Source: Promethearchaeia archaeon
Lineage (GTDB): Archaea > Asgardarchaeota > Lokiarchaeia > Sigyniarchaeales > SOKP01
Direction of reading: 5' to 3'
NCBI GenBank assembly: GCA_029856145.1
Contig: JAHQWK010000028.1
Location: 15,316-79,315, forward strand
DNA length: 64,000 nucleotides
Part shown: positions 1 to 64,000 of the stretch, piece by piece
Position numbering within the stretch: position 1 is the stretch's first letter
How the letters are laid out: the number at the start of each line of letters is the position of its first letter
Notes under the pieces: generated by a model
The model's input: the letters and a program-made list of their open reading frames with translations, nothing else
Databases searched by the model: none
What the model was told of the DNA's origin: nothing
Made by a program: the position numbers and the translations under genes

Positions 1-387
1 CCTATAATGACCAATTCCTTCTTTCATAGTTCCTGTTTCCGGATCATAAAGAATTTTATCCTCTATTCTATGACTCATGTGAAAAGCAATATCTATAGAT
101 GCCAGAGCCTTTTCGATACTGTCAAATTCTCGTGGCCACTTTGTATTCTCAGAAATTTTATTTCCTACTACATAAAGTGTATTTGGCCCAAAGACTTCAA
201 ATATTGTTTTAAATGCATCTAACCAGTTTTGTTGAGGATACCATTTATCTTTTTGAGGATTTTCAATATTATTATCAATTAAAATTTGTAATATTCTTTC
301 CTTGACAGTAGGTAATCCTTCAACCATTCCTAATATAGACTTTCCACTAACTTCTACTTTTGGATTAATTACTTTAAATTGCACCAA
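1..387 (-). CDS. Conserved hypothetical protein (possible V4R/H-NOX-like ligand-binding domain), runs off the window edge
   Basis: Hand translation from TTG at 387 gives MVQFKVINPKVEVSGKSILG...WYPQQNWLDAFK...ALASIDIAFHMSHR...GIGHYR, open to position 1. Absent from the ORF track because there is no stop inside the window. Family call is from recall only. Confidence 0.75.
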   Translation of the reverse strand, partial: MVQFKVINPKVEVSGKSILGMVEGLPTVKERILQILIDNNIENPQKDKWYPQQNWLDAFKTIFEVFGPNTLYVVGNKISENTKWPREFDSIEKALASIDIAFHMSHRIEDKILYDPETGTMKEGIGHYR

Positions 388-531
388 ACTTTTTCACAAA
401 ATTAAAATGACTTATAAGTAATATGGATATAGAAATATTTCATTTACTTATAATTTGAATTTTAAATTACTTTTTCGTAGCAACCTCTTAAACAATATTT
501 TCAATTACAAGAAAAAAAAAATTAAAAAAAA

Positions 532-717
532 TTAAAATCTACAACAAAGACTACGTCCATGATCAAGATTATATTTGAAATATTCCTCAGATAATGTTTT
601 CATAACTGTATCATAATCCAAATTTACTTCTTTAGATATGTCCTCAATCCCAATACCAGGTGTTGAGATTAATTCACAGATTTTTTTCTTAACTTCTTCG
701 CTAACTTCTATACTCAT
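532..717 (-). CDS. Small hypothetical protein, possible HTH
   Basis: 61 aa; GIEDISKEVNLDYDTVMKTL is HTH-like; co-oriented with cheB. Confidence 0.55.
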   Translation of the reverse strand: MSIEVSEEVKKKICELISTPGIGIEDISKEVNLDYDTVMKTLSEEYFKYNLDHGRSLCCRF

Positions 718-749
718 TATAATTAATTAATAGTTTTTATTAAAAAATT

Positions 750-1892
750 TTAACTAGTAAATTTGATCATTTCATCAATTATTTTATAATTTGGTAATAT
801 TAAATCTGCAGCACCTGTTTCAGCAGCAACTTTTGGCATTCCATATAGTACGCTTGTATCTTTTGACTCCGCTATTGTCTTTCCACCTCTGGATTTAATC
901 GCTTTGAGTCCATCTACTCCATCTCTTCCCATTCCAGTTAATAAAATGCCAAGTGTTTTTTCTTTATATACTCTTGCTGTTGAATAAAACAACACATCTA
1001 CAGAAGGTCTACAGAAATTTACGGGTTCTCCTTCATACGTTCTTACACAAGGTTTATTATCTTTAGCAGTAACTTGCATGTGTTTATCTCCTGGTGAGAG
1101 ATATATTGTTCCAGATTTTATCTCTTCATAATTTAATCCAATTTTTACGTTAACTTTACAAATATTTTTTAAAGACGTGGCAAATTGTCGCATGAAAAGA
1201 TGGTTTAGATGTTGTACGACTAAAACGGGTGCTGGAAAATCTCGAGGGACATCACTTAAGATTGTTCTTAAAGTTCTCGGACCACCTACACTGGCACCAA
1301 TTACTATGATTTTTGTAGACACCTTCGTAATAGTAATTGGAGTAAGGTCTAAAAAATAATCTTCTGATCTATGCTCTATTGATGATTCTAATATTTTATT
1401 AAATTGGACTTCTGGCTTTATTTTTACTTTTTGGCTTTGCTGAATAAAAATTTGTTTATTTAAAAAACGTATCTTGTTATCAATTTTATTATTTTTTCCA
1501 ATATCTGCTAGAATCACTTTTGATATTAATTTATCTCCAATAGTTGGAAGTACATCCTTCCAAACGCCGATAGGTTTAACAATATAATCATAAGATTTTA
1601 GAACGAGAGGAACTTCAAGAGAATCCATATTTTTAGGATCTACATCTGTCAATACAATAGTAGTTATGTTGAATTGTTTTATTATAAAATTAAAAGGTGT
1701 TAGCCAATCTTTATTTTCATATTCGATATCGAGAATTAAAACATCAGGATTCTTACTTTTTATGATATTAATAGATTCTTGTCCATTTCGTGCAACATCT
1801 GCTATTCTTATCCCTTTATGAGGAGAAAGCATATCAGATAATAAAGTTCTACGGTAGGCGGATTGAGAAGCTATTAATACAGTTTTTAGCAT
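750..1892 (-). CDS. cheB: Chemotaxis protein-glutamate methylesterase (REC + CheB domains)
   Basis: IGASVGGP (Ser), VVQHL (His), RPSVDVLF, LTGMGRDG (Asp); N-terminal receiver-like domain. Confidence 0.92.
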   Translation of the reverse strand: MLKTVLIASQSAYRRTLLSDMLSPHKGIRIADVARNGQESINIIKSKNPDVLILDIEYENKDWLTPFNFIIKQFNITTIVLTDVDPKNMDSLEVPLVLKSYDYIVKPIGVWKDVLPTIGDKLISKVILADIGKNNKIDNKIRFLNKQIFIQQSQKVKIKPEVQFNKILESSIEHRSEDYFLDLTPITITKVSTKIIVIGASVGGPRTLRTILSDVPRDFPAPVLVVQHLNHLFMRQFATSLKNICKVNVKIGLNYEEIKSGTIYLSPGDKHMQVTAKDNKPCVRTYEGEPVNFCRPSVDVLFYSTARVYKEKTLGILLTGMGRDGVDGLKAIKSRGGKTIAESKDTSVLYGMPKVAAETGAADLILPNYKIIDEMIKFTS

Positions 1893-2001
1893 TATTTTTC
1901 TCGTTGTCTTCTACTGAAAATAATGAAATTTCTTGTTTATATATATTCTGGTAATAAAACTAAATTGAAATTAAAAAGAATCAAATAATTATTACTTAAA
2001 A

Positions 2002-2697
2002 TCATTCTTCCAGAATAACTTTATGTGTGATTTTTCCTATTTGTTCTATTGACGCTTCAATAAGATCTCTTGGTTGGATTGGGCCTACTCCGCTTGGTGT
2101 GCCTGTTGCTATAATATCGCCAGGGACTAATGTAATAAACTTAGATAGAAAAGCCAAAGTTTCAGGAATTTTGAAGATCAAATATTTTGTATTTGAATGT
2201 TGACGAACTTCCCCGTTTATCTTCAATTGAAGTTCCAAATTATGAGGATCTTCAATCTCACTACAAGGAGTTATTCTTGGGCCTATAGGTCCAAATGTAT
2301 CGAAATTTTTGCTTCTGTACCATGGTAAGTTAATATTTCTATCACTTATCTGCATTTTCCTAGCAGTAATGTCAAGAAAAATAGTATAACCTTCAATATA
2401 TTCATATGCATGCTCACTTTGAATATTTTTACATGTCTTTGATACAATAAAAGCCAATTCTACTTCATGATCCACTCGATTATATTCTTGCGTATTGTAA
2501 AGTAATTTAGGATAAATTATTGGATTCCCATTAGTTACCAATGTATTTAATGTCTTTACAAAAAAAATTGGTTCTTTTGGAATCTTTGCTTTCATTTCTT
2601 TTGCATGTTCCACATAATTTCGTCCTAAGCATATAATTTTTGTTGGTTTTATACTATGATCTCCAAGCTTCATACTTTTTCTCTTATTTAGGTACAA
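2002..2697 (-). CDS. Fumarylacetoacetate hydrolase family protein
   Basis: KIICLGRNYVEHAKE, DHEVELA, DITAR, KNFDTFGPIGP, GDIIATGTPSGVG. Confidence 0.93.
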   Translation of the reverse strand: MYLNKRKSMKLGDHSIKPTKIICLGRNYVEHAKEMKAKIPKEPIFFVKTLNTLVTNGNPIIYPKLLYNTQEYNRVDHEVELAFIVSKTCKNIQSEHAYEYIEGYTIFLDITARKMQISDRNINLPWYRSKNFDTFGPIGPRITPCSEIEDPHNLELQLKINGEVRQHSNTKYLIFKIPETLAFLSKFITLVPGDIIATGTPSGVGPIQPRDLIEASIEQIGKITHKVILEE

Positions 2698-2798
2698 TTT
2701 TTAAATTAATTTAAAATATGATTAAACTTTAAAGAAATTTATCTTTCAGATTATTGTAAACTAAATGGAAAAATAGATATCTCAAAGAGTAGAAAAAA

Positions 2799-3368
2799 AT
2801 GAATGAAACAAATTCTAATACAAAACTGGATGAAAAAAAAGGGAAATCTCTAATTCAAACTAATCTAACAAAAAGAGTAGCAACAGCTGCTATATTTATA
2901 GCCGTTGGGATTGTATTAGCATTTTTCAATCCTTTTGCCTTTGTTGAAATTTTAGGAGGCCCTAAAATTTTTCCTATGGCGCATTTTATTAATGCTATAA
3001 CTGGTGTTCTAATAGGCTTAACTTTCGCATGTACAACTTCCCTAGGTATTGCTATTTTTAGATATCCTCTAGGAATTGGTTCAATTCATGCTTTTCATGG
3101 AGGTATCTCAGGCGCCTTAATTGTTGGAATCATGGCTTATATTTTACGGAAAAAAAAACCTGATTATGTAGAATATGCTGCTTTAACAGATCCAATAGGG
3201 ACGGTATTTATCGCAGCAACAATCGCTAATTTAATTTCACCAGTTAATCTCTTCTATTGGTGGGGATTATTCGCGGCTTCAAGTATACCTGGCTGTATTT
3301 TAGGCTTTCTGATGTTGAAATTTCTGAAGCGTCAAGGATTTTCCTGGACGGATTTTTTTCAAAAATAA
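2799..3368 (+). CDS. thiW: ECF transporter S component, ThiW family
   Basis: Multi-TM; FPMAHFINAITGVLIG, GSIHAFHGGISGAL, DPIGT resemble ThiW motifs. Confidence 0.75.
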   Translation: MNETNSNTKLDEKKGKSLIQTNLTKRVATAAIFIAVGIVLAFFNPFAFVEILGGPKIFPMAHFINAITGVLIGLTFACTTSLGIAIFRYPLGIGSIHAFHGGISGALIVGIMAYILRKKKPDYVEYAALTDPIGTVFIAATIANLISPVNLFYWWGLFAASSIPGCILGFLMLKFLKRQGFSWTDFFQK

Positions 3369-3380
3369 TATTTTTGGCTT

Positions 3381-3968
3381 ATGTTATTTCTAAATAATTT
3401 TAACTTTGAAAATTGTATTGGAAATCACACTCTCTTATATGGAGAAACTGATACAAAAAAGACTTATTACACTGCTAAATTTGTCCAATTTCTAATAGAA
3501 ACAAAAAAAATGAATCCAAAGGAAATTAGTATTTTAGATTTTGCCCCTCCAAATGAATGGATTAATAATATTAAAATTGGAGGTAAAATCGTGGATTTTT
3601 ATGAAAATAGTATTATCTGCAATAATTTTTACTTTAAAGGAGATATCATTCCACCTCGCCTTAATGCAAGAAATAAGAAAGAACTTTATAAAAATGCATG
3701 TAAGAATTTTAAAAAAACTTTCAATATATTAAAGATTTTCTCTAAAAAACCAACAAAAATATTAATTATTAATGATATATCTATTTATCTTCACATAGGA
3801 AATAAAAAACTATTATTAGATTCAATAAAAAGATCAAATACCTTTTTTGGGAATTCATACTATGGTTCTTCTATAAAAAGCGATTTTAATAATGTATTTA
3901 GCTTAAGGGAAAAGCGATTAGTTGAATATTTTTCTAAAAAGATAGAATATTCATATTTTACAGGATAG
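3381..3968 (+). CDS. Hypothetical protein with degenerate P-loop NTPase-like motifs
   Basis: HTLLYGETDTKKT (Walker A-like), ILIIND (Walker B-like). Confidence 0.6.
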   Translation: MLFLNNFNFENCIGNHTLLYGETDTKKTYYTAKFVQFLIETKKMNPKEISILDFAPPNEWINNIKIGGKIVDFYENSIICNNFYFKGDIIPPRLNARNKKELYKNACKNFKKTFNILKIFSKKPTKILIINDISIYLHIGNKKLLLDSIKRSNTFFGNSYYGSSIKSDFNNVFSLREKRLVEYFSKKIEYSYFTG

Positions 3969-4045
3969 AAATATTAATATCTTTTAGGACAAAATAATTT
4001 TAATTAATGCCCTATTTAATTATCTACAAATTAAAATAGAATTTT

Positions 4046-4699
4046 TTGATAGATATGAAAAAATTAATTTTATTTGGTCCTCCAGGAGCGGGAAAAGGCA
4101 CGTTCAGTTCACAAATTAAAAAAGTAGTAACTGAAATTGTTCATATAAGTACTGGAGATATCTTTCGTGAAAATCTAAAGAATGAAACGCCATTAGGATT
4201 AAAAGCTAAAAGCTATATGGATAAAGGAGAACTTGTGCCTGATGAAGTAGTAATTGATATGGTACGAGATAGATTAAATAAAGAAGATGCTAAGAAAAGT
4301 GGTTTTATTCTTGACGGATTTCCTCGAACCTTACATCAAGCAGAAGCATTATCAGAGATAACCGAAGTAGATTTACTTCTATTATTACAAGTTTCAAGAG
4401 ATATTATATTTAAAAGAATCTTAGGGAGGTATAGTTGTAATAATTGTGGTGAGATCTATAATAAATACACACTCCCAACAAAAGTAGAAGGAATTTGTGA
4501 TAAATGTGGTGCTGAAATTAAATTTGAGCAAAGAAGCGATGATAATGAAGAAACTTTGAAAAGTAGATTAGATGCTTATGAAAAGAATGCCAAACCACTT
4601 ATTAAATATTATAAGAAAAGAGGAAAACTGAAAAAAGTTGATGCTACAGATACATTGAGTTTCACTGATGATGATATAAAACAAATTATAGGAATATAA
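4046..4699 (+). CDS. adk: Adenylate kinase (bacterial/eukaryotic type, Zn-binding LID)
   Basis: GPPGAGKGT, HISTGDIFR, LDGFPRT, CNNC...CDKC, QRSDD. Confidence 0.96.
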   Translation: MIDMKKLILFGPPGAGKGTFSSQIKKVVTEIVHISTGDIFRENLKNETPLGLKAKSYMDKGELVPDEVVIDMVRDRLNKEDAKKSGFILDGFPRTLHQAEALSEITEVDLLLLLQVSRDIIFKRILGRYSCNNCGEIYNKYTLPTKVEGICDKCGAEIKFEQRSDDNEETLKSRLDAYEKNAKPLIKYYKKRGKLKKVDATDTLSFTDDDIKQIIGI

Positions 4700-4726
4700 A
4701 ATTTCTTTTTATATTTATTCTAAATC

Positions 4727-5473
4727 ATGAAATATAATCTATGTATTCCAATTCCAATTAGATATACAACTATTAAAGAAGTTAAACCAATAATTGAAAA
4801 AGTTATAAAATCAAAACCTAATCTAATTGAATTGAGATTTGATTATATTTCTAACGTTAATACTCTTTCTGTGGATTTCATAAGAGATTTATTGAATATT
4901 ATTCGTCCTCATGCTGCCGTTATCTTTACTTTCAGAGATTCATCTGAAGGTGGTCAAATTCAAATAGAACAAAACGAGCGCTTTAAAATTTATAAATTGT
5001 TTATAGCCGTTAAACCTGATTATGTAGACCTTGAAATGAATACAGATAAAGACATATTAAAAGAAATTATTAATTTGTCTTCTCAAAAGGGAGTAAAATT
5101 AATTATTTCGCATCATAATTATGAAAAAACACTTACATATGAAGAGGGAATCTCTCTCATTCATGATTTTCACGAATATTTGATTAAAGTGCTGTTAATA
5201 AAACCTAAAATACTTGAAGATAATATTTATAAGATTATTTTTACGGCTCAAACTTTTGAGGACAATCTAATACCATTAAAAGTATGTAAGGAATTCTCAA
5301 ATTCAAATCAGAAAATTATCTCATTCTGCATGGGAACTTTAGGGTTTTTCTCAAGAATTATGTGTGTTATTAAAGGATCTTTTCTTACATATGCTTCTTT
5401 GGAAGAAAAAACAGCACCAGGACAAATTAATATTGAGAAAATGAAAGAAATATATGATCTAATTCTAGACTAG
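4727..5473 (+). CDS. aroD: Type I 3-dehydroquinate dehydratase
   Basis: IELRFD, FTFRDSSEGG, ISHHNY, FCMG...SR, TAPGQ. Confidence 0.92.
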   Translation: MKYNLCIPIPIRYTTIKEVKPIIEKVIKSKPNLIELRFDYISNVNTLSVDFIRDLLNIIRPHAAVIFTFRDSSEGGQIQIEQNERFKIYKLFIAVKPDYVDLEMNTDKDILKEIINLSSQKGVKLIISHHNYEKTLTYEEGISLIHDFHEYLIKVLLIKPKILEDNIYKIIFTAQTFEDNLIPLKVCKEFSNSNQKIISFCMGTLGFFSRIMCVIKGSFLTYASLEEKTAPGQINIEKMKEIYDLILD

Positions 5474-5521
5474 CTTTAAATTCATCATTCTTTAAAATTA
5501 GAATTATGAAGATTAAAAAAA

Positions 5522-6748
5522 GTGGATTTTTTACTTTATTATATGGTCGTTTATTTTGCATTTTTATTTCATATTTATCAACCTCCAGTTCAAATCCCTA
5601 TAGTAATCAAACAAATAGTAAATGAATCCTATAAGCCTATAATGGAGGCTTTACAAGACCATCCAGAGGCAAAGATTACTTTAAATATCAACGGTACTTT
5701 AACCGAACAGTTACATGATTTTGGCTATGACGATTTGATAGGAGCAATTACCACCCTTGCTTCAAAAGGGCAAATTGAATTTACAGGGTCAGGGAAATTT
5801 CACCCTCTACTTCCTTTGATCCCTGAGCCTGAAGTTAAACGCCAAATAACTCTAAATAATGAGACAAATCGACATTTTTTTGGGAAGCTTTATAATCCTC
5901 GCGGATTTTTCCCCCCAGAAATGGCTGTATCTGAAGAAGTTTTTAAAACTGTGAAAAAGTCTGGTTTTGATTGGATAATTATGAGTGGAATTGCTAATAC
6001 TTTACCCAATTTTCCCACAAATAATATATCAATTCATCCCAATGGATTAAGATTGTTGTTTAGAGATGATTATATCTCAATTGATTGTGCTTTTGATAAG
6101 ATTAACAATGTTGATGCATTTATTAAACGCTTATATTATAAACACACATCAGAAGATTATTATGTTATACTTGCTATGGATGGTGAAACTTTTGGACACC
6201 ATGTTAAGCACGCTATAAATAACTTTTTAATCCCATTATTTCAAATAGTCCCTCATAGAAATGATATTAATATCTGTACGATTTCCGAAATTGTTGACAG
6301 ATTTCCTAAAGGCTTCACTCAAGTTCCACGAGATTCAAGTTGGTCAACAATGCCATATGACATTGCTACTGATGTTCCATTCCCTCTCTGGTTCGACCCT
6401 CAAAATGAAATACACCTAGAGCAGCACAGATTTTTTATGTATGCCCTTACAATGATCCACCTATCTGGTAAATATCGTGATAGTATGGATGAGGATAAGA
6501 AAAGAATATTCGATAATGCGAGAAATCTATTAGATCGTGGAATTCACAGCTGTCAACAATGGTGGGCTTCACAACGCCCCTGGTATTCACCTGATATGAT
6601 TTTACGTGGATTAAATGAAGTATTAATGGCAAGTGTAAACGCAAAACGTAGTGTTCCCGAGAACAATCCAGATATTAAAGAAGCTATGGAACTGATAATG
6701 GAAGATATGTTAAAAGCGCAAAATAAGATTGTTTTATCGTTAATATAG
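5522..6748 (+). CDS. Glycoside hydrolase family 57 protein (probable start ATG 5543)
   Basis: HIYQP, ESY, FHPLLPL, FPPEMA (nucleophile), MDGETFGHH (acid/base), SSWS. Confidence 0.9.
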   Translation: MDFLLYYMVVYFAFLFHIYQPPVQIPIVIKQIVNESYKPIMEALQDHPEAKITLNINGTLTEQLHDFGYDDLIGAITTLASKGQIEFTGSGKFHPLLPLIPEPEVKRQITLNNETNRHFFGKLYNPRGFFPPEMAVSEEVFKTVKKSGFDWIIMSGIANTLPNFPTNNISIHPNGLRLLFRDDYISIDCAFDKINNVDAFIKRLYYKHTSEDYYVILAMDGETFGHHVKHAINNFLIPLFQIVPHRNDINICTISEIVDRFPKGFTQVPRDSSWSTMPYDIATDVPFPLWFDPQNEIHLEQHRFFMYALTMIHLSGKYRDSMDEDKKRIFDNARNLLDRGIHSCQQWWASQRPWYSPDMILRGLNEVLMASVNAKRSVPENNPDIKEAMELIMEDMLKAQNKIVLSLI

Positions 6749-6776
6749 ATTTAAAAATAAGAAAAAAAATTATAAA

Positions 6777-6976
6777 TTAATTTTTTTTGAAAATATTACC
6801 ACACCCACCGCACTTCATGTTTTTTGCATAGACTGGAGTGCCCTGCTTCAGCGGTAGGCTGAAATAGCTTTACCTATACTGTAGTAAAGCACGTTATTCC
6901 TGTCTGATTCTTCATGAAGCTTGCGTGGATTCTCATTGCCACATTGAGGACATTTTACTCTTTTATATTCTGTCAT
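6777..6976 (-). CDS. 56-aa zinc-ribbon protein encoded in two exons, join(6976..6876,6846..6777); alternatively a pseudogene with a 29-nt insertion
   Basis: ATG at 6976 reads MTEYKRVKCPQCGNENPRKLHEESDRNNVLYYS, then meets TGA inside the insert. The second knuckle, QGTPVYAKNMKCGGCGNIFKKN*, lies in another frame. Removing 6847..6875 joins them via AT|G (Met). Confidence 0.75.
6847..6875 (-). other. Candidate 29-nt archaeal BHB/BHL-type intron in an mRNA
   Basis: mRNA folds as GUGCUUU/AGGGCAC outer helix, CAGU/GCUG 4-bp central helix, 3-nt bulges AU^A and AA^G, inner helix GGUA/UACC plus GCU/AGC. Confidence 0.7.
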
Positions 6977-7039
6977 ATACCTTAACTCTGTTATAATTAT
7001 TATAAATATTTAGTAGAGTCTATAAATTTAAATATAGGT

Positions 7040-7175
7040 TTTTAATTGAGTTTATATAGCAATCTCCCGAACTAGATTCTCATTTTTTTAATCAACTGCA
7101 TTGATGACAATTTCTGCCGCTGTTTCATAATAGGACTTTCGATAACTTAGAATTTTTTTTAATTTTTTCTTTTTG
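7040..7175 (-). pseudogene. Relic 3' fragment of a second shikimate kinase gene
   Basis: LKKILSYRKSYYETAAEIVINAVD*KNENLVREIAI* aligns by eye with the AroK C-terminus IKKILTYRQPLYESAADFVVETSGKLINKIVAMILI (7902..8432). Confidence 0.6.
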
Positions 7176-7247
7176 GAATTGAAAATTGGACTTTCTAACA
7201 AAAGATTTTTAATAAGAAATTTAATATCTATAATAGGTGAATGATAA

Positions 7248-7799
7248 ATGGCTTCAAATTTAAAAAAAAGAACATTTATTGAATATATAGATATTTTTAT
7301 AGCTATTTTAAACACTATCGTATTAGTCTTTGGAGCATTTGTAGTTCCTAAGAATATCATTTTAACCACTATGAACCTCATTTTTACAGCAGTTCTTTGC
7401 GGATTATTACTAATAACATTTTTGATAAATAATCCTTATTACATATCACCAGGTTACGGAATGGTACTCTTTGGTTTAGTTCTTTCTTTCGGATTATTAA
7501 CATTGCCGGAGTTTCATGCTTCTTTATTATGGATTGGATTTCTTATAATTGTTATCTTGGATATCATTTATGTTGCCAATATGATAAAAGGATCAGCAAG
7601 TTCATCGAGTAGAGTGGCCACAGCGGGAGGACGTGTTTGGACTCTTGTAGAACCAGGTACTGATACTCCAACCTATATAAAAGGAGGTACTGTTGATCGC
7701 AAACAGAAAAAGGCAATTCAAAAAAAATATCATATGTCGTGGATAATTTTGATCACAATGATCTCTATGTTCATAATTTTCTTAACATTAATACTGTAA
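7248..7799 (+). CDS. Hypothetical membrane protein (about 5 TM)
   Basis: Hydrophobic segments; GGTGA Shine-Dalgarno 7 nt upstream of ATG. Confidence 0.75.
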   Translation: MASNLKKRTFIEYIDIFIAILNTIVLVFGAFVVPKNIILTTMNLIFTAVLCGLLLITFLINNPYYISPGYGMVLFGLVLSFGLLTLPEFHASLLWIGFLIIVILDIIYVANMIKGSASSSSRVATAGGRVWTLVEPGTDTPTYIKGGTVDRKQKKAIQKKYHMSWIILITMISMFIIFLTLIL

Positions 7800-7901
7800 T
7801 TATTCAGATAAATCTTTAATTAGGATTTAGCAGGATTATAATGTTATAACGTTTAGATTTGATATCAAAATCCTCAAGATATTAAAAAAATAGAATCGAT
7901 A

Positions 7902-8432
7902 TTACTCAAGGTGTTTCAATTCAATTAAGATCATAGCTACAATTTTATTTATTAACTTTCCAGAAGTCTCAACAACAAAATCTGCAGCAGACTCATATAG
8001 AGGTTGTCTATAAGTCAAAATCTTTTTAATCTCTTCCAAGGATTCTTCTTTTTTTATTAAAGGTCGAGATTTTTTTCTATTTTTCATGATACGTTTGTAA
8101 ATTTCTTCAATAGAGACAGTTAGTAATATGATATGACAATTTTTTCTCAAATTATCAATATTTACTGGATTTAACACAACTCCCCCACCACATGAAATGA
8201 CCACTTTATTTAATTTTGAAACTATTTCACACACAAAAGCTTCATATTCTCTAAATTTAGCTTCTCCCTCCTCAGCAAAAATTTTAGGAATAGATTTACC
8301 AACTTCTTGAATTATTAGTTGATCTGTTTCTAACAACTTATAATCTTTTCCAAGACGTTTCACTAATGCCTTACCAATAGTCGTTTTTCCTGTGGCCATA
8401 AAACCAATAAGAGCAATGGAATCTTTAGTCAT
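7902..8432 (-). CDS. aroK: Shikimate kinase (bacterial/NMP-kinase type)
   Basis: IGFMATGKTTIG, IFAEEGEAKFREYE, ISCGGGVV, RPL, RQPLY. Confidence 0.95.
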   Translation of the reverse strand: MTKDSIALIGFMATGKTTIGKALVKRLGKDYKLLETDQLIIQEVGKSIPKIFAEEGEAKFREYEAFVCEIVSKLNKVVISCGGGVVLNPVNIDNLRKNCHIILLTVSIEEIYKRIMKNRKKSRPLIKKEESLEEIKKILTYRQPLYESAADFVVETSGKLINKIVAMILIELKHLE

Positions 8433-8486
8433 ATTAAATTATATTCACTGTTTTAATTTTTGGGTTATTGTTGATTTTTAGAGAGG

Positions 8487-9041
8487 TTAATCGACTGAAA
8501 ATCCATGTGTTCCCAGAGCGCCTTTTTTTAGTTCTAGATAGTTACCTGCTATATATGCTGGAAAGTTAAATTTATCTGGATCTAAAGTTTCATTTTTTAC
8601 ATAATTAGGATCAGAATGTGTAGCAACAACTTTCCCAAAATAACAGACATGTGATCCAAATTCTACTTTTTTAATTACTTTACATTCCATATTCCATGGA
8701 AACTCTTTTACCATCGGAACTTGCACCACAGAAGCTTTTTCTTTTGTTAAATTTAATTCTTTCCATTTATTAATATCTCTTCCTGAACGAGTACCAATAT
8801 AGTCAGTTTCTCTTAATTGTTCTATTGTTGGATAATTAATTACAAATTCGCCAAATTTTTCAATCAACTTGTAAGAAAATCGCTTAGGTTGTATAGAAAC
8901 AGCAATAATAGGAGGATCAAAACAAACCTTTCCTACATATGCTAATGTTATTAAGTTTGCTTCTTCTCCTGTACCTATAGAAATAACTGCCGCGGGCATG
9001 GGAAAAGTTGAAATTTTTGGACTTAACTTTATTTTTTTCAT
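8487..9041 (-). CDS. Flavin reductase-like (flavoredoxin) protein
   Basis: FPMPAAVIS, PPIIAVSI, GEFVINYP, GTRSGRDINK, MECKV, GSH. Confidence 0.9.
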   Translation of the reverse strand: MKKIKLSPKISTFPMPAAVISIGTGEEANLITLAYVGKVCFDPPIIAVSIQPKRFSYKLIEKFGEFVINYPTIEQLRETDYIGTRSGRDINKWKELNLTKEKASVVQVPMVKEFPWNMECKVIKKVEFGSHVCYFGKVVATHSDPNYVKNETLDPDKFNFPAYIAGNYLELKKGALGTHGFSVD

Positions 9042-9210
9042 TCTAATATCCTTTTGTTAGTTATTGCTAGTTTAATTATTAATAATTTTAATTTTTAACC
9101 TATTAAATAGATTTAATTTAAATTATCTCAAATTTTTCTATAAAACTATTAAATAATAAAGAATTAGTAAGTAATCAAATTTCGTTGAAAATAATATAAG
9201 GTGAAAGAGA

Positions 9211-9831
9211 ATTATAATAAAACATCGGGGTTTCGAACCTAAATTTGATTCCTCTGTATTTATAGCACCTACAGCTGCTGTTATAGGTAAAATTTTGATT
9301 GGAAAAGATTCAAGGATAATGTATGGTTCTGTTCTTGATTCAGAGGCCTCTAAGATCGAAATTGGTGAATGCTCAGTAATATGTGAAAATGCTGTTCTTA
9401 GAGCTACAGCATCAGGAAATCTTGAATATCCTGTAATTATTGGTGATCATGTTTTTATTTCACCACAATCAACTCTTATTGGTTGTAAAGTTGAATCTAA
9501 TTCATATATAGCTACTGGTGCCACTATCTTGCAAGGTGCCATTGTCCAATCTGGTGCTGCAGTTGCTGTTGGAGCTTTTGTTCATGCAAAAACACTTGTT
9601 CCAGCTAATTCATTTATTCCTCCAAATAACATTGCTATTGGAGATCCTATCAAAATTTATCGTCCAAAAGATCAAGAGGCATTAGCTAAAGCTATAAAAT
9701 CAATTGAATTTGCGAAAGTGGCTTTTAATGTTGATGCAAAATGGGAAAATCGCTTTGAGAGGTATAGACAAGCTACACAGGTAAGATCAAAAGAATTTGA
9801 GAGTCATTTTAATGATGAGATAATTGGTTGA
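9211..9831 (+). CDS. Gamma-carbonic anhydrase-like hexapeptide-repeat protein; N-terminus extended to a non-AUG start
   Basis: Left-handed beta-helix repeats. The frame is open upstream of the ORF-track start (9295) as IIIKHRGFEPKFDSSVFIAPTAAVIG, back to TGA 9202-9204. Confidence 0.85.
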   Translation: MIIKHRGFEPKFDSSVFIAPTAAVIGKILIGKDSRIMYGSVLDSEASKIEIGECSVICENAVLRATASGNLEYPVIIGDHVFISPQSTLIGCKVESNSYIATGATILQGAIVQSGAAVAVGAFVHAKTLVPANSFIPPNNIAIGDPIKIYRPKDQEALAKAIKSIEFAKVAFNVDAKWENRFERYRQATQVRSKEFESHFNDEIIG

Positions 9832-10780
9832 GACAAATAAATCTTTGTTATCTAATATGAAAGGGATTAATTTTATTACTGCTCGTACAAAAGTTCTATG
9901 CATTATTGGGTATCCAATTGAACATTCTATGAGTCCAATAATGCATAATGCTGCGATCCAAGACCTTAACCTTAATTATATTTATTTAGCATTCAGTATT
10001 TATCCTAATAATTTAGAACTTGCTGTAGAGGCATTTAGAGCATTTAATATTAAAGGAATAAACGTGACTATCCCTTTCAAACAAAAAATCATGGAATACT
10101 TAGATGATATTGATACTATAACACAGAAAATTGGAGCAATAAATACAATCAAAAATGATAAAGGATATTTAACTGGTAGAAATACGGATGCAGAAGGCGG
10201 TAAAAAGGCAATATTGAATGCAGGGTATACAATTTTGGGAAAAAATATCTTATTATTAGGAGCTGGTGGAGCTGCAAGAGCTTTGAGTTACATTTTAGCG
10301 AATGATGTAAATAAAATAGTAATAGCAAATAGAACTGAAAAGAGAGCAGAAAAGCTTACAAATGAATTGAAAAAAAGTTTTGGGATAAATGCTGAGCCAA
10401 AGAAATTTAATAATTATGTCTTGAGAGAAGAAGCGAAAACAGCTGATATCTTAATCAATACAACTCCAGTTGGAATGTATCCGAACGTTGATAAATCACC
10501 AATACCTGCAGAATTTTTGCATAAAGACTTAATTGTTTTTGATGTAGTCTATAACCCATTAGAGACTAAATTAATAAAAGAAGCCACTAAAAAAGGATGT
10601 AAAACACTAGGGGGTTTAGATATGTTAGTTAATCAAGGTGCTTCTGCATTTGAGTGGTGGACTAATAAAAAGCCAAATGTTAATTTAATGAAAAAGATAA
10701 TTATTGAATTTCTTAGTAAGAAAGAATATGAATTTTTTAAAAATAAAAATAATAAAAAAAATAATAAATTATTGTATTGA
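9824..10780 (+). CDS. aroE: Shikimate dehydrogenase
   Basis: IGYPIEHSMSPIMHN, NVTIPFK, GAINT, NTD, LGAGGAARA, INTTPVGM, DVVYNP. Confidence 0.96.
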   Translation: MVETNKSLLSNMKGINFITARTKVLCIIGYPIEHSMSPIMHNAAIQDLNLNYIYLAFSIYPNNLELAVEAFRAFNIKGINVTIPFKQKIMEYLDDIDTITQKIGAINTIKNDKGYLTGRNTDAEGGKKAILNAGYTILGKNILLLGAGGAARALSYILANDVNKIVIANRTEKRAEKLTNELKKSFGINAEPKKFNNYVLREEAKTADILINTTPVGMYPNVDKSPIPAEFLHKDLIVFDVVYNPLETKLIKEATKKGCKTLGGLDMLVNQGASAFEWWTNKKPNVNLMKKIIIEFLSKKEYEFFKNKNNKKNNKLLY

Positions 10781-11137
10781 GGTTCCACAAAGTGCACAAA
10801 ATTTGGCATTTGCACTAATATCTAGCTCAGATCCACAATTAAAGCAGAATTTTGATTTTTCTTCAATCTGTTGCGGTTCTATAATAATTTTTTGATTCTC
10901 TGGTTGATTAGAAGCACTAATTACCTGATAATTTGAACTTGGTTGATTATTTTCCTTTCGTTCATAACAAATTGAATCACAGTGAATACAGCGGGGTTTA
11001 TGTGATTTATCTAAGTAAACAGCAACATAAATTAATAACCCGATACCACCAGTGAATATAGCTAAAATAATTGCTAAGCCAATATTGAAATCATTTGGTT
11101 TTGTATATACATTCATCTTACATTTTTGACAATACAT
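10769..11137 (-). CDS. LITAF-like zinc/membrane domain plus C-terminal zinc ribbon
   Basis: CQKC, hydrophobic stretch, CIHC; then CFNC...CALC. Confidence 0.8.
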   Translation of the reverse strand: MYCQKCKMNVYTKPNDFNIGLAIILAIFTGGIGLLIYVAVYLDKSHKPRCIHCDSICYERKENNQPSSNYQVISASNQPENQKIIIEPQQIEEKSKFCFNCGSELDISANAKFCALCGTSIQ

Positions 11138-11269
11138 TTTTCTATCACTCCAAAATATATAATTTTTTATTTAATTACAAGGAGATTTTGATTGAATTAA
11201 AAAAATTTGGAGTCCAATTTTTAAAATCGATGAATATTAATATTTCTACAAAGGAATAAAATTAAAAAA

Positions 11270-11644
11270 TTAATTATCTGTAATTTGACTTCCGCAAGTC
11301 GGACAAAATTTTATTCCCAAATCTAATTTTTCTCCACAAAGGGCACAAAAATTAGGTCTAGCTCCTGTGACTTCTTCAGTTGTGTTTATAGGTGCGGCAT
11401 ATGAAGCATTTTGAATTTGAGGTTGAGATTGAATTGTATAGGGGGTTGAAGTTTGAAAAGCTGTAACTTTAGTTCCGCAATGGACACAATGTTGTTTTGG
11501 TTTATTATAGTAAATAGCGAGGTAAATTATTAAGCCAATTCCCGCTGTAAAAATTAATAATATTATTGCAAGACAAGTATCTATCCCTTCACGAGTCAAT
11601 AATACATTTTGCTGACAACGGGGGCAATAAGCAGTATCACTCAT
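11270..11644 (-). CDS. LITAF-like zinc/membrane domain plus C-terminal zinc ribbon (paralog)
   Basis: CPRC, LAIILLIFTAGIGLIIYLAIYY, HCVHC; then CALC...CPTC. Confidence 0.8.
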   Translation of the reverse strand: MSDTAYCPRCQQNVLLTREGIDTCLAIILLIFTAGIGLIIYLAIYYNKPKQHCVHCGTKVTAFQTSTPYTIQSQPQIQNASYAAPINTTEEVTGARPNFCALCGEKLDLGIKFCPTCGSQITDN

Positions 11645-11704
11645 TTAAATTTCTTTAACCTTTATTTATTTCTTTTAATAATTAAAAATAATTATTATAT
11701 ATTT

Positions 11705-12091
11705 CTATTCTTTAATAGTAGTTCCACAAATAGGGCAAACTGTCCCTTGATTTAGTATTTCTTCTTGACAATATGGGCAAATTATTCTTTCTTCCTTTTC
11801 AGTTTTTTCTTGATCAATTGTTTGAAGTATTCGGGCAATTTGGGCTCTTGGTTCAGGAAATTCTTCTTGTGAATTGTAAAAATCTAATCTATTTTGGCAC
11901 GTAGGACAAAGATTTCTTTTTAAGATAACATAACGATAAATTAGAAAAGGAACTAAAGCAATCCCTAATGAAGAAATGATAGTAAGAATCCAAACGTTAT
12001 AATACATATTATCCATAGTCCTTCTTTTTGGCTTCAAAATTTCTTTCTCACAATTATCACAATATGCGAAATTTTTACCCATTTCTCTCAT
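11705..12091 (-). CDS. LITAF-like zinc/membrane domain plus C-terminal zinc ribbon (divergent paralog)
   Basis: CDNC, hydrophobic stretch, CPTC; then CPYC...CPIC. Confidence 0.75.
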   Translation of the reverse strand: MREMGKNFAYCDNCEKEILKPKRRTMDNMYYNVWILTIISSLGIALVPFLIYRYVILKRNLCPTCQNRLDFYNSQEEFPEPRAQIARILQTIDQEKTEKEERIICPYCQEEILNQGTVCPICGTTIKE

Positions 12092-12291
12092 TTTAAATAA
12101 GATAATTTAACCATTTTAAATTTTCTGATAGGTTTTCATAATTATTTATAAATATAGTCTATTTTCCTTTATTTTGTTAAAAATTTAATAATTTAAATTA
12201 ATTAAAAATAAAAAAAATAAGTCCTTATTAATAATTATTTACTAAATCTAAGTTGAAATTTCTCCAATAAAAAATTTATTTTTAAATTAAT

Positions 12292-12897
12292 TTGATGCAA
12301 AAATCTTTATTTATTGTTTTGGAAGGAGGAGATGCTGCAGGAACTACAACTCATAGTCATCTTCTTAAAGGTTTTTTAGAAGGCAAAGGTTTTAAAGTTC
12401 ATTTAACACAAGAACCTTCACAAAGCAAAATAGGAAAACTTTTAAGAGAATTTTTGAAAAACAAAGATATTCCACCTACTACAGATGCTTTATTGTTTGC
12501 AGCGGATAGAAATCTCCATTATAAAATTGAAATAAAAAATAAACTTGAAGAGGGTTTTATCGTTATTTCTGATCGATATATAGAATCTTCAATAGTATAT
12601 CAATCTATACAATCTCATGAAATTTCAGTTGAATGGGTTAAAGAAATAAATAAATTTGTAGGTTTGCCCGATATTACAATAATTTTGGATATCGATCCGA
12701 AAATTGCTTTAGCAAGAAAAGAGGATGAAGATTTAGAAAAATTTGAAGATACTTCATTCTTAGATAAAGTAAGAAATCTTTATCTTCAACGTGCTAAACA
12801 AGAAGGCTATTACATAATCAGCTCGGATGCTATTATTGAATTTGTCCAAGAGAAAATTCAAAAGATTATTATTGATAAATTAAAAAATATGAGCTAA
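12292..12897 (+). CDS. tmk: Thymidylate kinase
   Basis: FIVLEGGDAAGTTT, TQEPS, ALLFAADR, VISDRYIESSIVYQ, PDITIILD. Confidence 0.93.
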   Translation: MMQKSLFIVLEGGDAAGTTTHSHLLKGFLEGKGFKVHLTQEPSQSKIGKLLREFLKNKDIPPTTDALLFAADRNLHYKIEIKNKLEEGFIVISDRYIESSIVYQSIQSHEISVEWVKEINKFVGLPDITIILDIDPKIALARKEDEDLEKFEDTSFLDKVRNLYLQRAKQEGYYIISSDAIIEFVQEKIQKIIIDKLKNMS

Positions 12898-12990
12898 TTT
12901 ATTGAACTAAATAGTAAAACATATATTTTCCTATAATATAACAGAAATAGAGTAAATTTAATCAGAAATCATATATTTTTTATTACAACA

Positions 12991-14280
12991 TTGAAAACTG
13001 GAACTCCCTCACAAGAACAATCTTTTAATGTTGATAGGCTATATAATTATGTTAAGATTTTTAGCTTTCCTCGCTTAGTTGGGACAAGTGGAGAAAAGAA
13101 AGCTGTTGAATTAACAATAAAAACTTTTAAAGATATTGGATTTAATGAGATACAAATCCAAAAAGAACCTTTTAAATTTTCTGATTTTTATTCTACTACA
13201 CTCATAAAGCTAATTATGGTCATTAATTTAACCTTTTCCTTGTTTATCTTGATGTTTGTATATATTAATTTATTTATTACGATCTTTATAGGGGGAATCA
13301 TGGCAATTTTTCTTTTTTTACTCGTTAAAGGGCTAAAACATCCTGAAATTCCTGGTTTTTGGGGCGAATATTATGGAAAGATTATTTCAGCCACTAATGT
13401 TTTTATAAAAATACCAGCCAAGAATCTAACAACTGAAGATGCCGGAAACATTATAATTTCAGCACATTTAGATTCTAAATCTCAAACGTTTAAGACATAT
13501 TGGAGAGTATTTTTTTATAAAGTGTGGTTATATAGTGGGATTTTTCTTGGAGGATTTTTTATAGCTCTATTTATTCACGCCTATACTATAATAGAAATAG
13601 ATCTATTGATATTAGGACTTGGTGTATGGATTTTTACTATATTAATCTCAATTTCAAATATATTTTTAATGTTTTTAAATACTCATAATTATTCTCCCGG
13701 AGCATTAGATAATGCTTCTGGAATGTCAGTCGTATTTGAATTAAGCAAAAGATTTAAAGAAAACCCACTTGATAACTTCAACGTCTGGATTTGTCAATTT
13801 TCTGCTGAAGAACTGGGAACAATGGGTTCCAGAGTTTTTGTAAACAATCACGAAGGTGAATTTATAAAAGGCAGAATATTTCAAATTAATTTAGATATGA
13901 TTTCTTGCATAAACGAATCCAGAAATCAAATAGAATATCTGAAATCATATGGGATTTTACCTCGAAAGAAAATTGCACCCCTCCTTAGTAAATACTTAGA
14001 AAAAGCTGCTATTGCTGAAAAAGTGAATATAAAAGGATTTCATTTATCAACAGGAGCACATACTGATTCTGTTCCTTTTCATCTAAGAGGATATGATTCT
14101 GTTGACATTGTCACAAGAGCTGGTGCTAAATATACCCATAATAAGGTTGATAGACATGATAAAGTTGATCCTCAAGTATTATTAGAAGCATGTTTAATAG
14201 TTTGGAGAGTAGTTCTTTCTTTAGATAAGGATTATGAAATATTATGTAAAAATCAGGAACTAATATGTGACTTTAATTAA
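12991..14280 (+). CDS. Membrane-embedded M28 family metallopeptidase
   Basis: SAHLDSK, GALDNASG, SAEELG, NLDM, YTH...D; four inserted TM segments. Confidence 0.85.
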   Translation: MKTGTPSQEQSFNVDRLYNYVKIFSFPRLVGTSGEKKAVELTIKTFKDIGFNEIQIQKEPFKFSDFYSTTLIKLIMVINLTFSLFILMFVYINLFITIFIGGIMAIFLFLLVKGLKHPEIPGFWGEYYGKIISATNVFIKIPAKNLTTEDAGNIIISAHLDSKSQTFKTYWRVFFYKVWLYSGIFLGGFFIALFIHAYTIIEIDLLILGLGVWIFTILISISNIFLMFLNTHNYSPGALDNASGMSVVFELSKRFKENPLDNFNVWICQFSAEELGTMGSRVFVNNHEGEFIKGRIFQINLDMISCINESRNQIEYLKSYGILPRKKIAPLLSKYLEKAAIAEKVNIKGFHLSTGAHTDSVPFHLRGYDSVDIVTRAGAKYTHNKVDRHDKVDPQVLLEACLIVWRVVLSLDKDYEILCKNQELICDFN

Positions 14281-14312
14281 TCAGTTAAAGAAGAAATTAT
14301 TGAATTAAGTCG

Positions 14313-14849
14313 TTACATTAACTCTTCGATTTCTTTTTGAATTTTTTCAATTCTGTTTTTGGATTTTTCAAGTAATTTTGTTTTTCCATATTTACCAAAC
14401 CATCTATTAAATCTTTCTTGAATTGATACTTCTCTGGTACCAGCCATATGTTTATCTGCTAGACATATGATTTTTTCTTCTAAAGTCGAAGGTAAATAAT
14501 CTCTTTCAGGTAAACCTACTTTTTTCGCATCTTCTTTATCTAAACCACCTAATATATGAGTCTCACAGATTCTAGCAAGTTTAACTGAAAGTCCTCTATG
14601 TTTTAAGATTTTACCCCCTATTAATGCATGTTTAAAACCATGAGTTTTTGTTCTTCCAATATCATGCAGTAAGGCGCCAATTTCAATTAAATTCATATCT
14701 ACTTTAACTTTTTTTATTTTTTGAGCAATTTCTATAGCTTTATCAGCAACTTTTTCTGAATGGCGTCTAACAGAAAGCGGAATTTTCAAAATCTTTAATA
14801 AATCTAATGCAAACTCTCGATCGGGTAAAATCTCTTCTTTATTAACCAT
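14313..14849 (-). CDS. HD-domain (HDIG) metal-dependent phosphohydrolase
   Basis: RRHS, ALLHDIGR, HALIG, ETHI, EEKIICLADK. Confidence 0.9.
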   Translation of the reverse strand: MVNKEEILPDREFALDLLKILKIPLSVRRHSEKVADKAIEIAQKIKKVKVDMNLIEIGALLHDIGRTKTHGFKHALIGGKILKHRGLSVKLARICETHILGGLDKEDAKKVGLPERDYLPSTLEEKIICLADKHMAGTREVSIQERFNRWFGKYGKTKLLEKSKNRIEKIQKEIEELM

Positions 14850-14984
14850 TAGTTTTTATAATTTACCAATTAACTTTAAGTTTTAGATATGTGAAAATTC
14901 ATTCAGTGGCAATTCTAGCCAAGAACTCTACAATTATAAAAGTGTAAATATCAATATGTGAAAAGAGCAAAGTGGAATATTTTC

Positions 14985-15470
14985 CTAGAATTCCTCATAA
15001 GGCCCGCTTATTAATCCACCAACTGATCCTCCTATTAATACCCCTATTAAAGCGCTAATTATACCTCCTAAAGTCTCAATTAACTGATTTTCTGTGAATA
15101 AAGCCATTAAATCCACCTGAGAAAAAATGCTTAATATAATCCAAATTGATAAAACTATAACAACCACTAATGAACCTGCAATTACGCCTCGTCTTAAACC
15201 CTTTGCAATTGTACCTGAGATATAACCAATGAAAATCCATGCTAAAATCTCTGGTGCAAAAAAGCCGAGGATGGAAGGAGATCCAGTGATAAATGAAATC
15301 ATATCAAAATCAAAATTTGCTCCAACTAATAATGCAGCTATTCTTAATACATCACTTCCAGCATGTAACTCAATTTGATTTAGAATAACCATCATATTAA
15401 AGAAAAAGGCTGAAAAAAAACTTAATATGACCCCAATGATAATGCTAATAACTAATCGATAGGAAGTCAT
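14985..15470 (-). CDS. Hypothetical membrane protein
   Basis: Four or more Gly-rich TM segments. Confidence 0.75.
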   Translation of the reverse strand: MTSYRLVISIIIGVILSFFSAFFFNMMVILNQIELHAGSDVLRIAALLVGANFDFDMISFITGSPSILGFFAPEILAWIFIGYISGTIAKGLRRGVIAGSLVVVIVLSIWIILSIFSQVDLMALFTENQLIETLGGIISALIGVLIGGSVGGLISGPYEEF

Positions 15471-15701
15471 TATTAATACAACTTTAGAATTAAAACCATG
15501 TTTGATAATTATATTCTAAGAATTATAATAATAATAAAAATCATTTTGCCATATTAATACTTTAGTTCTTAAGGTTTTACAAAAATCTACTCAATAAAAT
15601 ATTAAAGTTATCATGTATTCAATAATATATTCTTGAATTCGTTGAATTCTAAAATATTTTAATTACATTTACGTCAGAATAAAATAAATAAGGCTACAAT
15701 T

Positions 15702-16529
15702 TTGGCTCGAAAGAAAAAGAAAACCGAAGAAACGGAAGATAAGAAAAAGATCGAAACTATAGAGGATTTTAGCGAAGATCTTGATATCGATTTTGAAGAT
15801 GATCTTGATCTGGAAGAAGAACTTAACTTATTAGATACTGAAGATATTGAAGCTGGCCTTGAAGTAAAGGATAAACTAATCGATAAAGATGAAGAAAGAA
15901 AACAACTTTACTTAAGTTGTGGTATTCATATTGGAACAAAGTTATTAACGGGGGATGCAAGACGATTTATTTATAGACAGACTAATTATGGATTATATGT
16001 TATCGATTTAACACAAACAGATGAACGACTTAATATTGCAGCAAAATTTTTAAGTAAGTATGTTGAAGAAGGAAGTGATAGAGTTATCGTTACTTCAGTT
16101 CGGCGATATGGGAAAGAACCAGTTAAAAAATTTTGTGAGGTACTAGGGTGTAGAGCAATCACTTCGAGATTTATACCAGGCTCCCTTACAAATCCTATTA
16201 TTGATACTTATATCAAAGATGCAAGTGTAGTTTTAATTGTAGATCCTCACGCTGATAAAGTAATTTTACATGAAGCTAAATTAGCTCGAATTCCTGTAGT
16301 ATCTTTATTTGATACTGATGATACTCTTGATGGGATCGATCTTGCGGTTCCAGCAAATAATCGAGGTAAAAAAGCATTAGGCTTAGCATTTTGGCTATTA
16401 GCAAGGCATATAATGTTAGATCTAGGTAAAATATCGAGTGAAGAAGAGTTTCCCTATACTTTAGAAGAATTTACTTCAAAAATTGTTCCCGTATATCGTC
16501 AAGAACAACAAAGTCAAGCAAGAAGATGA
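15702..16529 (+). CDS. rps2: 30S ribosomal protein S2 (archaeal uS2) with basic/acidic N-terminal extension
   Basis: YLSCGIHIGTK, TDERLNIAAKFL, RFIPGSLTNP, DLAVPANNRGKKAL. Confidence 0.96.
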   Translation: MARKKKKTEETEDKKKIETIEDFSEDLDIDFEDDLDLEEELNLLDTEDIEAGLEVKDKLIDKDEERKQLYLSCGIHIGTKLLTGDARRFIYRQTNYGLYVIDLTQTDERLNIAAKFLSKYVEEGSDRVIVTSVRRYGKEPVKKFCEVLGCRAITSRFIPGSLTNPIIDTYIKDASVVLIVDPHADKVILHEAKLARIPVVSLFDTDDTLDGIDLAVPANNRGKKALGLAFWLLARHIMLDLGKISSEEEFPYTLEEFTSKIVPVYRQEQQSQARR

Positions 16530-16672
16530 TTTATTAAATATTAATATCTCACTTAATTAAATTTCAATTTCTTATAATAATCCTTTCACTTTTGAATTAT
16601 GTATATTAAATTTTTAACATAAAATCAATTATCTTTACATGAAGAATAAACACTCATCATAAACGGATTTTC

Positions 16673-17449
16673 ATGAAAAAAATAATAGCGTTTAGTGGTA
16701 AGGGCGGTGTTGGAAAAACTACCAGTTTAGCACTTTTTTTAAAATATATTTTAGAAACTAAGAATAAATTGGATATTTTGGTAATAGATTCTGACCCTGA
16801 TGCGAATATTGCTGATGTTATTGGAGAAGAGGTTCAATTCTGCGACACAATTGGCGGAAAGATGAAAATTTTAAAGGATAAAATTCAAAAAAGACAACTA
16901 CCTTTAGATGTACCAAAAAACCAAATTATTGAGGGGGATGTCTACAAATGTCTAATAGAGATGAATGAATTTGATCTTTTAGAAATGGGTCGCCAAGAAG
17001 GAGAAGGATGTTATTGTTATATAAATTCAGTATTAAAGAATGTAATTGATACACTTTCTAAAAATTATGATATTACGTTATTAGATTCTCCTGCGGGATT
17101 AGAACACTTTGCGCGAAAAACAGGTCGGGATGTGACAGATTTAGTCATTGTTACAGATCCTTCTAAAATGGGGATCCATACGTTAACACGCATATTAGAT
17201 ATCACAAAAGAATTAAATTTAAAATTTGAAAATATATGGGTGTTAGGAAATCGCTTTCCAGAAAATTTAAGGGGAATATTAGAAAAAGAAGTTGAAAATA
17301 TTAATCAGCAAAACTTGAAATTATTAGGTTTTATTTCAAACAACGATGAGATTAGTACGATTAACTTAACTGGTGGTAACTTGCTAGATTTATCACGAGA
17401 TAATTATTCATATCAGGAAGCTAAAGAAATATATGCGAAAATAATATAA
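16673..17449 (+). CDS. cooC: CO dehydrogenase/ACS nickel-insertion ATPase (CooC/AcsF family)
   Basis: GKGGVGKTT, IDSDPDAN, EGEGCYC, DSPAGLEHFAR. Confidence 0.88.
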   Translation: MKKIIAFSGKGGVGKTTSLALFLKYILETKNKLDILVIDSDPDANIADVIGEEVQFCDTIGGKMKILKDKIQKRQLPLDVPKNQIIEGDVYKCLIEMNEFDLLEMGRQEGEGCYCYINSVLKNVIDTLSKNYDITLLDSPAGLEHFARKTGRDVTDLVIVTDPSKMGIHTLTRILDITKELNLKFENIWVLGNRFPENLRGILEKEVENINQQNLKLLGFISNNDEISTINLTGGNLLDLSRDNYSYQEAKEIYAKII

Positions 17450-17451
17450 AA

Positions 17452-18114
17452 TTAAAGATAATCATTAATCTTTTTATTCCGAAAACGTTTTTCTACTCCA
17501 CCTCTCATCCCGGGTAGTTCAAAACACTTGTCAGGAATCATCTTTTTAAAGAAATCCTTATTTTCTCGTTCAGCAATAAATTGTGAACCGTATAGGGTCT
17601 CAAAAATTTGTTCACCAGAAAATTGGATATCTTCGAAATATGGAATAATTGGACGCTCTTTACTAACTCTTTCTACAACTTTTTTAAAGGGAGATTTAAC
17701 TTCTTGAATTACTCCTTTTTCATTAATTATCCCAGTTTTGCCAGAAAGTTCATTATGTAAGCAAATTATACCCTGAGGAAATCTTTCGTGAAAGTAATTT
17801 AATATAAAGTCCATTACTCGATGTTTAAGAGCAACAATTCCATATAATACACCTTTATTATTTATTTCTGTTCGTGTAAATTGTTTCGCACGATATGCTT
17901 CAGTAGACACCTCTCTCATCATATGATTAACTTTCTTTGCTAATGGAGTACCTGAATTACGTAGGATTACTTCAGGAGTTCTCTTAACTTGTCGGATTAG
18001 ATCAGGAGAAAATTTACAATGTCGGGGAAGATTATTAATCAATTCTTCATGTGAATGTCCTCTGGCACACCCAACAACTTCTAATGGATCTTTTTCATTT
18101 GCTCCCTTTCTCAT
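17452..18114 (-). CDS. DUF4130-like partner of the DNA-modification radical SAM protein
   Basis: REVSTEAYRAKQFTR, HFPxx-like FHERFP, LYGSQFIAEREN...KMIP; 4-nt overlap with the upstream rSAM gene. Confidence 0.7.
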   Translation of the reverse strand: MRKGANEKDPLEVVGCARGHSHEELINNLPRHCKFSPDLIRQVKRTPEVILRNSGTPLAKKVNHMMREVSTEAYRAKQFTRTEINNKGVLYGIVALKHRVMDFILNYFHERFPQGIICLHNELSGKTGIINEKGVIQEVKSPFKKVVERVSKERPIIPYFEDIQFSGEQIFETLYGSQFIAERENKDFFKKMIPDKCFELPGMRGGVEKRFRNKKINDYL

Positions 18115-19451
18115 ATAATCTCCTTATGGGAAATTTTACTATTATTGAGATCGATAAAATTATGAAGAGTTTTTTGGTTTTGTCCATTTATTAAGAGATA
18201 AGGATCAGCCCGTTTTAACACTACACCAACAGATTTTAGATCTTGTCGACGTCTAAATGAAAATTTTTGAGATTGCAGATTAATTATCCGTTTAGCAGAT
18301 ATTGGACCAATTCCAGGAACTCGGAGTAATTCTTGGTAAGTTGCTTGGTTTGGATCTACTAGTCCATGATCTTTAAAATATTTCCTTGCTAAATGAATCT
18401 TCGGATCTCCCTTAGGTAAATTACCCTCTTCTGTTATAATATCTTTCAAATCATTTAATTTATAATGATATATCCGTAGGAGCCAATCACTTTGATATAA
18501 CCGATGTTCCCTTTCTAATGAAGCCGCTTGTTTACCCGCTAATGGTGTACCTTCGATTGGAATAAAAGCAGAAAAATAAGCACGCCTTAGATCAATTTCT
18601 CGATATCCCCAATCGATTCTTTTGAGTAAGTCATAATCACTTTCATTTTCGGCAGCCCCCACTACAAATTGGGTTGTCTGACCACTATTGAGAATTGGAG
18701 CACCATCCCATCGAAATTTTTTATACCCATTTTCTCGTCGATCCTTAATCTTTTTTTGTTGGAATTTCAGTTGATTATCTTGCTTTAAATCTTTCATAAT
18801 TTTAAGGGTATCTTCATTGTGTCTAATACGAATCTGTTTTAACCAGCGCTGTCGTGTTATAATATCATTGTTGAAATCTTTTTGTTCTGCGATCTCTGCA
18901 AGGTAAGCTTTAGAGGAGGCCTCCATATTTATTGAAATACGATCAGAAAGAGAAATCGCTTCTTTAAGAAGATATTGGCTCACACCAGGTAAACACTTAA
19001 AATGTACATATCCTCGAAAATTATATTTGAATCGAAGGAGCCTAATTGCTTCTAGCATTTCTTCGGTTGTATCATCTGCACTTCTACAAACTCCTGATGA
19101 AATGAACACGCCCTCAGCTACATTCATCGAATAGAGCTTCATGAATGTACGAGCATATTCTTCTGGTGTAAAGCTCATCTTTCGCTTACAACTATGAGAA
19201 AAGCAATATTTACAATTGTAGATACATTTGTTAGTATAAAGAGTTTTAAAAAGACTCATGCAACGCCCATCAGGAGTATAACTATGACAAATCCCGGCAC
19301 TTGCAGTAGCCCCAATCCATTTTTTTGAATCTCCAAAAAGTTTTGGATATTTATTTGTACGACTTGAAGCGGTACTGGCACAAATATCATATTTAGAATT
19401 TTCTCCTAAAATTCGTATCTTTTCTAAAACAGAAGGCACTTTACCCATCAA
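18111..19451 (-). CDS. Putative DNA modification/repair radical SAM protein with C-terminal HhH (TIGR03916-like)
   Basis: KYDICAS, GICHSYTPDGRC, CIYNCKYC, REHRLYQSDWLLR, LLRVPGIGPISA. Confidence 0.9.
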   Translation of the reverse strand: MMGKVPSVLEKIRILGENSKYDICASTASSRTNKYPKLFGDSKKWIGATASAGICHSYTPDGRCMSLFKTLYTNKCIYNCKYCFSHSCKRKMSFTPEEYARTFMKLYSMNVAEGVFISSGVCRSADDTTEEMLEAIRLLRFKYNFRGYVHFKCLPGVSQYLLKEAISLSDRISINMEASSKAYLAEIAEQKDFNNDIITRQRWLKQIRIRHNEDTLKIMKDLKQDNQLKFQQKKIKDRRENGYKKFRWDGAPILNSGQTTQFVVGAAENESDYDLLKRIDWGYREIDLRRAYFSAFIPIEGTPLAGKQAASLEREHRLYQSDWLLRIYHYKLNDLKDIITEEGNLPKGDPKIHLARKYFKDHGLVDPNQATYQELLRVPGIGPISAKRIINLQSQKFSFRRRQDLKSVGVVLKRADPYLLINGQNQKTLHNFIDLNNSKISHKEII

Positions 19452-19574
19452 TTAAGTAGATTAACATACCCTAATAAGGTATATATGTTTAACTCTTGAT
19501 ATTTACCTTATAAAAAGAGGGGGATATAGAATTTTCAAAACAATTTTTATTATCTGAAAAACTTACTAAATTTT

Positions 19575-19994
19575 TTAGGATTTTTTTAATTCTTTAAGAA
19601 TGTCACTTCTAATATTTTTAAAAGTTTCTCCTTTATCTGCGAAGGTTGGGATATCCCCATGAGCGGGTTTATAAGAATCTATTCTTATTCGAAAATATGT
19701 ACGAATGATATCAATAATTGCATCAGAATAATCCGTCCAGATCCCTGCTTCAATATTTTCATTTAAAAGATCAAGCCAAAAATTTGGAATTGAAAAAATA
19801 ATTCTTGATGTATTTGCTACTGACTTGGTAAAAGGGATAATAGTAGTAGGTCTTCCTTCTTTATCCCATTGTTTAGCTGCTGAAATTGTCCCATAAGAGC
19901 ATTTTTCATCAATTACAATAGAAGATTGTTTTTCTCCTTTTTCAAGTCTTTCAATTATACGTGAATATTTTTCTTTATCAATTTTTCTAGGCAT
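19575..19994 (-). CDS. Hypothetical DNA-binding protein (HTH-like N-terminus, ribbon-helix-helix-like central part)
   Basis: RIIFSIPNFWLDLLNENIEAGIWTDYSDAIIDIIR resembles CopG/RHH; GGTGA 7 nt upstream of ATG. Confidence 0.6.
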   Translation of the reverse strand: MPRKIDKEKYSRIIERLEKGEKQSSIVIDEKCSYGTISAAKQWDKEGRPTTIIPFTKSVANTSRIIFSIPNFWLDLLNENIEAGIWTDYSDAIIDIIRTYFRIRIDSYKPAHGDIPTFADKGETFKNIRSDILKELKKS

Positions 19995-20005
19995 ATTAAT
20001 TTCAC

Positions 20006-20062
20006 CTACTACTATAATATCTACTATTATATTTAAATATTTGTAGTAGAAAAATAGTAGAT
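20006..20062. promoter_or_regulatory. Symmetric operator-like array around a TATA-like palindrome
   Basis: CTACTA at 20006/20009 and 20021, ATATTTAAATAT at 20029-20040, TAGTAG at 20044 and 20055; directly upstream of the RHH-like gene. Confidence 0.55.
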
Positions 20063-20154
20063 TTTTGTTAAATTATCTTTATGAAAAAGGATTAATTTCG
20101 TAAAAACATCAAATGATATTTCGAATACTATTAATATAAAAACTAAAATTTATT

Positions 20155-21696
20155 CTATACTATTTTATAAACTGAAAATACCCTATTTAATTTTCGTTTT
20201 AGTCTATCTGAAAGGTTAAATTTCTCAGAATATAAATTGAAAATGAGCTCATCAATTTTTTTTTGTTCTTGAATGTAATCATAATTCATATCTTGCATTT
20301 TGTTTTTAATGATTTTTTCTACTAATATCTCAACTTGATTTTTCGTATTTTCGTTCGGTAAGATAAAAGGTAAAGCATGGATTCCTGTAATTTGTATACT
20401 ACTAGTATTATTTATAATTCCTTTCGCTAAATAATTATATAAAGAACTATTTAGCAGACCTAAAACATATGGAATCGAGATTGATTTATTCTTAAGTATA
20501 AATCCAATAGCTTTATTAGAATCCCAATAACATCCTTTTGGCATATAACGCGCTGCTAATCTTGAACTTACTCCACTTATTATAATACCTTCTTTTTCAA
20601 ATGGTACATTTTTAGGAATATCATAATTTTTTATTGACTCTTTTCTCCAATCTAAAGCTTCCATTATTGGTCTATAATATTGATCTGAGCCACCTCTTTT
20701 CAAATAAGGTTTCCACTGATTTGATTCTAAATTTTCACGATTAACAATATTATATTTTTTATCAGGGTTAGTTATTTTCACATTTCTCCTTTTAAAAATA
20801 TTCGCAAGTTCTGTACCTTCAATGGCAGCTATGAAACTCTTGTTATTATGTGTGTGCATCCCAATAAATCCTTGTATATAATCATCTGATTTAGGGGCCT
20901 TTTCAAATAAATCAAGAACTTCTTCTTCAATATCGTTAAAAAAGATGTTAAATGGTAAAGAGTTATATTTAGATTGCTTTATTTCATTAACAATCTTAGG
21001 AGCTTTGTAATCATTTTCGCTTTTTACTCTAGGGATTATCCTCATAGTACTATTTTCTCTGTTCTTTTTATTTTTATGACCAGAGCATTTTGTTAAAATA
21101 ATAATGACAGGACTTGTACTTACATTTTGATTGGAGAACAAGTTTTTTGGTGCTAAAAGAATTTCATTTATTTTACAATTATTAAGAATAAATTTCCTTA
21201 ACTTTTTATGGGTACTTAGAGTTAAGAACGAATCACTAGTGATAAATCCTAATTTTCCTCCTTCTTTTAACCTCCAAATACTATTAATAATAAACATTGC
21301 ATACGTTTCATGAGCATTTATTTTCCCATAAATTTTTCTTAGTTTTAATTTATTTTTACGGACATAAGTACTTGCCTTGTTTAAATATGGTGGATTTCCT
21401 ACAACAAAATCAAATTCATTATATGTGTTAGGATATAAAGCGAAGAGTGTATCCTGTTCTTTAAAGGAGACCCCTAACTCCTCAATTTCATTTTTGAAAT
21501 TTGGATTGATATCATAAGCTATTATCTGATTCCTATCAATACCAGATTCTAATAATTTCATTATAAAGATTCCAGGACCTACACATGGGTCTAAAATTTT
21601 GTGGTTTTCTTCAATTTCTCCTAATCTTGATACTATATATTCTGCTGTTTTAGAAGGGGTTAAAACTACTCCTAATTCTTTACTTTTATATTCGAT
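20155..21696 (-). CDS. N6-adenine DNA methyltransferase (gamma class, TaqI/Eco57I-like); start extended to non-AUG
   Basis: VGNPPY; upstream in-frame ELGVVLTP (motif X) and ILDPCVGPG (motif I) precede the ORF-track Met at 21561; TaqI-C-like LGLLNSSL. Confidence 0.88.
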   Translation of the reverse strand: MEYKSKELGVVLTPSKTAEYIVSRLGEIEENHKILDPCVGPGIFIMKLLESGIDRNQIIAYDINPNFKNEIEELGVSFKEQDTLFALYPNTYNEFDFVVGNPPYLNKASTYVRKNKLKLRKIYGKINAHETYAMFIINSIWRLKEGGKLGFITSDSFLTLSTHKKLRKFILNNCKINEILLAPKNLFSNQNVSTSPVIIILTKCSGHKNKKNRENSTMRIIPRVKSENDYKAPKIVNEIKQSKYNSLPFNIFFNDIEEEVLDLFEKAPKSDDYIQGFIGMHTHNNKSFIAAIEGTELANIFKRRNVKITNPDKKYNIVNRENLESNQWKPYLKRGGSDQYYRPIMEALDWRKESIKNYDIPKNVPFEKEGIIISGVSSRLAARYMPKGCYWDSNKAIGFILKNKSISIPYVLGLLNSSLYNYLAKGIINNTSSIQITGIHALPFILPNENTKNQVEILVEKIIKNKMQDMNYDYIQEQKKIDELIFNLYSEKFNLSDRLKRKLNRVFSVYKIV

Positions 21697-21725
21697 TAGT
21701 AATCAACGCTTTTTTTTATAATATA

Positions 21726-22892
21726 TTAACAACTAAATTCATCTAATATATGATCATCGACTTCTTTTAAAATATCTGTTATAAATATACATAGTTTTTT
21801 TAAAAGATTCGTGTCGACCTTATCTATAGTATCATTAACAGAATGGACATACTTATATATCTCTAAATCCCCAAATCCAAATCCTCGGAATCCTTGGCTT
21901 TTTAGATATAACCCATCGCTTCTGATGCCAAATGAACTTTTTTTATAGTGAAATCTTAAATTTAATTTCTCAGCACTTTTCTGAAATGTATTATACAGAT
22001 TAATATTTTTATTTGGATTGATAGAACTGCTGAAATATGCTAAACTCTTACCTATGGAATCAAAATTGATAATAATCGATTTAGTTTTATCTAAATCCCC
22101 ACATTCATTACAGAAGTGGCGAATTCCCATTGTCCCACATTCTTCAGCACCAGTAAAAACAAACCATAAATTATAATTTTTAAGCCTTAACTCAGGATTT
22201 AAGTAGTAATTTAATAGTTCCAAAACGCTAACAACCCCCGATGCATTGTCTAGTGCGCCATAAGACTTATTGTTAGTGGTATTAATCATAAACAGAAAAG
22301 TTGTAAAAAAATTGATTCCCACGAAAATTGCACCAATTATATATAACCAAGAGACAATCTGAAGAAAAATTATATAATAAAGAATAATAACTATCATAGC
22401 AATAACATATGATGTTAACCAGATTCTAATAGTCCAAATTCTAATACTTATAGATAATCTTTGTCCTTTTGAATCTAAATGAGCGAATAACAAAATTCCT
22501 TTTGAGGTATTTTCTTTTTTTTTTGAGGGATATTTTACCACTAAGTTTTGAGAAGGAAGAACTCTTCCAAACTCCAACCTCTCTGGATTTTTCACAAATA
22601 AGAATAGGATAACGAATGCTATCCCAACAGATATCAGGGTTATCTGTTTAAAATATCCCTCAATATTTAAAAAAATTATGAATAGAAGCCAAAAAGCTAA
22701 AGAAAATGCTATTCTAGGATAAACTCTTGAATAAAAGGTGGAAAAGACAAACTCTTGGATCGAGAACGGTAAATTTAGCTCATCGATGTCCTTTTTTATT
22801 ATATTAAAAGCTAAATTCTCTTCTTTAGTTCCAGAAAGTCTTGGAAATGATAACTTTTCCAGATTTTTCCTTATGCTATTACTATCAATCAT
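21726..22892 (-). CDS. Membrane-embedded M28 family metallopeptidase
   Basis: SFPRLSGT, AHLDSK, GALDNASG, GAEECG, NFDSIG, YVHSVNDT. Confidence 0.85.
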   Translation of the reverse strand: MIDSNSIRKNLEKLSFPRLSGTKEENLAFNIIKKDIDELNLPFSIQEFVFSTFYSRVYPRIAFSLAFWLLFIIFLNIEGYFKQITLISVGIAFVILFLFVKNPERLEFGRVLPSQNLVVKYPSKKKENTSKGILLFAHLDSKGQRLSISIRIWTIRIWLTSYVIAMIVIILYYIIFLQIVSWLYIIGAIFVGINFFTTFLFMINTTNNKSYGALDNASGVVSVLELLNYYLNPELRLKNYNLWFVFTGAEECGTMGIRHFCNECGDLDKTKSIIINFDSIGKSLAYFSSSINPNKNINLYNTFQKSAEKLNLRFHYKKSSFGIRSDGLYLKSQGFRGFGFGDLEIYKYVHSVNDTIDKVDTNLLKKLCIFITDILKEVDDHILDEFSC

Positions 22893-23802
22893 AATCTTCA
22901 GCTATAGGATTTTTATCCATGCATGGAACTTCAAATTGACAAAACGCACATCCGACCGGAAAGCTCGCAAATCTTATTTTCCAATTAACACGACGATTAT
23001 GAGGATTTAAAATTGGACCAATACGAGTTAACATTTTTCTTGCTATTCTTTGACCATATTCGTGACATTTAATTTTATTATGGCCATTTGCATCAATAGC
23101 ATTGGCGGGGCATCTCTCTTCACATTTTCTACAAGTACCCTTTGAATAGTATAAGCAATTTCCATATGGATTTTCACTTTTTCTTGGAGTAATTTCTAAT
23201 GGTGCATTAGTCACTACCGAAGCTAATCTGATATTACAACCGATCTCGGTAATCAACCCTTCGTGTAAACTAAAGGTTCCTAAGCCAGTAGCAAACGCAA
23301 TGTGACGTTCTGACCAAGTTGAGTAAAATTTTTCCTTTACCAATATACTAAAAGAATCACTTAACATTCCCGCTATCGTTTTATAATTTTTTTTCTTAAG
23401 ATATTCAATAACCTGCCTACATGTATCCTCTTTAAAAGCATTAGCATAATTACGTCCTATACAATATATTTCAGCAGGAAGAGTAACTCGTAAAAACTTT
23501 TTCACATTCTTGCTTTCTTTACGAATTTTATCATTAAATGGAAAGACGATCGAAATAACTCTTAGATTTGAAGCTGGTAAATTCTCATATCCTTCTGCTA
23601 CCCATAATTCAAGTGGAGTTAAATGTTCTGACCCTACAATCTCTTTGTATTTCTGAAAAATTGGGTCATCTCCTTGAGCAACACCTATTATTGGGGAAGA
23701 AAATATTCTATCTCCTCCAAATTTCTCAGGAAGTTGATTAAGTTTACTTGTCTCGAAATAATTTTTTAAAAATTGAGTTAATTCAGCATTCATAATTATC
23801 AA
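22885..23802 (-). CDS. Epoxyqueuosine reductase/reductive dehalogenase-like Fe-S (likely cobalamin) protein
   Basis: WSERHIAFATGLGTF, GCNIRLASVVT, C...CRKCEERCP, GCAFCQFEVPC. Confidence 0.8.
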   Translation of the reverse strand: MIIMNAELTQFLKNYFETSKLNQLPEKFGGDRIFSSPIIGVAQGDDPIFQKYKEIVGSEHLTPLELWVAEGYENLPASNLRVISIVFPFNDKIRKESKNVKKFLRVTLPAEIYCIGRNYANAFKEDTCRQVIEYLKKKNYKTIAGMLSDSFSILVKEKFYSTWSERHIAFATGLGTFSLHEGLITEIGCNIRLASVVTNAPLEITPRKSENPYGNCLYYSKGTCRKCEERCPANAIDANGHNKIKCHEYGQRIARKMLTRIGPILNPHNRRVNWKIRFASFPVGCAFCQFEVPCMDKNPIAEDYD

Positions 23803-23840
23803 TAATTTAAAAACATTATATTAACTAAAAATCTAATTAA

Positions 23841-25124
23841 TCAAGTCTGATTGTTTATTTCATTCATCAGGAAAACAATGCAGATTTTTAAGGCATTCTC
23901 TAGAGTTCCTTTCCTAATTTTATCTGGTGTATCAGTATTTTGATGATAATAACTTGAACGATGTTTCCAATCAGCTGAATTTAAAAACCCCGCCTTAATA
24001 TTTGCTTTTGAAAATGATGCAGCATCTGATCCACCGCTTAATCTGCCAAGTGTTTTTTCTAATTTTCCTGCACCAAACCTTTTAGCTTGAATCCCAGCTA
24101 ATTCTGCTGCTTTTAGCAGTTTTTGAATTACTTCTTCTGAGTGTCTTGTCCGAGTTGTAGGCTCATATTCTATGACATGGAACCCATCTGGAGTCTCTAA
24201 GCCATCCATATTTACGACAACTGCATCATAATTTTTCAATTCTTCTAGATGAGCAGAACAGTAACGATGCGACCCACGTAATCCACTCTCTTCACAACCG
24301 AAACTAATTAACCTAATTTCAGTATTTTTAGGAATTAATTCTTTATGGTTTTTTATATATCTTCCTAGACCTACTATTACTGAACAGCTACTTAAGTTGT
24401 CAACTGCCCCAGGAACAACATTTCCCTTATCTCCTAGTGGTACAAAAAAAAACAAAAATATGAAACAAGGAGTTCCGATTATTAGTAACCAAATTGTAAC
24501 CCATAAAAATATCCCCTTAAGGGTTAAGAATCCTATCAAGATTAATATCAAATTAATAAATGAGAGGACTAACCATGTTAATATTACCAATATCCCTAGA
24601 AATGCAAGCGGGATAAAACCCCAACCAATCAATTTAAGTAAATTAAATTGAAGAGCAGAATCAATATGACTTGAAAATATTATTATTCTCTTTTGCTCCT
24701 CTTTTGTTTTAACCTTACCGATAACGTTCTGTGATGTTTTTTTACGAAATAAAGGGTCGATAAACTCATTATAATTGAAAAATTCCTCCCACATTATTAA
24801 AAAGGACAGAAAAGTTAATAAAAAAGAGATTAAACTAAAAATTATTAATAGTAGATCAGATACCCACTGCATAAATAGGTAGAACACCATTGAAACAAAT
24901 GTCATAATTAAAATTATCTTAATCCATCCAAGAAATGCTTTTGGATGACATGTAAAGGATTCTACAACTATTTCATCGCAAGTTTGTTCAAGTTCATCTT
25001 TTATAACTTTTGACCCCTCAGCTTCTTGTGGACTACACGACATACGTGGCCCTACTTCCTCAACTATTTTTTCCACTAAATTATACATATAATCCGCATC
25101 TTCTTTTGAAATTTCTAAATCCAT
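23841..25124 (-). CDS. Membrane-embedded M28 family metallopeptidase
   Basis: SSHIDSA, PGAVDNLSS, GCEESGLRGS, NMD, SDAASF, YYHQNTDT. Confidence 0.85.
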   Translation of the reverse strand: MDLEISKEDADYMYNLVEKIVEEVGPRMSCSPQEAEGSKVIKDELEQTCDEIVVESFTCHPKAFLGWIKIILIMTFVSMVFYLFMQWVSDLLLIIFSLISFLLTFLSFLIMWEEFFNYNEFIDPLFRKKTSQNVIGKVKTKEEQKRIIIFSSHIDSALQFNLLKLIGWGFIPLAFLGILVILTWLVLSFINLILILIGFLTLKGIFLWVTIWLLIIGTPCFIFLFFFVPLGDKGNVVPGAVDNLSSCSVIVGLGRYIKNHKELIPKNTEIRLISFGCEESGLRGSHRYCSAHLEELKNYDAVVVNMDGLETPDGFHVIEYEPTTRTRHSEEVIQKLLKAAELAGIQAKRFGAGKLEKTLGRLSGGSDAASFSKANIKAGFLNSADWKHRSSYYHQNTDTPDKIRKGTLENALKICIVFLMNEINNQT

Positions 25125-25273
25125 TTTTATCGATCTCTATTCATCGCTTTTTTTTAAATGAGATTTGTTCTTAATAAATATAAATGCATCTAAAGGACAA
25201 AAATATTAATTATAAATGCTTACCTAACAAATAATTTATTATACTTCAAAAAGACATAGGAAGTTGATTCTCT

Positions 25274-26197
25274 TTGAGTTTAGAAATTTATCAAGTTATT
25301 CTTTTAATATTAATCGGGGCACTTGTAGGAATAAGTATTAGTTTTATTGGTCAAACAGGTCAAGGTGTTGTACTTCCGATTGTACTTCTAATAACAGGTG
25401 ATGCTTTTCTGGCAATTGCTATAAATTTATTAAATGATTTAATTACGTCTGTTTTTGTTAGCATTGGATACATAAGAAAAAGAGAGTTTAAAATAAGGAA
25501 AGATACTTTAATAATTATAATTGTAGCTTTGTCAATTTCACTTTTAGGTGTTTTTATATTATTAATTACACCGATAGGCAATATTTATGGATGGTTTATA
25601 CCACTATTTATAACATTCTTGGGTTTTATTTTTCTTTATCGTGGTTTTCCTACAACAGAAAAATTGAAAAATACCGCACATAATTTATCTCAAAAATTTT
25701 TAAAAAAAAGTCGCAAAACTGAAATTTTTGATAAAAAAGAAAAAAAGGTTGATGAAGAATTTGCGATTAGAGGAGAGGATATACAAGGTTTTATACCTGG
25801 TGGATCACGCCTGTTTTATATTTTAGCACTTGTTTTTGGAATTGTTATTGGACTTAATTCTGGTTTATTTGGAGCAAATTCAGGCTTTATAATTGTGCTT
25901 GCCTTGGTTATAATTTATGGATATCCAATCAAAAAAGGTGTTGGTACAGCTTTAATCTTAAGCATTGTAATGTGTCTAGGTACATTCATAATTTATCAAA
26001 TTTTAGGAATTATGATTAAAGGTCAATTCTTTTTTGATTTAGAAATTTCTCTTTACTTAGCAATAGGATCAATTATAACAGGAATAATAGCATCGTTATA
26101 TGTACAAAGATTGTCTGCTAAAACTATGGGAAGAAGTGTGGGAATTGTTATATTTATGTTAGGTATAATATCTTTAATATTTTATTTTATCTCGTGA
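25274..26197 (+). CDS. Sulfite exporter TauE/SafE family membrane protein
   Basis: Eight TM in two repeats; IGQTGQGVVLP and SGLFGANSGFIIV, KKGVGTAL. Confidence 0.8.
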   Translation: MSLEIYQVILLILIGALVGISISFIGQTGQGVVLPIVLLITGDAFLAIAINLLNDLITSVFVSIGYIRKREFKIRKDTLIIIIVALSISLLGVFILLITPIGNIYGWFIPLFITFLGFIFLYRGFPTTEKLKNTAHNLSQKFLKKSRKTEIFDKKEKKVDEEFAIRGEDIQGFIPGGSRLFYILALVFGIVIGLNSGLFGANSGFIIVLALVIIYGYPIKKGVGTALILSIVMCLGTFIIYQILGIMIKGQFFFDLEISLYLAIGSIITGIIASLYVQRLSAKTMGRSVGIVIFMLGIISLIFYFIS

Positions 26198-26249
26198 ATT
26201 TAATATTTTTGTTAGGCTTTAATATATGGTAATATTATGGGGTCTCAGC

Positions 26250-26345
26250 ATGGAAAAATTATAAGTAGGGATTATAGGAACAGGGGTTATATTTAACCTT
26301 AATATTTTAGTGTACTACTTTTTCAATAAAGTAAAAATAAAGAGT
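26250..26345 (+). pseudogene. Relic N-terminus of a Gfo/Idh/MocA-like NAD-binding oxidoreductase
   Basis: ATG 26250 reads MEKL*VGIIGTGVIFNLNIL: Rossmann beta1-GxG motif with an in-frame TAA and no continuation. Confidence 0.5.
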
Positions 26346-26437
26346 TGTAAGAATAAACTTTTTATCAATTATTTTACTAAAAGACATGGTTGTCATAGAT
26401 ATAAAGGTAAAAAGTATTCCTTTAAAAAATTGCTGCC

Positions 26438-27565
26438 ATGGATCCTTTCTCGTTATTAATAAAACCTGTTTCTGCAGATTGCAATCTAAGATGTGATTAC
26501 TGCTTTTACATTGATCACCTAGAAAAAGTAGAGAAGAAGCCTCGAATGTCAGATAAAGTCTTAGAGATCATGATAGCAAGTTATTTACAAACAAATCAAA
26601 ACAATAGATTTAGCTTTGGATGGCAAGGTGGAGAACCTACATTATTAGGGTTGAAATTTTGGGAAAAAGTAATAAATCTCCAGAAACAATACGCTCCTAA
26701 GGGAGCTGTTATTAGTAATGGCCTTCAAACAAATGGAACTCTTATTACTGGTGATTTAGCAAAATTTTTTGCTGAATATAAGTTTCTTCTTGGTGTCAGC
26801 CTTGATGGCCCTTCTTATTTACATAACTATTATAGGAAAACAATTGGTCAAAAATCGACTCATGATTTAGTTATGCGTGGTATAGAACTCCTAAGAGAGC
26901 ATAGTGTAGAGTTTAATATTCTAGTTTTAGTTAATAATGAATCTGTTAAGAAAGCTAGCGAAATTTATCATTATTTGCGAGATGGGGGCTTTAATTATCA
27001 TCAATATATCCCATGTGTAGAATTTGATAAATATAATAATCCGGAGTCTTTTTCAATAAAGGGAGAAGAATGGGGAGATTTTCTCTGTGATTTATTTGAT
27101 CAATGGATAAAAGAAGATATCAATCAAATATCTATACGACTTTTTGATTCAATCTTGGAATATTTAGTCTATGGAAGATATAATGTATGCTATATGGGAA
27201 TAAATTGTTGCCAATATTTAGTTGTTGAATATGATGGAAGTATTTATCCATGTGATTTCTTTGTTCGAGAAGATCTATTATTAGGAAATATACTTGAAGA
27301 TAAATGGGAAGATATCCTAAATTCACCAATTTATCATAAATTTGGTCAAAATAAATCTAATTGGCATGATAATTGCAGAAGCTGTTCATTCATTAATTTA
27401 TGCCATGGAGACTGCCAGAAATATCGCACTAGAATTCCTCAAAACTCACAAATTTCGAGTGTTTTGTGTAAGGGTTGGAAAAATTTTTTTACACATGCTT
27501 TACCTCGGTTAAAAATAATTGGAGATAAAATAAGAAACGGAAATAAAATAGCTTCCTCAACCTAA
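26438..27565 (+). CDS. Anaerobic sulfatase maturase-like radical SAM/SPASM protein (SEC-C tail follows in frame after TAA, to 27646)
   Basis: KPVSADCNLRCDYCFY, WQGGEPTLLG, LQTNGTL, YPCDFFV, CRSC...CHGDC. Confidence 0.9.
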   Translation: MDPFSLLIKPVSADCNLRCDYCFYIDHLEKVEKKPRMSDKVLEIMIASYLQTNQNNRFSFGWQGGEPTLLGLKFWEKVINLQKQYAPKGAVISNGLQTNGTLITGDLAKFFAEYKFLLGVSLDGPSYLHNYYRKTIGQKSTHDLVMRGIELLREHSVEFNILVLVNNESVKKASEIYHYLRDGGFNYHQYIPCVEFDKYNNPESFSIKGEEWGDFLCDLFDQWIKEDINQISIRLFDSILEYLVYGRYNVCYMGINCCQYLVVEYDGSIYPCDFFVREDLLLGNILEDKWEDILNSPIYHKFGQNKSNWHDNCRSCSFINLCHGDCQKYRTRIPQNSQISSVLCKGWKNFFTHALPRLKIIGDKIRNGNKIASST

Positions 27566-27821
27566 ATAAAATCAAAAAAGATTGGACCTAATTCTTTATG
27601 CCCTTGTGGGAGTGGAAAGAAGTATAAAAATTGTTGTATGAAATAACCAAGTGCTATTTATATTGTCTTTTTCAAAAGTAATGTTAATAGAAGCTCTATA
27701 GTAGATTCCCGCTAATATAAGAATTTTCATATTCTTATTTGTAATAAAACCTTACGTGTTAATAAAGTCTTTAAAGCAAGAATACTTTTTTGCTTTATTA
27801 AGTAAATGAATTGATACTAAA

Positions 27822-28571
27822 ATGAGTAACATTTTCACTGACCTTGGAATTGTTGGTATTACGTACTTCTATGTAATTTTAACAATTTTTATCCCACTGA
27901 TATTATATAAAAAAGAAAAAATCTCTAAGTTTTCTGCAAGAAAGATAGTTCATATGTTTGCTGGTTTAGCAATTCTGAGTTCACCATTTTATTTTTGGCC
28001 ATTTTGGGCTACTATTATTGCGGGCACTTTAACTCTGTTTGTATATTTTAGCTCGAAAGAATCAAAAGTGAAGCAGCTAAAAGATTTATATGATGCAATC
28101 TCTGAAGAACAAGAGGAAGGTTTAAAGAGAGCTTTCCTTCAAGGTCCATTTTTTTATTGCATTTCAATTACCTCTTTAGTTCTTATTTTTGGAATATTTG
28201 CTCCAGACCAATTTTATTTTCCAATCGCAGGAGTGTTAATAATGATAGTTGCTGATACATTAGCTTCAGTAATAGGAAAACGCTGGGGAAAAATAAGCCT
28301 TAGCTTATCATGGACAAATTCAAAGAGGACCCTTGAAGGTTCTTTAACTTTCTTTTTTACTGCATATTTATTATGCTTTCTCTCGTTTTTTCTATTTGGT
28401 TTATTAATTCCCACTTTTCAAGAACCATTATCCGTTCCTACTATTTTAATATATTCTTTAATTACCAGCGCAATTGCAACAGTAATCGAACTAATTTCTC
28501 CAAGTACTTACGATGATTTAACAGTTCCTTTGGGTAGTACGTTAATTATATACCTTTTAACTTTACTTTAA
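27822..28571 (+). CDS. Phytol/farnesol/dolichol kinase family (CTP-dependent isoprenoid alcohol kinase)
   Basis: ARKIVH, GPFFY, ADTLASVIGKRWG, KRTLEGS, DDLTVP. Confidence 0.85.
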   Translation: MSNIFTDLGIVGITYFYVILTIFIPLILYKKEKISKFSARKIVHMFAGLAILSSPFYFWPFWATIIAGTLTLFVYFSSKESKVKQLKDLYDAISEEQEEGLKRAFLQGPFFYCISITSLVLIFGIFAPDQFYFPIAGVLIMIVADTLASVIGKRWGKISLSLSWTNSKRTLEGSLTFFFTAYLLCFLSFFLFGLLIPTFQEPLSVPTILIYSLITSAIATVIELISPSTYDDLTVPLGSTLIIYLLTLL

Positions 28572-28614
28572 CAGGAAAACCTTTGTAATTTTATTTCAAT
28601 TAATTATCAAAATT

Positions 28615-30024
28615 ATGAGATCACTTATCATGGAAAATATACAAAAATCCTTTGATGTAATAGTAGTTGGGGCTGGTACTGGTGGTACTACAGCTGCTAG
28701 ATTTGTTGCTAAGAAGGGTTTAGATGTATGTTTAATTGATAGAAAACAAAAGGCAAAGATTGGAGATAAAATATGTGGTGATGCAGTAGGAAATGAAATC
28801 TTTGAGATTTTAAAGATAAACCATCCAAAAAATGAAGAATTATCTTGTCATATAAAAGGAGCGAAATTATATTCACCAAATCTTAAGAAATGTATCACTT
28901 TATTAGATCCAAAACAAACAGGGTATGTAGTAAATAGAATAGAATTTGGACAAAGATTGTTGAATGAAGCTCTCGATGCCGGTGTAAAACAATTCTTAGA
29001 TAAAACCATGGCTTTAGATTTATTATACAAAAATGGAACGGTTAATGGACTTCAAGTTAAATTAAAAAATGGAGAAAAAGTAAATCTTAATGCTAAAATC
29101 GTAATTGATGCTAGTGGTTTTTATTCTCCTTTAAGAAAAAAAGTAAAAAGTTCTTTGATTGAAAAACAAGTTCTAAAGGAAGATAGCATATTATGTTATC
29201 GTGAAATCGTAAAATTTTCACCTAAAGATCAAGAAGTTAAAGATCCTGAATATATTACAATAATTCTCGATCAAGAAAAAGCTCCAGGAGGATATATTTG
29301 GTATTTCCCAAAAAATGAGTCGACTATTAATATAGGAATTGGAACATTTATGGAATATCGAGGTAAAGTAAAAGATCTCTATAAAAAAAATGTATTTCAA
29401 GAATATGTTAAAACTCGCAATGTCGACATTCTTTCGTCAGGTGGCGGTGTTGTTCCTGTTAGAAGACCATTATGGTCATGTGCTGACAACGGATTTATGC
29501 TTGTCGGTGATGCAGCATGCCAAGTTAATCCTCTTCATGGTGGCGGGATAGATCCCTCTATGAGAGCTGGATATCATGCAGCAAATTCAGCAATTCACGC
29601 TATAGAAATTGGTAACAATTCAATAAATGAATTGTGGGATTATAATTATAAAGTAATGACAAGTTTTGGAGCAGAATTTGCCTCATTAGATTTATTAAGA
29701 ATTGTACTTCAAACCCTTTCAAATGATGATTTGAATTTTGGTTTAGAACGTGATTTATTAAGTGGCGAAGATGTCTTAGAAATTTCTTCAACCGGTAGTT
29801 TAAATTTATCTTTAGTTGATATGGCAGTCAAAGCTTTTAAAGGGATTTCTCGTCCAAATTTGTTATTAGATCTAAATTTTCTTAGAATAAAAATGAAAGA
29901 GATCTCTAAATTTTATAAAAACTTTCCCCATAAATTGACACAATTTCCGGAATGGAAGGAAAAAATTATTGAAATTTATGATAAAATTAATAAAATGATT
30001 GTAAATAAGAAAAAAAGCAAATAA
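28615..30024 (+). CDS. Digeranylgeranylglycerophospholipid reductase (GGR family)
   Basis: VVGAGTGG, KICGDAV, APGGYIWYFPK, VGDAACQVNPLHGGGI. Confidence 0.9.
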   Translation: MRSLIMENIQKSFDVIVVGAGTGGTTAARFVAKKGLDVCLIDRKQKAKIGDKICGDAVGNEIFEILKINHPKNEELSCHIKGAKLYSPNLKKCITLLDPKQTGYVVNRIEFGQRLLNEALDAGVKQFLDKTMALDLLYKNGTVNGLQVKLKNGEKVNLNAKIVIDASGFYSPLRKKVKSSLIEKQVLKEDSILCYREIVKFSPKDQEVKDPEYITIILDQEKAPGGYIWYFPKNESTINIGIGTFMEYRGKVKDLYKKNVFQEYVKTRNVDILSSGGGVVPVRRPLWSCADNGFMLVGDAACQVNPLHGGGIDPSMRAGYHAANSAIHAIEIGNNSINELWDYNYKVMTSFGAEFASLDLLRIVLQTLSNDDLNFGLERDLLSGEDVLEISSTGSLNLSLVDMAVKAFKGISRPNLLLDLNFLRIKMKEISKFYKNFPHKLTQFPEWKEKIIEIYDKINKMIVNKKKSK

Positions 30025-30043
30025 GCATGAAGATGTGAAATAA

Positions 30044-30862
30044 ATGGTTGATATCATAATTGATGAATATATTGAAAGAAGTATATATGAATACATAATT
30101 AAAAAAATCAACAATGAAGGAGCCCTGCATTTTTCTTTAATAGACCCAGATCCATTAAGACAAAGTCCAAGTAAAGCAGCAAAAATGGCAAAATATGCTG
30201 AAGATGCTGGAACTGATGGGATCTTAATTGGGGGTAGCACTGTTTTTGATCAAAGTTTTGTAGATAAAACTATTCAAGCAATAAAAAGCAAAGTAGAAGT
30301 ACCGATAATTATTTTTCCTGGAGGTATTAGTAATATATCTCAATATGCTGATGCCATTTTTTTCATGTCATTATTGAACTCCTCTGATCCTTATTTTATT
30401 ATTGGTCAACAAGCCCTTGCTTCCTATACAATTAAATCCTATAATTTAGAATATATTTCAATGGCATACTTAATAATAGAACCTGGAGCGACTGCAGGCT
30501 GGATTGGAAATGCAAACTTATTACCAAGAAAAAAACCTAAATTAACAGCTGCGTATGCTTTGGCAGCTGAAATGATGGGTTTTAAAATCCTGTATTTAGA
30601 AGCAGGGTCTGGTAGCGAAAAAATTCCAATCGAACACGTTAAAACATGTTCATCAGTTTTAAATATTCCAATAATCACTGGAGGTGGAGTTGAGAATAAA
30701 GATGATGCGAGAGCATTTATTGAAGCAGGAGCCGACATTGTCGTTATGGGTACTTTCATAGAAAATAATGCCTTAAAAGATAATGGAAACTCATTAAAAG
30801 TTATAATTGATGAGATTAAAAAAACTGGTAAAACCCAGAAAAAAAATCATTCAATAAAATAA
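30044..30862 (+). CDS. Geranylgeranylglyceryl phosphate synthase (group II)
   Basis: HFSLIDPD, LIGGST, IFPG, FMSLLNS, AYLIIEPG, YLEAGSG. Confidence 0.93.
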   Translation: MVDIIIDEYIERSIYEYIIKKINNEGALHFSLIDPDPLRQSPSKAAKMAKYAEDAGTDGILIGGSTVFDQSFVDKTIQAIKSKVEVPIIIFPGGISNISQYADAIFFMSLLNSSDPYFIIGQQALASYTIKSYNLEYISMAYLIIEPGATAGWIGNANLLPRKKPKLTAAYALAAEMMGFKILYLEAGSGSEKIPIEHVKTCSSVLNIPIITGGGVENKDDARAFIEAGADIVVMGTFIENNALKDNGNSLKVIIDEIKKTGKTQKKNHSIK

Positions 30863-30875
30863 ACTTGGAATTATC

Positions 30876-31745
30876 ATGAAATTTAAAGACGCTATCGAAA
30901 TTCTTCGTCCGATTAATGATATTATGGGAAGCTTAACTGTTATTATAGGTATTTTAAATACTAGAAGTAATGATCCAATTATCCTAACTTGGAATATAAT
31001 TTTAGGTGTTATTACATACTTCTTTTTAGCAGGTTCAGGAATGGTTATAAACGATTACTATGATATAGAAATCGACAAAATAAATCGTCCTGAAAGACCG
31101 ATACCTAGAGGTGCAATAACATTAAAACAAGCAAAGATTTTATGGATCGCAACATCTCTAATCGGGATTACTATCGCAATACTTCATAGCTTCTTATTTA
31201 ATATTGGATACCTGAACGTTATTATAGCTGTTCTTTTTGCTTTTATGGGATGGTTATATGCAGCTTGGGGTAAAAAAAGTGGATTTATTGGAAATATAAT
31301 TGTTAGTATATCCTTTTCGATTGGACTTATTTACGGAGCTGTTTTAAACAATTCGAATGTACCTCCGTACATATATTTCTTCTTTTTAACGTCATTTTTC
31401 CTTTTACTTTCTCGAGAAGTTATTAAAGGTTGTGAAGATATTGAAGGAGATAAAAATCAAGGTGTAAAAACATTAGCAATTCAGATTGGGGTTAAAAAAT
31501 CAACAATTTTTTCTCTGATATTTGCATTATTAGCAATAGTTTTCTTTATACTACCATGTTTCACTAATATTTTAAATCGCTTGTTGTTTTTGATTTCTAT
31601 GGCTTTTGGTTTGGCTATAGTTTTATATGCTATCGTATTAATGTTAAAACGCAATTTAGAGAGAAAAGATTTTAAAAAAATTAGTCTAATATTAAAAATT
31701 GCTATGTTTCTCGGGTTAGTTGCTTTTATCTTTGCAAGCTTTTAA
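30876..31745 (+). CDS. Digeranylgeranylglyceryl phosphate synthase (UbiA family)
   Basis: INDYYDIEIDKINRPERPIPRG, REVIKGCEDIEGD; directly follows GGGPS. Confidence 0.92.
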   Translation: MKFKDAIEILRPINDIMGSLTVIIGILNTRSNDPIILTWNIILGVITYFFLAGSGMVINDYYDIEIDKINRPERPIPRGAITLKQAKILWIATSLIGITIAILHSFLFNIGYLNVIIAVLFAFMGWLYAAWGKKSGFIGNIIVSISFSIGLIYGAVLNNSNVPPYIYFFFLTSFFLLLSREVIKGCEDIEGDKNQGVKTLAIQIGVKKSTIFSLIFALLAIVFFILPCFTNILNRLLFLISMAFGLAIVLYAIVLMLKRNLERKDFKKISLILKIAMFLGLVAFIFASF

Positions 31746-33170
31746 CAATTCTAAAAGATCGTCGAAATCTTTCTTGTAGATTAAATCATTTAATTTACCT
31801 TTGAATTCCTCATTGATTTTATTATAAGGGAAAGTTTGAATTAATTTTCTAACTTGAGTTAAACCTAGATATTTTCTTGTATACTCTGCTTCAGAATATT
31901 TATAGGTTGTGAGGAATTCACTATCCAATTTCTCCCTAAACACTTCTAATATAAAATTGAAATAATTTTTTAGTAATATCTGTTCATTTGTTGTAATGAT
32001 TGGCTCCAAAAATATTTGAATTGGATGAGTTCGATATGTATTCCCTGAAACGTAAATTCCATCAACTTTAAAATTTTCAGCGATTATTCCTAATCCAACT
32101 CTTCCATCAAAAGACCCAGTATCAACTGTTCGAATATATAAAATGTTTGACTGGACCTTATCTTTTAAATTATCATTAATGTGTAGAATTAGACTCTTGT
32201 ATTCATTATTCTGATAGTTATTAGCATCAATCACTAGAATCTCATTGTACCCTTTATTTTTCAATACATCTTCCCTTAATAAGTAATAATTTACAATTAA
32301 GGGTTTTTGGGTTGGGTATTCAATAAGAAATTCCTCAAATTCAGAACCTGCACGATATTTAAATTCTGGTTTAAGAATGTATCTTTTTTCAATTAAATTA
32401 TCTTGCTTTTTTATTTTAATTCCCTTAAATTCTATATTTTCAGACTTTGGAACTTTTTTTCTTTTAAAGATACTAATACAGATGTTTGTTCCTGTATATT
32501 CAAATATTTTTATTTCCAATATTATCATTTTAGTAATTTTATAGTATTTAAGGAAATCAGTGCGGAATTTATTGGAAACAGACGCACCAAATAAGAAATT
32601 TGATGGAATAATATAAATTAAATTTTTAATCTCATTTCTCATATCATTTATCATGGCAATTTGGTATAAATCTTGATAACCTTCATTTTTACCTTTAAAA
32701 AATTCTAAGTATTTTTGAGTTTCTTTGTGCTTTCTAATATAGCCTAAATATAAATATGGTGGATTTGTTATGTGAAATAAAGGAAACGGTGCATTATTCA
32801 AAAATTTAGGGAAACTCTCTAAATTATCTCGTAATTTAATATTCTTTTCGGCAATTTTTGAAGGGATACCATAATTTTTAGCATTAAAGATGCATTTATG
32901 AACCATTTCTGGTTGAATGTCAAATAAAAAAATATGTTCCTTAAAAAATTGAATTCTTTTTTCAACTGAAATTAAATTTAAAATAGGTAAAATTAAATTT
33001 CCCTCTCCAGCATATAAATCAATCCATGTATATTCCCATAATTTCTCTTTTATTTCAGGAAATATATATTTTAAAAAAATGTCTCTTGAAGTTAAATGAA
33101 CCCCTAAAGTTCTTCGATGTTTATTATTTTTAAAGTCTTGTAACTTATTTCCCATATGAATTTGACTCAC
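31716..33170 (-). CDS. N6-adenine DNA methyltransferase-like protein
   Basis: LGVHLT, IDLYAGEGNL (motif I), ITNPPY (motif IV), YIIPSNFLF. Confidence 0.82.
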   Translation of the reverse strand: MSQIHMGNKLQDFKNNKHRRTLGVHLTSRDIFLKYIFPEIKEKLWEYTWIDLYAGEGNLILPILNLISVEKRIQFFKEHIFLFDIQPEMVHKCIFNAKNYGIPSKIAEKNIKLRDNLESFPKFLNNAPFPLFHITNPPYLYLGYIRKHKETQKYLEFFKGKNEGYQDLYQIAMINDMRNEIKNLIYIIPSNFLFGASVSNKFRTDFLKYYKITKMIILEIKIFEYTGTNICISIFKRKKVPKSENIEFKGIKIKKQDNLIEKRYILKPEFKYRAGSEFEEFLIEYPTQKPLIVNYYLLREDVLKNKGYNEILVIDANNYQNNEYKSLILHINDNLKDKVQSNILYIRTVDTGSFDGRVGLGIIAENFKVDGIYVSGNTYRTHPIQIFLEPIITTNEQILLKNYFNFILEVFREKLDSEFLTTYKYSEAEYTRKYLGLTQVRKLIQTFPYNKINEEFKGKLNDLIYKKDFDDLLELLKACKDKSN

Positions 33171-33321
33171 TAGAACTTACAGATAATTTTATTAATAACT
33201 TAGTCTCAATATAAGTTTATGATTAATTGGATTATAATTTTATTTCTGTTAATCTGTTCTAATACCTACTTTTAAAAAAAAATTAAATAAAAAAGTAAAA
33301 AAAAAAAATTGAATTTAATCC

Positions 33322-34371
33322 CTAAATTTTGTACTTTTCAGCCTTATAGATTTTATAGAAGTCTTCAATCGTACTAAGTGCTACTAAAGCTATTATCAAG
33401 CCTGCAATTCCTCTAAAAATCCCATAAAATTCTGGTGCAATTCCTATATTTATAAGAGCATCCCCAGGTTCGTTAACGACTAATATTGGAAATATATCCG
33501 GTCGATTCATCATCAAGATTACTACTGAAATTGAAGCGAGTTTTATACCTATCGTTATACCATGTATTATTTGATGAGCAAACATTTGTCTATTTCCTAT
33601 TAGTCCTCGACTTAAATCTAAGATCCCTTCAATTAAAATGAATAACCCAGCGAATTGTAAATATAAAAGAAATTCTGGGTCAATTAAACTTGTTATGGCA
33701 GGAATTGGCTGTGCTATAAAGAAAACCCCAACCGCAAGTGCGATTGCTCCACCAATAATTTCTCCTATAGGTTTTATAAATGGTTTTGTTGGTTTTTTCT
33801 TTATCTCTGAAATTGGAATTCCTTCTTCACGAGCGATTTCAAGTTGTTCTTTATACTTTTCACGTTCTTTTTTCGATTTAAAATCCTCAGGAAAATATCC
33901 TTCCATTGATAGTGCAACGAATATTATGGTTATTATAGCAAAAGATGAAAGACATCCAATTTGTATTCCTTGAATTATGCCACCGATTAATTCACCAAAA
34001 TCAACATTACCAAATATAAAATTTACTACTTGGGTTATGATAGAAATCCCAATTATAACAGAAAATACAATAACTAAAACCTTAATAAAAACAGGCCACA
34101 TCTCCTGGGTAATATAGAATTTTGGCGTTCCTCGACGTTTGTATTCCTTTGCAATACTCTCTGGTTTTCCCATATGAGTAATTGCCATCCGAATAGAATT
34201 TATTGAGGGTTGGCCAGTTTCAGACAATTCTTCTGCTTTGCTCCAAATGTGTTCTTCAAGCTCAGCCAAGATTTCCTTATGCTCTTTTTTATCTTTTAGC
34301 CATTCAGGTAATTTTGATTTGACTTCCTTCAAATATTCTTTTACTATATTTTTCATTTCTTTTTCACTCAT
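33322..34371 (-). CDS. HAAS-domain membrane protein (PadR partner)
   Basis: EYLKEVKSKLP...ILAELEEHI...MGKPESIAKEY, followed by about 6 TM; overlaps the padR stop. Confidence 0.8.
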   Translation of the reverse strand: MSEKEMKNIVKEYLKEVKSKLPEWLKDKKEHKEILAELEEHIWSKAEELSETGQPSINSIRMAITHMGKPESIAKEYKRRGTPKFYITQEMWPVFIKVLVIVFSVIIGISIITQVVNFIFGNVDFGELIGGIIQGIQIGCLSSFAIITIIFVALSMEGYFPEDFKSKKEREKYKEQLEIAREEGIPISEIKKKPTKPFIKPIGEIIGGAIALAVGVFFIAQPIPAITSLIDPEFLLYLQFAGLFILIEGILDLSRGLIGNRQMFAHQIIHGITIGIKLASISVVILMMNRPDIFPILVVNEPGDALINIGIAPEFYGIFRGIAGLIIALVALSTIEDFYKIYKAEKYKI

Positions 34372-34906
34372 TTTTTAAACCTCTTCCTTTTAATTCTTTT
34401 TCAATATTATGCCCACATACATCACAAAAGCGAAGTTCAAGATTTATGAGCTCGATTTTGTTAGCACACATAGGACAAAATAAATATTTTTCCGATTTTA
34501 AGTTAACACTTACATCAAACAGCGGTGCAATAGCCTCAGTTAATTTACTATAAAATCCCGCAAGATGATTAAAAATTTTCTTCCCATACTCAGTAACACT
34601 ATAAAATTTTCTCCTTCTACCTGATTCTTCTCTTTCTGATTTTATTATATTATCGTCCTCTAATTTTCTCAAGATAGGATAAAGTGTTCCTTCTTCAATA
34701 ACTAACATTTCATTTGTATGATCTGTTAAATCTTTCAAGATTTTATAACCATGTAGACCATTCTCACCTGCTTGAATTAGTATCGATAATATGCAAAGTG
34801 AACTTATACCCCTATTAATCTCAGTTTCTTGTTTTTCTACAAAATCTCTGAAATCTTTTGAAGCTATCAATGCATTTGAATCTAATTCTCTTACACGTTT
34901 TATCAT
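34364..34906 (-). CDS. PadR family transcriptional regulator with C-terminal zinc ribbon
   Basis: LHGYKIL, EGTLYPILRKLE, RRKFYSVTEYG; CPMC...CDVC. Confidence 0.9.
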   Translation of the reverse strand: MIKRVRELDSNALIASKDFRDFVEKQETEINRGISSLCILSILIQAGENGLHGYKILKDLTDHTNEMLVIEEGTLYPILRKLEDDNIIKSEREESGRRRKFYSVTEYGKKIFNHLAGFYSKLTEAIAPLFDVSVNLKSEKYLFCPMCANKIELINLELRFCDVCGHNIEKELKGRGLKNE

Positions 34907-34948
34907 ATTTTATAGCTCCTTTTTTTTATTTTTCGTATTTTTTAATAA

Positions 34949-34984
34949 TATAGTATTTTATGAATACTATACTATACATAGTAT
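34949..34984. promoter_or_regulatory. Palindromic operator-like site upstream of padR
   Basis: TATAGTATT-ttatg-AATACTATA (34949-34971), overlapped by ATACTAT-ac-ATAGTAT (34969-34984). Confidence 0.6.
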
Positions 34985-35092
34985 TTAAAGTTTACTATTC
35001 TTTGCAAAGTATACTTTTTTTAAAGGTTTAAATTTTCACCAATTTTTACTAACTAAAACCTAAATTTTTAGGAATAGAATTTAAATCTAAAT

Positions 35093-36598
35093 ATGAATTA
35101 TAAAAACACTCCCATCATTGTAGGAGCCGCTCAAATCACACAGCAAAGAGATGTAGTTCAACCTCTTGATCCTCTTAATTTGATAGCAAAGGGAAGTCAA
35201 AATGCTCTTGATATGTCCGGAGTAGACGGTTTACGAAATGTTATTGACACAATATATATGTCGACTATTTCTAGCTGGATTTATGATGACGCTCCAAGTA
35301 AACTTAGTATGCTTCTTGGTATAGAACCCAATCAAAAATATTCTGCACCCATAAGTGGTAACACACCTCAATTATTAGTCAATAAAGCTGCTAAAGCGAT
35401 ATTCTTAGGTGAGAGTAAAGCAATTCTTATTGCAGGAGGAGAAGCATCTTATTCTAAATATCGTGCAAAAAAAGGCGAAATTACATTAAATTGGCCAAAA
35501 CCACCTCCAAGAGCAGTAAATAAAGCTCGAAGAGCAATTATATTTTACTTAAGCCAGTTTGAAAATCATTATAGATTTACTAACCCTACATATACATACG
35601 CTTTAATTGAGACGGCCTTAAGAGCATCTTCAGGTAGAAGTTTAAAAGAACACTTAGATTATATCGGCAAACGCTATGAACGCTTCTCAATCATTGCTTC
35701 TAAAAATATTTATGCTTGGGAGCAAAAAAAATTTAATGCCGAAGAGATTATTACTCCCAGTCCTGATAATCGAATAGTATGCCATCCATATACTAAACGT
35801 ATGGTCGCTAACCTTTATGTAGATCAATCTGCGGCTTTAATAATGACAACAGAAGATATTGCTCAGAAACTAGGGATTGCGCGAAAATTCTGGGTTTACC
35901 CAATGGGAGGTGCTGATCTTATAAATATTTTTTATTTATCTCAACGTCCTCAGCTATATAATTCACCTGCGATTAGAAAAGCATCACGACTAGCATTGGA
36001 GCAGGCAGGTCTCAAACTAAATGACATCGATGTTTTTGATCTTTATAATTGCTTTCCTTGTTTGGTTGAAATTGCTAGGCAAGAAATTGGTATTCCTGAA
36101 GATGATCCACGTGATTTAACCGTAACAGGAGGACTTTCTTTTTTTGGTGGACCTTTTAGCAGCTATTCTATGCATTCAATTGTAACAGCAGTTGATCTCA
36201 TCCAAAAAAAGCCATCAATGAAAATAATGATCTTAGCAAATGGAGGATATAATACAGCGGAGTCAATTGGGATTTATGGAAATGAACCTCCCGCAAAACC
36301 TTGGAATGAATTTAATTATACCAGCTTCCAAAAAATAATTGAAGCAAAAGCTTTACCTAAACCGATTGAAAAAGCAAAAGGAAATCTTATAGTTGAAGCA
36401 TATACAATTATATATGATAGAAAGGGGTTACCAGAATGGGGTGTTGTTATGGGACGCTTAGATAGAGGGGAACGCACTCTAGCTTTTATCATGGCAGATC
36501 CAGAAACATTTTTAAAATTAGAACAACAGGAACTTATAGGACAAAAATTTTTGGTAAAATATAACTATGAATTAAAATATAATGAGCTAATCTTTTAA
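35093..36598 (+). CDS. Thiolase-like (acetyl-CoA acetyltransferase-related) protein
   Basis: PIIVGAAQ, GNTPQLLV, NRIVCHPYTKRM, DLYNCFP, TVTGGLSFFGGP, VEAYTIIY. Confidence 0.85.
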   Translation: MNYKNTPIIVGAAQITQQRDVVQPLDPLNLIAKGSQNALDMSGVDGLRNVIDTIYMSTISSWIYDDAPSKLSMLLGIEPNQKYSAPISGNTPQLLVNKAAKAIFLGESKAILIAGGEASYSKYRAKKGEITLNWPKPPPRAVNKARRAIIFYLSQFENHYRFTNPTYTYALIETALRASSGRSLKEHLDYIGKRYERFSIIASKNIYAWEQKKFNAEEIITPSPDNRIVCHPYTKRMVANLYVDQSAALIMTTEDIAQKLGIARKFWVYPMGGADLINIFYLSQRPQLYNSPAIRKASRLALEQAGLKLNDIDVFDLYNCFPCLVEIARQEIGIPEDDPRDLTVTGGLSFFGGPFSSYSMHSIVTAVDLIQKKPSMKIMILANGGYNTAESIGIYGNEPPAKPWNEFNYTSFQKIIEAKALPKPIEKAKGNLIVEAYTIIYDRKGLPEWGVVMGRLDRGERTLAFIMADPETFLKLEQQELIGQKFLVKYNYELKYNELIF

Positions 36599-36817
36599 AA
36601 TTAAGTTTTTTTATTCTTTTATTTTATCATTAGAATTTGTACTTTATATTATTATATTTAGATACGGAATTAATGGAAAAGGAAACAAATAAAAAGATAT
36701 AATTTATAATTTTTATAAAAGGAGACGGGATAAGAATAATTTGAATTCAGTTTCTGGGTAAAGAATAAATTTAATATTTATAAAATGTTAATAATATAAT
36801 AAGAAGGGTAATATGAT

Positions 36818-37597
36818 ATGGGCAATAAAAGTTCATATAAGGAATTCGTAGATCCTATTTTCATAAAAATGAAAAAAAACAGTAAATATATATATTATAC
36901 ACTCACGAAGCCTAAAATTGTTAAGATTTCTATATATATTAGTCTACTCACTTTTTTTCCAGGATTGATCTTGGGATTAATTATTGCAATTAATTTTGGT
37001 TCTCTTGAATATAGTGTTTTGTATAATTGGATAAGTGATTTAGGATCTTTTATATATACCCCTGCACCCTTCATTTTAGATTTAACATGTATATTAAGCG
37101 CAATTTTCATTGTTCCTTTAATCTTGAATTTAAGTCGATTGTATAGTTCACATCAAAATCATGAATTAGATAACTCAAAGAAGGAGCATTATACTATATT
37201 GTTTCGAAGAATATTTGGATATATTGGTGTTGTGTGCCTTTTTGTTGGTGTTATTGGAATGTTTTTTATTGGAGTATTTAGTTTAGATCGTTCTCCTTTT
37301 GATTTACATTTTTATTTCTCAACTTCGGCGTTTGGTGGATTTATATTTGGTGCTTTTTTTACAGGTTTAGCAATCGTATTAAGGAAAAGATTATTTCCTA
37401 AAACTGTTGGTTTTTTTATGATCTTTGGTCCATCAACAGCCTCTATATTATATTTACTTTGTCCAGCACCGTTAACAAGACAGTTTCTTGAATGGATACT
37501 GATGTTTAGCTCACTAGCATGGTATTATGTCATTGTTTTCATTACACTACAAAAACTAAATACGCTCCTCTTTTTTAATCCTGATTTTAAATGGTAA
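36818..37597 (+). CDS. DUF998-like membrane protein
   Basis: YSVLYNWISDLG, GMFFIGVFS...LH, LEW; 6 TM. Confidence 0.7.
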   Translation: MGNKSSYKEFVDPIFIKMKKNSKYIYYTLTKPKIVKISIYISLLTFFPGLILGLIIAINFGSLEYSVLYNWISDLGSFIYTPAPFILDLTCILSAIFIVPLILNLSRLYSSHQNHELDNSKKEHYTILFRRIFGYIGVVCLFVGVIGMFFIGVFSLDRSPFDLHFYFSTSAFGGFIFGAFFTGLAIVLRKRLFPKTVGFFMIFGPSTASILYLLCPAPLTRQFLEWILMFSSLAWYYVIVFITLQKLNTLLFFNPDFKW

Positions 37598-37793
37598 CAA
37601 TATGGATTAATACAAATCTCTCTTTTTTTCCTTCGGAAGTAATTGAAGTAAATATCTAAATTCTTCTTTTATGTTTTAGTATAATCTCATTAATACAATT
37701 GAAAAATGGACTCCATTAGTTTTAATAGCATTTTAAAATTAATTCTAATCAATATAGAAAAATCATTTATATTCAAATCAAATAAATAAAGGA

Positions 37794-39083
37794 TTGAAAA
37801 TGAGCTATTCTGAAAATGAAATAATAAATAATTATCTCACTCAAGTATATAAAAAACTTCCTGAATGGCTTAAACTAAAAAAGGAAGATGCTGATAAAAT
37901 TTTAAAAGATTTGGAAAACCAAATTTTAAGTGAATCAAGAAATATTGCTGAAGGTCAAGAACCCTCTGATGCTGATATACAACAAACTTTATTCCAAATT
38001 GGAACTCCTGAAAGTATTGCTAAGATATATAAACTTCGAGGTACACCAAAATTATACATAACAGAAGAACTTTTTGACTTTTATATAAGAACGATGCTTT
38101 TTTTCTTTATAATTGTCATTGCAATAAATGTTATTGTATCAATTTTTCAATTTTTCTTCCAACCATGGTGGCAAGTTTTTGGGAGTATGTTTACAGGGAT
38201 ATGGATTGGGTGTTTGATAACGGCTATTGTTATTACAATTCTGTTCGTCTATTTTTCCATGCAAGGCTTTTTACCCGAAGATTTTGGCTTCATTCCCTCA
38301 CGATTAGCGTTGATATTCCCTTTTCATATATCAGAAATGGGTTTACAAGAAACTAGAGAATATACTAAAGCAAAATTAGAGGAAGCAAGTCAAAAAACAA
38401 AGGAAACAATCACAGAAGCACGAATCCGTATGAAAGAAAAATTAACTGAAATAAAAGCTATCACAAAAGAAAAATTAGAAGCAACAGAATTAAGGAGAGA
38501 ACAAAAGCTACTAGACGCTAAAATTCGAAGAGAAGAGAAATTAGAAAGAGCCAAACAACGTAGAGAAGGAAGAAGAGAAGAAGCTAAGTTAAAAAGAGAT
38601 TTAAAAAAAAAGCAGCCAGTTACTATTGGTGAATTAATTTTTGGTGCTATTGGAGGAATCGTATTTGGACTATTCATTATTATACAGCCTTTTGCAGGGA
38701 TTCCAGGATTATTTGTCACTGAATTCCTCGATTGGTTAAAATTATTCGGATTGCTTATAGTTATCAGTGGTTTAATTAACTTGATTCGATTAGCAATTGG
38801 CGTTAGAAATCATACAGGTCAACAAGTAATGCTAGTGCTCGAAGCACTATATTCATTAGCATTCATACCTGTCTTTTTGATTCTTTTAAATAATCCTGAG
38901 ATATTTCCAATTTCTCTTTTTTCAGGAGGTACTATCTCTGTCATTCCGTATGATACAAGCAATTTAGCTTACATTATTTATTTCTGGATAATAATTGGAA
39001 TAATAATTGCAATTTTGGGCTCTATGATAGGGAACTTTTACAAAGTAAGTAAGCTTCAAAAATTAAAAGCAGAATTTTATTGA
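37794..39083 (+). CDS. HAAS-domain membrane protein with charged coiled-coil insert; paralog of 33322..34371
   Basis: KKLPEWLK, GTPESIAKIYKLRGTPKLYITEE, SMQGFLPEDF shared with the paralog. Confidence 0.8.
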   Translation: MKMSYSENEIINNYLTQVYKKLPEWLKLKKEDADKILKDLENQILSESRNIAEGQEPSDADIQQTLFQIGTPESIAKIYKLRGTPKLYITEELFDFYIRTMLFFFIIVIAINVIVSIFQFFFQPWWQVFGSMFTGIWIGCLITAIVITILFVYFSMQGFLPEDFGFIPSRLALIFPFHISEMGLQETREYTKAKLEEASQKTKETITEARIRMKEKLTEIKAITKEKLEATELRREQKLLDAKIRREEKLERAKQRREGRREEAKLKRDLKKKQPVTIGELIFGAIGGIVFGLFIIIQPFAGIPGLFVTEFLDWLKLFGLLIVISGLINLIRLAIGVRNHTGQQVMLVLEALYSLAFIPVFLILLNNPEIFPISLFSGGTISVIPYDTSNLAYIIYFWIIIGIIIAILGSMIGNFYKVSKLQKLKAEFY

Positions 39084-39141
39084 TATCTTTATAATAAAAT
39101 CAAATTTTTTTTTCTTATTCTCTTATATTTATATACTAATA

Positions 39142-39279
39142 TCAACCAAAAATTCCGCCACCGCCACCATTACTAGGAATAACATTAATACCCGCCAACG
39201 GCAAAATAACAAAAAGTAAAAGTACAACAAATATTATTACTACAGCAGCACTAACAATAATTATTATCTTTTTTTCCAT
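39142..39279 (-). CDS. 45-aa single-pass membrane protein with Gly-rich tail
   Basis: MEKKIIIIVSAAVVIIFVVLLLFVILPLAGINVIPSNGGGGGIFG*; AGGT upstream of ATG; below the ORF-track size cutoff. Confidence 0.65.
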   Translation of the reverse strand: MEKKIIIIVSAAVVIIFVVLLLFVILPLAGINVIPSNGGGGGIFG

Positions 39280-39466
39280 AATATTACCTATCATTTTTTG
39301 TATTTAAAAAGGTTTGTTAAAATAAAGGGGAGTAATGTCTTTTTTTTTAGCATTCGCACTTAGACTATTAATATTTTTTTAGAATTTCTTATTAATTAAA
39401 ATTGTTAAGTTATAAACTTAGTTTTCATTTTATTTGATATTAACCTCCATTTTGTAAGAATTAATT

Positions 39467-40291
39467 ATGAATTTACCTAACATTCTGGAAAAAAAGTTAA
39501 AGAGTGTTATTGCTTTTTTAGAAGGAAAAAAGGTTATAGTAGCTTTTTCGGGAGGTGTTGATAGTTCACTTCTAGCATTTCTCTCAAAAAAATATGCAAA
39601 AGACACTCTTCTTATAACTGAAAGATCAATTCTTTATCCTGAAGAAGAAATCGATGAGGCATCTCAATTTGCTAAAAAACATGGCATAAATCACACGATT
39701 GTTGAACGAGATCCCTTAAAAGATGAACAGTTCCAGTGTAATCCCTCAAACAGATGTTATATATGTAAAACTGGATTGTATAATGATATTCTTGAAATAA
39801 AAAATTCAAAAAATTATGATGAAATATTAGATGGTTCGAATACAGATGATCTTTCGGATTATAGACCTGGAATGCGAGCCCTAAAAGAGTTACAAATAAA
39901 TACTCCTTATATAGATTTCAATATTAATAAGAATGAGATAAGAGAGATAAGTAAATTTTATGAACTAGATGTTCAATCTAAACCATCGATGGCATGCTTT
40001 TCATCTCGAATTCCTTATGGACAAATCATTAATGAAAATAAATTAATAATGATTAGGGAAGCAGAAAAATTTCTTAAAGATAGATTTAATCTAAAACAAT
40101 TAAGAGTGAGAGTACATGAAGAAAAACTTGCACGGATTGAATTCTTACCTGAAGATTTATCCAATATTTTAACAGCAAGTAACATAGAACTAATTAGGAA
40201 CAAATTAAAGGAACTTGGGTTTATTTATGTCACAATTGATATTGAAGGCTTTCGATCAGGCTCAATGAATGAGGTTTTAGATTTAAATTAG
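39467..40291 (+). CDS. larE: LarE-family ATP-dependent sulfur transferase
   Basis: VAFSGGVDS (PP-loop), RCYICK, DGSNTDDLSDYRPG, KPSMACFSSRIPYG, GFRSGSMN. Confidence 0.9.
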   Translation: MNLPNILEKKLKSVIAFLEGKKVIVAFSGGVDSSLLAFLSKKYAKDTLLITERSILYPEEEIDEASQFAKKHGINHTIVERDPLKDEQFQCNPSNRCYICKTGLYNDILEIKNSKNYDEILDGSNTDDLSDYRPGMRALKELQINTPYIDFNINKNEIREISKFYELDVQSKPSMACFSSRIPYGQIINENKLIMIREAEKFLKDRFNLKQLRVRVHEEKLARIEFLPEDLSNILTASNIELIRNKLKELGFIYVTIDIEGFRSGSMNEVLDLN

Positions 40292-40303
40292 TGCTTAAAA
40301 TTT

Positions 40304-41707
40304 CTAGTTCAGGTTTTTTATGTATTTAATTATCTTCTTTCGCTTATTTAACGCTTTTAAGGCTGAATTTTCAATGTTTTTTTCCATATTCTTAAGAGAT
40401 TCAGGTGTTTCTTCTCCAATTTCTTGTTTTATTTTTGTATAAGCAGATTCTCTAAATTTTGGAAGGATTTCTTTTTTTTTTTTCTCTTCATAGGTTAGAA
40501 ATACTTGGTTTGAATCATCCACATAACCTATTTCATCACATCTAATATTTTTTCTTTTAAGATCGCCGATAATTTTCTCTGACACAGATTCAGAACAAAA
40601 TATTAAAAGTGCATCTAAAGAAACTCCTAAATAATCCACTCCAACTTTTTCTAACATATCTAAAACAATAGGATTTACAAGATTTCTTACTTTTTCCTCA
40701 AAGATATTAACTCCACAATTAGCTTCATAATTAATTTCATATAGATCTCCTCTTAAACCACCATTTGTAACATCGCACATAGCTCTAATTTCATTTATGT
40801 AATTAGAGTTTAAAACGATTTCACAAGCTTCAAGGAATTTAATATTCATAGTTTCTTTTACAACTTCATGATTTCCAGAATAAATTGCTGTGGTTGTGAT
40901 TGTTCCACCTCCTCCACCTTCCGTCATAAGTATTCTATCCCCATTTTTTATGTTCCTTCTAGCAAGTAATTTTCTCTTAGCAAGACCAACTGCTGCAATT
41001 CCTCCTACAAGTCTATTTCCAATAACCATATCACCTCCAATTCTTAAAGTTGAACCTGCCGTGATAGGGACATTAGTAAGTTCTGCGATTGTTGAAACTC
41101 CTGACATAAAATCAAATAATTTTCCAACATCTGCATCATCCCCTAAATGAACATCGACCATAATTGAAATTGGTTTTGCTCCCTTAACATACAAATCTCT
41201 TAATGCGGCACGTGTAACATGAAATCCACAAATAAAGGGAAAATCACTTAATCTGGAATGAATCCCCTCCATTTTAGAGGCTACAATTAAATCATAATGG
41301 CCATATCTTTTTCCATTAAAACTAGTAATACTTGATAATCTTATTGCACCAGCATCATCTAATGACGTAGGTGCTAAGAATGGTTTTTTATCAGTCTCAG
41401 ATAATTCTGCAATTAATTTATGTACAAAAAAATCACCTGCACCTCGACACCCTACTCCTTGCTTCCCTATAGTAACATTAGCATTATTTATATCTAATAA
41501 TTCTTTTATAAAAGGGTTAGCAACTGAACTAATATCACTTTTCTGACATTCTTCAAAAATTGCTTTTGCATATTTAATTGCTAAAGAATTATCAATATCT
41601 TTAAAATCATGATACTCTTGTACTATTCTATCAATAATATCTTGTTCAGAATATCCCTTTTTTATTAAATTCCGAGTTAATCCTTCTAAATCACTCAAAT
41701 TGCTCAA
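40304..41707 (-). CDS. AIR synthase-related (PurM-like) protein, archaeal uncharacterised family
   Basis: DLEG start, GVGCRGAGDFFVH, EGIHSRLSDFPF, DVTNGGLRGD, PKFRESAYT. Confidence 0.85.
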   Translation of the reverse strand: MSNLSDLEGLTRNLIKKGYSEQDIIDRIVQEYHDFKDIDNSLAIKYAKAIFEECQKSDISSVANPFIKELLDINNANVTIGKQGVGCRGAGDFFVHKLIAELSETDKKPFLAPTSLDDAGAIRLSSITSFNGKRYGHYDLIVASKMEGIHSRLSDFPFICGFHVTRAALRDLYVKGAKPISIMVDVHLGDDADVGKLFDFMSGVSTIAELTNVPITAGSTLRIGGDMVIGNRLVGGIAAVGLAKRKLLARRNIKNGDRILMTEGGGGGTITTTAIYSGNHEVVKETMNIKFLEACEIVLNSNYINEIRAMCDVTNGGLRGDLYEINYEANCGVNIFEEKVRNLVNPIVLDMLEKVGVDYLGVSLDALLIFCSESVSEKIIGDLKRKNIRCDEIGYVDDSNQVFLTYEEKKKKEILPKFRESAYTKIKQEIGEETPESLKNMEKNIENSALKALNKRKKIIKYIKNLN

Positions 41708-41813
41708 ATCCTTCTAAATCACTAAGAACTATAAATAAAAGTTTATAATACATTTAAATTATTTTGAAAATTCTTATTTATAGTTTAGAGTTCCTAAGTT
41801 AAAAAAGAATAAA

Positions 41814-42824
41814 ATGACCTCTTTAAGAATAACAACCCCTTGTCGCATTCATCTTTCTTTAATAGACGAGAATGGATACACTGGTAGGGTTGATGGTGGT
41901 ATTGGTCTTATGTTAGACCGTCCTAATGTAGTTTTTGAAGCCTCTAATAGTGCTAAAGAATTCAAAATTGAGGCTCATAAATATTATCGAGAATCAATTG
42001 AAGTCATCAATGAAATAGCTTCTAAGGTATTTAAAAACTATAATATTAGTAATAAGAATTTTCATTTCAATCTTAAAAGATACTTCCCCTCACACGTGGG
42101 ATTAGGCTCAAAAACTCAATTATCTTTAGCTATTGCTACAGCAATAATGCAGTTGAAGAATCTTAGTCATTTAACTCATAAGGATTTAACTAAATTAGTA
42201 GAAAGAGGAGGAACCTCTGGAATTGGTTGGAGAGGTTTTAAAACAGGTGGATTTATTTTAGATGGTGGACATGATTTTGGACGAGGAAAAGAGAAAGAAA
42301 CTTTTTTGCCTTCGTCTGCTTCAACTTCAGCTAACCCTGCATTAACAATCTTTAGACATAATATACCTGAAAATTGGAGATTTGTACTTGTTATCCCTAA
42401 TGTAAAAAAGGGCGCTTATGGTGATGAAGAAATCAGTGTATTTCAAGAATATGCTCCAATTCCTAGAAATGAAGTAAATGAAGTATCGCATCAAGTAATT
42501 ATGAAGATTTTACCAAGCATTATTAAAAATGATTTAAAATGCTTTGGAGAAGGATTGAGAAGAATTCAGAACATAGGATTTAAGAAGATCGAAATCGAAT
42601 TACAGCATGACATCGTTAAAGATTTAATTAACTTTTATGAAGATTATGGGCTAAAGGCTTATGGTATGTCATCTTTTGGACCAAGTGTTGTTGGTATTGT
42701 AGAATCAGATATAGAAGCAGAAACGCTACTAAGAGAAGTTCAAAAGAATCAAAAAAATAGGGGAGGTCATATATATATTTGTAAACCTAATAATACAGGA
42801 GCAAAAATTGAATTTATAGATTGA
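41814..42824 (+). CDS. mptG: Beta-ribofuranosylaminobenzene 5'-phosphate (RFAP) synthase
   Basis: TPCRIHLSLID, GRVDGGIG, HVGLGSKTQ, RGGTSGIG, GGFILDGGH, GMSSFGP. Confidence 0.92.
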   Translation: MTSLRITTPCRIHLSLIDENGYTGRVDGGIGLMLDRPNVVFEASNSAKEFKIEAHKYYRESIEVINEIASKVFKNYNISNKNFHFNLKRYFPSHVGLGSKTQLSLAIATAIMQLKNLSHLTHKDLTKLVERGGTSGIGWRGFKTGGFILDGGHDFGRGKEKETFLPSSASTSANPALTIFRHNIPENWRFVLVIPNVKKGAYGDEEISVFQEYAPIPRNEVNEVSHQVIMKILPSIIKNDLKCFGEGLRRIQNIGFKKIEIELQHDIVKDLINFYEDYGLKAYGMSSFGPSVVGIVESDIEAETLLREVQKNQKNRGGHIYICKPNNTGAKIEFID

Positions 42825-42830
42825 GGTCAA

Positions 42831-43229
42831 ATGCCTATAACTAATGAAAATATTTATTTTTCATCTGATCTAAGTGGGAGAGAAAGAGCGTGTTTTGAGG
42901 CTGGTATCAAATTAGGAGCTCTTTATCACATTCTATGTGGTATTCCAATAACATCAGATGAGAAAATTATTAATTCTATTGAAAACGGTATTGAAACAGC
43001 AATTTCTTGCCAACCGTATGTTCAATCTGTAAAAATAACATTAGATAAAGGGAATATTAAAGGAAATAAATCTACACAATTCGATTATGATGAAATATCA
43101 GGGAAAATTATTCATGCTGAATTAACTGTAAAATATAATACAATTGAAGTATTAGCAAAAATCGATTGGATTGAAGATTTACAATACCCTCTTATGTTTA
43201 TTGAAAAAATTCATGAGATCAAACGATAA
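42831..43229 (+). CDS. mptD: Archaeal dihydroneopterin aldolase
   Basis: RERACFEAGIKLGALYH, QPYV, YPLM. Confidence 0.88.
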   Translation: MPITNENIYFSSDLSGRERACFEAGIKLGALYHILCGIPITSDEKIINSIENGIETAISCQPYVQSVKITLDKGNIKGNKSTQFDYDEISGKIIHAELTVKYNTIEVLAKIDWIEDLQYPLMFIEKIHEIKR

Positions 43230-43318
43230 AAATTGAATTCTTTGATACTTCATGAAACTGGTTAAAAAAACATTTTTGTTATATATATATTAAAATTTAC
43301 TTATGAGAATATAATTAA

Positions 43319-43570
43319 ATGAAGACGAAAAATATAAGTGTTAATATTAAAAAAGATGAGAAAATCCCATTTAAGGAAACATACATAGCATTTTATAAAA
43401 GTAAAAATAAAATAAAAATTGATCAAAAATTTATAGATAAAACTAAAAACCAATCAATAACCTTAAACTTCAAAGAATGTGAACGGTTGATAAATTTACT
43501 CACTTTATTTGTTTTTAATGGGAAATTTGAGCCATATAAAGGAAAAATGCTTAAGTTTGAAGAAGATTAA
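43319..43570 (+). CDS. Hypothetical protein
   Basis: 83-aa ORF filling the intergenic gap; no motif recognised. Confidence 0.5.
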   Translation: MKTKNISVNIKKDEKIPFKETYIAFYKSKNKIKIDQKFIDKTKNQSITLNFKECERLINLLTLFVFNGKFEPYKGKMLKFEED

Positions 43571-44265
43571 TACTTTAAACTACTAATGTATTTGTTCACA
43601 AGGTAAATTGCTTTTAGTGCTCTTCTATTTTTTCCAAATCTTTCAATATTCTCTATAAAATCTTTTATTTTTTCATGAATCTTAGAAAATAAAGCTTGGT
43701 TTTGATTCTCTCTAGCAATCTTTAAACGAGTTGCTAATATTATTGCTTCTAGAGCTAGATTTTCCGCCCTATTAAATAGTTTATGAGTTTCTTGAAGTTT
43801 TTCAGTAAAAATAACATCTAATTTAAACACGGGTATAATAACTTCTCCTAAATCATCGTTTTTAGTTTTTTGAAATTCTTGTGAAACTTTCCCTATTAAA
43901 ATTCCCCATGCTTTTCTTATATAAGGTACATCCTTAGCATGAGATTCTAGATATTTAAAATCATAATATTTTGAGGGAAAATCCGTCAAACTAATAGGAG
44001 AATCTAGTTCTTTTAAAGCAGCTAGAGCATATAAATATACGTCATCAACGAAATTAATCGCAATTGTACTATAATCTTTCAAATTTTTATAAGTAATTGT
44101 ACTATAGAAAGGAGATATTTGTATTTGTCCGCCTTCTATCATTCTAATGCCCATACAAGAAGCATTAGGCTTAATTTCCTTGCCACTTTTTGTTATAGAA
44201 TAAGTTGTGGCTATGATTTCATATAAATTATCTTTTTTTAGTCCGAAATCTTGATAATTAAACAT
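43567..44265 (-). CDS. DUF447 family protein (split-barrel, methanopterin-cluster associated)
   Basis: YEIIATT, PNASCMGI, TYKNL, FNRAENLALEAIILATR. Confidence 0.8.
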   Translation of the reverse strand: MFNYQDFGLKKDNLYEIIATTYSITKSGKEIKPNASCMGIRMIEGGQIQISPFYSTITYKNLKDYSTIAINFVDDVYLYALAALKELDSPISLTDFPSKYYDFKYLESHAKDVPYIRKAWGILIGKVSQEFQKTKNDDLGEVIIPVFKLDVIFTEKLQETHKLFNRAENLALEAIILATRLKIARENQNQALFSKIHEKIKDFIENIERFGKNRRALKAIYLVNKYISSLKY

Positions 44266-44339
44266 TGTGATTCAACAGAGGGACTTTTTAGATTACTTCT
44301 AACTTAACATTAATTGATTCTTTAATTGAGGAATAATAA

Positions 44340-45218
44340 TTAAAGAGAAAATTTATCTACTTTGGGTCGTGTTTCAATTTTTGGGTAAATTTTACCAATA
44401 ATTGGGGGAGAACTATTATAAATTTCTTCAATATCTATTAATCCATATTGAATATCTTCGATTTTTTGAATACTAGTAAAGGTTCCTTTCACAACTTGAC
44501 TGGCCATATCGAAATTAGCACCAATGACAGCAACTTTAGAATTAACAGGTATTTGTAAAAAATCTTCCCTTAAAGCAGTTAATGGGAAATAAAGCCTATT
44601 ATGATCAACAGCATTTAGTTGAAGATGTGGAATAATTACGGGATACCCATCAGAAGGATCGATATAAGCTATCGCTCTTACACCTATTTTATTTGTAAAT
44701 AGTTTATACCCTATAACATTTAACCTCTTTTCCTCTAGATTGGTTTTAGATTCTTTTGCAATAGCTTTGAAAATTTTTCTTGGGATATTACCAGGTGGTA
44801 AATCTCTAATGGGAGTTACAGCAATAACATTATTATAAAAGACTTTATAAACATTAATATACGTTAAATATCGGAAAAAATCTAATTGATTGAAATATTC
44901 AAGGTCTTCTCCTTCGGTTTTTATATGAGTAAAATCAGTTTTTACTTGAATGAACTTAAATGGAGCTTCCGGAGTCATATAAAAAATACCTTGTTTTGGA
45001 TTTTTTTGCACATTTTCTTTACTTGTACCTGCAAAAAATTGCCCCCATACTATTTGATCTCTGCTTTTCGCCCGATTTGACGTAATAATTGTAATATGGG
45101 GCCAACCCCTTGAATCTATTGTAGAAACCAATTTTACCATTATTTCTGGTTGAGTAAATTCAATAAGTTCACCAGAAAATTCAGAATCCCAACCAGATTT
45201 ATTATTATCTTCAGCCAT
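44340..45218 (-). CDS. Tandem pyridoxamine 5'-phosphate oxidase-like (split-barrel) protein
   Basis: LVSTIDSRGWPHIT, SKENVQKNPK; second repeat AYIDPSDGYPVIIP. Confidence 0.7.
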   Translation of the reverse strand: MAEDNNKSGWDSEFSGELIEFTQPEIMVKLVSTIDSRGWPHITIITSNRAKSRDQIVWGQFFAGTSKENVQKNPKQGIFYMTPEAPFKFIQVKTDFTHIKTEGEDLEYFNQLDFFRYLTYINVYKVFYNNVIAVTPIRDLPPGNIPRKIFKAIAKESKTNLEEKRLNVIGYKLFTNKIGVRAIAYIDPSDGYPVIIPHLQLNAVDHNRLYFPLTALREDFLQIPVNSKVAVIGANFDMASQVVKGTFTSIQKIEDIQYGLIDIEEIYNSSPPIIGKIYPKIETRPKVDKFSL

Positions 45219-45263
45219 ATTTTATCAAGTTTTTTATCTTATATAAATTCTTAATGGATATTA

Positions 45264-46265
45264 TCAACAAGATGGTGTTGTTGATTTTTTACTGATTTTG
45301 GTATTTGTATCTTTATCCTCTGATCTCTTTGTCAATCCTGACCAACATGGGTTTTTAACACCTGTTTTTTCTGCAATTCTAAGAAAATGTTCCATATCTT
45401 CTTTTTTCATTAATGGTTCTTCCTTTAAGGACCATTCCATATCTAATCTTTCATATTTTGAGCTACAAAGATTATTAAAAGAAAGAAGATCCCATCGTTC
45501 AGGAAAATTGTCTAATTTATTGACAATAAACTCACCAATTCCTTTAAGATTTTCCTCAGTAGCAGTATAATGTGGAATAATTGGAGTTCTAATCCACATT
45601 TTTTTACCATTTCTTTTCAAATTATTAGAAATCCAAATGGCGTTTTCTAAGATAACTTCATTGGGGACTCCTGTAAATTCTTTATGCTTATCAGAATTTA
45701 TCTGTTTTATATCTAAAAGTACTAAATCTACATGGGGCAGAATACGTTCATAAACCATTTTGGATGCATATCCACATGTGTCAATAGCAGTAGATATTCC
45801 ATTTTCTTTACATTTTTTCAAAAACTTAATAACAAATTCAGGTTGTTGGGTAGGTTCACCACCAGAAACTGTTATTCCTCCATTAGACTTAGTATAATAA
45901 ACCTTATCTTTTTCTATCTCATAGAAGAGATCTTCTAAATTCCACCATTTACCTAAAATTTTTAATGCAGTAGAAGGGCATTCCTCTACACACTCTCCGC
46001 ATCCATTACATATTTCTCTATCAATAATTAGTCCAATTTTGTTAAAAGATAATGCATTTTGTTGACATGTTTCTATGCATGTCTTACATCCAATACATTT
46101 ATGTTTAAACCATTCAATTTGAGGAATTTTAAGTAAAGATTCAGGATTATGGCACCATATACACTTTAATGGACAATTTTTAAAAAACACAGTTGTTCTG
46201 ATACCTGGACCATCTTCAGTTGAAAATTTCTGAATTTGGAAAATTAAAGCTTCAGATAATACCAT
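45264..46265 (-). CDS. Glycyl-radical enzyme activating enzyme (with ferredoxin insert)
   Basis: DGPGIRTTVFFKNCPLKCIWCHNPES, two CxxCxxCxxxC motifs, SGGEP. Confidence 0.95.
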   Translation of the reverse strand: MVLSEALIFQIQKFSTEDGPGIRTTVFFKNCPLKCIWCHNPESLLKIPQIEWFKHKCIGCKTCIETCQQNALSFNKIGLIIDREICNGCGECVEECPSTALKILGKWWNLEDLFYEIEKDKVYYTKSNGGITVSGGEPTQQPEFVIKFLKKCKENGISTAIDTCGYASKMVYERILPHVDLVLLDIKQINSDKHKEFTGVPNEVILENAIWISNNLKRNGKKMWIRTPIIPHYTATEENLKGIGEFIVNKLDNFPERWDLLSFNNLCSSKYERLDMEWSLKEEPLMKKEDMEHFLRIAEKTGVKNPCWSGLTKRSEDKDTNTKISKKSTTPSC

Positions 46266-46316
46266 TTTCTTAAATTTTTTCTTTTTTTTTAAAATTTGGA
46301 AAATAAATAAAAATTT

Positions 46317-48821
46317 CTAAATTCTATGAGATTCTCTGGCAATTATTTCATCCTGTAATTCTCTCCCTATGGTGGTGAAGTATGCATTATAGCCTGTTAC
46401 TCTAACTAAAAGATTCTTATAATTTTCAGGATGTTTTTGAGCATCTTTTAACATTTCAGAATCGAGCATATTGACTTGTAAGGCAGTGCCTCCGTTTTCT
46501 ATATAACCTCTTAAATAAGCTTTAAATTTCTCTTTATGCTCCGGATCTTCAATTATAGATGGATTAAAGGTAATTGTATGGCTTGCTCCATTGGGTAAAT
46601 AATTAATATATTCTCCAGTTTCAGTTTTTCCTCCTAATACTTTACCAACAGAATTAGTAACTGCTGTAGGTCCTTTTTTATCAGCTCCATCAGTAGGACA
46701 GATTGCATTTGATAGAAATGATCCCTTATTTCGCCCATTTGGTGTTGCTATTGTATAACTAGCATCTGCTCCAGCCCAGTAGTTCCATGATAACATTCCA
46801 GGACGATATTGATAATTAGTTGGTGTTTTATATTTCCAACATTCTTCAGACCATATTTCCATTACTTTTTTAGAAAATTCATCAGCATCATCCTCATCGT
46901 TCCCATATTTAGGAGTTTTATTCATTAAGTAGGTTTGCATTACTTCGTTTCCCTTGAAGTCATTTTTAATAGCTTCTTTAATTAGTGCTATTGTATATTT
47001 CTTATCCTCATATACAAGCTTCTTAATTGATAGTAATGAATCTACTGTTGTAGCAAATCCCACTCCTTCAACAGTAACAAATTTTAATTCAGGACCCCCA
47101 TTGATAATATCTAAACCTTGCTCTATGCATCCTCGAACAATAGATGATAAGTATGGAGTGCGAATAAAATCCCCTCGAAGTTCTTCGCACATATTATTTA
47201 TATCCACAGTATACTTAATAATAAATTTAACTTGTTCTTTCCAAGCGTTATAAAATTCTTCCCATGTTTGAAAATTTTCAGCATCTCCCGTTTCTGGTCC
47301 GATTTGTTCTCCAAGTTTAGTAGCAATATCATTCCCAGGCATATTTTTGCCATTCCATAGTGTTAACTCTATAGATTTAGTTAAATTAGGATTACAATTT
47401 ACAGTTCCACTTCTATCATTACCTTGCATAGTATTTTCTAGACAACCTACTACTCCATAATTCCAAGCTTCTTCTTCAGGAATACCTTCTTTAACCATTC
47501 CAGCAATACTTCTCTCGTCAAAATTCAGAATGAATGGAGCTCCTTGAGCTCTCGAAATCATATTTACTAATATATCCAAAAGTTTATCCGGAGAATTTCT
47601 ATGAATTCTTACGTTAGGTTTAGGCTCAAGACTCGGATACCATGAATCTATGACTTCAAGCATAATGTAGGTAAGTTCATTTGTTAAATCCTCTCCATTT
47701 GAGCCACATCCAGAAAGTGTTATAATTTGACCGTATCCGGATAATATTCCCTGATTACCAACTCTAATCATTGCATCATACACAGTATTACAATGAAACC
47801 AAAAACTACCTAAAATATCTCTTGTAAATTCTTTAGTGATTGCTTTTTGTTCAATAACATCCTTTTTATACAAATCCCATAAATACTGATCAATTCTTCC
47901 AAAAGAGAGGCCTGGTCCGGGGTATGATTCTTCAGCCATTACTAACATGTGAGTGAGCCACACTGCTTGAACTCCTTGCCAAAAAGTCTCAGCCGGTTCC
48001 CATGGCACTCTTTCTAAATTCTTTGCCATTTGTTCAAATTCTTCAACAATTTCAGGCTTTTTTTCCTCCTTTTTTAACCTTCGACATTCTTCAGCGTATT
48101 TTTTTGCTAATTTCCTCGGAATTTCTGCTGAGATCATCATTGCCCTAAGTTCTTCCCCTTTTGGTCCCTTTTTTTCCTCTTTGCTAAGTCTTTCGTATTT
48201 CGTCTTAGCTTTTTCATAAATATATTTAAATCCTTTTTTAACCACAGTTTCATAATCAGGTATAATATGACCTGGAATTGCTCCTAGATTTCCGAAACCA
48301 GATTTATGGTACTTAAAAACAGCTTCTCTATTTCTTATATTTTTCTTCCAATATTCTTTTGTTTCTTCCTCATTAAAACATCTGCTTAATTGAGTATTAA
48401 ATCTCCCACCTACAATTAAGTCATTTTCAGAAATAATTTCGTGAGGAATATAGTTAAGCATAACTTTTTCGAGAAAAGTGGCTCTACGTTCTGTTAGAGA
48501 TAATTCCCAAAAATTATCTGGTAATTCAACAGGTATAGCCATTGATCTAAAAGATGAAGCAAATACACCCTGATCATTTTTTCCCAATACCTGAATATAA
48601 TAATATACTTCAGGATTAATATACCAATCTCCCTCATGGAAAACGATATCCCAATCTGTTCCTGTTGTAAATGACATATATTGGTTATTCCATTCTCTTT
48701 CTAATCCCTTAAAATAATACTCTCTAAGCCATTTGGATCGAGGAGAAAGATCGTGAGATTCTGCAATAGGGAATTTTAAATTTTTTCTTTGATAAGCGTT
48801 ATTCATATTAATCTTACTCAT
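46317..48821 (-). CDS. Glycyl-radical enzyme (PFL superfamily), substrate unknown
   Basis: SFGRIDQYL, Cys loop VVGCLEN, Gly loop LLVRVTGYNAYF, QDEIIAR. Confidence 0.93.
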   Translation of the reverse strand: MSKINMNNAYQRKNLKFPIAESHDLSPRSKWLREYYFKGLEREWNNQYMSFTTGTDWDIVFHEGDWYINPEVYYYIQVLGKNDQGVFASSFRSMAIPVELPDNFWELSLTERRATFLEKVMLNYIPHEIISENDLIVGGRFNTQLSRCFNEEETKEYWKKNIRNREAVFKYHKSGFGNLGAIPGHIIPDYETVVKKGFKYIYEKAKTKYERLSKEEKKGPKGEELRAMMISAEIPRKLAKKYAEECRRLKKEEKKPEIVEEFEQMAKNLERVPWEPAETFWQGVQAVWLTHMLVMAEESYPGPGLSFGRIDQYLWDLYKKDVIEQKAITKEFTRDILGSFWFHCNTVYDAMIRVGNQGILSGYGQIITLSGCGSNGEDLTNELTYIMLEVIDSWYPSLEPKPNVRIHRNSPDKLLDILVNMISRAQGAPFILNFDERSIAGMVKEGIPEEEAWNYGVVGCLENTMQGNDRSGTVNCNPNLTKSIELTLWNGKNMPGNDIATKLGEQIGPETGDAENFQTWEEFYNAWKEQVKFIIKYTVDINNMCEELRGDFIRTPYLSSIVRGCIEQGLDIINGGPELKFVTVEGVGFATTVDSLLSIKKLVYEDKKYTIALIKEAIKNDFKGNEVMQTYLMNKTPKYGNDEDDADEFSKKVMEIWSEECWKYKTPTNYQYRPGMLSWNYWAGADASYTIATPNGRNKGSFLSNAICPTDGADKKGPTAVTNSVGKVLGGKTETGEYINYLPNGASHTITFNPSIIEDPEHKEKFKAYLRGYIENGGTALQVNMLDSEMLKDAQKHPENYKNLLVRVTGYNAYFTTIGRELQDEIIARESHRI

Positions 48822-49011
48822 TTAATACATCTCAATGCATTATATCAAATTAAATTATGTTTTAATTTGTATTCTAATTAAAATAAAACGAATTCAATTA
48901 TAAAATTTAAAATTATTAAAAATAATTAAAGAAAAAAAAATAAAAATTAGATTGAAATAATGTTTTCAATTCTGAATTTCTTTTACACGACAGTGATAAT
49001 AAATAATAAAT

Positions 49012-49542
49012 TTACTTAAGTCTTGCTTCCGAAAGATTGAGATGATCTGTTTCGACTTCTACAAAAGCTTGAAATATTTCTTTCACTCGTGAATTTTGAG
49101 CCTCAGCAGCAGCTTGGCTATAGAACTTAATAGCTCTATCTTCTCTAGCATGAGACTCATCTAGATTTGGATTGTATTCAGTGGCACATTTGTCATATTT
49201 TGGGAATTCTACTTTATCTATCTTTAAAATTTTTTTCCAAACAGAAGCATGTTCACCTTCCACTTTAGCAAGAATTTTAAATAACTTTTGACCATCTAAT
49301 TCTGGAGTTTTTTTACTCGCACATTTATAAAAGATATTATTTGAAACTTCAACTTCTAGAGCTTTTTGAGCATTCGCTTTATCTTTTTCGTTTAATTCTA
49401 CATCCCAAGCGCCAGTATCATCATATTCTGTCGATTCTACGAAATATTTTTTAAATGCTCCACAAAATGGGCATCGACTTGGTGCTTCTTCTCCAATATA
49501 TGCTTCTCCACATATTTTACATACAAATACCTTAACAAAAAT
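49012..49542 (-). CDS. Rubredoxin-like plus ferritin-like di-iron (reverse rubrerythrin-type) protein; ATT start
   Basis: In-frame extension upstream of 49263: FVCKICGEAYIGEEAPSRCPFCG...ALEVE...FY; ExxH motifs EGEH and ETDH. Confidence 0.88.
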   Translation of the reverse strand: MFVKVFVCKICGEAYIGEEAPSRCPFCGAFKKYFVESTEYDDTGAWDVELNEKDKANAQKALEVEVSNNIFYKCASKKTPELDGQKLFKILAKVEGEHASVWKKILKIDKVEFPKYDKCATEYNPNLDESHAREDRAIKFYSQAAAEAQNSRVKEIFQAFVEVETDHLNLSEARLK

Positions 49543-49764
49543 CGTTTTTCACCACTTTTATAATTTATTTTTTTATAATTTTTCTTATAACTTAGTATAA
49601 GATTTCATTTATAGATTAAATTATTAAAAATTTCCACGGTTTTTATAGTTTTAACTTAATTTCTAAAAAAAGAGTAAGCTAAATGCAATTATTAAAAAAA
49701 AATAGAATATAAAAAGAATTATAGATTCTTTTATAATTCATTAATATATTTAATCTGATTATCG

Positions 49765-50856
49765 TTGTATAGAGTTCTTGGTATTGACCCAGGATCGAAA
49801 AGTTGGGATTTCTTCGGTTTAGAGGATAATAAAATAATTTTGGACACATCTTTACCTACTAAAGAGCTTATTAATGATCCACAAAAAGCTATTACGATAA
49901 TTAAAACTGTAAAAAATATTGATTTAATGGTTGCTCCAAGTGGGTTTGGACTTCCTTTAAAAAATGTCAATGAATTGACAGAACAAGATATATTTTTTAC
50001 TTTGTTAAAATTTGATCAAAAAGAAAAAAATAAGTTAGTCGGTCTTGGAGAGGTTTTAAGATTAATTAAAGCTCAAAATATTCCAGGAATTATTGTTCCT
50101 GGAGTTAAGCATTTATCCACTGTTCCTAAATATCGAAAGATCAATAAAATTGATATGGGAACTGCTGATAAAATTTGTACAGCAGTCACGGGAATTAGAG
50201 ACCAAATGGAAAGATTTAATATTGCACCTCAAGAAACAAATTTTATTTTAGTTGAGATTGGTTATGGATTCACAGCAGTCTTAGCAATTGAAAATGGCCA
50301 AATTATTGATGGAATTGGAGGATCAAATATAATGGGTTTTCGTGCATGTGGTAGTCTTGATGGGGAATTAGCTTATCTAATTAAAAATATCCATAAGAGA
50401 AATATCTATAAAGGTGGTGTAGCTTATATCTCTGGATACCCTGATTTGAGTCTAAAAGAGATCACACTTTTAGCAGAGAAAGATGACCAGACTAAGATTG
50501 CGCTAAAAGCCTATTTATCGAGTGTAAAAAAAGCCGTTTTCGGTATATCATCATCATATTCAAATAAAAATAGAATAAAAGAAATATTATTGGCTGGTAG
50601 GGGTGCAAGTTTAGCATATTTTCGAGAAAAAATGATAGATGGGCTAAAAAATGTTGCCCCTGTAAGAGTAATGAATTCTTTTAGTCAAATAGCAAAACGG
50701 GCAGCTCAAGGTGCTTCCTTCATCGCTAATGGAATCTTAGGAGGAAGATTCGAACCAATCATTAAAAATCTAAAAATTAGAGATGCAACCGGGTCAATAT
50801 TAGATGATATATTTATCCCATTTGAAAAAGAAAAGCTGATAAGTGATTTAGATTAA
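49765..50856 (+). CDS. DUF1464 family (ASKHA/acetate-butyrate kinase-like fold)
   Basis: LGIDPGSKSWD, APSGFG, IDMGTADK, GSLDGELAY, KRAAQGA. Confidence 0.85.
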   Translation: MYRVLGIDPGSKSWDFFGLEDNKIILDTSLPTKELINDPQKAITIIKTVKNIDLMVAPSGFGLPLKNVNELTEQDIFFTLLKFDQKEKNKLVGLGEVLRLIKAQNIPGIIVPGVKHLSTVPKYRKINKIDMGTADKICTAVTGIRDQMERFNIAPQETNFILVEIGYGFTAVLAIENGQIIDGIGGSNIMGFRACGSLDGELAYLIKNIHKRNIYKGGVAYISGYPDLSLKEITLLAEKDDQTKIALKAYLSSVKKAVFGISSSYSNKNRIKEILLAGRGASLAYFREKMIDGLKNVAPVRVMNSFSQIAKRAAQGASFIANGILGGRFEPIIKNLKIRDATGSILDDIFIPFEKEKLISDLD

Positions 50857-52423
50857 AATTCTTATAATTACTGGTCAACAGAGTTATATTATAATAGAAA
50901 AAGTTGTTAATCCTATTAAAGAGCATAAGATAGATATTATAAAAGCACCGATATCAATTTCAGCATTTCTTACAAAACTGATCACATCCAATATTTTAGA
51001 ACAGATAGAAATTTCTAATTATGATTTGGTTTTATTGCCCGGCTTTGTTCAGTGGGATTCTCGCGATTTAGAAGATAAATTTTCAATAAAAATTAGGAAA
51101 GGACCAGAATTCGCCTCTGATTTGCCTATTACTTTAAATAATTTAGAAAATCTCGAATTATCTAATACCATCCCCGCAAATAGATTATTAGAAATTTCGG
51201 GAGAAAATAAATTTGCTGAAATTGTAAAGGAGCAACTAAACTTAGCGATAAATAACCTAGGGACTCATACATATTACCTTAATGAAAGAAAATCTAATAT
51301 CATAATTGGAAGGAATTTACCACCCCCGATAATTGCTGAAATAGTGAATTGTACAGAAAAAAGCAATGAGAATATTCTAAAAAAAACAAAACATTATATT
51401 AATTCTGGAGCAGATATTATTGATATTGGATGTGTATCTAATAAACCAAACCCCGAAAGAATCAAAGAGATAATCAAATTAATCAGGTCAAAACATGATG
51501 TGTTAATAAGCATCGATTCAATGACCCCAGAAGAGATAAATGCTGCTGTAGAGGAAAATATTGACCTTATTCTGAGTTTAGATCTTGGAAATTATAAAGA
51601 ATTGTTAAATATACCTAAAAACATACCTATTGTTATTCTCCCCACTAATGTTAAGAAAGCCTACATTCCGAAAGATCATGAAACTCGTGTTGAAAATTTG
51701 TTTAGATTAACAAAAGAATTATTTAACAATGGGTTTAAGAAATTAATTGCTGATCCATTATTAGAAACACCAATTAATCCCGGAATATGTAATTCTTTAG
51801 AAACCTATTTTTCTTATAAAAAAGTGGTTTCAGAAGATAAATATAAAAATTATGAACTCCCCTTATTTTTTGGAATTTCAAATGTGGTTGAGCTCATTGA
51901 TTGTGATTCTGTTGGAATTAACGGTTTGTTAGCAAGTATAGCAATTGAATTAGATATGGGGATTCTTTTCACAGTTGAGCATAGCACAAAATTGATGGGG
52001 GGTGTGAGAGAATTAAAAGAATGTGTAAAATTAAATTATATTGCGAAATATAAAAAAACGCCCCCGATAAATCAAGGAATCTCAGTTTTTAGAGCTAAAG
52101 GAAAAACAAATCAAAAAACACCACTTATAAATCATACTAATGCTGTATTAGTAGATAAATTACTGACTGATTATATTCCAGATGACAGCGGTTATTTTAG
52201 AATTTATACAAATCATTATTCTAAAGAGATTTACATTCTTTTCTATTCTACCGATGATCAATTACTCTACACTTTCATTGGGGACAATGCCGAAGCTTTA
52301 AGTAAAAAAATAATTCAATCTAATTTAACTAACAATATATATCATTTAAATTATTTAGGAAGAGAGTTAAAAAAAGCAGAAATTTGTTTAATTTTAGATA
52401 AACCGTATATCCAAGAGGAATAA
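50852..52423 (+). CDS. Dihydropteroate synthase-like protein (archaeal, with C-terminal DUF4346-like domain); ATT start
   Basis: In-frame (M)KILIITGQ... upstream of 51026; IIAEIV, GADIIDIG, SIDS, IADP, NVVELIDCDSVGIN, HLNYLGRELKKAE. Confidence 0.88.
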   Translation: MKILIITGQQSYIIIEKVVNPIKEHKIDIIKAPISISAFLTKLITSNILEQIEISNYDLVLLPGFVQWDSRDLEDKFSIKIRKGPEFASDLPITLNNLENLELSNTIPANRLLEISGENKFAEIVKEQLNLAINNLGTHTYYLNERKSNIIIGRNLPPPIIAEIVNCTEKSNENILKKTKHYINSGADIIDIGCVSNKPNPERIKEIIKLIRSKHDVLISIDSMTPEEINAAVEENIDLILSLDLGNYKELLNIPKNIPIVILPTNVKKAYIPKDHETRVENLFRLTKELFNNGFKKLIADPLLETPINPGICNSLETYFSYKKVVSEDKYKNYELPLFFGISNVVELIDCDSVGINGLLASIAIELDMGILFTVEHSTKLMGGVRELKECVKLNYIAKYKKTPPINQGISVFRAKGKTNQKTPLINHTNAVLVDKLLTDYIPDDSGYFRIYTNHYSKEIYILFYSTDDQLLYTFIGDNAEALSKKIIQSNLTNNIYHLNYLGRELKKAEICLILDKPYIQEE

Positions 52424-52535
52424 ATCAGTAAAAGAAATTAGTCATTTGACAATATGATTGGTTGAAATTTATATAATTATTAAACTTATATAGCATATTT
52501 GCATAATTTAAATTGTCTTAATTGAGTTAAATATC

Positions 52536-54401
52536 ATGATACCAAAAAAAATGGAATCCTTTCTTAATAAACATCTCCCTAAAGCCACTCTTAAAACCCG
52601 GCTTAAAAAGGATGATGGAAGATGTTACCTAGAATTTGGCAATTTAGACGTCCATCTTTTATCTCATTTGGGGATTATACGTGATAAAGTTGGTCCTCAC
52701 CTAGTCGCATGTATTTGGGATGAGAAATCACCACTGGAAATTGGTGGATATGTAGTTGTCGATTCTCTTGCTGGAGGGCGTCCTTCGATGGGAGGGATTA
52801 GGATGTTACCAGATGTAACTCCCTCTGACATACATAATCTAGCACGAGGTATGACGCTAAAAAATGCAGCGGCTAATCTTCCCTATGGTGGTGGAAAAGC
52901 AGGAATTGTTGCAGAAAGAGATCTCTCTCATGAACAACATACTGAGATTGTACGTGGTTTTGCTCGATTAATTCGAAGGTATAAAGATATATATCTTCCA
53001 GGACCAGATGTAGGGACTAATGATGCTGATATGAAGACTATTGCTATTGAAAATGGCTTAGACAATGCTCTATCTAAGCCAGCTGAAATGGGAGGTAACC
53101 GTATTGATGAACTTGGTGCTGCCGCTGGAGGTGTTATAATTGCTTTACAAACCCTTTTAGATATAATGCCGAGATTGAGAATACTCACTCAATTCGCTAA
53201 CTTGGAAATTCCTAATACAAAAGATCTTAAAATATTGATTCAAGGTTTTGGGGCTGTTGGTGCACACGCTGCTCGCATATTGAAAGAACGAGTCCCTGAT
53301 GCGAAAGTTATAGGTATTAGTGATTTGGAGGGTTATCTATATAATGAATCTGGATTACCTGTTGAAGAGTTATTTAAATTATGGAAAGAAAAAAAATTAG
53401 TAACTAATCTATATTTTAAAAATCAAATAATTTCAGAAGGATATAAACATCCTACTAAATTTTCTACAAGTGCAAATAATTTACTCCTAGAAAGTGCATT
53501 TTGCATGATTCCTGCTGCTCCAGTTTTTAATTACTTATGTGTTAGAAGCTCTGAAAACCCTTCAATGACTGTCGATCGAATGGGAAAATGGTCAGTGATT
53601 ATTGAAGGTGCTAATACTTACTCTCCTGATCCAAATAGAAAAGCTGCCAGAATTCGGATGGAACAAATTGTGTATCGAGAAAAAGGAGTTATGATCGCAA
53701 ATGATTATTTAGTTAATTCAGGAGGGGTCATATTTGCTGCACAAGAGCATATTTTAAGAACTCCGAATAACTTACAAATTCCAGAAGAAATGTTAGGCAA
53801 CCGTGAAGCAGTAGAAAAATGGTTAAAAGATCATGCGGATGAATTTACTGAATTATCAAAACAACGTTTAATAGCAGGTGAAGAATATAGAGAAAATGTC
53901 CTTCCTAATAACATGATTGAACTAGTTGATCTGCTAACAGCACATACAGATATGTTACCATGTACTGCTGCTGAACAAATAAGCCTTCAACGTCTTACAG
54001 CTAAAGAAAGAGAACGTACAGCAAAAGATATTATGATACCAATACCGACTATAGATGTCAATAGTACTATTCAACAAGCAGCATCTTTACTTATTGAAGA
54101 TGTGAGTGATATCATTGCTGTTCTTTCAGATGATAAACTAGTGGGAGTTGTAACAAATTGGGATATTACTAAAGCGATAGCGGAGGGTAATATAGATGCC
54201 ACTCTTGATAAAATAATGACAATGAATGTTATTACAGCTCATCCGAATTTTACAATTTTAGATATCATACGTGAATTAGAGCAATATAAAATCTCAGCAA
54301 TGCCAGTTGTTGAAGAAGGTATTGTTTTAGGAAAAGTTAACTCAGATTTAATTGCCCAACGTTACGTGTTAGATTTATTACAGGATCGAGAACCACATTA
54401 A
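52536..54401 (+). CDS. Glu/Leu/Phe/Val dehydrogenase fused to a C-terminal CBS pair
   Basis: GGIRM, LARGMTLKNAAANLPYGGGKAG, GPDVGT, QGFGAVG, EGAN, NSGGV; AKDIM...LVGVVT...IM...MPVV. Confidence 0.9.
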   Translation: MIPKKMESFLNKHLPKATLKTRLKKDDGRCYLEFGNLDVHLLSHLGIIRDKVGPHLVACIWDEKSPLEIGGYVVVDSLAGGRPSMGGIRMLPDVTPSDIHNLARGMTLKNAAANLPYGGGKAGIVAERDLSHEQHTEIVRGFARLIRRYKDIYLPGPDVGTNDADMKTIAIENGLDNALSKPAEMGGNRIDELGAAAGGVIIALQTLLDIMPRLRILTQFANLEIPNTKDLKILIQGFGAVGAHAARILKERVPDAKVIGISDLEGYLYNESGLPVEELFKLWKEKKLVTNLYFKNQIISEGYKHPTKFSTSANNLLLESAFCMIPAAPVFNYLCVRSSENPSMTVDRMGKWSVIIEGANTYSPDPNRKAARIRMEQIVYREKGVMIANDYLVNSGGVIFAAQEHILRTPNNLQIPEEMLGNREAVEKWLKDHADEFTELSKQRLIAGEEYRENVLPNNMIELVDLLTAHTDMLPCTAAEQISLQRLTAKERERTAKDIMIPIPTIDVNSTIQQAASLLIEDVSDIIAVLSDDKLVGVVTNWDITKAIAEGNIDATLDKIMTMNVITAHPNFTILDIIRELEQYKISAMPVVEEGIVLGKVNSDLIAQRYVLDLLQDREPH

Positions 54402-54449
54402 TAAACAAAAAACGCATTTTTAATAGATTTTACTAAAAAGTTCAAGATC

Positions 54450-55580
54450 CTAATAATATTTAATAATATTATATATAGTATCTCTTTGTGCTGGTTTTTT
54501 TCCTGCCTCACTTATTATTTTTACTATTTCTTCTGGAGATAAATACTCTCCAAATTCAGCACCAGCACTTTTAGATATATTCTCCTCCATTAAAGTTCCT
54601 GAAAAATCATTAACACCATAATTTAGAGAAACTTGGGCAAATTTCGGTCCTAATTTCACCCAACTGCATTGAATATTATCTATATAGTTATTCAAAAATA
54701 ATCGCGCAACGCAAAATAGTTTTAAATCATCCATTCCATAGCTAGGATGTAAAGGATAATTTTCAAGTTGAGATAAAATTGGGTTTTCTTTTACGAAAGG
54801 TAATGGAACAAATTCAGTAAAACCATGGGTTTCCTTTTGAATTTCTCTCAAAATTTCTAAATGTTTGATCCTATCAATTAAATTCTCGATATGACCATAC
54901 ATTATGGTAGAAGTTGTTGGAATTCCTAAATTATGTGCACAAGTTATAATCTCCTTCCATTGGGAAGCTTTAACTTTATTTGGGCAAATAACTTTTCTTA
55001 TTTCATCAACTAATATCTCTGCGGCTGTTCCTGGAATTGAATCTAATCCTGCTTTTTTCAATTCTTTTAAAGTATCTTCAATTGAATTTTCATACAATTT
55101 TGATATATAAAATACTTCTTGTGGAGAAAAAGCATGAGTATGCATATTTGGAGCGATATTTTTAACAGTTTTAAGAATATCTAAATAAAATTCAAACTTT
55201 AAGTCAGGATTTATGCCACCTTGAATACAAACCTCTGTACATCCAGTTATTTTTGCTTCAATTACTTTTTCTCTAACTTGTTCTATAGTCAGTAAAAAAG
55301 CGTCAGTATGAGTAGCTGGCAAGCTGAAAGAACAGAATTTACACCTTTGATAACAAATATTTGTAAAATTTATATTTCTATTTATCACAAAAGTTACAAA
55401 ATTTTGCTTTTTTTCATAACAGATCCGATCAGCTACATATTGTAAAGCAAAAAATTCTTTTCCCTTTACTTTTAATAATTCTAAGGCTTCTTGTGAGCTT
55501 AATTCCTCTGAAGCTAAACTTTTCTTTAAAATTTCTTTAATAACTTGATTAATATGTTCAAAAATTTGAGTATTAATCAT
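54450..55580 (-). CDS. cofH: FO synthase subunit CofH
   Basis: NRNINFTNICYQRCKFCSF, PGTAAEIL, TIMYGHIE, FVPLPF, SWVKLG, GTLMEENIS. Confidence 0.92.
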   Translation of the reverse strand: MINTQIFEHINQVIKEILKKSLASEELSSQEALELLKVKGKEFFALQYVADRICYEKKQNFVTFVINRNINFTNICYQRCKFCSFSLPATHTDAFLLTIEQVREKVIEAKITGCTEVCIQGGINPDLKFEFYLDILKTVKNIAPNMHTHAFSPQEVFYISKLYENSIEDTLKELKKAGLDSIPGTAAEILVDEIRKVICPNKVKASQWKEIITCAHNLGIPTTSTIMYGHIENLIDRIKHLEILREIQKETHGFTEFVPLPFVKENPILSQLENYPLHPSYGMDDLKLFCVARLFLNNYIDNIQCSWVKLGPKFAQVSLNYGVNDFSGTLMEENISKSAGAEFGEYLSPEEIVKIISEAGKKPAQRDTIYNIIKYY

Positions 55581-56682
55581 CTAAGTTCATATTATCTATT
55601 ACTTTTTTAATATTTTCTGGACAAAAACCTTCTTTTATTATAAATTTATCATATATAGGGAGTCTCTCTTTAAGAAAATAATCCTTATCTTTACAAATTT
55701 TATACAAATTATCTATTTGAGGCCACTGATTTTCAGGATTTATATAATCTAATGTAATAGGAGAAATTCCACCAAAATCATCAATGCCCATATCGATAAA
55801 CTCTTTTTCAAAACCAGCTATAAGATTTGGTGGTATTTGAATAGAAATTTCATTTTCAAAGATAATTCGAGCAATTCCTGTTATTTTAAGCATTTCTTGT
55901 AAGTTAATAGGCTTTTTTGGTTGATATGGTATGCCTTCTTTATTTACAAAATTCTGAATTATTACTTCTTGAATATGCCCATATTTTGTGTGGATATTTT
56001 TTATTAAATATAAATCTTTTATAATATCTTCAATAGTTTCTCCAATACCGATTAATAACCCTGTAGTAAATGGGATTTTTAGTTTTCCAGCATTAGTAAT
56101 ATGCTCTATTCTTTTTACTGGTAATTTTCCAAGAGAATGTTCATGTACCTTCCCTTTATTAAAAAAGTTCATACTGGTGCTTTCAAGCATCAATCCCATA
56201 CTTGCATTAAATTTCTTTAATTCCTTCATTTCATCATAAGTTAAAAAACCTAAATTTGTATGCGGTAAAATTTTAAAGTCAAGTAAATATGTACAAATGT
56301 CTTTTACATATTCTATAAAATCTGAATATTTTAATTTCTCTAATTCCTTTTTCACTTCAGCAAAACTTCCAGGTCGTTCCCCAGACATTATTAAGGCTTC
56401 TTTACATTTGTATTGGAGCGCTTCTTGAGTTAATGTAACCATTTGATCATTACTAAGTAATATTACATTACCCTCACCATTTAACTTAGGGATTTTATAA
56501 TTATAATAACAATACCCACACTGATTAATGCAATAGTTTGAAAGAGAAAGTGTGAAATTCTTAGAATAAGTTATCACCTTTTTCTCATCACTAGGTAATT
56601 GATCTTTTATTATTTTTACTTCTTCTTTGAGTTCTTTCAATGTGAGCTTTTTAAAGCTTCTAATTTCACTATTTTTATTCAT
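55573..56682 (-). CDS. cofG: FO synthase subunit CofG
   Basis: ITYSKN, CINQCGYC, PHTNLG, SMGLMLE, FTTGLLIGIGE, IQEVIIQNF, QIPPNL, GGISPITLDYINPE. Confidence 0.92.
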   Translation of the reverse strand: MNKNSEIRSFKKLTLKELKEEVKIIKDQLPSDEKKVITYSKNFTLSLSNYCINQCGYCYYNYKIPKLNGEGNVILLSNDQMVTLTQEALQYKCKEALIMSGERPGSFAEVKKELEKLKYSDFIEYVKDICTYLLDFKILPHTNLGFLTYDEMKELKKFNASMGLMLESTSMNFFNKGKVHEHSLGKLPVKRIEHITNAGKLKIPFTTGLLIGIGETIEDIIKDLYLIKNIHTKYGHIQEVIIQNFVNKEGIPYQPKKPINLQEMLKITGIARIIFENEISIQIPPNLIAGFEKEFIDMGIDDFGGISPITLDYINPENQWPQIDNLYKICKDKDYFLKERLPIYDKFIIKEGFCPENIKKVIDNMNLDD

Positions 56683-57350
56683 TATTCATTCTTCTTGTAT
56701 TTTAAAACCGCATAATTATCCCTATTTAAAATTTCAAGCAACTTAAACCTTGGTGCTTGAGCCATAGTTTCAAAACCCCTACCTTCAACAAGGCCAGTTG
56801 CATCTTTCCCACCAATCATCCATGGAGCAATAGTTAACCTTATTTCATCTACTAAATTTTTCTTAATAAAGCTCCAATTCAATATACCTCCTCCTTCTAA
56901 TAAAAGTTTTTGAATGCCTAAATTATAGAAGTGTTGCATAAGCTCCGGAATATTTACTTTCTTGCCTTTACCAGCCTTTAATATTTTTACGCCTTTTGAC
57001 TCAAAATCTTTAATTCTTTCCAATGATGCATTTTCAGTAATACATAGTATTGTTGGATATATATTTGGTTGAAATGTAATTACATTAGAATCAATTGGTA
57101 TTGAAAGATTACTATCAACTATAATCCTATAATACCCATTATGTTCATAAAATTTAATATGAAGCTTAGGATTGTCTTTTAATATAGTATTTTTCCCAAC
57201 AATGATTCCATCTACTTGAGTTCTAAGTTTATGGACTTCTTTCCAATCTTGCTCATCAGATATATCAGAATCTCCTGTTTTTGACGCTATCTTTCCATCA
57301 ATAGTCATTGCTGCACTTAAAATTATATAGGGGCGCTTATCTTCTTTCAA
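56682..57350 (-). CDS. 2,5-diamino-6-(ribosylamino)-4(3H)-pyrimidinone 5'-phosphate reductase (archaeal RibD C-terminal type)
   Basis: RPYIILSAAMTIDGKIA, VGKNTILKDNP, LLEGGG, VDEIRLTIAP. Confidence 0.92.
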   Translation of the reverse strand: MKEDKRPYIILSAAMTIDGKIASKTGDSDISDEQDWKEVHKLRTQVDGIIVGKNTILKDNPKLHIKFYEHNGYYRIIVDSNLSIPIDSNVITFQPNIYPTILCITENASLERIKDFESKGVKILKAGKGKKVNIPELMQHFYNLGIQKLLLEGGGILNWSFIKKNLVDEIRLTIAPWMIGGKDATGLVEGRGFETMAQAPRFKLLEILNRDNYAVLKYKKNE

Positions 57351-58506
57351 ATACTATCTCTCCTTTAATATAAGTCTTTATAATATTTTCTGATTTTGCT
57401 CTTTGAGTTATTAAATTATATATATTATTAGAATCTACTTTGGAAGAAAAAAGATTTGGATCGCAAAGATCGATTAAAAAAAGATCAGCAAATTTTCCCT
57501 TTGAAATTGATCCAAACTTTTTTTCAAGATTAAAATTTTTTGCAGCATTGATTGTTATCATCTTCAATAAATCTTTTGAGGTTAATTGAAGTTCCTTATT
57601 ATAGCTGCATAAAATTCTTGAAATTCGATAAAAATATCGTATCTCTTCAAATAAATCAGTATTATTTACCATTAGATTATCTGTTCCTAAAGATATTGGG
57701 ATTTTTAAACTCATAATCTCGCTGATAGGAGGAAAACCAATCCCAAAATATCCATTACAACGAGGACATAAAATAAGTGCTTTACTCTTTTTCATTACTT
57801 TTTCCAAATCATTTTTAATAAATTTTGTCCCATGGATGATTATATCAACAAGATTATCATTAAACATTTCATTTATTAGATTGCTATTACGAATGTTCTC
57901 AGCACAGTGACACGCAATGATTTTTTTAAATTTTTGTTTAGCAGATAATACGAATTTTCTATTTGAAGAATTTATTTGTTTATAACTCGATAATCCAACT
58001 CCATCTGCTAAATCAAAAACAGAATCTATTTCACTTTCATCCATAAATCGTCCTAAGATTAAATAATTAATTGAACTGTCAGAAAGTGCTTTTTTTAAAA
58101 GATTTATTCCTTCTACTCCTCCCTCTCTAAAATCAATGAAAAATGTAATACCATTTGAAAGCATTTCTAGAACAGCATTTTTAATTCCTTTAATTTTAGT
58201 GTCTTCTGAGGTTAGTCTTAATAATTTATGTTTAAGACCAAATGGTGGGGCAACGATATCCCCTAAGTCTTTATTAAAACCCAATTCTTTAGCAAAACTA
58301 TCTCCAATATGGACATGAGAGTTTATAAATCCTGGAATTAATAAGGAAGACTGGCCATCTGGTAAAATTTCTAAATTTTTGGTTATATTATCATAAGAGA
58401 TTTCTATAATTTTTCCACTTTGATCGATTTCTAGATTTACATTTTGTTTTAATTCTAAGTCCTCTCCAAGTAAAGCATACCTACAAAATAAATATTTATT
58501 TGTCAT
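57337..58506 (-). CDS. Amidohydrolase superfamily deaminase-like protein
   Basis: PGFINSHVHIGDS, DFREGG, HCAE, LCPRCN, LGTDN. Confidence 0.88.
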   Translation of the reverse strand: MTNKYLFCRYALLGEDLELKQNVNLEIDQSGKIIEISYDNITKNLEILPDGQSSLLIPGFINSHVHIGDSFAKELGFNKDLGDIVAPPFGLKHKLLRLTSEDTKIKGIKNAVLEMLSNGITFFIDFREGGVEGINLLKKALSDSSINYLILGRFMDESEIDSVFDLADGVGLSSYKQINSSNRKFVLSAKQKFKKIIACHCAENIRNSNLINEMFNDNLVDIIIHGTKFIKNDLEKVMKKSKALILCPRCNGYFGIGFPPISEIMSLKIPISLGTDNLMVNNTDLFEEIRYFYRISRILCSYNKELQLTSKDLLKMITINAAKNFNLEKKFGSISKGKFADLFLIDLCDPNLFSSKVDSNNIYNLITQRAKSENIIKTYIKGEIVFERR

Positions 58507-58613
58507 TAATTCTTAGACAATCTAAATTTAATTGAAATTAATATTTTATATTATTCCAATCCTTTTAAAGAATAGAACAAAAAAAAATTAATTTTTATTA
58601 CTGGTGACTTAAA

Positions 58614-59582
58614 ATTCACGAATTTAAAACAGATTTGCAGGATTCTGGTTCCGGGATAGATATTCCCATAGATAAAGTGGGTATTGTAGAATTAGAAAAA
58701 AAAGTTGAAATAGTTCAAGAGAATAAAAAATATTCATTTTATCCTAAAATTTCAGCATTAATTAATCTTCCCGCTGAGCAACGTGGTATCCATATGTCCC
58801 GAACTTCAGAGACTATAGAGGAAGTCATTAATGAAGTAATTTTCAAACCAACTCCTACTATCGAGCTTGTTGGTGATAGAATAGTTCGAAAACTGTTAGA
58901 ACGGCACCCATACACTTCAAAAGCAGAAGTTAAGTTAGAAGGAAAGATTGTTGTTCAAGTCAGAGAAAATAATACAAGAAATATCCAAAAATCTTATGAA
59001 ATTAGCTCTTATGTTAAAGCTAACAGAATATCATCTACCAAAATTGAATATTTATATTTTATTGGGGCAAGCGCTGTCGGAATGACGGTATGCCCATGTG
59101 CAAAGGAAATGTCGCAAGAATATGCGTCTGAAATCATCAAAACCAGAAAAGATATTAATGTTTCAGAAGAGGATCTTAAAAAATTAATCAATATTCTCCC
59201 ATTTTCATCACATAATCAAAGGTCAATTGGCACAATTATTGTGCAAATTAAGGATTTATCCAACCATAAAATTGATGTGTTAGATATCATTGATGTAATA
59301 GAAGAATCAATGAGTGGTAAAATACAATCTGTGCTAAAACGACCAGAAGAAGCCGAATTAGTAAGAAGTGCTCACTTAAAACCCCTATTTTCTGAAGATG
59401 TCATAAGAGAAATGGCAAAAAACTTCATTTTAAGGGACTTTCCAAATATAGAAGATGATTCTAAAATAAAATTTAGTGTTGAAAGCTACGAATCTATACA
59501 CGTCCACAACGTTTTTGCGTCGTTAAAATCTACAATTGGGGATTTAAAGAAAAGATTGAAAATAAAAAATAAAACTACTTAG
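58614..59582 (+). CDS. mptA: GTP cyclohydrolase MptA (FolE2 family); probable ATT start
   Basis: DLQ, DKVGI, RGIHMSR, GMTVCPCA, SHNQR, LKRPEE, FSEDVIR, ESIHVHN. Confidence 0.92.
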   Translation: MHEFKTDLQDSGSGIDIPIDKVGIVELEKKVEIVQENKKYSFYPKISALINLPAEQRGIHMSRTSETIEEVINEVIFKPTPTIELVGDRIVRKLLERHPYTSKAEVKLEGKIVVQVRENNTRNIQKSYEISSYVKANRISSTKIEYLYFIGASAVGMTVCPCAKEMSQEYASEIIKTRKDINVSEEDLKKLINILPFSSHNQRSIGTIIVQIKDLSNHKIDVLDIIDVIEESMSGKIQSVLKRPEEAELVRSAHLKPLFSEDVIREMAKNFILRDFPNIEDDSKIKFSVESYESIHVHNVFASLKSTIGDLKKRLKIKNKTT

Positions 59583-59646
59583 AATTTTCCGGGAGTTAAA
59601 ATTTAGAAATTAACTTTTAATGAATTTTAAAATCTATAAGGAATTA

Positions 59647-60813
59647 TTATCTTTTCTTTAGAAAGTTTTTATAAATTACTATATAGTTTTTTACACTAAT
59701 AACCTTAGGATTTCTTTTGTAACTTAATGGAATAGGCGCATTGCATCGAGAGCAAAGACCAGAGGTTCTAAGCCAATCTCTAAACTCATCTGCATGGGCA
59801 GGATATCTACAATTTGGACACAATATTATTCCTCTACCATTGTCTTTAGGATATTCTGGTAATCTAAAACAAAAAATACATTTAAAATCCTCTATTGACA
59901 AATTTCCCGCTCTTGGTCTATATAATTTAAAATTTACTTGTTTTATTGTATTTTGACTCCTTCTAATTGGTTTTCCTGATGTACTTCTGCTTGTAGATCG
60001 AGTACTTGTTTTAACTCTAGAACTTCTAGATTGAGCGTGTCCGGTAGGTGTTCTTCTGGATGATTGAGAAACAGTTCTTGAAGTACGAGTCACAGTTCTA
60101 TTTGATGGTGTTGGAGAAGTTCTAGTTCGAGAAGTTTGACTCTGTGTTGCAGGAGATGAGCGTCTTGTTGGTGATGCTAATTGATTTAATCTTTTTGTAC
60201 GTTGCGTTATATAGTCTCTGGTTAATTGAGGTAATTGCACTCTAGTTCCAAAAAATCCGAGAACAATTAATATGAGAATTGTACTAATAAGGAATATTAA
60301 AAGATTAAGATCTATTAGAAAGTGGAGAGGTACTAATACAGATTCATAGAAATCAACAAATGAATAAAAACTAATCCAATAAATAATTATAAAAAGAACA
60401 ATTGAAATACTAAAAAAATAACCAAAAGTACGTGCTTTTACTGACTTCGTCCCAAAATAAATTACATTATATTTCTTAAAACAGCGATACAATGAAATTG
60501 AACCATATAATACGTAGGGAAATCCGAATAGAATACTCCACCAGCTTAAATATAAACTTGTTCCTTCTAGAAGATTTTCCCCTAATAAACCTGTAAAATT
60601 ACCCCAAATTGAATAAAATATCCCTATGAAAACAGGACCGATTGTGAAAAAAGCAGTATTATGAGGAGAATTAAATTCGCGATATTTTTTGATATTTTTT
60701 ATAACTTTAAAAGAATAAATTAACCAGATTCCGATTAATAACCAACTTACAAATACATTAAAGGAATTTAGAATAGCGCCATGTATAATACCGATTACCA
60801 AAAATATTACCAA
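59647..60813 (-). CDS. Multi-pass membrane protein with Ser/Arg/Thr-rich linker and C-terminal RING-like domain (putative E3 ligase)
   Basis: About 6 TM; CIFC-x16-CPNC-x4-H-x2-E-x3-W-x6-CSRC; last gene of the ubiquitin cluster; start may lie up to 36 nt upstream. Confidence 0.75.
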   Translation of the reverse strand: MVIFLVIGIIHGAILNSFNVFVSWLLIGIWLIYSFKVIKNIKKYREFNSPHNTAFFTIGPVFIGIFYSIWGNFTGLLGENLLEGTSLYLSWWSILFGFPYVLYGSISLYRCFKKYNVIYFGTKSVKARTFGYFFSISIVLFIIIYWISFYSFVDFYESVLVPLHFLIDLNLLIFLISTILILIVLGFFGTRVQLPQLTRDYITQRTKRLNQLASPTRRSSPATQSQTSRTRTSPTPSNRTVTRTSRTVSQSSRRTPTGHAQSRSSRVKTSTRSTSRSTSGKPIRRSQNTIKQVNFKLYRPRAGNLSIEDFKCIFCFRLPEYPKDNGRGIILCPNCRYPAHADEFRDWLRTSGLCSRCNAPIPLSYKRNPKVISVKNYIVIYKNFLKKR

Positions 60814-60871
60814 TGTAATTGCTATATATTTAATTTTAGTCTTCGTTATTAATCACCCTAGTTCTTATACT

Positions 60872-61684
60872 TCAATCTTCATCATATTCAAGGTATACCG
60901 CTTTCCCCTCAATTATAGGATTTATAAATTTTAAAATTTCTGGTAGCATTCGTACATCTAAGGATCCTTTAATTCCATATACCAATGGATACCATGTTTT
61001 AAATTTAAAATCTGCCTTATATATCTCAAATCCAGTAGATTTACCATCAATTTGATAAGGATCTATAACTAGCGCAACAGCTTTATCCCATAGTTTTTGA
61101 TATCTTGCTTGAGTTCCCATATCTTCATTAGACATGAAACAACCATATGATGGATGTGAATGATACCATCCACATATAAACAATTTCTGTCTCTTAATAT
61201 CTTTAAAAGCTCTCACATAATTTCTATAATCTTTAATCTCTGCATAAACTGCTGTACCGTGTCCCATTGGATAAGAATCTTCAATATGGATTATATTATT
61301 CCCATCTATTTTTCCTGCAAGAAGCCCAATAACCTCCACCCAACGTTCTCTTGGAATTTTAGAATTAGCATATTTGAGTGCATGACTCGCTATTTTAAGA
61401 ATTGCTTTTACTGAAATATAAATCTCCTTTTGTATTTCCTCTTTTTTTTGAGTTTTGACTTTTTTATTTTCTACAATATTAGCTGTAGGTATCTTTGTAA
61501 GTTTAATAATTGGTTTGGCAGAAGATTTTTGTATAAGCATTGAAGAAATTTCTTCAGTCAATTCATCTTCTTCTAACTGAAGTTCTTCACAAATTTCATC
61601 TATTAATTCTTGTTTTATTTTTTCTTTTATCTTCCTTTTAATTACATCCTTAATTGAATAATTCGCTAGGTCTTTATCTTCCAT
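60872..61684 (-). CDS. JAMM/MPN+ metallo-isopeptidase (Rpn11-like)
   Basis: EVIGLL, GWYHSHPSYGCFMSNED, ALVIDP. Confidence 0.92.
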   Translation of the reverse strand: MEDKDLANYSIKDVIKRKIKEKIKQELIDEICEELQLEEDELTEEISSMLIQKSSAKPIIKLTKIPTANIVENKKVKTQKKEEIQKEIYISVKAILKIASHALKYANSKIPRERWVEVIGLLAGKIDGNNIIHIEDSYPMGHGTAVYAEIKDYRNYVRAFKDIKRQKLFICGWYHSHPSYGCFMSNEDMGTQARYQKLWDKAVALVIDPYQIDGKSTGFEIYKADFKFKTWYPLVYGIKGSLDVRMLPEILKFINPIIEGKAVYLEYDED

Positions 61685-61690
61685 TAAAAA

Positions 61691-62218
61691 TCACCATTTT
61701 TTATTTGCGTACTTTTTAACAAGATTCTTTACTTTTTTCTCGAAAAATTTTTGATTTTTCATCATTTCTATTGCTGCTTTTTTATTAAAAACATCTGTTG
61801 GATTAACATATTTACCACGTGTGTTTAACATAGCAATTATCGCTTGAACAACGGTAACCGCAGTTTTTGAGGGGCTCCATCCACCTTTTTTCCCAACTAA
61901 AGAGGGATCTACTAAAGCTAGACAAATATTTCTTTGTCCTTTATATTCAGATGGTTTTGGCCAAAAATTTGGATGCCAAATTGGAGTATGCAATCTTACA
62001 AAAGGAGGTTGTTTAGGATATTGAGCAGGGAATTTCATTTCTAACCTAAAAAGACCACCTGCATAAACAGTACCCTTAGGTCCTTTAATGGAGATTGCTA
62101 AATGATCAATACTCTTCCTTTTAGGATTAAATGGTTTTAATTGAACAATACTACCTTCTTTAAGCATTTTTTTTAATCCCGCAAAATCTCGGGAAATACG
62201 ACTACTTCTTATACTCAT
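61691..62218 (-). CDS. Ubiquitin-conjugating enzyme E2
   Basis: IKGPKGTVYAGGLF, FPAQYPKQPP, IWHPNF...NICL, WSP. Confidence 0.94.
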   Translation of the reverse strand: MSIRSSRISRDFAGLKKMLKEGSIVQLKPFNPKRKSIDHLAISIKGPKGTVYAGGLFRLEMKFPAQYPKQPPFVRLHTPIWHPNFWPKPSEYKGQRNICLALVDPSLVGKKGGWSPSKTAVTVVQAIIAMLNTRGKYVNPTDVFNKKAAIEMMKNQKFFEKKVKNLVKKYANKKW

Positions 62219-62298
62219 TTTTTCAACCCTTTTTATTTTTTTTAATTTAATATTGAAATTATTTCTTTAAATATTTGTTTTTTTCTTATAATTTTAAT

Positions 62299-63558
62299 TT
62301 AAAACCTTTTTTGATTCGAAATTTGTTTTAATTTTAAGGTTACAAAAATTTCTTCACCTTTGAATCCTGCAGCTGTCATAAACTCGTAATTTCTTAATCT
62401 ATTTTCACTAGGATTCTTTTCTAAATCAACTATCGTAACATCATTGAAATCTAATAAGGTTAGAATTGGCTCAGACTCTGGATCCAATTTAAATCCATTT
62501 TTCTTTAATATTTTAATAATGTTTACACAAGGTGATTGGGTTCTCAATTTTATAGTTACTCGGCGAACTTTTTTACCACATTGAGAACATTCTGGGTTTC
62601 TTGTTTTTTCAATATGATAAAATTTCATTGTAATTGCATTAAAGATTACATATGTTCTAATAGGTTCGCCTAATCCCTTATGACCCTTATTTAAGTGAAG
62701 GATTTTTATTACCTCATGTGATTGTAAAGCAGAAATAACTGCATTTATAGTTATAATACCCGGATCGTGTCTATCGATGATTTTCACAATATCATCTTTT
62801 GTATATTCAGGTAAGAAATTGTGTTTGTTTACTAATTCATTTGCAACCTTTTGAATGAATTTAATATCATTTACATTTTTTGGATTCGGATCTCTATCAA
62901 ATTTTTCTTTAAATGCCATATCTCCTTTAAAAAGGCAATGAATCCTTTTTCGAGGGACGCCAACCACTGTACAAGCAGCCATCTCATCATTCTCTCCTAC
63001 AGGCAATGGATTACATTCATAACAAGCATTTTTATAAGGAAATATTGTGTATACATGACCATAATAACCAGATACTCCTCCATCTACTAATGGTTTTTTA
63101 AACCTTATACATTGTGCATTTAAATTTAGACGTGCATTCATCGAATCAAGACCTCCAACAATAACATCAGCAGCTAGATAAAGTGCTGGATTCAATCGTT
63201 CTAAAGAAGTATGATATCCGTTTACAATAATATTAGGATTAATTTCTTTTAGTTTCCTTGCTGCAACAACAGCCTTAGGCTCCCCTATCTTCGCTCCTGT
63301 AAAAAGAACTTGACGATTCAAATTTGAATGTTCAATGATATCTAAATCAATAAGATCTAATTGACCAACTCCAAGCATTGCTAAGTTTTTAGCTATTTCA
63401 CAACCTAAACCTCCAATACCAACTATTAGCACTCTTGAGTTCTTCACTAATTTCTGAGACCAACCTTCCAGACGAAACTGACGATCATACAGGTCTCTCT
63501 CCTCCGTTGATAATTCTTTTGCAAAAAAGTCTGAATCCTTATCCAATCTTATCACCAT
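62299..63558 (-). CDS. Ubiquitin-activating enzyme E1-like (ThiF domain plus catalytic Cys domain)
   Basis: YDRQ, VGIGGLGCE, SNLNRQ, ACYEC, AACTVVGVP (catalytic Cys), CSQC. Confidence 0.93.
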   Translation of the reverse strand: MVIRLDKDSDFFAKELSTEERDLYDRQFRLEGWSQKLVKNSRVLIVGIGGLGCEIAKNLAMLGVGQLDLIDLDIIEHSNLNRQVLFTGAKIGEPKAVVAARKLKEINPNIIVNGYHTSLERLNPALYLAADVIVGGLDSMNARLNLNAQCIRFKKPLVDGGVSGYYGHVYTIFPYKNACYECNPLPVGENDEMAACTVVGVPRKRIHCLFKGDMAFKEKFDRDPNPKNVNDIKFIQKVANELVNKHNFLPEYTKDDIVKIIDRHDPGIITINAVISALQSHEVIKILHLNKGHKGLGEPIRTYVIFNAITMKFYHIEKTRNPECSQCGKKVRRVTIKLRTQSPCVNIIKILKKNGFKLDPESEPILTLLDFNDVTIVDLEKNPSENRLRNYEFMTAAGFKGEEIFVTLKLKQISNQKRF

Positions 63559-63638
63559 TAATATTTACAAAAAATAATAAAAAAAATTGAAGGGCATAAC
63601 GCCCTTATATTATAAATTATGAAGAAAGTTTTATAAGT

Positions 63639-63971
63639 TTACCCCGCTGTACTCGCAGGGATTAATAGAATATCATCGCCATCGTTTACATCATAGTCTC
63701 TTAATGAGCTATTTTCATCCATTGTAACGCCGCCAGATGATAAATGAAAATCATTAGGATCAAGACCATATAAATTTCCTAATGTTTCCTTAATATCTCT
63801 TACGCGATTACTGTCGTTCACAGTTAATTTTTCTTTCTTTTCACCAGGACCAATTGTTGACATGAAGTATAATGTTAATTTCTTTCCTGCTGAAGGGGTT
63901 TTAGACGCGGGAGTTTTAGATTTTACTGGTTCTTCTCCACCCAAATTTTCATCAAATTCATCAAAACTCAT
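63639..63971 (-). CDS. Ubiquitin-like modifier (beta-grasp) with disordered N-tail and C-terminal AG
   Basis: LTVNDSNRVRDIKE...LSSGGVTMDENSSLRDYDVNDGDDILLIPASTAG; first gene of the E1-E2-JAMM-RING cluster. Confidence 0.88.
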   Translation of the reverse strand: MSFDEFDENLGGEEPVKSKTPASKTPSAGKKLTLYFMSTIGPGEKKEKLTVNDSNRVRDIKETLGNLYGLDPNDFHLSSGGVTMDENSSLRDYDVNDGDDILLIPASTAG

Positions 63972-64000
63972 TCATATCACTTCCAAATTTTTTATTAATT

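What the first reader, a model, noticed from the sequence alone, without database searches (positions are those of the whole stretch)
6777..6976. Candidate BHB (tRNA-endonuclease-type) intron in a protein-coding zinc-ribbon gene
Seen: an unannotated minus-strand gene has its two CxxC knuckles (CPQC and CGGC) in different frames, separated by a 29-nt insert (6847..6875) carrying a stop in both relevant frames. The mRNA reads GUGCUUU-ACUA-CAGU-AU^A-GGUAAAGCUAUUUCAGCCUACC-GCUG-AA^G-C-AGGGCAC. This gives a 4-bp central helix CAGU/GCUG flanked by AUA and AAG, an inner stem GGUA/UACC (plus GCU/AGC) and an exon-exon stem GUGCUUU/AGGGCAC; the 3' site sits in an internal loop, i.e. a relaxed BHL form. 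Established: archaeal splicing endonuclease (EndA) cuts after the second nucleotide of each bulge, and mRNA introns of this type are rare, best known from crenarchaeal cbf5. Applying that rule with no fitting removes exactly 29 nt and creates AU|G, giving an intact 56-aa protein ...VLYYS-M-QGTPVYAKNMKCGGCG. Inference: EndA/RtcB-dependent mRNA splicing in a probable Asgard archaeon, conceptually akin to HAC1/XBP1 unconventional splicing.
Basis: partly seen in the sequence, partly recalled or inferred. Interest (0 to 1): 0.93.

Follow-up and report, generated by a model that had tools for sequence, protein, structure and literature searches.

The report
tRNA-type mini-intron in Asgard zinc-ribbon gene
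A 29-base hairpin that breaks a small zinc-binding protein gene of a Loki-type Asgard archaeon is very probably a real intron cut out of the messenger RNA by the tRNA-splicing enzymes; papers I could search confirm this inside an archaeal coding sequence only for one gene (cbf5), and no spliced transcript of this gene has been seen yet.

Summary
Observation confirmed. The host is a Promethearchaeota (Lokiarchaeia) archaeon. The insert (6847..6875) is in two independent DNA runs. It sits at the same base, always 29 nt, in 35 genomes of one genus; 32 orthologs lack it and read Y-[YF]-x-M-Q-G. Of 13 cut registers tested on 31 genomes, only the BHB-rule one gives both that motif and a full 4-bp helix (31/31; 0/31 in every other register). 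The intron stem covaries; both exons are under purifying selection (dN/dS about 0.06); no frameshift window is shared. The genome has two EndA subunits and RtcB. Relatives carry 30-33-nt BHB-type inserts at four more sites in this gene, one a copy of this intron; this genome has seven more in other genes, including uL11. The protein is the stand-alone Loki Zn domain known from gelsolin tails. Splicing is inferred (about 0.9), not shown; the HAC1/XBP1-like regulation is unsupported. The scan noted this class before on other DNA (33 notes, at least 22 genomes; this gene once).

The parts
6876..6976 (-). Exon 1: ATG to the AT of the split Met34 codon; first CxxC knuckle
   Evidence: dN/dS 0.062 over 29 intron-bearing genomes
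6847..6875 (-). 29-nt intron; hairpin with ATTTC loop (6865-6861); stops in both relevant frames
   Evidence: absent in 32 orthologs, 29 nt in 35; present in independent DNA runs
6777..6846 (-). Exon 2: G of Met34 to TAA; second CxxC knuckle
   Evidence: dN/dS 0.054
6878..6881 (-). 5' strand of the central 4-bp helix (CAGT, exon 1)
   Evidence: 100% of cells paired in 31 genomes; Ser codon AGT in 30 of 31 intron-bearing against 8 of 32 intronless
6849..6852 (-). 3' strand of the central helix (GCTG, intron)
6875..6877 (-). 5' splice-site bulge AT^A
   Evidence: unpaired in the RNAalifold consensus
6846..6848 (-). 3' splice site AA^G, in an internal loop or weakly paired (relaxed motif)
6853..6874 (-). 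Intron stem (GGTA/TACC plus GCT/AGC)
   Evidence: 6 of 7 pairs with a change on both sides, 96.8% paired
6838..6892 (-). Outer exon-exon stem, arms 6892-6886 and 6844-6838
   Evidence: 93.5% paired, 1 of 7 pairs compensatory; largely fixed by the protein code

Best explanation
The insert is an endonuclease-type (relaxed BHB, helix-bulge-helix with the 3' site in a loop) intron in an mRNA. Shown: position, length, fold conservation, selection on both exons, presence of the enzymes' genes. Inferred: the pre-mRNA folds so that exon CAGU pairs with intron GCUG; the two-subunit EndA cuts after the second base of each 3-nt unpaired stretch; RtcB joins AU to G, rebuilding the invariant Met codon at the tip of the zinc-ribbon hairpin; the 56-aa Loki Zn-domain protein is made. 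Splicing is most likely routine, not a switch. The intron was gained once or twice inside one genus and belongs to a population of 28-33-nt hairpin inserts that keep arriving in coding genes of this family and survive where a BHB can form.
For: 35 genomes with a 29-nt insert at the same base, 32 without, syntenic with aroK. Only register 0 of 13 yields YYSMQG and a 4-bp helix, 31/31. Structure: 96.2% of cells paired, 8 pairs compensatory, 0/500 shuffles as high, slid controls 26-52%; RNAalifold finds the same central and inner helices. Exon dN/dS 0.062 and 0.054; intron 0.68 and 0.96 in the two frames. Four more insertion sites in the same gene, each restoring the ortholog length with 3-4 of 4 central pairs; one site has three unrelated sequences of 31-33 nt with helices TTAT/ATAA, GTAC/GTGC, TTAT/GTAA. 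Seven more inserts of 28-32 nt in this genome; the uL11 one is shared by at least 8 other genomes. Two EndA genes and RtcB. Precedent: cbf5 (PMC2738675).
Against: No spliced read, cDNA, peptide or cleavage assay. The 3' site is not a clean 3-nt bulge: two extra conserved pairs can close it, and the strict form costs about 2.2 kcal/mol. Several orthologs fold the helix poorly in silico (under 0.2 in 10 of 31); one further genome has 3 of 4 central pairs (L327). A two-subunit EndA does not guarantee relaxed cleavage (Methanopyrus; PMC12397907). The 31 genomes are kin, so shuffle counts are not probabilities.
Confidence: 0.88

Rival explanations
1. Ribosomal recoding: a -1 frameshift inside the insert, or a 29-nt ribosome hop, makes the full protein without splicing.
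For: A -1 shift between 6870 and 6850 would be open in this genome. Register +1 gives YYSIQG in 30 of 31, a mild change. Split cbf5 genes were once read as frameshifts (PMC2738675).
Against: No shared window: the shift must fall before intron base 4 in L020, after base 21 in L080, at 12-13 in L028. The intron is not conserved as peptide in either frame. No matched take-off and landing codon (AGT/CTG, ATA/AAG; sequence). In-frame 30-nt inserts with stops (NfuA, uppS, aIF2-gamma, uS3) cannot be cured by a frameshift.
Confidence: 0.03
2. The insert is removed from RNA at these sites, but by another enzyme or as a regulated, HAC1/XBP1-like switch in which the unspliced state matters.
For: An 8-bp exon-intron hairpin competes with the BHB and is the local MFE here. 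Retention would delete the second knuckle.
Against: That hairpin has no covariation (83.9% paired, 472/500 shuffles as high). The unspliced tail ends at different stops. Like inserts sit in unrelated housekeeping genes and come and go between species. Ends are not GT-AG; no Rfam match; too short for group I or II (own knowledge).
Confidence: 0.07
3. A dead gene: the insert inactivated it and the hairpin is a relic.
For: Public annotations call only a 42-aa hypothetical protein. Eight paralogous domains exist in the genome.
Against: Exon 2 has dN/dS 0.054 with synonymous difference 0.69 per site, and both knuckles are intact in all 35 genomes once the inserts are removed.
Confidence: 0.01
4. 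Assembly artefact, or excision at the DNA level.
For: The window is from a metagenome-assembled genome (5.4% contamination).
Against: Two DNA runs from different studies carry the insert; no gap or joint is listed. 35 genomes share it with natural divergence.
Confidence: 0.01

Closest known systems
cbf5 pre-mRNA intron of Desulfurococcales and Sulfolobales (Watanabe 2002; Yoshinari 2006; Yokobori 2009, PMC2738675)
   Same: Short intron splitting a conserved codon in a coding sequence; unconventional BHB; cuts between the second and third bulge residues; hetero-oligomeric EndA; patchy gain and loss; missed by annotation.
   Different: Other phylum; unrelated gene; one of many such genes, with five sites in this gene alone and a copied intron; splicing not yet shown here, whereas it was for cbf5.
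BHB intron in the 5' UTR of Haloferax HVO_1309 (PMC7714728)
   Same: EndA substrate in an mRNA; 46 nt.
   Different: Outside the coding sequence, so the reading frame does not depend on it.
Non-canonical tRNA introns of Asgard archaea and Thermoproteales (bioRxiv 10.64898/2026.10.13.758758)
   Same: Repeated gains at BHB-compatible sites; similar size (this genome has tRNA introns of about 21-43 nt); copying between sites as in Thermoproteales is seen once (L027).
   Different: That study covers tRNA genes only (no occurrence of 'mRNA'). No tRNA intron here resembles this one.
HAC1/XBP1 unconventional splicing (PMC13149111)
   Same: Short spliceosome-independent intron whose removal shifts the frame; RtcB ligates XBP1 (PMC11747266 abstract).
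   Different: IRE1 cuts two stem-loops under stress; here the motif is BHB-type and nothing indicates regulation.
Loki Zn domain of 2DGel gelsolin tails and stand-alone small proteins (PMC9433394)
   Same: (CxxC)2, extended loop with Tyr at its tip, Loki-restricted; the 335-aa gelsolin of this genome ends in the homologous domain.
   Different: Function unknown; the paper reports no intron in the passages read.

Membership tests
EndA-spliced (BHB-type) intron | 4-bp central helix between exon 1 and intron end | tested here: met
   31/31, only in this register; 3 of 4 further genomes also 4/4, one 3/4
EndA-spliced (BHB-type) intron | 3-nt 5' bulge closed by an intron helix | tested here: met
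   6 of 7 stem pairs compensatory
Canonical hBHBh' motif | 3-nt 3' bulge closed directly by an exon-exon helix | tested here: not met
   A14 and C51 do not pair; outer stem starts after an internal loop. Relaxed form, as in most cbf5 introns
EndA-spliced (BHB-type) intron | Cuts after the second base of each bulge give the right product | tested here: met
   rebuilds the Met invariant in 32 intronless proteins
EndA-spliced (BHB-type) intron | Host encodes EndA and an RNA ligase | tested here: met
   two PF01974 genes, one PF01139; one has the Tyr/His/Lys pattern of a catalytic subunit (read from own knowledge)
EndA-spliced (BHB-type) intron | Host EndA cleaves relaxed motifs | not testable with these tools
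   needs an assay; Asgard EndA range unmeasured
EndA-spliced (BHB-type) intron | Spliced RNA or excised intron observed | tested here: inconclusive
   no RNA holder listed; two metatranscriptome-labelled runs do not cover the site
Spliceosomal, group I or group II intron | GT-AG ends, or a ribozyme core | tested here: not met
   ends AG..AA, 29 nt, no Rfam match
HAC1/XBP1-type regulated splicing | Conditional cleavage; conserved alternative state | tested here: inconclusive
   no conserved competing fold or unspliced peptide; regulation needs RNA data
Loki Zn domain (2DGel tail family) | (CxxC)2 ribbon with Tyr-bearing loop, homologous to the 2DGel C-terminus | tested here: met
   40% identity, E 1.8e-8 to the gelsolin tail; model pLDDT 84, TM 0.71 to a gelsolin cluster

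The most novel reading that the evidence does not exclude
One family of Lokiarchaeia carries an actively spreading population of about 30-nt BHB introns in coding genes, including translation genes (uL11, uS3, aIF2-gamma, EF-2), so EndA/RtcB act as a general mRNA-splicing system there; introns are copied to new sites that repeat the exon context, as seen for this intron in L027.
Probability: 0.75. Interest if true: 0.92.

Novelty: new variant of a known kind. Interest (0 to 1): 0.8.

Why it matters
Papers I could search name cbf5 as the only confirmed intron in an archaeal coding sequence (PMC2738675, PMC7714728). Routine mRNA splicing in many genes of an Asgard lineage would show that close prokaryotic relatives of eukaryotes tolerate and gain coding introns without a spliceosome or nucleus. 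It makes intron gain testable: five sites in a 170-nt gene, one with a visible donor. It also means genes in these genomes are mis-annotated as truncated. This gene is a compact, well-controlled test substrate.

Tried and rejected
RNA evidence: no RNA holder listed; runs X18 and X20 do not cover the site. Exact spliced junction in JGI contigs: none; a degenerate pattern gave only genomic intronless relatives. P0001, the nearest 56-aa protein, lies on genomic contigs of an intronless lineage. A second exact junction in G035 and 29-nt-spaced hits in genus g28 are chance matches in other genes. A homology-free BHB scan of the genome showed no excess over off-frame controls and missed this gene, so it gives leads only and suggests tens of such introns at most. 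No donor for this intron elsewhere in the genome. Gain versus loss is unresolved: aroK tree needs 2 changes, one clade not rejected (p-AU 0.34). Pfam, PDB and Atlas feature searches gave no function; the JGI labels S27AE/S27E are not supported. Searches failed on my input or on time.

Full report
OBSERVATION. The sequence is as described. The gene starts at ATG 6976 on the minus strand, reads CPQC and stops at TGA 6850-6848; CGGC lies in the -1 frame behind TAA 6872-6870. Removing 6847..6875 gives a 56-aa protein. Frame restoration is weak evidence by itself, because many 3n+2 deletions reopen the frame. The insert is real DNA: contigs from two runs of different studies span it without a gap.

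HOST AND ORTHOLOGS. Related loci are labelled mostly Promethearchaeota (including Loki_b32); a few carry other Asgard labels. Among 63 distinct orthologs, 31 carry an insert at AGTAT^GCA, all exactly 29 nt, and 32 have none and read Y-[YF]-x-M-Q-G; four more insert-bearing genomes were added later. Both forms lie beside aroK within the genus. The insert was seen only in the window's genus; other genera and families searched are intronless at this site. On an aroK tree the label needs 2 changes and a single origin is not rejected, so one gain, with or without a loss, is open.

STRUCTURE. On 31 genomes the proposed fold has 96.2% of cells paired and 8 pairs with changes on both sides; no shuffle of 500 reaches this and slid controls give 26-52% (kin inflate such counts). 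The central helix is always paired, the intron stem has 6 of 7 compensatory pairs, and the outer stem is mostly fixed by coding. RNAalifold recovers the central and inner helices unaided, and adds two pairs that can close the 3' site, so the motif is relaxed, not canonical. The strongest test is register: sliding the 29-nt cut from -6 to +6, only register 0 gives the invariant YYSMQG, and only there is the 4-bp helix complete (31/31; 0/31 elsewhere). The exon Ser codon is AGT or AGC in all intron-bearing genes but varies in intronless ones. Thermodynamic support is moderate: helix probability 0.87 here, median 0.57.

THE GENE IS ALIVE. dN/dS is 0.062 in exon 1 and 0.054 in exon 2, against 0.68 and 0.96 for the insert in its two frames. 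Internal stops leave no frameshift window common to all genomes. So the full protein is selected, and it can only be made if the 29 nt are skipped. The protein is the stand-alone form of the Loki Zn domain that ends two-domain gelsolins (PMC9433394). The intron splits the Met at the tip of the hairpin loop between strands 20-32 and 38-46. Its function is unknown; that paper suggests a binding role.

NOT AN ISOLATED CASE. Relatives carry further inserts in the 26 bases downstream, at four more sites: L027 has a 31-nt copy of this intron at a second CAGTAT; L016, L308 and L309 have unrelated 32-, 33- and 31-nt inserts at one site, each with its own 4-bp helix; L018 (30 nt) and L307 (31 nt) use two others. 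Each removal restores the ortholog length. A motif-free comparison with one congener (G022, 81% complete) found frame-breaking or stop-bearing inserts of 28-32 nt in uL11, NfuA, a B12-binding mutase subunit, mevalonate kinase, uppS, aIF2-gamma and uS3 of this genome (names from sequence motifs; uL11 and NfuA also by Pfam), and in EF-2 and two other genes of G022. I picked these by hand from a noisier list: 4 of 22 disruptive inserts have at least 7 of 8 motif pairs (1.2 expected), against 1 of 54 open in-frame inserts (2.1 expected); uppS, aIF2-gamma and uS3 have only 2-3 of 4 central pairs. The uL11 insert is 28 nt with a 4-bp helix in nine genomes. At these three tested genes the other families are intact, which may be why cultured strains did not reveal it (inference).

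MECHANISM. The genome has two EndA genes and RtcB; one EndA has the catalytic pattern and the other lacks the His (own knowledge), fitting the two-subunit type reported for most Asgard genomes. EndA cuts between the second and third bulge residues, also in the relaxed cbf5 motifs (PMC2738675). I infer routine EndA/RtcB splicing (0.88). Steps not shown: transcription, cleavage, ligation. A regulated switch has no support: the competing hairpin does not covary.

COMPARISON AND NOVELTY. It works like the cbf5 intron and meets every sequence-testable feature of a relaxed BHB intron; it fails the canonical motif at the 3' bulge, and the RNA test was inconclusive. Seven paper searches found no report of coding-sequence BHB introns in Asgard archaea; a 2020 paper names cbf5 as the only earlier mRNA case, the 2009 paper says others were only predicted, and the 2026 Asgard preprint treats tRNAs only. 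The library lacks most subscription journals. This scan has noted the class before: 33 notes in at least 22 genomes, several in this genome, and this gene once in another genome. I found NfuA and uL11 before looking; those notes are not independent support. Verdict: real, very probably spliced, a new variant of a known kind; interest 0.8.

Noticed in passing
G000 C28:14741-14768 (minus), about 550 bases before the window start: Ribosomal protein uL11 is broken by a 28-nt BHB-type insert, shared by at least 8 other genomes; G002 and G003 have a 35-nt insert at another site in the gene.
   Followed up: yes
G000 C10:33334-33363 (plus): NfuA split right after its CxxC by a 30-nt canonical BHB insert; G014 and G018 have 30-nt inserts at a different site.
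   Followed up: yes
G000 C19:57732, C3:203065, C3:195615, C5:34200, C8:31453: 30-32-nt hairpin inserts inside conserved motifs of a B12-binding mutase subunit, mevalonate kinase, uppS, aIF2-gamma and uS3.
   Followed up: partly
G022 C1:1382056, 335882, 39633: 28-30-nt BHB-type inserts in EF-2, a metallo-hydrolase and a small basic protein; the last resembles this intron's stem (GTAAAGC..ATT..GC).
   Followed up: partly
L027 (=L066): A 31-nt copy of the intron sits 17 coding bases downstream at a second CAGTAT: a candidate local intron duplication.
   Followed up: partly
window 6861-6865 and the inserts above: Many inserts close on a 5-nt loop of type ATTTC/ATCTC/ATTTA, unexplained.
   Followed up: no
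window 6868-6875 and 6883-6890: The intron's 5' arm is nearly the reverse complement of exon 1 just upstream; possibly a trace of origin by fold-back, not under covariation.
   Followed up: partly
G000 C1:34452 (plus): A histone-like frame appears split relative to G022 with no BHB at the best register (35 nt, weak gain).
   Followed up: no
L323 (G071:C121): Two tandem intronless copies of the zinc-ribbon gene.
   Followed up: no
window 10769-12091 (minus): Three tandem small membrane proteins with N- and C-terminal zinc ribbons.
   Followed up: no
window 4046-5473, 7902-8432, 9824-10780: Bacterial-type adenylate kinase, aroD, aroK and aroE around the gene; aroK stays adjacent across the genus.
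   Followed up: partly

Follow-up and report, generated by a model that had tools for sequence, protein, structure and literature searches.

The window analysed, a stretch of 64,000 nt, contains five consecutive open reading frames (ORFs), all on the minus strand, that make up one ubiquitin-type cassette: a ubiquitin-like modifier (Ubl), an activating enzyme (E1), a conjugating enzyme (E2), a JAMM metalloprotease and a candidate ligase (E3). According to the ORF list of the window, the genes are separated by gaps of 80 (Ubl–E1), 80 (E1–E2), 6 (E2–JAMM) and 58 nt (JAMM–E3). The catalytic motifs of E1, E2 and JAMM named below were read from the sequence and are invariant in 68–74 aligned orthologs. 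The ORF list, Pfam and the ortholog alignment together confirm the co-oriented arrangement, the short gaps and the intact motifs described in an earlier, sequence-only reading of this DNA. Only 29 nt of contig precede the Ubl start, so that the window lacks the promoter as well as those upstream genes that relatives conserve. The cassette is near single-copy per genome. In the ORF list, the genes that adjoin it are housekeeping cofactor genes, and the first gene downstream is convergent.

The modifier (positions 63639–63971, minus strand; 110 aa) matches Pfam ubiquitin (E = 1.6e-6; 28.2 bits, cut-off 25.4), and its PDB matches, to ubiquitin, NEDD8 and Hub1, are weak. An acidic, Lys/Pro-rich N-terminal tail of ∼35 residues with a conserved S-K-T-P...K-T-P motif precedes the beta-grasp core. 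The C terminus reads L-L-I-P-A-S-T-A-G, with the stop codon directly after the Gly; neither the di-Gly nor the Arg residues found in the ubiquitin tail are present, which we counted against the interpretation preferred below. All of 72 orthologs have PASTAG, in 22 of them with 1–4 residues beyond the Gly, and the STAG end is also kept in distant Asgard classes, again with variable short extensions. As judged from these sequences, the 1–4 residue extensions (∼30% of the orthologs) are the signature of a precursor matured at the Gly, and the hallmark of the modifier family is an invariant S-T-A-G terminus in place of Gly-Gly.

The Ubl–E1 spacer harbours a terminator- or attenuator-like element (positions 63569–63606, minus strand), which was read from the sequence as a stem AAGGGC, a 5 nt loop and GCCCTT, followed by T8 and T6 runs, and which ends ∼10 nt before the E1 ATG. 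A perfect GC-containing hairpin with a run of at least six T is present in 58 of 71 orthologous spacers; several of the remaining ones have one stem mismatch, or T-runs only. Such an element points to higher transcription of the modifier than of the enzymes, and the Ubl gene and the enzyme genes may form separate transcription units. The earlier description of the cassette as an operon has to be qualified on account of this hairpin and T-run behind the Ubl gene.

The E1 (positions 62299–63558, minus strand; 419 aa; ThiF, E = 9.5e-61) comprises an adenylation domain, a catalytic-Cys domain (C196) and a C-terminal beta-grasp domain (∼residues 332–411), which is likely an E2-recruiting ubiquitin-fold domain (UFD). 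Its motifs G47-x-G-G-x-G52, N79-L-N-R-Q83 and C196 in A-A-C-T, as well as the zinc pairs C179-x2-C182 and C324-x2-C327, are invariant in orthologs. The best PDB sequence matches are UBA1, SAE2 and UBA3 (1e-36 to 1e-38); the alignment with UBA3 extends over residues 35–335, that with MoeB only over 15–201. In a Foldseek search with the AlphaFold model (pLDDT 75), UBA3 ranked first (∼420–450 alignment columns, E = 1.6e-24), ahead of SAE2 and UBA1; the match to UBA3 was full-length and took in both the Cys domain and the ubiquitin-fold domain at the C terminus. The protein shares with UBA3 (NEDD8) and UBA2/SAE2 (SUMO) the adenylation domain, the C-T-x4-P Cys motif, two CxxC zinc pairs and the C-terminal beta-grasp, but identity is only ∼25% and the cluster has no gene for an NAE1/SAE1-like partner subunit; E1 is therefore probably a homodimer.

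The E2 (positions 61691–62218, minus strand; 175 aa; UQ_con, E = 1.2e-25) carries H82-P-N84 and C99, both invariant in orthologs, and matches Ubc15, UBE2R, UBE2T, UBE2L3, Ubc13 and Ubc9 in the PDB at 1e-11 to 1e-15. A 7-residue insertion between HPN and Cys is likewise invariant in orthologs; this insertion beside the active site is unusual and was also counted against the preferred interpretation. In the JAMM/MPN+ metalloprotease (positions 60872–61684, minus strand; 270 aa; JAB, E = 1.2e-17), a charged, poorly conserved N-terminal region of ∼85 aa precedes a core with E117 and H175-x-H177-x7-S185-x2-D188, a motif conserved in orthologs. Its best PDB matches are Rpn11 (9e-17), the ‘RPN11-like protein’ chain 6fjv (2e-16) and CSN5; chain 6fjv, which we take to be Caldiarchaeum CsRpn11 (PMC6043591), scores as well as yeast Rpn11. 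These enzymes do not support the earlier idea of a UFM1-like tail. The mature end, a single Gly after a non-Gly residue with a Pro six residues upstream, is common to both modifiers, but the present E1 has a Cys domain and a UFD and matches UBA5 (2e-15) far more weakly than UBA1/UBA2/UBA3 (1e-36 to 1e-38), the E2 has HPN and canonical UBC matches, and the E3 is RING-type.

The same features bear on the alternative that Ubl and E1 form a sulfur-carrier system of the MoaD/ThiS/Urm1/SAMP type, acting in cofactor or tRNA thiolation and not in protein tagging. Cofactor biosynthesis genes lie downstream, and the adenylation domain gives sub-threshold NCBIfam matches to MoeB, ThiF and UbaA models, but these fall far under the curated cut-offs and span only residues 14–209. 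Moreover, the E1 has a UBA3-like catalytic-Cys domain and a UFD, without a rhodanese domain, its gene is tightly linked to those of a canonical E2, a JAMM protease and a RING-like protein, the modifier is of the ubiquitin family with an Ala-Gly end, and a separate 237-aa MoeB-like gene is found elsewhere in the same genome. We consider this alternative highly improbable.

The order Ubl–E1–E2–JAMM–TM-RING is present in essentially all of 79 Promethearchaeota (Lokiarchaeia) loci with enough flank, and in 8 loci from other families of the order, in which E1 is ∼60% and E3 30–37% identical. Synteny also holds in 13 loci from other Asgard classes (E1 41–47% identical in most, E3 ∼25–30%), which are sometimes split or rearranged into E2–JAMM–E3 and Ubl–E1; even in split clusters the membrane E3 gene is the tightest partner of E2–JAMM. 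A loss of linkage of the five genes in most complete genomes is excluded for the genomes examined, and in this phylum-level sample the cluster appears vertically conserved with fixed order. The five components with intact motifs, linked from the genus level to other Asgard classes, support the proposal of a self-contained pathway. That the cassette serves anti-virus defence, as a relative of the bacterial Bil or CBASS Cap2/Cap3 (E1–E2–JAB) systems, is very improbable: PADLOC E1–E2 (Cap2) models match the E1 adenylation domain (E ∼1e-17) and there is a weak match to NCBIfam 6A-MBL cap2_3, but the PADLOC match is to the generic ThiF part only, PADLOC gives none for Ubl, E2, JAMM or the membrane protein, and the cassette is apparently vertical, fixed in order, near single-copy and located among housekeeping genes.

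The candidate E3 (positions 59647–60813, minus strand; 388 aa) combines ∼6 TM segments with a C-terminal RING-variant finger. Its start is ambiguous: where many orthologs have their ATG, this gene reads ACG, and its first canonical start codon is the TTG at 60813. ATG is the first in-frame start in 35 of 67 orthologs, and in many the protein begins ∼11 codons upstream of the TTG position, with a basic segment M-x-K-x-K. A Pfam search of the protein gave no match, including none to a RING model. The membrane domain (residues 1–190; positions 60244–60813, minus strand) shows approximately six hydrophobic segments by hydropathy, and no relatives of it were found in the protein atlas. Because the loop charges alternate (+5, −2, +6, −2, then +25), the C-terminal part with the finger is placed in the cytoplasm. 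The intervening linker (∼residues 191–300; positions 59914–60243, minus strand) is basic, Ser/Thr/Arg-rich, of low complexity and poorly conserved in sequence; residues 196–295 comprise 20 T, 20 S, 18 R, 9 Q and only 4 K.

The finger (positions 59743–59880, minus strand), assigned by fold search and distant profile homology, has the pattern C312-x2-C315-x16-C332-P-x-C335-x4-H340-x2-E343-F-x2-W347-x6-C354-S-R-C357, followed by helices to residue 388. Across 31 diverse sequences, the seven Cys/His residues do not vary, nor do E343, F344 and W347. Top structural matches of the AlphaFold model (pLDDT 87.5) in Foldseek and VIA-align are all RING or U-box, with Z up to 7.8 and the Hrd1 RING at rank 11 among many RING matches, and distant profile relatives of the finger family carry Pfam zf-RING_2. 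The scores are middling (Z < 8, Foldseek E 2.6e-3 at best), the conserved Cys/His ligands number seven, not eight, with Glu343 in place of the sixth, and ligands four and five are separated by 4 residues instead of 2–3. The designation of this gene as a RING protein is thus upheld by fold search and transitive homology and weakened by the ligand count. The likely ligase is a six-helix membrane protein with a predicted RING/U-box fold in its finger.

A real cascade might nevertheless have another E3, or none, with ligation E3-independent or via another RING protein, and the membrane zinc-finger protein would then be a substrate, an E2/Ubl receptor or anchor, or an unrelated co-travelling zinc-binding protein. 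We regard this as unlikely. The missing Pfam RING match, the Glu at a canonical ligand position and the atypical spacing are consistent with it, as are fold-search scores of a size that common small folds also reach, non-significant profile matches to RINGs in the PDB (E 0.04–0.5) and the auto-modification of Caldiarchaeum E1 and E2 without E3 (PMC5654768). By contrast, the top 50 structural matches are all RING or U-box E3 domains, the E2-contact features (the hydrophobic residue after the first Cys, and Trp347) are invariant, the profile relatives have zf-RING_2, and the gene stays with E2–JAMM where clusters are split. As a candidate ligase, the protein resembles Hrd1/gp78, Doa10/MARCH and plant ATL in its layout of an N-terminal multi-pass domain and a cytoplasmic RING-type finger with an E2-contact Trp, but no homology of the membrane domains was detected and the ligand pattern differs (Glu at position 6). 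The likeness is one of architecture only, and nothing ties the protein to ERAD.

The operon of Caldiarchaeum subterraneum, which encodes Ub, E1-like, E2-like and a small RING finger with an adjacent Rpn11 homologue, has been reconstituted in vitro (PMC5654768; PMC6043591). Both systems combine a modifier of the ubiquitin family with an E1 that has a catalytic-Cys domain, a UBC E2 bearing HPN and Cys, a protein of RING type and a JAMM protease. Caldiarchaeum makes its modifier as a precursor extended by a few C-terminal residues, and so do many orthologs of the present Ubl, whose extensions parallel the Rpn11-processed pro-ubiquitin (PMC5654768). The Caldiarchaeum modifier, however, ends in Gly-Gly plus a 9-residue propeptide and not in Ala-Gly plus 0–4 residues, its E3 is a small soluble RING-H2 protein and not a six-TM protein with a C4-H-E-C2 finger, and its Rpn11 gene is divergent from the operon, whereas here the JAMM gene lies between those for E2 and E3 in the same orientation. 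The E1/E2/RING E3 cascade of Helarchaeia, which has been reconstituted on UEV-Vps23, belongs to the same phylum and follows the same eukaryote-like E1/E2/RING logic; unlike the present system, its pro-ubiquitin ends in Gly-Gly followed by S-P-K-N, and an N-loop of its soluble RING E3 binds UEV (bioRxiv 10.1101/2023.07.25.550441). Hatano et al. (2022; PMC9192718) report that the ubiquitin genes of Lokiarchaeota occupy a region of their own, apart from the ESCRT genes; this ‘Ub genomic region’ probably includes the present cluster. E3s were catalogued in that study by an InterPro entry that is not a RING entry. Neither an Ala-Gly tail nor a membrane-embedded E3 is described in the accessible text of these two reports (bioRxiv 10.1101/2023.07.25.550441; PMC9192718).

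Collectively, we read the region, with a probability of roughly 0.85, as a protein conjugation cassette of eukaryote type, with a ubiquitin-like modifier, from an archaeon of the Lokiarchaeia (Promethearchaeota). Its activity we infer from homology, whereas the set of genes, their intact motifs, the fold assignments and the linkage across the phylum are shown by the analysis. Because E1, E2 and JAMM share their eukaryote-like type with the Caldiarchaeum and Helarchaeia enzymes, the cascade is of a known kind, a variant of the reconstituted type and not a new one. The same genome contains a separate JAMM/E1/E2-like cluster beside a GG-tailed pro-Ubl, and the STAG cassette is therefore a distinct system within it. 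The proposal of a distinct Ubl system accordingly holds for the STAG end, the polytopic membrane E3 and the coexistence with a GG-tailed system, but not for the type of its enzymes. That modifier and E3 are both atypical is borne out, with STAG replacing the Gly-Gly end and a polytopic membrane protein replacing a small soluble RING.

In the present genome, the Ubl would be made with the reactive Gly110 already exposed; in about one third of the orthologs it would be made with a 1–4 residue extension, with the JAMM protease as trimmer. The UBA3-like E1 would adenylate Gly110, bind the Ubl through a thioester at Cys196 and recruit the E2 by way of the ubiquitin-fold domain at its C terminus, and the Ubl would pass to Cys99 of the E2. 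The cytoplasmic finger would bind the charged E2 via the hydrophobic residue after C312 and Trp347 and promote transfer of the Ubl to lysines, either in membrane or membrane-proximal proteins or in the E3 itself; the Rpn11-like JAMM would also take the tag off. Asgard ubiquitin clusters themselves are published, but both the Ala-Gly tail and the membrane E3 are apparently undescribed in the searchable literature. If this reading holds, ubiquitin-like tagging at the membrane would predate eukaryotes.

The five open reading frames between 59647 and 63971 of the window all lie on the minus strand. In order of transcription they encode a ubiquitin-like protein, Ubl (63639-63971, 110 aa), an E1 (62299-63558, 419 aa), an E2 (61691-62218, 175 aa), a JAMM protease (60872-61684, 270 aa) and a polytopic membrane protein with a C-terminal finger, the candidate E3 (59647-60813, 388 aa). 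The ORF list gave gaps of 80, 80, 6 and 58 nt, in agreement with the sequence-only reading, which had described five consecutive minus-strand genes with short gaps; each catalytic motif that it listed was likewise recovered and does not vary among 68-74 aligned orthologs. The window has a G+C content of ∼30%. The plus-strand gene downstream (58635-59582) is convergent, and the cassette therefore ends at the fifth gene; upstream of the Ubl gene, 29 nt remain before the contig terminates at window position 64000. The locus is thus a real, intact and phylum-conserved ubiquitin-like conjugation cassette, with a function assigned by homology. On the same grounds, we infer that it would carry out an ATP-dependent thioester relay ending in isopeptide formation.

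The E1 matches Pfam ThiF with an E value of 9.5e-61 and contains the invariant motifs G47-x-G-G-x-G52, N79-L-N-R-Q83, D138 and C196, the latter in A-A-C-T-x4-P. Its best matches among PDB sequences are eukaryotic UBA1, SAE2 and UBA3 (1e-36 to 1e-38); UBA3 aligns over residues 35-335, whereas MoeB aligns over residues 15-201 only. In a Foldseek search with the AlphaFold model (21-sequence alignment, pLDDT 75), UBA3 again ranked best over ∼420-450 columns (E 1.6e-24), followed by SAE2 and UBA1. Residues 332-411 of the model form a confident beta-alpha-beta unit of beta-grasp-like appearance, which is consistent with a ubiquitin-fold domain. The protein thus has an adenylation domain, a separate Cys domain with the catalytic cysteine and a putative ubiquitin-fold domain. 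The placement of the E1 relative to UBA1, UBA3, UBA5 and MoeB draws on scores against PDB sequences, on the extent of the alignments and on the fold search. A sulfur-carrier pathway, in which a MoaD-, ThiS-, Urm1- or SAMP-like protein is served by MoeB, ThiF or UbaA, is contradicted by the Cys domain, the predicted ubiquitin-fold domain and the linked E2 and RING-like genes; the NCBIfam MoeB, ThiF and UbaA models gave at best 117-149 bits, against cut-offs of 266-450.

The two enzymes encoded next are likewise of familiar type. The E2 matches UQ_con (E 1.2e-25), H82-P-N84 and C99 are invariant in its orthologs, and its PDB matches are canonical ubiquitin-conjugating enzymes, among them Ubc15, UBE2R, UBE2T and Ubc13. 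The distance from HPN to the cysteine exceeds that in the Ubc15 alignment by seven residues, and this seven-residue insertion is invariant. The JAMM protein matches Pfam JAB (E 1.2e-17), with E117 and H175-x-H177-x7-S185-x2-D188 conserved; its best PDB matches are Rpn11, CSN5 and the chain 6fjv, annotated 'RPN11-like protein', which we take to be the Caldiarchaeum Rpn11 homologue.

The modifier scores 28.2 bits against Pfam ubiquitin (cut-off 25.4) and was judged atypical from the sequence alone, a view that the orthologs bear out: the end reads PASTAG, with Ala-Gly in place of Gly-Gly, in all 72 of them. The terminal glycine is always kept. It is followed directly by the stop codon in 50 of the 72, and by one to four variable residues (e.g. 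Y-F, R-L-I or K) in the other 22. Other families and classes retain L-L-I-P-x-S-T-A-G, with or without short extensions, so that a di-glycine motif is absent from every ortholog, the distant classes included. One terminal glycine suffices for UFM1, ATG8 and ATG12, and the missing Gly-Gly therefore does not exclude conjugation of the cassette Ubl. The analogy with UFM1 nevertheless fails at the enzymes. The UFM1 system uses a UBA5-type E1 that has neither Cys domain nor ubiquitin-fold domain and a UFC1-type E2 that lacks HPN, whereas the cassette has, or is predicted to have, all three; UBA5 matched the E1 at 2e-15, far more weakly than UBA1, UBA2 and UBA3. A constant tail followed by variable, dispensable residues is, by analogy, the pattern of a precursor cut at glycine, as the Caldiarchaeum pro-ubiquitin is by its Rpn11 (PMC5654768). 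This pattern argues that Gly110 would be the reactive end, and that the E1 would recognise Ala-Gly rather than Gly-Gly. The window Ubl, with nothing after Gly110, would then need no maturation, unlike ∼30% of its orthologs. At the other end of the protein, the disordered N-tail (residues 1-35; 63867-63971, minus strand) consists of an acidic stretch followed by S-K-T-P-x2-3-K-T-P, conserved even in other Asgard classes. The S-K-T-P...K-T-P element might offer a lysine for chain formation or a proline-directed phosphosite.

The fifth protein is a 'hypothetical protein' in all database copies, and nothing significant was found for it in Pfam or NCBIfam. Hydropathy and a count of loop charges (+5, -2, +6, -2, then +25) point to some six membrane helices, with the C-terminal third of the protein on the cytoplasmic side. 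A protein-atlas search with residues 1-200, the membrane domain, returned no usable match. Between the helices and the finger lies a Ser/Thr/Arg-rich linker of ∼100 residues. The architecture resembles that of Hrd1-type ERAD ligases, a likeness of layout only given the membrane domain's lack of atlas and Pfam matches. The start is uncertain in the window, being either the TTG at 60813 or a non-canonical codon near 60849: in 35 of 67 orthologs the first in-frame start is an ATG ∼11 codons upstream of the TTG position (M-x-K-x-K...), and this codon is ACG in the window (60811-60852).

The finger (59743-59880, minus strand) reads C312-x2-C315-x16-C332-P-x-C335-x4-H340-x2-E343-F-x2-W347-x6-C354-S-R-C357. 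Across 31 sequences, some as little as 49% identical, all seven Cys/His residues are unchanged, as are E343, F344 and W347. A canonical RING finger is a C3H(C/H)C3 cross-brace in which eight Cys/His ligands bind two zinc ions. The finger has seven, with the invariant glutamate at the sixth position, which is cysteine in one repeat of a distant relative (P0222); four residues separate ligands 4 and 5, compared with the canonical two to three. Ligands 5 and 6 of RING-H2 fingers lie seven and four residues before the tryptophan, which is where H340 and E343 lie relative to W347. The features by which RING E3s contact E2s are invariant in the 31 sequences, namely C-I-F-C, with a hydrophobic residue after the first cysteine, and W347. 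A model of residues 294-388 reached a pLDDT of 87.5 (AlphaFold), and all listed matches to it, from Foldseek against the PDB and from an independent all-against-representatives VIA-align comparison, were RING or U-box domains at middling scores (Z 5.0-7.8). A profile search found only 121 proteins among 1.8 billion representatives; in the distant ones, the segment that matches bears Pfam zf-RING_2, with scores partly above and partly just under the cut-off. From the RING-H2 offsets together with the RING folds and relatives, we read the finger as a RING variant with Glu343 at the sixth ligand position, as a putative ligand only. The RING call of the sequence-only reading is backed by the fold search and the zf-RING_2 relatives, but one of the eight ligand positions departs from Cys/His, and the protein itself has no Pfam match. 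The last two points leave some room for the main live rival, in which the ligase is something other than the membrane finger protein; weighed against the fold and the invariant E2-contact residues, we regard it as improbable.

Searching the finger profile against PDB sequences yielded non-significant matches only. The best of these came from IFT144/WDR19 (E 0.04-0.7), whose C-terminal zinc fingers have C-P-x-C-[KR]-[FY]-P-A...F...C-x-x-C in common with the finger, and WDR19 and GATOR2 RINGs were among the Foldseek matches. These resemblances are hints of a link to proto-coatomer RING-like fingers.

The 80-nt spacer between Ubl and E1 contains a GC-rich hairpin (AAGGGC / GCCCTT) followed by runs of T8 and T6. 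Of 71 orthologous spacers, 58 have a perfect hairpin followed by at least six T, and several others show a single stem mismatch or T-runs only. Archaeal transcription is terminated by oligo-T tracts, and from the conserved hairpin and T-runs we infer either that transcription is attenuated past the modifier gene or that the enzymes have a transcript of their own. Judged by its sequence, the cassette is likely one operon.

Of the relatives fetched with the E1, almost all bear the label Promethearchaeota or Promethearchaeia, names for Lokiarchaeia-type Asgard archaea. Synteny across Lokiarchaeia had been proposed as a check, and tblastn with the five proteins found the order Ubl-E1-E2-JAMM-TM-RING in essentially every sufficiently flanked locus among 79 Promethearchaeota loci. 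The gene order is unchanged in other families of the same taxonomic order (eight loci; E1 ∼60% and E3 30-37% identical). Other classes of the phylum also keep the cluster, as seen in 13 loci, in most of which the E1 is 41-47% identical; there it is sometimes split, with E2-JAMM-E3 and Ubl-E1 a few kb apart. In an even draw across the phylum, the membrane protein was detected in 140 of 301 genomes, at family frequencies of 58/68, 26/28 and 18/21 in some and 0/76 in others; five genomes from families without it contained no full-length ortholog of the cassette E1 either. One distant member of the finger-protein family is named from Kariarchaeaceae, which we take to be a family of Heimdallarchaeia. 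This vertical-looking conservation in fixed order speaks against a defence E1-E2-JAB system (CBASS Cap2/Cap3 or Bil), as do the PADLOC results: Cap2 models matched just the generic ThiF part of the E1, and the other four cassette proteins had no match.

In most of the fetched loci (L020-L098), conserved accessory genes lie ∼2 kb upstream of Ubl, a region beyond the end of the window's contig. Their counterparts in the same assembly (GCA_029856145.1, G000) are on contig C9, at 2708-3385 of locus L002 and 690-1915 of locus L004. They encode a 225-aa winged-helix protein of the ArsR type, a membrane protein of 264 aa whose C-terminal ubiquitin-like domain lacks a terminal Gly, and a second Ubl of 137 aa with a long acidic N-tail and the end P-A-S-I-A-G.

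The assembly contains two more E1/E2 sets. One, on contig C32 (L131, G000:C32:38500-45000), comprises a 164-aa JAMM protein, a short E1 of the ThiF type (295 aa) and an HPN-containing E2-like protein of 187 aa; the other strand encodes a multi-pass membrane protein of 300 aa, which has a Cys-rich finger at its C-terminus, and an 88-aa protein ending in V-I-G-G plus F-L-K-E, a GG-type pro-Ubl candidate that has no Pfam match. The other, on contig C31 (L130, G000:C31:16500-25500), pairs a UQ_con E2 (173 aa) with a 530-aa E1 paralogue that has the A-A-C-T-type Cys motif of the cassette E1 and whose adenylation domain contains a long charged insertion. This set adjoins an 825-aa coiled-coil/TPR-like protein. 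Every Pfam-ubiquitin match in the genome belongs to the Ala-Gly family. The presence of the Ala-Gly cassette and at least one GG-type candidate system in one assembly supports the earlier suggestion of a distinct Ubl system as far as a separate pathway is concerned; its enzymes, in contrast, are of the eukaryote-like type already reconstituted elsewhere.

A truncated second copy, consisting of the N-terminal part of JAMM, E2, E1 and Ubl, is located at G000:C9:3-2462 (L002) and is 88% identical in DNA to window 61500-64000. It was first taken for a paralogue, but a co-binned second population is more likely: this copy shares 98.7% DNA identity with a contig of another MAG (isolate YT1_053, L089), whereas no fetched locus exceeds 91% identity to the window copy. 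The contamination estimate of the assembly is 5.4%. A solo third Ubl gene with a PASTAG end (G000:C26:60430-60798; L003:1508-1840) has 93% DNA identity and lies in an unrelated context, adjoining a nitroreductase-like gene.

Eukaryote-like cascades have been reconstituted from Caldiarchaeum and Helarchaeia (PMC5654768; bioRxiv 10.1101/2023.07.25.550441), and the cassette enzymes are of the same type; a discrete ubiquitin gene region in Lokiarchaeota was noted by Hatano et al. 2022 (PMC9192718). The kind of cascade is thus known, and the Ala-Gly tail and the membrane-embedded E3 candidate appear to be the new elements. We found no description of either in the literature searched; the supplement of Spang et al. 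2015 may already list the genes.

A wider reading, which we hold tentatively at roughly one chance in five, is that the cassette represents an ancestral, Asgard-wide, pre-eukaryote system for tagging membrane proteins in quality control or sorting. It would combine a dedicated single-Gly (S-T-A-G) ubiquitin paralogue, a polytopic membrane RING writer and an Rpn11-like eraser, and would stand apart from the co-resident GG-type system. Among eukaryotic proto-coatomer proteins such as IFT144/WDR19, the degenerate zinc fingers at the C-terminus might be relatives of its RING variant (C-P-x-C-[KR]-[YF]-P-A-H...W...C-x2-C). Models of eukaryogenesis give eukaryote-like ubiquitylation in Asgard archaea a central place, and to our knowledge the RING ligases characterised there are all soluble and the modifiers all of the Gly-Gly type. 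The cassette adds a membrane-embedded ligase candidate. Together with its E1, E2, modifier and protease, this candidate is conserved in Lokiarchaeia and in further classes of the phylum, and it has a relative named from Heimdallarchaeia. With small, intact parts and cultured Lokiarchaeia in existence, the question is directly testable. If the cassette is active, ubiquitin-type tagging at membranes, the logic of ERAD, endocytic sorting and ESCRT cargo selection, would be present in the prokaryotic relatives of eukaryotes, where several orthogonal Ubl systems with different tails would already exist side by side.

Follow-up and report, generated by a model that had tools for sequence, protein, structure and literature searches.

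The last of five co-oriented minus-strand genes in the window (the whole stretch of 64,000 nucleotides that we analysed) stands beside genes for a ubiquitin-like protein (Ubl), an E1, an E2 and a JAMM isopeptidase, and its product combines a polytopic transmembrane (TM) domain with a C-terminal finger motif. The question raised by this locus is what such a protein would do in a ubiquitin-type operon, and in particular whether it is the ligase that goes with the E2. The protein had no significant match to any Pfam, NCBIfam or PADLOC family, and the members of its family are labelled as hypothetical proteins in public records. We predict that the gene most likely encodes a dedicated, membrane-anchored E3 ligase of the Ubl-E1-E2-JAMM operon. 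The coordinates of all features are given in Table 1, and residue numbers refer throughout to the 388-aa form of the protein (TTG start).

Table 1. Features of the polytopic RING gene and of the adjoining operon genes, in positions of the window.
Feature	Position	Strand	Evidence or remark
Polytopic RING protein, whole gene	59647..60849	-	Stop codon 59647-59649
Six-helix TM domain (residues 1-187 + N-terminal extension)	60253..60849	-	AF2 pLDDT >95 across domain
Juxtamembrane helix (residues 199-213), then disordered, basic, S/T/R/P-rich, Lys-poor linker	59938..60252	-	pLDDT <50 for residues 223-289
RING-type domain at the C terminus (residues 293-388), begun by short helices and closed by one helix	59650..59937	-	pLDDT about 81-97 per 10-residue block
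Metal-ligand core C312, C315...C332, C335...H340, E343...W347...C354, C357	59743..59880	-	Putative ligands, from sequence
Glu343 codon, RING ligand position 6	59785..59787	-	Alignment position
GGTGA, Shine-Dalgarno-like element	60853..60857	-	6 nt upstream of homologous start codon; conserved in related loci
JAMM/MPN+ isopeptidase	60872..61684	-	Pfam JAB 1.2e-17; HSHPSYGCFMSNED motif intact (HxHx7Sx2D)
E2, UBC fold	61691..62218	-	Pfam UQ_con 1.2e-25; HPN, catalytic Cys, WSPS loop
E1, ThiF-type adenylation domain + C-terminal extension	62299..63558	-	Pfam ThiF 9.5e-61
Ubl	63639..63971	-	Pfam ubiquitin 1.6e-06; ends ...PASTAG, free C-terminal Gly

The initial annotation had placed the gene at 59647-60849. 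We recovered this open reading frame and its stop codon, but the codon at 60849 is ATA and is not a canonical start; the first canonical start is a TTG at 60813, which yields 388 aa. In the related loci, the RING gene starts with ATG or GTG one codon after the ATA position and behind the conserved GGTGA. The homologous codon in the window is ACG (60846-60844), and the homologues, which are 398-402 aa long, begin with M-x-K-x-K at this place. An ACG was also found in locus L013, and in both this locus and the window genome the K-x-K-I-K codons downstream of the ACG are still in frame. Judging from this alignment, the true start is probably the ACG, giving a protein of about 400 aa. Translation would begin either from a near-cognate ACG or from the TTG at 60813, the latter with a shortened first helix.

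In the loci of 80 species, the Ubl-E1-E2-JAMM-RING order was kept wherever the contig was long enough. Eight distant Asgard genomes from other families or classes (RING identity 25-45%) had E2, JAMM and RING adjacent in 8 out of 8 cases, while Ubl and E1 were adjacent in six of them and lay a few kb away in the other two. Throughout the phylum, the polytopic RING gene thus keeps close to the E2, and the adjacent E2 of the initial annotation was recovered in the sufficiently long loci of the 80 species as well as in the distant genomes. The gene was single-copy in the source genome (3.55 Mb, 97% complete); what looked like a second operon copy, on contig C9, was read as a strain-variant assembly break and not as a paralogue. 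An anti-phage defence operon was also considered and rejected: PADLOC returned only a generic E1 match, and the operon is single-copy, syntenic and located beside housekeeping genes.

Grouped at 90% identity, the family numbered 344 clusters; at 50% identity, 120 of its representatives were found among 1.84 billion proteins. All its named members came from Asgard (Promethearchaeota) MAGs. A search of 400 genomes of the phylum gave matches in 117 out of the 134 genomes of the source organism's family, together with full-length matches (E around 1e-66 to 1e-122) in several other families, and the gene was also found in several other classes of the phylum. Within the same order, a closed genome of 6 Mb has a full-length copy. 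Sixty-six shorter proteins matched the family. These were not accepted as soluble short forms, as most of them are apparently contig-end fragments (several are partial, and many come from contigs only 1-3 kb long), and the 66 included no small RING protein named as of the srfp type.

The AF2 prediction that used only close homologues reached a pLDDT of 53 and was discarded, while the one based on a 97-sequence alignment reached 84.4, with both folded domains above 90. About six N-terminal TM helices had been noticed in the translation, and six were found both there and in the AF2 model (residues 2-15, 18-46, 54-70, 91-113, 127-152 and 169-187). The number of K and R residues in the successive loops was 0, 5, 0, 6, 0 and 8, and the N-terminal extension upstream of the TTG start is also rich in Lys. 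According to the positive-inside rule, these loop charges place both termini inside, so that the tail and the finger would be cytoplasmic; the model thus shows a protein predicted to be embedded in the cytoplasmic membrane by six helices, N-in and C-in. Conserved motifs stand out on the cytoplasmic side, where the loops contain R-x2-NSP-x-N and a hairpin of the form KY-x3-Y-x3-K-x3-AR, and also in one outer loop; the conservation on the cytoplasmic side suggests partner docking on the inner face.

We searched for relatives of this TM domain outside its own family. Among the 1.84 billion protein representatives no sequence relative was detected, and a search of the ESM Atlas with the TM domain gave no usable match. 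The structural matches over residues 1-195, among the 50 best rows for the full-length model, were designed helical bundles, TPR-like repeats and similar proteins with Z <7.3, values that for helical proteins lie within the noise. These 50 best rows contained no chain of Hrd1, derlin, Doa10 or Pex, an absence from a list that is no proof in itself. These results bear on the possibility that the protein is a true homologue or precursor of the membrane RING ligases that eukaryotes use in ERAD or in peroxisomes (Hrd1/gp78, Doa10/MARCH, Pex2/10/12). Its TM domain would then serve to recognise membrane or secreted proteins, or to retrotranslocate them. The Asgard lineage and the shared layout of a polytopic membrane domain with a cytosolic RING speak for such a descent, as does the HRD1 RING among the listed fold matches of the finger (see below). 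Besides the isolation of the TM domain in sequence and the generic bundles that it matches, the six helices (eight in Hrd1), the C4-H-E-C2 ligands in place of a RING-H2 set and a finger that follows a long linker and ends the chain all speak against it, and we regard this descent as very unlikely.

The linker had been described as a low-complexity Ser/Arg/Thr segment, and this description was borne out: it spans about 80-100 aa, is disordered in the model and is strongly basic. In particular, its residues 214-292 (79 residues) include 37 S/T, 15 R, 6 P and 3 K, and zero D/E. Across the 97 members of the alignment the linkers were 44-124 aa long with a mean charge of about +16, and about ten of the 97 carried a linker of K/R/E/D instead of an S/T-rich one. 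What is conserved is length, disorder and net positive charge and not S/T content; the proposal that an S/T-rich linker could be a phosphorylation target is weakened by those members that are not rich in S/T. The K/(K+R) ratio of the linker was 0.17 in the window protein and 0.30 in the family, compared to 0.70 in the long open reading frames of the window. This preference of Arg over Lys would fit an avoidance of self-modification, though other explanations are possible. In the model, the flexible and strongly basic linker is shown to carry the RING-type finger on the predicted cytoplasmic side.

The C-terminal 85 residues were predicted with confidence to adopt a RING-type fold. Domains of the RING/U-box superfamily are cross-brace, binuclear treble clefs, in which two zinc-knuckle loops are combined with a short beta-hairpin and a central helix. 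The best 50 out of 361 Foldseek matches (E up to 10) were RING or U-box domains of E3 ligases, or the RING-like fingers of IFT-A and GATOR2, with TRIM37 (3lrq) at the top (E 0.056) followed by Arkadia, the HRD1 RING, RNF4 and Ring1b/Bmi1. We ran VIA-align on the list of Foldseek and also independently against 48,161 chains; 3lrq was the best match (Z 7.4, 74 residues aligned, rmsd 4.2), Ring1b reached 6.9, and the other RING and U-box domains listed, with TRIM21/25, CHIP, RNF4, RNF8, Rad18 and UHRF1 among them, had Z values of 5.4-6.9. The RING/U-box matches listed covered residues ~303-388, with 55-91 residues aligned. A Z of 6-7 is middling in absolute terms, and the weight of this result for the modelled fold lies in the uniformity of the list and in the coverage of the whole domain.

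The sequence models were less decisive. The best Pfam RING model for the window protein was zf-RING_16 (E 0.36, 11 bits), which did not reach its cut-off of 27.4, and weak sub-threshold matches were obtained among the 97 members to Prok-RING_1 (28 members), zf-RING_16 (27) and zf-RING_2 (20), while distant soluble relatives with the same spacing exceeded the zf-RING_2 cut-off. A profile search of the PDB returned the RING of RNF24 at E 0.007, and the rest was low-complexity or TM noise. Weak Pfam matches to PFF1_TM, Neur_chan_memb and Glycoprotein_G were located on the low-complexity linker and were discarded.

The finger pattern is C-x2-C-x16-C-x2-C-x4-H-x2-E-x3-W-x6-C-x2-C, with the residues CIFC-x16-CPNC-x4-H-AD-E-FRD-W-x6-CSRC in the window protein. 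PHD fingers are also of the C4HC3 type, with the linear spacing C-x2-C-x4-H-x2-X, and have their Trp two residues before ligand 7. A finger unrelated to the E2, such as a PHD, FYVE or zinc-ribbon reader, or a binder of nucleic acid or lipid that acts together with the basic linker, would share this spacing and would fit both the strong basicity of the linker and the weak zinc-ribbon matches of some members. However, neither PHD nor FYVE chains were present among the listed Foldseek and VIA-align matches (again, absence from a list is no proof), and the Trp stands at the RING position, four residues after ligand 6, and not at the PHD position, where G-L precede C354. A PHD or other non-RING finger was therefore rejected as the leading reading. 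The constant neighbourhood of the E2 region, in the loci of the 80 species and in 8 out of 8 distant genomes, further argues against a finger unrelated to the E2, which we consider hardly probable at all. The assignment as a RING rather than a PHD finger, made initially from the letters alone, held in the structure prediction and the Foldseek search, where only RING, U-box and RING-like matches were listed.

We then return to the RING reading and its ligands. All eight ligand positions are present in RING order, seven as invariant Cys/His and one, position 6, as Glu. In the 97-sequence alignment, which extends down to ~20% identity, the only invariant columns were P300, the six Cys, H340 and W347, and E343 was conserved in more than 90% of the sequences. 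Among the 215 members with the motif, ligand 6 was Glu in 214 and Ala in one, and the Trp was invariant; the C/H/E pattern, the Trp four residues after ligand 6 and the Glu in place of Cys, all of which the initial annotation had pointed out, are thus kept in the homologues. BLASTP against a canonical RING-H2 aligned C335 with C3, Y337 with H4 and H340 with H5, and placed E343 opposite C6 and W347 opposite the Trp typical of RINGs. The fourth ligand has thus moved in front of C3, where it is part of a C-P-x-C knuckle.

Three other RINGs in the same genome have an identical C-x2-C-x4-H-x2-C-x3-W spacing with Cys where E343 stands. The distant soluble relatives with the same spacing have His, Cys, Glu or Asp at ligand 6, and one distant relative with three finger repeats has E, C and D. 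The Cys of the paralogues and the His, Cys or Asp of the distant relatives indicate that Glu343 is positionally ligand 6, and the residues seen at this position in these homologues and relatives are, by residue type, all metal ligands.

The positions around the ligands bear on the putative activity of the finger. The residue before C2 is hydrophobic (F314 in the window protein; IF in 190 out of 215 members), and Ser takes the place of Pro after ligand 7 in 196 out of 215. Directly behind the last Cys, at the linchpin position that many RINGs occupy with Arg or Lys, K or R is never found (N in 142, D in 33 and S in 22 of the 215). The protein could accordingly be read as a membrane receptor with a RING-like finger of weak or no catalytic activity, a scaffold or anchor that would dock the E2, the Ubl or the JAMM enzyme at the membrane without activating E2~Ubl. 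It could also be mainly a substrate or sensor, with a TM domain that responds to the modification of the protein itself. Such a receptor would fit the lack of a basic linchpin, the Ser in place of the E2-contact Pro, the Glu at one zinc-ligand position, the Pfam RING thresholds that were not reached and the conserved cytoplasmic loops, with the partner docking that they suggest. Yet little or no variation is seen at the residue before C2 and at W347, the principal hydrophobic contacts with an E2, many active RING and U-box domains lack a basic linchpin, and the strict retention of the seven Cys/His and the Glu over deep divergence argues for an intact, working finger. We consider a weak or inactive receptor of this kind unlikely.

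For the preferred reading, a dedicated membrane-anchored E3 ligase, we propose the following mechanism. The first zinc site would be formed by C312, C315 and H340 together with the carboxylate of E343, which would replace the usual sixth Cys/His, and the second by the CPxC knuckle (C332, C335) together with C354 and C357. The finger would dock the Ubl-charged E2 of the operon via the usual RING surface (I313/F314 and W347) and promote the transfer of the Ubl to lysines of proteins in or at the membrane, possibly including the ligase itself, and the neighbouring JAMM enzyme would reverse this modification. The choice of substrates or partners would fall to the TM domain, which is specific to the family and has conserved cytoplasmic loops. 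The RING proteins of such operons are active E3s in Caldiarchaeum (PMC5654768) and in Helarchaeia (bioRxiv 10.1101/2023.07.25.550441).

A more far-reaching version, which we put forward as rather unlikely, is that of an ancestral membrane-protein ubiquitin ligase. Here, the six-helix domain would recognise clients in the membrane or associated with it, and the Ubl that the RING attaches to them would mark them either for sorting by ESCRT or for extraction by Cdc48/proteasome. The protein would be a prokaryotic forerunner of an ERAD-type or endosomal E3 with the carboxylate zinc site as a conserved peculiarity. The clients may be membrane proteins that are misfolded or in surplus, or ribosomes bound to the membrane, to which the basic linker would give access.

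The archaeal operon RING E3s known so far are active but small and soluble, and the new element here is an integral-membrane E3 candidate in a core syntenic operon. If it is an E3, ubiquitin-type tagging would be placed at the membrane in a prokaryote, and the candidate bears on the origin of ERAD, on the endosomal sorting of ubiquitylated cargo and on the link between ubiquitin and ESCRT in Asgard archaea. Why Glu is kept almost without exception at a structural zinc-ligand position is a well-defined biochemical question of its own. Since the soluble tail, the E1, the E2 and the Ubl are small proteins, reconstitution is feasible, as it was for Caldiarchaeum.

Finally, we compared the protein with known systems. 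Hrd1/gp78, MARCH/Doa10 and Pex2/10/12 share with it a multi-pass membrane domain and a cytosolic RING, but only as a layout; helix number, ligand pattern and domain order all differ. In particular, the RING-H2 of Hrd1 has C-x-H-x2-H-x2-C where the window protein has C-x2-C-x4-H-x2-E. The Hrd1/gp78-like ERAD architecture that the initial annotation had recognised stands for the layout and not for homology of the TM domain, for which neither a sequence relative nor a convincing fold match was obtained; the term "ERAD/Hrd1-like" is best read as an analogy of layout only. As the source organism has no ER, the site of action of the proposed E3 would be the cytoplasmic membrane. RING-CH (RINGv) proteins of the MARCH-Doa10 type have an N-terminal C4HC3 finger with C-x-C-x7-H spacing and TM helices after it, whereas the finger of the window protein is C-terminal, has C-x2-C-x4-H and carries Glu as ligand 6. 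The comparison with RINGv C4HC3 was therefore right in the type of ligand order but not in the spacing, which is that of the genome's own Asgard RINGs. Those Asgard C4HC3 RINGs, from the same genome and others (Pfam zf-RING_2/Prok-RING_1), are identical to the window protein in ligand spacing and in the place of the Trp, but they have Cys, His or Asp as ligand 6, Pro after ligand 7 and no 6-TM domain, where the window protein has Glu, Ser and six TM helices. Bacterial versions of Prok-RING_1 contain TM helices, as noted in Pfam, so membrane-linked prokaryotic RINGs have a precedent.

Together with these Asgard RINGs, the closest known systems are srfp of Caldiarchaeum subterraneum (PMC5654768) and the RING E3 of Helarchaeia (bioRxiv 10.1101/2023.07.25.550441), whose genes likewise share an operon with those for Ubl, E1, E2 and an enzyme of the JAMM/Rpn11 type. 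No mention of a transmembrane RING form was found in the Caldiarchaeum paper or its supplement (PMC5654768), nor in the other papers on archaeal ubiquitin systems that were searched, with the 2011 survey of prokaryotic RINGs covered via the review PMC11354881; we also found no paper describing the membrane architecture of the polytopic RING family. The srfp E3s and the window protein both have a RING-type finger with a conserved E2-contact Trp, and the srfp finger of Caldiarchaeum is reported to have a Cys that is shifted or additional at ligand positions three and four (PMC5654768). The srfp E3s are small and soluble, and the one of Caldiarchaeum has been described as a RING-H2 (C3H2C3), whereas the window protein has ~400 aa, six membrane passes, a long basic linker, C4-H-E-C2 ligands and no basic residue after the last Cys. 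New relative to the srfp E3s and to the Asgard C4HC3 RINGs are an anchor that crosses the membrane six times, a basic tether and a Glu at a ligand position.

We found that E2-JAMM-RING forms a conserved core module, which was unbroken in L093 and L098, two loci from another family of the phylum where a few kb lie between Ubl-E1 and E2-JAMM-RING. On the other side of the RING gene lies a downstream, convergent GTP cyclohydrolase gene, whose synteny with it was kept in the majority of relatives and which appears to serve an unrelated housekeeping function. Upstream of the operon Ubl, relatives carry a regulator and two genes encoding ubiquitin-type proteins, which brings the Ubl-type genes at the locus to three. 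The window Ubl ends in one free Gly, so C-terminal processing is unnecessary; from this feature of the sequence, the role of the JAMM enzyme would be predicted to be deconjugation only.

Features of the RING locus and its surroundings (window coordinates unless a locus or contig is named)
Feature	Position	Strand	Details
Ubl gene	63639-63971	-	C-terminus ...PASTAG
Segment compared with second operon copy	60872-63971		copy at C9:1-4500 (L082)
Homologous start of RING gene	60844-60857	-	ACG, preceded by conserved GGTGA
Alternative RING gene start	60813		TTG
Linker of RING protein	59938-60252	-	
GTP cyclohydrolase gene, FolE2/MptA-type	58635-59582	+	Pfam GCHY-1, E 9.5e-59
wHTH regulator, divergent	L005:583-2576; C9:4035-4483 region		225 aa
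Protein with C-terminal ubiquitin domain	L005:583-2576; C9:4035-4483 region		264 aa
Additional Ubl	L005:583-2576; C9:4035-4483 region		141 aa

Contig C9 of the same genome starts with a near-identical second copy of the operon, broken off within the JAMM gene (97% identity to the window for E2 and 89% for E1, with an identical Ubl tail). Only 29 bases separate the end of the window Ubl gene from the end of the window. This copy is probably a strain-variant assembly break and not a paralogue, in agreement with the contamination estimate of the genome (5.4%).

The ACG at the homologous start position of the RING gene was also present in locus L013, while other relatives have ATG or GTG there. 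In-frame conservation nonetheless persists in the Lys-rich codons upstream, which suggests near-cognate initiation or else use of the downstream TTG. Within the protein, Arg was favoured over Lys in the linker and also in the TM loops, with K/(K+R), the Lys share of Lys plus Arg, at 0.17-0.34; Lys predominates in the genome (0.70 in the long ORFs of the window). This may represent a lysine-poor zone beside an E3.

Besides the operon RING, the genome encodes four further RING-finger ORFs of 106 to ~570 aa (L087, L088, L089 and L090). It also contains five UQ_con-type matches (E2 matches in L081, L084 and L085) and five ThiF-type E1-like genes, and therefore likely has more than one Ubl pathway. 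Ligand 6 was Cys, with the same spacing as in the window RING, in three of the four ORFs. That spacing was also found in P0237 and P0232, soluble distant relatives with two or three tandem RINGs, where ligand 6 was, repeat by repeat, Glu, Cys and Asp in P0237 and His in both repeats of P0232.
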